Below, piece by piece: positions 1 through 16,853 of a stretch of DNA of 16,853 nucleotides. How positions within the stretch are numbered: the first letter of the stretch is position 1; each line of letters opens with the position of its first letter. A program made the translations under genes and the position numbers. The stretch is from assembly GCA_037444485.1 (NCBI GenBank), contig JBBIMI010000019.1:1-16853 (forward strand), in the 5' to 3' direction. The notes under the pieces are model-generated. The model was not told the origin of the DNA and ran no database searches. It was given only the letters and a program-made list of their open reading frames with translations. Origin of the DNA: Candidatus Micrarchaeota archaeon (GTDB lineage: Archaea > Micrarchaeota > Micrarchaeia > Norongarragalinales > Norongarragalinaceae).

Positions 1-270
1 ATACTATTTAATTGGTTTAGAACCTCGCTCTTCATACAAAGTGAAGAAGAGCAAAAGAAATTGTGTGAAACTTTATAAAACAATAAAATGCTGAGGGTTA
101 AAAAAAACTTAAAGTCAAGCGAAAAAAAAAGCGGAAAAAGAATGGAAAAAAAGAAATTAAAGAAACTAAAAAAAGAAATTAAAGAAAAACTTTAAAATAA
201 AGAAAAACTTTAAAAGAAGTTGTTGCTTTATTACCGCAAGCAATTTTTTTCGAGAGCGAGGTGATTTTTA

Positions 271-873
271 ATGCCTGGAAAAATACTTGAAGAGCTTCAA
301 GCACGGATTAATGCACTTAGAGAAGCTCGCGAACCGCCGCCTATACCGCAACAAGTTTTATCAACTTACAGGATTGCGGTTAGAGAGCTCCAAAAAGAAC
401 ACGAATTTCTTCCTGAAGACAAGTGGGCTATTGAAGATAAAAGTGTTCATAACGTTATCGAAAAAAATTTTCAAAGAGAAGGAAATGAAATTGGGCCTTA
501 TGAATTTAGTATAGTAAAAGCGGTAAGAGCTGCTGTAGAATACGCGAGAAAAAATAATTTCAACCTATTCATCCCCCGCAGGGCAGTATTCTTTGCTATA
601 CTAAGAGATGAGATTTTTTTAGAAAAAGCTATTAGTGGAAGACCTGTTGAAGAACAAAAAAAGGCCATTCATTATCTGTTGAATGCGGCTATGAGTCTCC
701 ATAAAGAAACTCCTAGCAAATGGTATGCTGCTACAGACGTGGAACATTTACTCAATTTTTTGGAAAATAATAAAAAACTCGTAGAAAAAGTAGTTTACGA
801 TAAAGTATTAGACTATGCTGAAAAACAAATTCTTCAAGAATTGATGAAAAGAGAACAAGAACAGAAAAAATAG
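271..873 (+). CDS. Hypothetical protein (200 aa, charged, probably helical), AT-rich orphan
   Basis: ATG preceded by GAGGTGA Shine-Dalgarno (258-264) and by duplicated GAAAAACTTTAAAA BRE/TATA-like motifs (~184-215). Long open frame; no recognisable motif. Confidence 0.8.
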   Translation: MPGKILEELQARINALREAREPPPIPQQVLSTYRIAVRELQKEHEFLPEDKWAIEDKSVHNVIEKNFQREGNEIGPYEFSIVKAVRAAVEYARKNNFNLFIPRRAVFFAILRDEIFLEKAISGRPVEEQKKAIHYLLNAAMSLHKETPSKWYAATDVEHLLNFLENNKKLVEKVVYDKVLDYAEKQILQELMKREQEQKK

Positions 874-940
874 GAACAAAAAGTGGAAGACTTGTTGAAG
901 GGAAAAAAGAGGTCGTAGGGAAAGCGTTAAAGCGTTTGAG

Positions 941-1013
941 TGCGGTCGCCGGGATTTGAACCCGGGTCTCAGCCTTGGCAAGGCCGTGTCCTACCAGACT
1001 GGACTACAACCGC
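941..1013 (-). tRNA. tRNA-Gly (anticodon GCC), intronless, no encoded CCA
   Basis: Reverse complement is GCGGTTG TA GTCCAGTCTGGTAGGAC A CGGCC TTGCCAA GGCTG AGAC CCGGG TTCAAAT CCCGG CGACCGC A, a complete cloverleaf. Confidence 0.97.
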
Positions 1014-1086
1014 GATTAGGTCGCCAACAAATAGCTTTTTGCTGGAACGCTTTCTTAAGCGTTTTCCCGCTTATTTTTTCTTGTAG

Positions 1087-1701
1087 TTATTTTTTCTTGT
1101 AGTACTTGGCTGGCGTTTCAAGCAAACCGCGTTCAAGCGGTTTTCTCTCGCCGCGCTTCGCCAACCAAACCAACGCTATTGCGACTAGCGCAAGCGCCGC
1201 GAGGGCGGGAACCAAGTACTGTTCGAGCCCTGAAGTAGTCGGGATGAAAGTCGTGGGCGGCGATTCGACGGTGAGTTCGATTGGTTGACGCAATTCGTTC
1301 TTGCCAGCCATCACTACCATCATTCCCTTGTAAGTGCCGGGAATGCTTGGCTTGCTGAAGCTGAAAACGATTTCCTTGACAGTTCCCTGTGGAAGCTTGA
1401 AAAACTGCGTTTCCGCTTTCTCTCCGCCTAAGTTCGCGCTCGCGTTCGCATCGTCGAAGTTGATTGTACCTGTATTCTTGATTTTTATGGAGAATGAAAC
1501 GGATATTCCGTGTTCTTGAAAACTCGTTGAAACTATTGTTAAACGCTCGAACGCCGCGTTGTTTGCTGCGTGAAGGAAAGGCGTGGTTGTGCTCGCGAGG
1601 AATGCGAGTATTGCGAGCGCAGCGAAAAACGATTCAGTGAAAAACAATTTCTTGTCAGCCTTCATTTCGAGTTTCCCTTCATTTCGAGTTTTTTCCTTCA
1701 T
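1087..1701 (-). CDS. Secreted, C-terminally membrane-anchored surface protein with a CARDB/Ig-like beta domain
   Basis: N-terminal basic plus hydrophobic signal-like segment. 'IKIKNTG...PGTY' Ig/CARDB-like pattern, Pro/Thr linker, then a TM helix followed by a basic tail. Confidence 0.75.
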   Translation of the reverse strand: MKEKTRNEGKLEMKADKKLFFTESFFAALAILAFLASTTTPFLHAANNAAFERLTIVSTSFQEHGISVSFSIKIKNTGTINFDDANASANLGGEKAETQFFKLPQGTVKEIVFSFSKPSIPGTYKGMMVVMAGKNELRQPIELTVESPPTTFIPTTSGLEQYLVPALAALALVAIALVWLAKRGERKPLERGLLETPAKYYKKK

Positions 1702-1702
1702 T

Positions 1703-2489
1703 TCAATCTAGTTTTTCTTTTGTTTTTTCCTCGCGCTTGCGCAACTCTTTTTTCAATAAATAAATGATTCCAGAATCTTTTTTTGAAGGGCGTTTTCCTG
1801 CGCGGTACGCTTCGACGAAAGCGTTCACCACGCGCGGGTCGAACTGCATTCCGCTTTCTTTTTCTAATTCGGCTAACGCTTCTTTTTTAGTTAAGCTTTT
1901 CTTGCCTATTTTTTTTTAGCCTGTAATCGCGTTCGCTAGTCATCGCGTGGAAGGCGTCTGCGACAGCGATTATTCTGGCCGCTAAAGGGATTTCCTCGCC
2001 TTTTTTTCCGAAAGGATACCCTTGCCCGTCCCAACGCTCGTGATGGTGTATTACTGCTTCCGCGACTGCGATAGCGTAATCGCTTCCAAAGGATTTTATC
2101 TCGTTAGCACTCAACACTGGGTGTTCCTTGGCTGACTCCAAGTCTTCCTCAGAGAACAACTCTTTCTTTGCAAACAAGTCACGCAAGGGCAGTTTTCCAA
2201 CGTCGTGGACTAAAGCAGCGACTTCAACGAACTCGCGCGAGTCGAAATGCTTTAAATGCTTTAACGAGTCGCTTAAGTGAATGTCGTGGACAAGCCCGCT
2301 TAACACGATAATGTTTTTTTCCCACGGCTCTAAACGCATTTGGTTCGCGATGAATTTCGCTAAGCGGGCAACTTCGAAAGAATGCTTGCGCGTGTAAGAT
2401 TCTGGACCGAACTCAACGAATTTCTGGACAACAAATTTCTGAACAATATCTTTGACGATGTTAAACGCTGGATTCGTCTTACTATGCAA
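1703..2489 (-). pseudogene. HD-GYP family metal-dependent phosphohydrolase, split by one extra base in an A9 tract (1909-1917)
   Basis: Motifs YTRKHS..V, HDVGK, HP, HHERWDGQGYP and IPLAARIIAVAD. Removing one A restores IGKKSLTKKEALAELEKESGMQFDPRVVNAF...KLD*, the canonical C-terminus, ending at 1703 next to the following ATG at 1701. GGAGG RBS at 2500-2504. Confidence 0.88.
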
Positions 2490-2669
2490 GTCAAGTCAAC
2501 CTCCTAAAAAAAAATTATTAAACAAACGAAAACAGTATTAAAAAACGCTTTGGCAAGAGTAGCGAAGAAGACAAGCGAAACAAGTAAAGCATTGGACTAA
2601 CAAAGCAGGAACAAATAAAGAGGAACGAACAAAGCAAAACAAGTAGTGTGAGGACAAGCGAAGCAGAGC

Positions 2670-2729
2670 GAACAAAGCGGGGACGAACAAAGCAGGGAAG
2701 AACAAAGCAGGAATGAACAAAGCGAGGAA
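2670..2729. repeat. Four imperfect tandem copies of a 15-bp unit GAACAAAGC(A/G)N5 in an intergenic tract
   Basis: GAACAAAGCGGGGAC / GAACAAAGCAGGGAA / GAACAAAGCAGGAAT / GAACAAAGCGAGGAA, with more degenerate AACAAAGC copies upstream (2599-2635). Confidence 0.85.
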
Positions 2730-2772
2730 TAAGCAAGGGCTGCAAGCCTTTTGCTTCAAGCTGCTTCTGCGC

Positions 2773-3360
2773 CTAGTCGTTAAACGTTTCGCTGAACGTT
2801 TGCGTTTCGTAAACAAAGAATTCTGCGCCGCGCCAGCCGTTTGCAGGCAAGCCTGCTTTCAACGCCAAGTGCTCCAGAAACTCGCGCTTGTCGGGCAGTT
2901 GTTTCCAAACTTGCGGCAGGAAAGTCGCCGTTCGCCCGCGCGATCGCAGCAACACGCCCCGCTCGCGCGAGATTTTTTCCAACAATTCTTTCTCGTTAGA
3001 GTATGCTACTGGCTTCAACTCGCTCAACACGCTGATTTCGATCTCGACGCGCTTCAACTCTGCTTTCGACAACGGCGGAAAACGCGGGTCGAAAGCGCCA
3101 GCGCGCACAGCGTTTTCGACGATGTTCTTCCACAACGGCGCTTGCGCTTCAAGGCAACCAATGCACCCGCGTAGTTCGCGCGTGTCACGCAAGTGCAGCG
3201 AAACGAAAACCGCCCGTTTTTCAAAAAATTTTTTTGGAAGTGTTTTCACGATGCTTTCTTCAACGAGCGGCCTGCTGTCGAGAAAGTTTTCCAACGCGTT
3301 GCGCGCGAGCGCCAACGCAGTCTTCTGTTCACTCTCGTTCAAGAAAAACAAATTTTTCAA
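2773..3360 (-). CDS. amrA: AmmeMemoRadiSam system protein A (AMMECR1 family)
   Basis: AVFVSL...LRGCIG signature, DPRFPP, IEISVLS and ATFLPQVW...FL..L..KAG. Confidence 0.95.
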   Translation of the reverse strand: MKNLFFLNESEQKTALALARNALENFLDSRPLVEESIVKTLPKKFFEKRAVFVSLHLRDTRELRGCIGCLEAQAPLWKNIVENAVRAGAFDPRFPPLSKAELKRVEIEISVLSELKPVAYSNEKELLEKISRERGVLLRSRGRTATFLPQVWKQLPDKREFLEHLALKAGLPANGWRGAEFFVYETQTFSETFND

Positions 3361-3398
3361 CTCGAAACCAAATTTTTTAAGTCAAATTTTTTTTCAAG

Positions 3399-4244
3399 TT
3401 ACTCGAAAAACGCGTAGCAGCCGTACCCGACTACAGCTGTCTTGTCGCCTGCAGTGTCGCCTGAATTACGGTAATCGAGAAACTCGCCGTGCCAGCCTAG
3501 CTTTTTCGCGCAATGCATTAAAGCGAGAATCGCGGTCTTGCCGCAAGCTTCCACGCTTTGCGCTGCCTGCAACTCTAAAGCCGGAATGCTTTTGTTTGCG
3601 AGCGCGTCTAACGCGCGCGCTTGCTCGTAAGAGTGGTAGTGACTCAAGTCGCTTGACGCGATTATTATCGTGCGGTCGTCGCCGGCGATGGTTGCGGTAG
3701 CAAGCGCGTCACCCAACGCGTTGGGCGAGACTTCGCTTGTGAGCAAGCCAGCGAACTCGAATTTCTCGAGTGTCGTCTGCAGGAACGGCAATTGTACTTC
3801 TAGGCAGTGTTCTCGTGCGTGTGCTTCACGCGACGCGACCACGAATTGCGAGAAAGCGTTTTCTCCGCGCAGCGATAATGCTTTGACGCTGCCGAGTGGC
3901 GTAACCCATTCGCTGCAGTCCGGCTCCGCGACGCCTTGAAACAACGCGTAATGTGACGGCCCAACGCAAACTACTTTACTGACCGGGTTTTTTCCCGCGC
4001 GTTCTCGCTCGCGCAAGAGCGCGTAACCGAATCCAGCCGTAGGTCCTGAGTAAGGATAGCCGGCATGGGGTGAGACGATTGCCTTCAGTGAAGACGCGCG
4101 TTTCAAGATTTTTTGCTGGAGATTCGCGTTAGAGACAAGATTTTCTACAGTCTCGCGTAATTGTTTTGCGTCTTCCGGGTAGAAAACGCCTGCCACTGCA
4201 GGCATTCTTGGTTTACTCCTTGTTTCAAGCGGCACTTTAATCAA
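3399..4244 (-). CDS. amrB: AmmeMemoRadiSam system protein B (MEMO1 family)
   Basis: PAVAGVFYP, PHAGYPYSG, GPSH, EHCLEVQLPFLQ, ASSDLSHY, ACG, and NSGD...VVGY. Confidence 0.95.
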   Translation of the reverse strand: MIKVPLETRSKPRMPAVAGVFYPEDAKQLRETVENLVSNANLQQKILKRASSLKAIVSPHAGYPYSGPTAGFGYALLRERERAGKNPVSKVVCVGPSHYALFQGVAEPDCSEWVTPLGSVKALSLRGENAFSQFVVASREAHAREHCLEVQLPFLQTTLEKFEFAGLLTSEVSPNALGDALATATIAGDDRTIIIASSDLSHYHSYEQARALDALANKSIPALELQAAQSVEACGKTAILALMHCAKKLGWHGEFLDYRNSGDTAGDKTAVVGYGCYAFFE

Positions 4245-4439
4245 CTCGCTTAATAAACTCGCTTTTTTTCACGCGAATTCAATGTTTTTGTGTTTTTTGG
4301 TTTTGCTGGTTTTTTTGATTGTTTTCATAGAGTGTTGCACGCCTCCAGCGAGTTTAGGTTATGCTAACCCGCTCACGAAAAGATTGGGTGGAAACGAATT
4401 TAATACGTTTTACTTTCAGGGCTAGTAGAACTTTCGGGG

Positions 4440-4931
4440 TTAATAGAATTTCTGCATTTCCGAGAAGAGGCGACCTAAATTGTCGCTTTTCGATACTAAA
4501 ATAAACCTGTTTATTGAAACTGCGCGGTATTTACGCGCTTGGTTTTTTTTGTTCGTGAAACACTCTCCTAGTTCTAAAACTTTCGACGCAGGAATCCAAT
4601 ACCAATTGTTGAAGTGACTAACCTCGCTTGAAAACGCGTACCATACTTGCAAGTTGAAATAATTTCGTAGATTGCAGTATTGCTTAGTCTCACGCTCGTC
4701 AATATAAAATTGTTCGTACTTTATGGCAGGTTTTTTGTACTCGACGTCAACAAGCATGAAACCAACGCAGGGAATTAGAATCATGAAGTCTGGCCGTTTA
4801 GACACGTACTTTTTCAAAGCCTGAGAAAAACTGCTTACGTCTTGCTGAATATACCAGTAAGGAATACTGTGCTCGTCCAACCACTCTTTAAACTTTTTCT
4901 CCACCAATACCTCTTTCTCTTTTACTTCCAT
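4440..4931 (-). CDS. Putative PD-(D/E)XK-fold nuclease
   Basis: N-terminal helix E..F..WL, then KRPDF(M)IL and VDVEYK. ATG at 4931 follows a GGGGGAG RBS; the ORF track starts at GTG 4949. More AT-rich than its neighbours. Confidence 0.65.
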   Translation of the reverse strand: MEVKEKEVLVEKKFKEWLDEHSIPYWYIQQDVSSFSQALKKYVSKRPDFMILIPCVGFMLVDVEYKKPAIKYEQFYIDERETKQYCNLRNYFNLQVWYAFSSEVSHFNNWYWIPASKVLELGECFTNKKNQARKYRAVSINRFILVSKSDNLGRLFSEMQKFY

Positions 4932-4988
4932 TTCTTTTACTCCCCCCACTCTTTAAGGTAATGCAATACGCTGCTTGAAAACTAGAAT

Positions 4989-6065
4989 CTAGGTCCAGAC
5001 GCCCGGAATTTTTTCGCCGCACTTTGCGCACGCGCCGCGCTTCGCGTCAAGCGCTTCGACCCGCGATTCAAACCCAATGCGGTCAATGATTTTCGTCTTG
5101 CATTTAGGGCAGAAAGTGCCTTCTGCTTCTGGAGTGAAGACGTTGCCGACGTAAACGAACTCGAGTCCAGCGCGCAACCCGATGTCGCGCGCTTCAAGCA
5201 ACTTTTGCGGCGGGGTAGGCGGCGTGGAAAGCATTTTGTACTCTGGATAGAATGCAGTCACATGCCAAGGAATCCGCTTGTCGACGCTCGCAAGGAAACC
5301 CGCGATTTGCGCGAGTTCGTCGCGCGAGTCGTTAAAGCCTGGAATGACGAGTGTCGTGACTTCAATCCATACGCCTTTCTCGTGGAATGCGCGAATCGAG
5401 TCGAGAACTGGTTGGAGGCGGGCTTTACAAACGTCGCGGTAAAACTCTTCCCGGAATGACTTGAGGTCGATGTTGTTCGCGTCAAGCACTGGCGCGAGCG
5501 CTTCAACGCTCTCCCGAGAGTTGAAGCCGTTCGAAACGAAGACCGTCTTGAGTCCGCGCTTGCGCGCTAGTTCGAAAGTGTCACGCGCGTACTCGAACGC
5601 GATGGTTGGCTCAGTGTAAGTAAACGCGATTGACTTGCAGCCTTCCGCAAACGCGTTTTCCACGATTTGTTCAGGAGTCAAGTCGATTCCTTTTTCCGCA
5701 AGTTCGTCTAACGCGCGTGACGCTGCAACCGCGTTTTTCGCTTGCCCGCGCGCGAGGCGCGTGGCTTGCGAAATCTGCCAGTTTTGACAAAAAGCGCAAG
5801 CAAAATTGCAGCCGATGGTTGCAAGCGAGTAAATCGCTGAGCCCGGCTGGAAGTGAAACAAAGGCTTTTTCTCGATCGGGTCAACGTTCACGGCAATCGC
5901 TTTACCGTAAACAGTGAGAAACAAGCGGCCGCCTTGGTTTTTACGCACTCCGCACGCGCCGTAATTCCCGTCAACCACGCGGCAGTAATGCGCGCACGCG
6001 GTGCACTTTACAGTATTCCCGCCGAGTTTTTCGTAAAGCGCGCATTCCTTAAACAAAAAAACCAC
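4989..6065 (-). CDS. amrS: AmmeMemoRadiSam system radical SAM enzyme
   Basis: N-terminal CxxCxxxC(9x)C, DPIEKKPLFHF, radical SAM CNFACAFCQN, AFTYTEP, NIDLKSF, EVTTLVIPG, and C-terminal CPKC...CAKCG. Confidence 0.95.
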   Translation of the reverse strand: MVFLFKECALYEKLGGNTVKCTACAHYCRVVDGNYGACGVRKNQGGRLFLTVYGKAIAVNVDPIEKKPLFHFQPGSAIYSLATIGCNFACAFCQNWQISQATRLARGQAKNAVAASRALDELAEKGIDLTPEQIVENAFAEGCKSIAFTYTEPTIAFEYARDTFELARKRGLKTVFVSNGFNSRESVEALAPVLDANNIDLKSFREEFYRDVCKARLQPVLDSIRAFHEKGVWIEVTTLVIPGFNDSRDELAQIAGFLASVDKRIPWHVTAFYPEYKMLSTPPTPPQKLLEARDIGLRAGLEFVYVGNVFTPEAEGTFCPKCKTKIIDRIGFESRVEALDAKRGACAKCGEKIPGVWT

Positions 6066-6143
6066 TGGTCTAGAATAAGCGAAAACCAGGCTTTAATCCT
6101 TGCGGAATAAAGTTCACATCACGCCAGCAACCGAGAAAAAGAA

Positions 6144-6265
6144 TGCCGCAGGGGAGATTTGAACTCCCGACACATCGGTTTCCAATCCTCAAGCTTGAGA
6201 GAATTCTTCAGCTTCGTCTTCCCTCACAAGGAATCGAACGCTCTCCCAGGCTGAGCTACTGCGGC
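6144..6265 (-). tRNA. tRNA-Phe (GAA) with two introns: 30/31 (22 nt, 6234-6213) and 37/38 (26 nt, 6205-6180)
   Basis: Exons join to GCCGCAG TA GCTCAGCCTGGGAGAGC G TTCGG CTGAAGA CCGAT GTGTC GGGAG TTCAAAT CTCCC CTGCGGC A. Intron 1 forms a strict bulge-helix-bulge (CGTT/GACG helix, CG|A and AA|G bulges). Intron 2 forms a relaxed BHB. Confidence 0.92.
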
Positions 6266-6316
6266 GCAACAAAATTTTTTGTTTAAACGATTTAAAAAAT
6301 AGTTGCGTTCGACGGT

Positions 6317-6718
6317 TTAACGCTTTTTCTTTCCAGCGCGCAACAACGGGCTCAAACGCGAGAGAACCAAACCTACGAATGCGAACAACAACAACGCAAG
6401 AATCGCGGCGGCCACCACGTGACGGATTGCAGCGTAAGCTAAAACGAAGTAGAAGCAAAGCAAGAGAAGCTTGATTGTTTTAGATTCATAACCCTCTAGA
6501 GACTTGTCCGGCAAAGCGTTATGCGAGTGCGAGTAGAGGAGAGCAGCGTAAATCAAGGCGATTACCGCGTACGCTGAGAGGAAAAAGCCGACCGTGAAAC
6601 CATTTATAACGTTAATCGAGAAAATAATCGCGAAAGGAGGCAAACTGATTACAGTCAAAAGCGCGGTCGAAAACAACGCGATGAGTGTGTATGTTCGCGT
6701 GAAAATTGAGTCAACCAA
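6317..6718 (-). CDS. Hypothetical integral membrane protein (~4 TM)
   Basis: 133-aa ORF with four hydrophobic stretches and a basic C-terminus. Co-oriented with, and located between, two tRNA genes. TTG start. Confidence 0.7.
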   Translation of the reverse strand: MVDSIFTRTYTLIALFSTALLTVISLPPFAIIFSINVINGFTVGFFLSAYAVIALIYAALLYSHSHNALPDKSLEGYESKTIKLLLLCFYFVLAYAAIRHVVAAAILALLLFAFVGLVLSRLSPLLRAGKKKR

Positions 6719-6719
6719 T

Positions 6720-6888
6720 TTTTTCGCCTTTTGTTTCCCGCCTTGTTTTTCTCTTGTTTTCCCGCTTTTTTGTTTTTTTTTGTTTTTGTTTTTTTGTTGG
6801 TTTTTTTTGTTTTTGTTTTTTTTTGTTTTTGTTTTTTTGTTGGTTTGTTTTTTTTGTTTGTTTTTTGGTTGAATTTTGTTTTGGTTGA
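6720..6888. repeat. Low-complexity T(n)G tract (A(n)C on the minus strand)
   Basis: Almost only T and G over about 120 nt (6765-6885), with units such as TTTTTG and TTTTTTGTTGG. Confidence 0.85.
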
Positions 6889-6895
6889 AAGGTAG

Positions 6896-7162
6896 TGGGC
6901 CTGCGGAGAATTCCGTTGCTTTTCTCTCTAGTTTTTCTTTCCCAATTCTTTCAATCTTTTCTTTCTTTCAATGTTTTCTTTTTTTCAAGGTTTTTTCTTT
7001 TCCTAAAAGAAAAAAGCTTCTTTCTTTTCCAAGGTTTTCTTTTTTTCCAAGAAAGAAAAGCTTTTTTCCAAGGTTTTCTTTTTTTCCAAGAAAGAAAAGC
7101 TTTATCGAACTCCGGATCTTCGCTGTGTAAGAGCGACGTCTTAACCACTCGACTACAGGCCC
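6896..7162 (-). tRNA. tRNA-Val (TAC) interrupted at 59/60 (T-loop) by a 194-nt intron (7103-6910)
   Basis: 5' exon 7162-7104 is GGGCCTG TA GTCGAGTGGTTAAGAC G TCGCT CTTACAC AGCGA AGATC CGGAG TTCGAT. 3' exon 6909-6896 is T CTCCG CAGGCCC A. Acceptor and T stems pair perfectly across the gap. The junction has a TTCG/CGGA central helix, an AT|T bulge, an AT|A loop and a 12-bp intron-closing helix. Confidence 0.9.
6981..7103. repeat. 39-bp tandem duplication plus one degenerate copy inside the tRNA-Val intron
   Basis: TTTCCAAGGTTTTCTTTTTTTCCAAGAAAGAAAAGCTTT occurs with period 39 (CCAAGG at 7029 and 7068). A diverged copy lies at 6981-7020. Confidence 0.9.
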
Positions 7163-7329
7163 TTTTTGAAGTAAAACTATTTTTTCTACAGGAAACTATT
7201 TAATCCGTTCGAAAAGCGCGAAAGCACGCGCAAAAAAGGTTTAAAAACAATGTTTCCGTAATGGTTTCCGACGTTAGTTTAGTTTTTCAGAGTTTCAAAA
7301 AAAAGAGAAAAGCGGAAGGTGGTGTTGAA

Positions 7330-7749
7330 GTGCGTAGGATAGTGTGGTTCAAAATCGGCGGGAAACACTTGCACTTGCTCAAACTGGCAGGCAGTTTCTT
7401 CATCTTCGCGGCAGTACTGATGGTCGCGTTTTCCGCGTACAAGATTTTCGTGACCGTAGACAAAGCAAATTACGCGCAAGCGCGGCCGGAAACAGTGACG
7501 CAGTTGTTCGGTTGGGGTATTGGAGCGCCTTACTCGTTCAGCGGGGAAGACTTGCTTGGAGTACTGCTGCAGCCTACCGCAGAATTTCTCTTCTGGCTCG
7601 GAGTGGCTGTAGTCGCGCTGATGGCCTACCAAAGCGGGCGAGTAGTGTTTCCAATCGAAGAATACGAGCAACGCATTTCAGAACACCACAGAGAATTGAT
7701 TCGAAAAGCAGTCGAACACGCTCGCGCGCGTAAAGCCGCGCGCCGCTGA
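7330..7749 (+). CDS. Hypothetical membrane protein (2 TM)
   Basis: Two hydrophobic helices and a charged helical C-terminus. GTG at 7330 follows a GGTGGTG RBS. The TATA at 7240-7247 argues against the ORF-track ATG at 7261. Confidence 0.75.
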   Translation: MRRIVWFKIGGKHLHLLKLAGSFFIFAAVLMVAFSAYKIFVTVDKANYAQARPETVTQLFGWGIGAPYSFSGEDLLGVLLQPTAEFLFWLGVAVVALMAYQSGRVVFPIEEYEQRISEHHRELIRKAVEHARARKAARR

Positions 7750-7832
7750 AATCTTTTTCCTTTTTCTCTTTTCTTTTTCTTCCGGCTTTCTTTTTTCAAG
7801 CCGGGTTTCTTGAAAAAATTGGAAAATTCGGA

Positions 7833-8345
7833 GTGAAAAAAAGTTTGGCTAGAAAAGAAGGTGGAATTGCTGGAAAGACTTTCGCGGATTACTGGAAAGT
7901 AATACAACTGCCAGTAATCGTGCTCGTCGTTTGGGCGGTAATCCAAACCGCGGTGCAGATGGCCGCGCCGATGATGGGCTGGGGGGTTGGAGCGATTGGA
8001 ATGCTGATCAGCTTGATCGCGTTACTCTACGTCGGCTGGAGCGGCGTTAAAAATTATAAGCTCGACCTCGCGCAAAGCGCAGTCGCAGGCGCGCTGACGG
8101 CCGTAATCGCTGGCGTAGTCGCCTTGATTCTGGCGGTACTGGCGTTCGCCGCAGTCGGCACTGCAGTAGCCGGCGCTGCGGGCATGATGGGATACGGCGC
8201 GGGCTACGGCGTTCCAGCAGCCGCGATGGGCGGTTTCGTGATCGGCGCGTTGATAATAGGCAGAATCTTCGGCCTTATAGTCGGCGCGATCGTGGGCGCG
8301 ATTCTCGCCGCAATCGGCGCAGTCGTCGCGCAGAACGTGAAGTAA
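7833..8345 (+). CDS. Gly/Ala-rich multi-pass membrane protein
   Basis: Four or five hydrophobic segments with GxxxG repeats (e.g. GLIVGAIVGAILAAIGAVV) and high GC at third codon positions. The exact start is uncertain. Confidence 0.8.
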   Translation: MKKSLARKEGGIAGKTFADYWKVIQLPVIVLVVWAVIQTAVQMAAPMMGWGVGAIGMLISLIALLYVGWSGVKNYKLDLAQSAVAGALTAVIAGVVALILAVLAFAAVGTAVAGAAGMMGYGAGYGVPAAAMGGFVIGALIIGRIFGLIVGAIVGAILAAIGAVVAQNVK

Positions 8346-8352
8346 AGCGGCG

Positions 8353-8532
8353 AATCGAACGCGCTTCGCGCACCGGCCGCCCTCCCGCAATTCCAGGCGC
8401 GTTCACGCGCGCCCGACGCTCTGCGCAAACCAACGCGCTCGCTTCGAAGCCGATTTCCTCGCCCATCAGCCCCACGCACTCGTCCACGTTGACCGAGAGT
8501 TCCGGAAGAACCGCGTTGCTCACCACGAATCC
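8353..8532 (-). pseudogene. Probable C-terminal remnant of a site-specific DNA amino-methyltransferase, fused in frame to the tnpA remnant
   Basis: GFVVSNAV...VNVDE...GEEIGFE...ERR...RPVRE resembles the 'VVGN...VD.....E.GF......R...RE' tail of N4/N6 DNA methylases. This is pattern recognition only. Confidence 0.45.
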
Positions 8533-8794
8533 CGCGCTCGCGTCCTTCAACAGCATGGCAGCACGAGCAGGACTCGCGTCCGCGCGAAGCTGCGCGACCA
8601 CGTGCACGTGGTCGCTCATCACGGCGACTTCAAGCAACTCAATCCCGTGCCGTTCAGCGGCACGCTTGAGGCTTGCTTCGCAAGCCTTTAAAAATTCTTC
8701 CAGCTTCAACACCTCAAAAACAGTATTTCGCGCACTACTGCAAATGCGCCGTCCGCGCGTTCTGTCTCGGACAATGCTGGCTCACGCTAGACAT
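8533..8794 (-). pseudogene. tnpA: Decayed IS200/IS605-family Y1 (HUH) transposase
   Basis: ATG 8794 follows GGAGG. HLQ*CAKYCF matches the HxxWxxKYR motif with a TAG at 8737-8735, then a +1 frameshift at 8716-8720. The frame continues ...VMSDHVHVV...LLKDASA and is truncated before the catalytic Tyr helix. Confidence 0.88.
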
Positions 8795-8905
8795 GACTTA
8801 CGCCTCCGGCGGCGCAACATCCGCGCCGCTAAGAAGGCATTATAATCGCAAAGAATTTAGGGTTAATTCATCCCACGACTGAACTCGTGGGATTTCTCAG
8901 CCAAA
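8533..8905 (-). mobile_element. Partial IS200-type element: left end with subterminal hairpin plus tnpA remnant; no right end seen
   Basis: Hairpin ATCCCACGA-6 nt-TCGTGGGAT at 8870-8893 lies upstream of tnpA. 8829-8905 matches 16777-16853 in inverted orientation at 75/77 nt. Confidence 0.85.
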
Positions 8906-9825
8906 CGCATTAAGAACTCTAACGTTTCCGCCAATCCGTTTTTGAAAGAGTATTCTGGTTTAAATCCAAGCACGCGCTTTGCTTTTGAAACGTCAATCGG
9001 ATTGCGTTTTGGTTCTCCACGCAATGGCTTCAAGCGCTTCACTCGCGCCTTCAAGCCCGTAAGCTCTTCAAGCGTTTCCACGAGTTCATTCACGCTCGTC
9101 TCTTCACCGCTTGCAACGTTGAAAACCTCGCCCCACGCTTTCGCGCTCTTCCACGCGAGCAGCGTCGCGTTAACGGTGTCTTTGACGAAAGTAAACTGGC
9201 GAGTTTGCTTCCCGTCGCCGTAAACAGTCAACGGCTTGCGGGCGAGAATCGCGCGCGCGAATTTTGGTATCACTGCAGCGTATTCAATGTCAGCATTCTG
9301 GCGCGGGCCGAACACGCTCGCGTAACGCAAGCTCGTAGTCTTCAAACCGTAAAGCTCGTGATAAACGCGGCAGTATTCTTCGCCAGCGAGTTTGCTTACG
9401 CCGTAAGGGTGAAGCGGGCGCGGCGTCTGCGTTTCTTTGCAGGGTTTTTCGCCTCCGCCGTACACCGAGCTGCTTGAAGCGAAAACGAATTTCTTGACGC
9501 CTTTCCTGCGCGAAGCTTCAAGCAAGTTGAGAGTGCCGTTGACGTTTACAGCGTTCGCTTCCAAGGGTGCGGTAATGCTTTTCTGCGCGCGGTTCATCGC
9601 CGCAAGGTGAAAAACAGAATTACAGCCGTCAACAATTTTTTCGACGAGCGCGTAATCGCGTACGTCGCCGACGACGACGCGCGCGCCCTTGCGTTCAAGC
9701 AAAGGCACGTTTTGTCTGCCGACGCTCAAGTTGTCGAGAACGACGACGCCGAGTCCTTGCGCAATCAATGCTTCTGCGAGATGGCTCCCAATAAAGCCAG
9801 CTCCGCCGGTAACTAAAACCTTCAT
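8863..9825 (-). CDS. NAD-dependent epimerase/dehydratase (extended SDR; UDP-Glc/GlcNAc 4-epimerase-like)
   Basis: MKVLVTGGAGFIG, FHLAA, ASSSSVYG, YGVSK (YxxxK) and GDGKQTR. The last ~13 codons and the stop come from the IS end. The ORF track starts at 9858. Confidence 0.93.
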   Translation of the reverse strand: MKVLVTGGAGFIGSHLAEALIAQGLGVVVLDNLSVGRQNVPLLERKGARVVVGDVRDYALVEKIVDGCNSVFHLAAMNRAQKSITAPLEANAVNVNGTLNLLEASRRKGVKKFVFASSSSVYGGGEKPCKETQTPRPLHPYGVSKLAGEEYCRVYHELYGLKTTSLRYASVFGPRQNADIEYAAVIPKFARAILARKPLTVYGDGKQTRQFTFVKDTVNATLLAWKSAKAWGEVFNVASGEETSVNELVETLEELTGLKARVKRLKPLRGEPKRNPIDVSKAKRVLGFKPEYSFKNGLAETLEFLMRLAEKSHEFSRGMN

Positions 9826-9902
9826 TTTTGGAAACCTGAATTTTTTTACGAAAAACACTTATTAAAATCCTATCGCAGTAAATCATGCAGTAAATCATTC
9901 AA

Positions 9903-10109
9903 TAAACCAATAAAACAAAAAATAAAAACTCAAAACAAAAAAACAAAACAAAGACAAATCAAAAGAAAACAAAAAACAAGTCAAAACAGAAAACAACAAA
10001 CAAAAATAAAACAGCAAAACAGTTAAACAAAACAAAAACAAAACAACTAAAGAAAACAAAAACAAAAACAACAAGAAAAAAATAAAACAGAAAACAAAAA
10101 CGGAAAAAG
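9903..10109. repeat. Low-complexity A(n)C tract between divergent genes
   Basis: About 200 nt dominated by AAAAC, AAAC and AAAACAG units. Confidence 0.85.
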
Positions 10110-10147
10110 ATTTTTAAAAGATTTTTTGTCACTTTTTTGTCGGAAAG

Positions 10148-11491
10148 GTGGTCGCAGTGGACTTATTAAACAAAATCAAGGCGAGGAAAGCCGCGGTGTG
10201 CATAGTCGGCGGAGGTTACGTCGGTCTTCCCAACGCCGTTTTATTCGTTGAAAAAGGTTTCGACGTTACAATCGCGGACTTGAGCGAACGCGTGGTGTGC
10301 ATGACGAATGAAGGCAAGAGCCACATTAAAGACCCGGTTTTAGAGCAAAGCGTTCCACGCGCGTTCAAGACAGGCCGCTTGCGCGCGACGATGGACGTCG
10401 CCAACGCTGCAGAAAAAAGCGACGTGATAATTATTTCTGTGCCCACGCCAACGAAAAACAACGAGCCGGACTTGAGTTATATTGAAGCTGCAAGCAAGGA
10501 CGTCGGCAAGGGACTCGCAGCTGCTGGCGGAAAGAAAGAAAAACTAGTAGTGCTCGAAAGCACTGTTTACCCAAGCGTCTGCCACACGATAATAAAGCAG
10601 ATTCTCGAGCGCGAGTCGAAACTCGCGTGCGGAAAACACTTTTTCCTCGCGCATTGTCCAGAACGCTTGAATCCAGGCGACAACGAGCACGCGGTGCGCG
10701 TTACCCCGCGAATTGTCGGCGGGGTTGACGCGCGGTCAGGCGAGTTAGCGCAAGTCTTGTACGAGTCCGTAGTTGAAGCGAAAATATTCCGCGTTTCAGA
10801 CATGGACACTGCAGAACTCGTTAAGCTCGTCGAAAACACGCAACGCGATTTAAACATTGCTTTCATTAATGAAATCGCGTTGGTCTGCGAGAAAATAGGG
10901 GTTGACGTGAAGGAAGTGATTGAAGCCTGCGACACGAAATGGAATTTTTATAAAGTTTGGCCGGGCCCGGGCGTAGGCGGACACTGCCTACCGAATAATC
11001 CGTACTACATCCTCAAGCGCGCCGAGCAAGCAGGCTTCCACCCCAAGCTCATGATGTTAGGCAGGCAAATAAACGATTCAATGATGCACCACGCAGTCGA
11101 ATTGATTCAAGACGCATTAAAAAAAGCTGGGCTCTCACTCAAAAACACTCGAATCGCTTTACTCGGAATTTCTTACAAGCCGAACGTTGACGACGTGCGT
11201 CAAGCGCCCTCACGCGCCATCGCGCAAGAACTGCGCGATAAAGGCGTGGATTTGATTGTCAGTGATCCACACGTTAACGAAGTCAATGCGAAGAAAGTGC
11301 ACGACAAGATAGTCTCGCTCGAGGAAGCGCTGAAAGCAGATTGTCTCGTTTTCCTTCAAGCGCACGACGAGTACAAGAAGCTGGACTTGACGAAAACGCG
11401 CGCGAAAGCTGTCGTAGATCTCGCGTTCTTGTTCGACGAAAAACGCATTCCGAAAAACTGTGTTTATAAACGCATTGGAAAAGGAAATTAA
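10148..11491 (+). CDS. Nucleotide-sugar dehydrogenase (UDP-N-acetylhexosamine 6-dehydrogenase, WecC/WbpO-like)
   Basis: GGGYVGLP Rossmann motif, VPTP, ESTVYP, CPERLNPG, KLVENT.RDLNIA, catalytic GVGGHCLP and GISYKPNVDDVR. A TATA-like TTTTTAAA lies at 10111-10118. Confidence 0.95.
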   Translation: MVAVDLLNKIKARKAAVCIVGGGYVGLPNAVLFVEKGFDVTIADLSERVVCMTNEGKSHIKDPVLEQSVPRAFKTGRLRATMDVANAAEKSDVIIISVPTPTKNNEPDLSYIEAASKDVGKGLAAAGGKKEKLVVLESTVYPSVCHTIIKQILERESKLACGKHFFLAHCPERLNPGDNEHAVRVTPRIVGGVDARSGELAQVLYESVVEAKIFRVSDMDTAELVKLVENTQRDLNIAFINEIALVCEKIGVDVKEVIEACDTKWNFYKVWPGPGVGGHCLPNNPYYILKRAEQAGFHPKLMMLGRQINDSMMHHAVELIQDALKKAGLSLKNTRIALLGISYKPNVDDVRQAPSRAIAQELRDKGVDLIVSDPHVNEVNAKKVHDKIVSLEEALKADCLVFLQAHDEYKKLDLTKTRAKAVVDLAFLFDEKRIPKNCVYKRIGKGN

Positions 11492-11550
11492 AAGACGGAA
11501 AAGGAAATTAAAAAGAAAAATTGGAAACGGGTTTTGAAAGGTAATTCGAT

Positions 11551-12672
11551 TTGAAAATCCTGGTTTTCAACGCCGGAAAATTCGCCAGCGTAGAAGGCGC
11601 GGTCGTCCGCTTCAAGCACTTGATTATCGAGCGAGGGTTCGATAAAATCGTGTGGGTCGACCCTGTAACTTCCCGCTCTTACTACAAGACTGAAGACCTC
11701 GACATGCGAATTCCGGAAAACGTGGTGCTCGTGCCTGGCGGCAAGTGCGCTGCAAATCCCGCGCTTGAACTAGCCGCGCGCGAGAAACACTTTCTCGCAG
11801 CTGCCAAGCGTTTCGCGAGTTGGGCGGACGCAAGTGTTTTCTACAACCCTTGGGGCACTTTCCTTGCACGCAACCACTTGAGGAAAGCCGGCGTGCCCCT
11901 CGTGTTCGACTACATTGACTTGATGCACGCATTCCGCAAGAACCCGGTCGAACGCGCGGTTGCTTGGAAGTCAACGGTTCAAGCGTTCAAACAAAGCGAT
12001 TTCATTATTGCAAGCTCGCGCAAGCTTTACGAAATCGCGTCGCGCTACAATGAAAACTCGATTTTGATTCCTAACGGGGTTGACTGCGCGAAACTCGCGA
12101 AAATCAAGCCCAAGAAAATCAAGCGTCCCGCAGTTGGTTTCGTGGGCGGCTTCGGCGATTGGGTTGACTTCGCTGCAGTAATTCCTACAGTGCGCGAGTT
12201 AAAGCACGTTCACTTTTACTTCATCGGCGACGGAGTGCAGAGAAAGTTTTTGGAGAACGAGTCGAAAGATTTGAAGAACGTTTTCATTTCAAAGCAATTC
12301 TTGCCTTACGATGAAGCGAAAGCGTGGATGGCTGCTTTCGATGCTTGCCTGATTCCCTTCAAGATAAACGAGTTGACTGACGCCGTCTGTCCTCTCAAGC
12401 TCTTCGAATACTGGGCGCTCAAGCGACCAACCATCTGCACACCGACTTACGAAATCAAGAGCATTGCAACGCGCGGCGAAACGCTTTTCGCGAGAACGCC
12501 TAGCGAGTGGACTGAAAAAATCGATTTGCTGCTGTCCGACAAGCGTCTTGCGCGAAGCACTGCATTGAAAGGTTATGTGAAAGCCAAAAAATACGACTGG
12601 CGCTTGCTTTCAAAAAAATACAGGAAGGCATTAAAGAGTGTTATAGAACTAAAATTAGAAAAACGAAATTAA
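11551..12672 (+). CDS. Glycosyltransferase, GT-B fold family 4
   Basis: IPNGVD, GFVGGF..WVD, FIGDG, D..LIPF, PLKLFEYWA and YDW. Confidence 0.9.
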   Translation: MKILVFNAGKFASVEGAVVRFKHLIIERGFDKIVWVDPVTSRSYYKTEDLDMRIPENVVLVPGGKCAANPALELAAREKHFLAAAKRFASWADASVFYNPWGTFLARNHLRKAGVPLVFDYIDLMHAFRKNPVERAVAWKSTVQAFKQSDFIIASSRKLYEIASRYNENSILIPNGVDCAKLAKIKPKKIKRPAVGFVGGFGDWVDFAAVIPTVRELKHVHFYFIGDGVQRKFLENESKDLKNVFISKQFLPYDEAKAWMAAFDACLIPFKINELTDAVCPLKLFEYWALKRPTICTPTYEIKSIATRGETLFARTPSEWTEKIDLLLSDKRLARSTALKGYVKAKKYDWRLLSKKYRKALKSVIELKLEKRN

Positions 12673-13020
12673 AAGCATGTTAAAAGCGTAATGCGGCGCT
12701 ATCATTAATGAATCATTAATGCAGCCCCATCATCTTGATGGTCGATCAGCGCAGCACTAATCAAAAACGCGCCAGAACACTATCAAAAATACTGTTGAAG
12801 AGCCCTGCAGTCAACCGAAAATACAGCCAACCGAAAACAAAGTAAAACTAAAACAAGATTGAAGACAAAACAAGATTGAAGATAAAGCTGGGTAAGAAAA
12901 CAAGCAACAAAAAACAACGTTAAAAACAAGGGGTCGAAGCAAAAAAAGTTTAAAAAACAAGAAACGACGTTGAAAAAAGTTGTAAAGCATTGAAAAAAGT
13001 GTTATAAGAGGCGTTGTAGA

Positions 13021-13962
13021 ATGTCGTTAAAACCGTTGAAGCACGTCGCGCGAAGGACGGCGAGGAAACTCGCGGCTACAGTAGCTCCATTATTGTTCAA
13101 GAAATACTTTTACCAGCGTGAAGACAAGCAAAATAAACGCGTTTCGTGGAAAGGCAAGCGCGCTGCAGTCACGTTAAGCTTCGACCCTGACTATCCTGAA
13201 GACGTGCACGCGATTCCGAAGCTTCTCGAGCAACTCGACTCGTTCGGCTTTCGCGCTTCCTTCGCTTGCGTTGGCAAGTGGGTTGAAGCTTTCCCGAAAA
13301 TTCACGGCAAGATTCTAGACGCGAAAAGCGAAATCGTCAACCACACGCTCACGCACCCGAATAACGAGTTGTTGAATCCCAGCGAGTTTTTCAACGAGCT
13401 TGACGAACGCCGCATGGAAGAAGAAATCGTTGGCTTCGAACGCGTTTGCGAAAAACTCTTCGACTGTAAGCCAGTTGGTTTTCGAAGCCCGCACTTCGGC
13501 GACTTGCATTCGCAAAGCGTTTACGACGTTCTTGAACGCCGTGGTTACTTGTATTCCAGTTCAACAAATTTAACTCGCACCGACTCGCATGGTTTTCCCT
13601 ACCACCCGTCTAAAAAAAATTTTTTGAAAAGCGCTGCGCGTGACAGCGCTTACAAACTGCTTGAACTGCCAGTAATGTCGTGCCCCCAGCATTACTTTCC
13701 CGTCTTCGACTCGTGGCACTGCTTCCGCGCTTCTCCCCCCGCGCACTTCAAGAAAGGCGAGTTCGCGCGCGTCTTCGCGCAAGCAATCGACTACGCGCTC
13801 GAGTACGGGATTCATGCAAATTTTTACTTCGACCCGCGGGACGTGTTCGACTTGAAGGACTTCACGCGAGCGCTCGAATACTTGAACAAGAAAAAGAAGG
13901 AATTGTGGGTTTCGCCCAGCGTTGAAATCGCGCGCTTTTGGCTCAATAGGTGGCATAGGTGA
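13021..13962 (+). CDS. Polysaccharide deacetylase (CE4/NodB-type)
   Basis: LSFDPD (motif 1), EIVNHTLTHP (HxxxH), GFRSP, YSSS and ELP. GAGGCG RBS. Confidence 0.88.
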   Translation: MSLKPLKHVARRTARKLAATVAPLLFKKYFYQREDKQNKRVSWKGKRAAVTLSFDPDYPEDVHAIPKLLEQLDSFGFRASFACVGKWVEAFPKIHGKILDAKSEIVNHTLTHPNNELLNPSEFFNELDERRMEEEIVGFERVCEKLFDCKPVGFRSPHFGDLHSQSVYDVLERRGYLYSSSTNLTRTDSHGFPYHPSKKNFLKSAARDSAYKLLELPVMSCPQHYFPVFDSWHCFRASPPAHFKKGEFARVFAQAIDYALEYGIHANFYFDPRDVFDLKDFTRALEYLNKKKKELWVSPSVEIARFWLNRWHR

Positions 13963-14015
13963 CTACACTCGCACGGATTTGCAGTCACCTGATTGTTATA
14001 ACTTTACCCTGATTG

Positions 14016-15034
14016 TTATGACTTTACTCCAAATCCGCGCCAGCTTTTGCCGAGAAACGAAGTGACGCGAATGTTCTTCAAGCCAGCGCGCTTGAACCAA
14101 CCGAGAAATTCCTCGCGCGTGTAATAGTTGTTCACTTGCGTGGATAGAAAGTCGAACGAATCAGCGTGCTTGACGCGGAAAGGGAAATTCGCGTAGTACT
14201 TGAACGGCAAGCGCTCCGCGAGGCATTCAACCCGATTTTCTTGAAGAACTTGTACAACAAATTCACTGAATGGTAGAGCAACGCGGGCAGGACGCAGAGC
14301 GCGTAAAGCACTTTAAAAGGCAAGTGCTTGGCGACCGCGTGAATGCCTTCCATCACGCGCGTTTTGAAGAAACGGCCTTCGCGTCCGTAAACCCAAACAA
14401 AAATCTCGTCGCCGCTGCGCAGCAGTCGCGTCAGCGCGCGGAAGCCGCCTTCAGGCTCAGGCAAGTGGTGTAACACGCCGATTGAAAACACGAAGTCAAA
14501 CTTTTTTTTTAGTGGCGGGTGCAGCAAGTCCGCCTGCACTACGTGCGTCAGCGCGAAGGGTGCGAGGTTGTCGCGCGCAGCCTCGACGGCTTCACTCAAG
14601 TCCAGCGCGACTACCTCGGCGCCGTACTTTGCGGCGTAAAAAGAGTGGCGGCCGAAGCCAGCGCCAGCGTCGAGGACGAGCTTGTTTTTGAAGAACGCTG
14701 GTTTGAGCGGGTGCACGTAGTTCAAAAAGTTTTTTTCGTATTCTGGATGCATTTCGCGGAAGGTTTTCCACTGGAATCCGAAGCTCGCGCCGGTCTTCAA
14801 CTGGTGGGTTGAGCTTGCCAGCGTTACGCGACGCATTTTTTTGGGCAAGCGGTTCGCGTGCTTTTCCAGAAACTCTTTGTGCTTGCCTACGAACTCGTCG
14901 AACAAGTCGTCTGAAAGCAAGAGCGGAATCGAGTTGATTACTGGAAACCAGCGCCCGCACGCGCATGATAGGATGCCTTCAACAACGTCGCGTTTGAAAC
15001 TCGCGGGATCGAGTTTTTTTCGCGCGCACGCCAA
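14016..15034 (-). pseudogene. Class I SAM-dependent methyltransferase with a partial N-terminal Trm112-like domain, frameshifted at ~14220
   Basis: EGILSC.CGRWFPVINSIP, SFGFQW, VLDAGAGFGR, FDFVFSIGVLHH and WVY. One missing base at GCC(C)TC restores NALAERLPFKYY...DSFDFLS...WFKRAGL. The N-terminus looks truncated (in-frame stop at 15061-15059). Confidence 0.85.
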
Positions 15035-15063
15035 AAAAACGCTAGCGAAAAAGTGAAGTCAAC

Positions 15064-15078
15064 CGAAACCTTTAAAAA
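15064..15078 (+). promoter_or_regulatory. Archaeal BRE/TATA promoter (CGAAACC TTTAAAAA)
   Basis: Matches the BRE plus TTTAWAWA consensus. It sits 29 nt before the structured element at 15107, with no plus-strand ORF directly downstream. Confidence 0.55.
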
Positions 15079-15106
15079 GGAGGCGCGCATGTATAGTTGC
15101 TTGCTT

Positions 15107-15247
15107 GGGCGCGCGCGGGATAGTGACCCGTGAAGATTTCCTAGTAAGGCAACGTCGCGGGTCGTTCTCGGCGCTAGCAGCGAAAACACGGCGAAATACC
15201 AGCGTGAATTCGTTGGTTTGCGCGGCGGATGCGAACGGCGCGCGCCC
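15107..15247 (+). ncRNA. Candidate structured non-coding RNA of unknown family
   Basis: A perfect 10-bp terminal stem, GGGCGCGCGC/GCGCGCGCCC, encloses two long hairpins. Five G-U pairs favour the + strand, and a promoter lies upstream. Confidence 0.55.
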
Positions 15248-15346
15248 CTTCCGCGCGAAGAAAGAGTTTTAAGCAGAGTAAACCATATTAGAGCTATATA
15301 AAAACTGCCACATTAAAAACTGTTTCTGAAGCATTCTGAAGCAATT

Positions 15347-16609
15347 TTGCGGTTGATTAGATTGACTCAATTCGATTCGTTAAAAAAGAAAATTCTCGAC
15401 AAGACCGCGCGAGTGGCGTTCGTGGGACTAGGCAAGATGGGCTTGCCTTCAGCGCTTTTCATGGCCGAAGCCGGCTTTACAGTAACCGGAATAGACGTCA
15501 ACAAGCGCGTTGTCGACGCGGTGAACGCAGGCAAGATTCCTTACTTCGAGCCGGGCGCTGAAGAAGCGCTGGCGCGCGTGAAAACGCGTTTCCGCGCTAC
15601 GACGGATTACGCGCAAATCGCGAACGCGGACGTGGTGCTCTGCGCGGTTCCAACAATAATCACGCCCAGCAAGCAAGTCGATTATTCGATAGTCGAAAAA
15701 GCTTTTCTGGAAGCAAGCAAATACCTTCACCCGAACACGCTCGTGGTTTTCGAAAGCAACGTCACGCCCGGCGTTACTGAAGGACTCGTTCTCAACGCGC
15801 TCGAATCGCGGGGTTTAAAGCATGGTAAAGATTTTCTGCTCGCGTACGTGCCGATTCAAGGCAAGGCAGGCAGAATGTTTAGAGACTTGAAGGAATACGA
15901 GCGCGTAGTGGCGGGCGTCACGCCCGAAGCGCGCGAGCTTGCGGAACTCTTTTTCAAGCAAACTGGCTTTAAAACGCTGCTCGCGTCGTCATGCAAAGTC
16001 GCGGAACTCGAAAAACTTTACACCAACATTTACAGAGACATTACAATCGCCGCTGTGAACGAACTCGCTACTTACTGCGGAAAACTAGGCATCGACGTGC
16101 ATGAAGTCATCAAGTTCGCGCGCTTGATTCCCGGCGTCAGCATTCCAGAGCCCGGCATCGGGGTGGGCGGCAACTGTCTTCCAGTCGACCCTTACTTCCT
16201 GATTCACGACTGCAAGCGCGTTGGGGTGGAAGCCAAACTCGCGAAAACCGCGCGCGAAGTGAACGACTCGCGACCCGCGCTGGTTGCGGAGAAGATACTC
16301 GAAGCCGCGCGAAAGCACAAAGCCAAACGCGTCGTGCTTCTCGGAATCGCCTTCAGGCCGGACACGCACGAGACTGCCTACTCGCCCGCGCTCGAAGTGT
16401 ACAAGCTCGTCGCGAAAAAAATTTTGGATGTACGTGTTTTTGACCCGCTGGTTGGCAGCGAAGCCCTCGCGCGCTTGGGCGTGAAGGAAGCGAGCGAGGA
16501 CGACTTAAGCAAGGCCGACGTTTTCTTTGAACTCGTGCCGCACGCGGTTTTTGCAAAGACGACGGCGCTGCAAGGCAAGCGAATCGTTAAGCTGGGCGAA
16601 CTTACGTAA
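15347..16609 (+). CDS. Second nucleotide-sugar dehydrogenase (UDP-glucose/GDP-mannose dehydrogenase family)
   Basis: GLGKMGLP, VPT, ESNVTPG, AELEKLYTNIYRD, GVGGNCLPVDP and GIAFRPDT. TATA (TATATAAA) at 15295-15302. The start could instead be TTG 15362. Confidence 0.93.
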   Translation: MRLIRLTQFDSLKKKILDKTARVAFVGLGKMGLPSALFMAEAGFTVTGIDVNKRVVDAVNAGKIPYFEPGAEEALARVKTRFRATTDYAQIANADVVLCAVPTIITPSKQVDYSIVEKAFLEASKYLHPNTLVVFESNVTPGVTEGLVLNALESRGLKHGKDFLLAYVPIQGKAGRMFRDLKEYERVVAGVTPEARELAELFFKQTGFKTLLASSCKVAELEKLYTNIYRDITIAAVNELATYCGKLGIDVHEVIKFARLIPGVSIPEPGIGVGGNCLPVDPYFLIHDCKRVGVEAKLAKTAREVNDSRPALVAEKILEAARKHKAKRVVLLGIAFRPDTHETAYSPALEVYKLVAKKILDVRVFDPLVGSEALARLGVKEASEDDLSKADVFFELVPHAVFAKTTALQGKRIVKLGELT

Positions 16610-16668
16610 AAACCAGAACGGCACAAACACTATCGAAGTATAGACTATTTTTTTGTAGTCTTTTAAAA

Positions 16669-16684
16669 CGAAATGCTTATATAA
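16669..16684 (+). promoter_or_regulatory. BRE/TATA promoter (CGAAATGC TTATATAA) for a leaderless ORF starting at ATG 16706
   Basis: Consensus match. The ATG lies 29 nt from the first T of the TATA box. Confidence 0.5.
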
Positions 16685-16776
16685 TATCGTATTGTAGTTT
16701 TGGGCATGGCGGTTGTCTTAAGCTTGTTTAACGGCAGCCTGATTTGCTTTGTTTGGCGCGGCGGTGGTTTAATCCC

Positions 16777-16853
16777 TTTGGCTGAGAAATCCCACGAGTT
16801 CAGTCGTGGGATGAATTAGCCCTAAATTCTTTGCGATTATAATGCCTCCTTAG
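16777..16853 (+). mobile_element. Second copy of the IS200-type left end, running off the window
   Basis: 75/77-nt inverted match to 8829-8905, with the same ATCCCACGA/TCGTGGGAT hairpin. Confidence 0.88.

Follow-up and report, generated by a model that had tools for sequence, protein, structure and literature searches.

Introns in the T-loop of tRNA genes, with relaxed splice motifs and an ε2-type splicing endonuclease, are already established for Micrarchaeota. The closest described system is pre-tRNA-Cys(GCA) of ARMAN-2 (Candidatus Micrarchaeum acidiphilum), belonging to the same phylum, for which an intron at position 59/60, a relaxed hBH (BHL) motif and an ε2 three-unit EndA are reported (PMC3239211, PMC3488258). 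According to these reports, the ARMAN-2 enzyme cleaves the 59/60 hBH intron of pre-tRNA-Cys in vitro (PMC3239211), and roles in it are assigned to catalytic Y/H/K residues and to a loop lysine (PMC3488258). In the account of the 2011 survey (PMC3218864), archaeal tRNA introns spanned 11–129 nt, and the sole long non-Trp 'intron' proved to be two adjacent transcripts. The same source describes tRNA-Asp of Aeropyrum pernix, in which a 121-nt insert separates same-strand halves, with a BHB followed by a long G/C-rich stem, a strong BRE/TATA promoter in the middle of the insert and a split at 37/38, as well as permuted tRNAs of Thermofilum pendens and Cyanidioschyzon merolae, with a junction at 59/60, a 3' piece of 14–17 nt and a BHB. 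Families of transposed tRNA introns in Thermoproteales go back to Fujishima et al. (2010), as summarised in PMC4090602; a share of 28.3% of 272 intervening sequences is cited for such families (10.64898/2026.10.13.758758).

Analysis of the window, a stretch of 16,853 nucleotides from the genome of a Candidatus Micrarchaeota archaeon, showed the presence of a genuine valine tRNA gene, the T-loop of which is interrupted by an unusually long intron of the type spliced in Micrarchaeota (Table 1). It is not a new kind of gene. It differs from the ARMAN-2 pre-tRNA-Cys in the length of the intron (194 nt here, and 228 nt in tRNA-Arg(GCG) of the same genome), in a body formed by a dispersed repeat and in its recent gain at the level of the genus. 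Both lengths exceed the range of the 2011 survey and fall in the size class where an apparent intron proved to be two transcripts; since this class once yielded two adjacent transcripts, the question of cis or trans joining is a real one. The junction and the 14-nt 3' piece are like those of the permuted tRNAs, but in the latter the 3' piece lies upstream in a circularly permuted gene, whereas here the order is normal.

Table 1. Coordinates of the interrupted tRNA-Val(UAC) gene and of its parts in the window
Feature	Positions	Strand	Remarks
Upstream A/T-rich region with TTAAATAG and AAAATAG motifs	7171–7203	−	Candidate promoter
5' exon, tRNA-Val(UAC) positions 1–59	7104–7162	−	59 nt; acceptor 5' strand, D arm, UAC anticodon arm, variable loop, T stem 5' strand and T-loop nt 54–59; partial Rfam tRNA match at 7096–7162
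Central 4-bp helix, exon strand U54 U55 C56 G57	7106–7109	−	Pairs with 6912–6915, one G-U
Intron, position 59/60	6910–7103	−	194 nt; RNA strand A-rich; composed of units from a hairpin repeat that is dispersed in the genome
Two identical 39-nt tandem units, intron nt 1–39 and 40–78	7026–7103	−	Followed by a third, degenerate unit
Closing helix, 5' arm, intron nt 4–15	7089–7100	−	12 bp; forms in the constrained fold
T6-C-T4 tract, intron nt 89–99	7005–7015	−	Candidate partial terminator of archaeal RNA polymerase
Closing helix, 3' arm, intron nt 175–186	6918–6929	−	Forms in the constrained fold; the 12-bp helix includes one G-U
Central helix, intron strand CGGA	6912–6915	−	Followed by a 3-nt bulge A,U|U60 (6911, 6910, 6909) with the 3' splice site
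3' exon, tRNA positions 60–73	6896–6909	−	14 nt; U60, T stem and acceptor 3' strands, discriminator A

Joining of the exons 7162–7104 and 6909–6896 gives a tRNA-Val(tac), scored 120.6 by ARAGORN, in which the acceptor stem has 7 bp, the T stem has 5 bp and the T-loop reads TTCGATT; removal of the 194-nt insert thus restores a canonical cloverleaf. The 3' exon forms 12 perfect Watson–Crick pairs with the 5' exon. The chance of this is about 4^-12 per position, or about 2e-5 over 400 positions by our own arithmetic, so the pairing is beyond chance. From the sequence, the cut can be written as 58/59 or 59/60, as T flanks both ends; the geometry of the bulge favours 59/60. The first-pass annotation, which proposed a tRNA-Val(TAC) cut in the T-loop by a 194-nt intron and pointed to the perfect pairing of the distant exons in the acceptor and T stems, is borne out by the joined exons and by the match of 72 of 73 bases to sister genomes.

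An hBH element is present at the junction: the T stem, closed by G53-C61, is followed by the UUCG/CGGA helix and the 3-nt bulge that carries the 3' splice site. The strict hBHBh' form was not found at this junction, where no inner helix adjoins the central helix and the 5' splice site lies not in a canonical 3-nt bulge, but within a 5 × 2 loop ahead of the 12-bp helix; the motif is therefore relaxed (hBH/BHL). In a constrained fold, the cloverleaf with the hBH element is predicted 2.5 kcal/mol above the unconstrained minimum (−65.4 versus −67.9). When the 267-nt precursor is folded without constraints, the acceptor, D and anticodon stems are preserved, while the T stem and the central helix do not form; as a prediction, this fold would neither support nor refute the splice motif. 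The junction described earlier (G53-C61, AT|T bulge, TTCG/CGGA helix and loop) was recovered in the sequence and in the constrained fold, as was the 12-bp helix 7100–7089/6929–6918 proposed to close the intron, with its single G-U pair.

Enzymes for splicing are encoded in the genome. The single EndA, of 388 aa with N-N-C-C domains, is matched over its full length (residues 13–388, E 6.8e-128) to the ARMAN-2 ε2 enzyme (PDB 4fz2_A), and its Y236, H251 and K282, together with loop lysine K161, align to identical residues of the latter. Judging from this protein sequence, the host has an endonuclease of the type able to cut relaxed motifs. Among the 80 relatives of EndA listed, 74 are titled Micrarchaeota/Micrarchaeia, Micrarchaeaceae, Bilamarchaeaceae or Norongarragalinales; the titles of the six others are Aenigmatarchaeota (three), Nanoarchaeota (one, 46–49% identity), plain 'archaeon' or bacterial bin. 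The gene of RNA ligase RtcB (PF01139, E 1.7e-149, G000:C30) is present, interrupted by two short insertions, which must themselves be removed.

The spliced tRNA is identical in 72 of 73 bases to uninterrupted genes of the sister genomes G023 and G009: 58 of the 59 bases of the 5' exon are the same in both, and the 3' exon is identical to their last 14 nt. In these two genomes, the Val(UAC) gene adjoins a homolog of the ORF 7261–7749 (63–66% amino-acid identity). Accordingly, given the shared neighbour and the match of 72 of 73 bases, this is an orthologous locus with intact exons; synteny was shown for G023, G009 and G015. Among the loci of 23 relatives examined, Val(UAC) genes were found in 14 cases and all are uninterrupted. 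Judged from these gene sequences, the intron is a recent gain in this lineage.

The tRNA scan gave a tRNA model for 41 of 43 candidate regions, and tac, cac and gac are each represented by a single Val gene. A second Val(UAC) gene was not found in the scan of these regions (genome of 0.96 Mb, rated 95% complete), and BLAST matches of the 5' exon are limited to this locus and Val(CAC). Since 642 long ORFs contain 2,818 GTA codons (12.4 per 1000 codons), the single Val(UAC) gene is needed.

Introns at the same T-loop site were found in four more tRNA genes of this genome. Val(CAC) (G000 C4:21527–21377) contains a homologous intron of 78 nt with CGGG instead of CGGA; introns of Arg(GCG) (228 nt), probable Ile(GAU) (140 nt) and Gln(UUG) (93 nt), which belong to the same family, have CGAG, CGAA and CGAA, respectively, in the central helix. 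Pairing with UUCG is kept in all five. Compared with Val(CAC), the Val(UAC) intron has an extra perfect 39-nt tandem unit and further A-rich modules. A period-39 array was found at 6976–7102 (TRF: 3.0 copies, 82% matches, score 166). The tandem duplication of 39 bp noted earlier is thus present, its units at nt 1–39 and 40–78 being identical. Growth of the intron by slippage, as supposed in the first-pass annotation, agrees with the unit added relative to Val(CAC), but it is not the whole story, as the body of the intron belongs to a dispersed repeat family.

Together with the five introns of this genome, tRNA-Ala of G037 and Val(CAC) of G014 and G031 make up eight T-loop cases, in all of which the 3' exon is on the same strand, 46–228 nt downstream. 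A search with the pattern 'T-loop plus repeat start' gave matches in 13 of 68 genomes of the order, with six matches in this genome and one each in 12 others, against eight matches of the reversed control. Of the 12 matches in relatives, two (G014 and G037) are T-loop introns for which a 3' exon was located, and that of G002 resembles a T-loop intron, although its 3' exon was not found. The nine others look like chance or coding sequence, as does, in the latter respect, the sixth match of this genome (C11).

The gene was not reported by ARAGORN, either in the default mode or with anticodon-loop introns of up to 400 nt allowed, and the Rfam tRNA model reaches only 25.5 bits at 7096–7162, under its gathering score of 29; the expectation that standard scanners may miss this gene was thus correct. 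Interruptions affect about four fifths of the tRNA genes in this genome. Standard scanners overlook many of these genes, and tRNA inventories of such genomes are understated. Deletions guided by the BHB motif were also scanned; at this locus, a tRNA was obtained from only one candidate, the deletion of 194 nt, and single deletions around other copies of the repeat gave a tRNA in none of 52 region-strands (control without the intron mode of ARAGORN). The deletion/intron scan demands a 4-bp central helix by construction and is in itself no evidence for enrichment of this helix. Inside the insert, no Rfam family was detected at the gathering score, and no C/D-box words were seen by eye.

The body of the intron is a member of a repeat family dispersed over the genome. 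It had been described as A-rich low-complexity DNA; it is indeed A-rich, but it is not private to this gene. BLAST revealed 19 non-self copies scoring above every shuffle, namely, eight in tRNA genes, three in the rRNA region and eight directly behind stop codons. The copies in the eight other tRNA genes score 68–164 bits, versus a maximum of 67.1 for 20 shuffles. All eight strong intergenic copies start within 8 nt of a stop codon or overlap it, and repeat units are also located within the genes of 16S and 23S rRNA, with less similar ones in the RtcB reading frame. Accordingly, with eight strong copies behind complete protein genes and three in the rRNA region, the family is not confined to tRNA introns. 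The remaining 16 of the 35 non-self BLAST clusters were no better than shuffled introns (≤67.1 bits) and were not counted as members of the family; among these 16 are the intron of Glu(UUC) and the insert of RtcB, similar by eye only.

The reading preferred here, to which we assign a probability of about 0.78, is that the tRNA-Val(UAC) gene works and contains a single cis-spliced intron of about 194 nt at 59/60, recently gained. The gene would be transcribed as one precursor of about 267 nt, in which the T stem (49–53/61–65) would stack on the 4-bp helix of U54–G57 with CGGA close to the intron's 3' end. The 3' splice site would then lie in a canonical bulge of 3 nt (A,U|U60) and the 5' splice site (A58,U59|A) in the 5 × 2 internal loop closed by the 12-bp intron helix. 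The single ε2-type EndA would cut both sites, and RtcB would ligate the exons; the one-transcript precursor, the cutting and the ligation are all inferred. The body of the intron would be a copied A/U-rich hairpin repeat of the dispersed family, then enlarged by the 39-nt tandem duplication. Part of transcription may end inside the intron, because T tracts are present there (T4CT3CT2 right after the exon, at nt 6–16, and T6CT4 at nt 89–99), T5+ tracts occur within 60 nt downstream of 14 of 26 tRNA genes of the genome, and the repeat is found at eight stop codons.

The same tracts bear on an alternative that we regard as unlikely, an adjacent split tRNA. In this case, a 5' transcript would end within the U-rich first part of the insert, a second promoter inside the insert would drive transcription of the 14-nt 3' exon, and the halves, annealed via the 12-bp and UUCG/CGGA helices, would be joined in trans; a mixture of cis and trans joining is also conceivable. 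Trans-spliced neighbouring halves had been named as a real alternative from the outset, and the precedent for this stands: the tRNA-Asp of A. pernix, to which an intron of 121 nt had earlier been ascribed, is described as mostly two adjacent same-strand transcripts that have a BHB plus a stem of 14 bp (PMC3218864). The evidence at this locus, as opposed to the precedent, leans against it. The closing helix is as long as split-tRNA stems, but it is A/U-rich, not G/C-rich, and the site (59/60) and the 14-nt 3' piece also differ from those of A. pernix. Starts of the repeat at stop codons are positions where terminators are expected, and yet polymerase must read through repeat units, because they lie inside the 16S and 23S genes and, as less similar units, in the RtcB reading frame. 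A TTTAAA loop of some copies, as in the Arg(GCG) intron, resembles a TATA box, whereas TA steps are limited in the Val(UAC) insert to two (TTTTAGG, CTAGAG), and no TATA-like motif was found in its last ~90 nt, where the promoter for a leader of at least 22 nt should sit. The upstream regions of 25 tRNA genes gave scattered TATA-like words and no motif at a fixed position. The 78-nt intron of Val(CAC) leaves little room for a terminator, a promoter and a leader, and the halves are co-oriented and adjacent in all eight T-loop cases.

Less probable still is a pseudogene, in which a repeat element in the T-loop would have killed the gene, with GUA read some other way. As might be expected of such a gene, the insert belongs to a dispersed repeat, all 14 Val(UAC) genes found in relatives lack it, and its 5' site has no canonical bulge; the exons, however, are intact and agree in 72 of 73 bases with working orthologs. 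The gene would also be dead in a 95%-complete genome with 2,818 GTA codons in its long ORFs and no other Val(UAC) gene found, and so would Val(CAC) and three more single-copy tRNA genes, which contain the same type of insert with the pairing kept. The enzyme type of the host, moreover, is reported to cut exactly this motif (PMC3239211).

The assembly was compared with sequencing data. A search of sequencing runs for the stretch gave one true match, namely DNA sequencing of what is probably the source sample; the other 19 of the 20 runs listed shared only 0.05–0.07 of the stretch, taken as low-complexity words. Contigs were compared for four runs, this one among them, and in two of the four nothing was found. 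Contigs of the probable source run confirm both exon–intron junctions with 0 differences: contig 7086–7500 contains the 5' exon and the first 18 nt of the intron, and contig 6875–6995 contains the 3' exon and the last 86 nt. None of the contigs joins exon to exon, and none spans the repeat core (~6995–7086), where word depth is 400–940 versus ~25–33 on the flanks; the length of 194 nt rests on the original assembly, because no contig crosses the core. A chimeric join of the exons to repeat DNA, or a wrong number of repeats, which the uncrossed core, its depth and the identity of the two 39-nt units might suggest, is highly improbable given the separate contigs carrying each exon with its intron end and the same architecture of the paralog Val(CAC) on another contig, and such an artefact could alter the length of the intron, not its existence.

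For the cis-spliced intron, a recent gain at an orthologous locus, traceable to a repeat beyond tRNA genes, leaves a trace of how introns arrive; the arrival route of archaeal endonuclease-spliced introns is described as still open in a 2026 Asgard tRNA-gene census. Similar to the Thermoproteales families, closely similar introns occur in different tRNA types of one genome, while relatives lack introns. Unlike those families, as they are described, the repeat is also found behind stop codons (8) and in the rRNA region (3), the host belongs to DPANN, and the enzyme is an ε2 and not an (αβ)2 EndA. Tentatively, and with a probability well below even, the repeat may be a mobile, self-structured intron element, with the copies behind protein genes as a reservoir feeding recent introns into the T-loops and anticodon regions of tRNAs, into rRNA genes and into the tRNA ligase's mRNA. 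Its U-rich/A-rich hairpin would supply the inner helix, the start of the repeat would mark the 5' splice site, and its 3' tail would pair with its target, either the T-loop UUCG or an AAGG in RtcB. If so, a mobile repeat would be an arrival route visible at the DNA level for introns of this kind.

Copies behind ORFs were also considered as mRNA introns, which was rejected, as the flanking ORFs are complete, separate genes. The genes flanking these copies are those of RpoB''/RpoB'/RpoA', two FtsZ, CorA/EamA and KH/TopoVI-B.

The tRNA-Val(UAC) gene interrupted in the T-loop is real, and the first-pass annotation described it correctly in all checkable details. The two exons are separated by an insert of 194 nt and, when joined, were recognized by ARAGORN as tRNA-Val(tac) (score 120.6), the acceptor and T stems having 7 and 5 bp and the T-loop reading TTCGATT. 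The expectation that standard scanners may miss the gene was borne out: it was not called by ARAGORN on the window, by ARAGORN with introns allowed, or by Rfam at the gathering score, Rfam giving only a partial match of 25.5 bits (7096-7162). The 39-bp tandem duplication noticed earlier was recovered by TRF as a 39-nt period with 3.0 copies (6976-7102), the first two units being identical. A low-complexity tract of 117 nt (6766-6882), A/C-rich on the tRNA strand and found by TRF to repeat at periods of 16, 22 and 43, lies directly 3' of the gene; no T4+ tract is present on the tRNA strand in the first 60 nt downstream of the tRNA 3' end.

Two contigs of the probable source run match 7086-7500 and 6875-6995, respectively, without differences; accordingly, both exon-intron junctions are real, and the misassembly raised as an objection by the earlier annotation does not apply to them. 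The length of 194 nt is provisional, since the repeat core, with a word depth rising to 400-940, is spanned by no contig of this run; the exon-to-exon joint is also absent from its contigs.

Features of the interrupted tRNA-Val(UAC) gene, other T-loop introns of the host genome and copies of the dispersed repeat
Feature	Location	Strand	Description	Basis
5' exon of tRNA-Val(UAC)	7162-7104	-	tRNA positions 1-59	sequence
3' exon of tRNA-Val(UAC)	6909-6896	-	tRNA positions 60-73	sequence
Val(CAC)	contig 4		homologous 78-nt intron at 59/60; helix strand CGGG	
Arg(GCG)	contig 1		228-nt intron at 59/60 and strict 49-nt canonical intron; helix strand CGAG	
Probable Ile(GAU)	contig 5		140-nt intron at 59/60; helix strand CGAA	
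Gln(UUG)	contig 14		93-nt intron at 59/60; helix strand CGAA	
Repeat copies at stop codons	C5:27459, C6:2309, C6:11675, C13:10103, C16:9118, C29:6637, C29:7601, C29:8052			BLAST
Repeat copy within 16S match	C12:24333-24418			BLAST
Repeat copy within 23S piece	C12:18382-18470			BLAST

The host genome (0.96 Mb, 58 contigs, the window being contig 19) is rated 95% complete. In the deletion scan, every candidate combining a 4-bp central helix with an outer or inner helix was excised and the joined remainder passed to ARAGORN for scoring; 43 candidate regions yielded 41 tRNA models, 8 uninterrupted and 33 with one or two predicted introns, several of the non-Val assignments being uncertain. Val tac, cac and gac are represented by one gene apiece, and BLAST with the 5' exon matched only this locus and Val(CAC), so that no other tRNA-Val(TAC), which the first reading had proposed to look for, was found in the genome. 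GTA codons number 2,818 in 642 long ORFs. The spliced product is identical in 72 of 73 bases to the uninterrupted genes of the related genomes G023 and G009, and the gene is probably functional.

The Val(UAC) genes of G023, G009 and G015 adjoin a homolog of window ORF 7261-7749 (63-66% identity), which indicates that the locus is orthologous in these genomes. Among the 23 relatives' loci matching the 5' exon, uninterrupted Val(tac) was found in 14, uninterrupted Val(cac) in 6 and uninterrupted Val(gac) in one; the suggested comparison with relatives thus returned Val(tac) genes that are all intron-free. The remaining two loci are a Val(cac) of G031 (L036), interrupted at this site of the T-loop by an unrelated strict BHB intron of 56 nt, and a tRNA of G037 (L037/L150), probably Ala from its G3:U70 pair, with a T-loop intron of 59-60 nt (two counts differing by one base) beginning with the same repeat as the Val(UAC) intron. 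Accordingly, the intron was gained recently in the genus or lost in all others sampled, the latter being less parsimonious. In G015 (L031) and G020 (L032), a second 12-nt stretch complementary to the T stem and acceptor strand, which could belong to a neighbouring Val gene or be a stray 3' piece, lies 153 and 243 nt, respectively, 3' of the uninterrupted Val(tac).

The intron is long, recently gained, located in the T-loop and of a mechanistic type already known. Pairing of U54-G57 with CGGA, located four to seven nt before the intron end, can lengthen the T stem (49-53/61-65). With this UUCG/CGGA pairing, A,U|U60 is bulged on the 3' side. On the 5' side, A58,U59|A-A-A stands opposite two A's; beyond it, intron nt 4-15 and 175-186 pair in a 12-bp helix. 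One canonical helix-bulge-helix half with a loop corresponds to the relaxed hBH/BHL form, not to strict hBHBh'. The motif is not formed in the unconstrained minimum-energy fold of the precursor (-67.9 kcal/mol, z -2.8); the fold constrained to the cloverleaf and motif has -65.4 kcal/mol, 2.5 kcal/mol higher, and in it the 12-bp closing helix arises unforced.

A single reading frame of the genome, 388 aa from the start codon and with domains N, N, C, C, accounts for all Pfam endonuclease matches. Among PDB sequences, it matched 4fz2_A over residues 13-388 (E 6.8e-128), described as the epsilon2 three-unit EndA of ARMAN-2 (PMC3488258); catalytic Y236, H251 and K282, as well as K161 of the lineage-specific loop, are aligned to identical residues. 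Close relatives of this endonuclease gene in other assemblies reach 77% identity; of the 80 assemblies listed, 74 bear the name Micrarchaeota, Micrarchaeia, Micrarchaeaceae, Bilamarchaeaceae or Norongarragalinales. ARMAN-2 EndA is reported to cut in vitro both a strict canonical intron and a relaxed hBH intron at 59/60 of pre-tRNA-Cys(GCA) (PMC3239211), its breadth of substrates being attributed to the loop (PMC3488258; PMC12397907); the Val(UAC) motif is therefore of a substrate type shown for this type of enzyme. RtcB is also encoded. By the motif, enzyme and ortholog tests, the gene would work like those with non-canonical hBH introns of Micrarchaeota and would belong among them.

Introns at the same position were found in four other tRNA genes of the genome (table), the Val(UAC) intron being shorter than that of Arg(GCG). 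The helix strands of all five pair with UUCG, differing solely in A or G opposite U, and all five introns start with one to five A's (one C among them in Gln) followed by the shared AAGCTTTT. Among relatives, a class II tRNA of G014 (L147) is interrupted by a T-loop intron of 46 nt, and G002 (L148) has a gene resembling a T-loop-intron tRNA, the 3' exon of which was not found. A second interrupted tRNA of the window (6144-6265, - strand; Rfam 43.6 bits), with an intervening sequence of ~41-53 nt in the anticodon region and possibly a second intron, was assigned to Ser(tga) by ARAGORN with introns, whereas the deletion scan gave Arg(cct), the variable region then being too long.

A repeat dispersed over the whole genome makes up the Val(UAC) intron. 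Used as a BLAST query against the genome, the intron gave 104 segments in 36 clusters; 20 dinucleotide shuffles of the intron gave 2-108 segments each, with a maximum of 67.1 bits, which 19 non-self clusters exceed (68-164 bits). Eight of these strong copies are located in tRNA genes and three in the rRNA region of contig 12: one in the 16S match, one in a 23S match and one just past the last 23S segment reported. The other eight, comprising all strong intergenic copies, start within 8 nt of, or overlap, the stop codon of a co-oriented ORF (rpoB', ftsZ and corA among them), and the TAA stop often overlaps the first bases of the repeat. Since the flanking ORFs are complete separate genes by Pfam (RpoB''/RpoB'/RpoA', two FtsZ, CorA/EamA, KH protein/TopoVI-B), these copies are intergenic; they may be terminators or 3' hairpins. 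In the repeat unit, a short loop joins a U-rich arm to an A-rich arm, so that a hairpin can form. All copies in tRNA and rRNA genes are oriented like the host gene, and in most tRNA copies the first bases of the repeat form the intron 5' end. Outside the host genome there are few strong matches: G005 (98.7 bits) and the T-loop introns of G037, G014 and perhaps G002. The 16S match (L139:11764-14722, contig 12) spans 2,959 nt although the model has 1,478 positions, and the 23S falls into three pieces (L139:6289-10366), which implies ~1.5 kb or more of insertions in the rRNA genes; these may be spliced introns or expansion hairpins. The literature search found no paper describing the repeat. Intron sequence common to different tRNA types is likewise described for Thermoproteales (PMC4090602), where, according to a preprint (10.64898/2026.10.13.758758), it concerns 28.3% of 272 sequences, with almost none in Asgard; unlike those families, the present one also occurs outside tRNA genes.

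Judging from sequence features, the intron would be spliced in cis, with a probability of about 0.78. Joining of adjacent split halves in trans, or a cis/trans mixture, is unlikely, although Chan, Cozen and Lowe (PMC3218864) give 11-129 nt for archaeal tRNA introns and show that the supposed 121-nt intron in tRNA-Asp of A. pernix reflects two transcripts lying next to each other, with a promoter midway, a precedent that makes this alternative of the earlier annotation legitimate. T4CT3CT2 immediately past the 5' exon, T6CT4 at intron nt 89-99, T5+ tracts within 60 nt 3' of 14 of 26 tRNA genes and the position of the repeat at expected terminator sites of protein genes are consistent with separate halves. 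Upstream of 25 tRNA genes of the genome, no promoter motif at a fixed position emerged. However, no TATA-like word and just two TA steps occur in the whole insert, the paralogous Val(CAC) intron leaves little room for a terminator, promoter and leader, the 3' exon lies just downstream on the same strand in all eight T-loop cases seen, and repeat units are also present within rRNA genes, where transcription must run on.

The RtcB reading frame (contig 30, locus L158) is broken twice. The first insert (L158:1353-1403, 51 nt) forms strict hBHBh' with a 4-bp helix AAGG/CCTT and 2 outer and 12 inner pairs, and its removal restores the conserved motif GHEGYGFPIGG; it resembles the repeat at 52.7 bits, inside the shuffle range. 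The second (~L158:1476-1518, about 26-41 nt, borders approximate) lies between GGVG(Y) and DINCG. Endonuclease-spliced introns of an archaeal protein gene have a precedent in cbf5 (PMC2738675); if true, the RtcB insert would be such an intron outside Crenarchaeota, in the ligase gene itself. RtcB is in one open frame in 13 of 24 relatives; in seven (G001, G004, G007, G011, G012, G027 and G029), the frame is ~940-990 aa with the family model split near position 50, an intein-like arrangement. Intein and LAGLIDADG domains are present in the host's TopoVI-B gene (C6:2358-5762). In the window, the gene trio AMMECR1, Memo and radical SAM (2773-6065, - strand) lies just 3' of the tRNA pair, and sugar-nucleotide and glycosyltransferase genes occupy 8863-16609.
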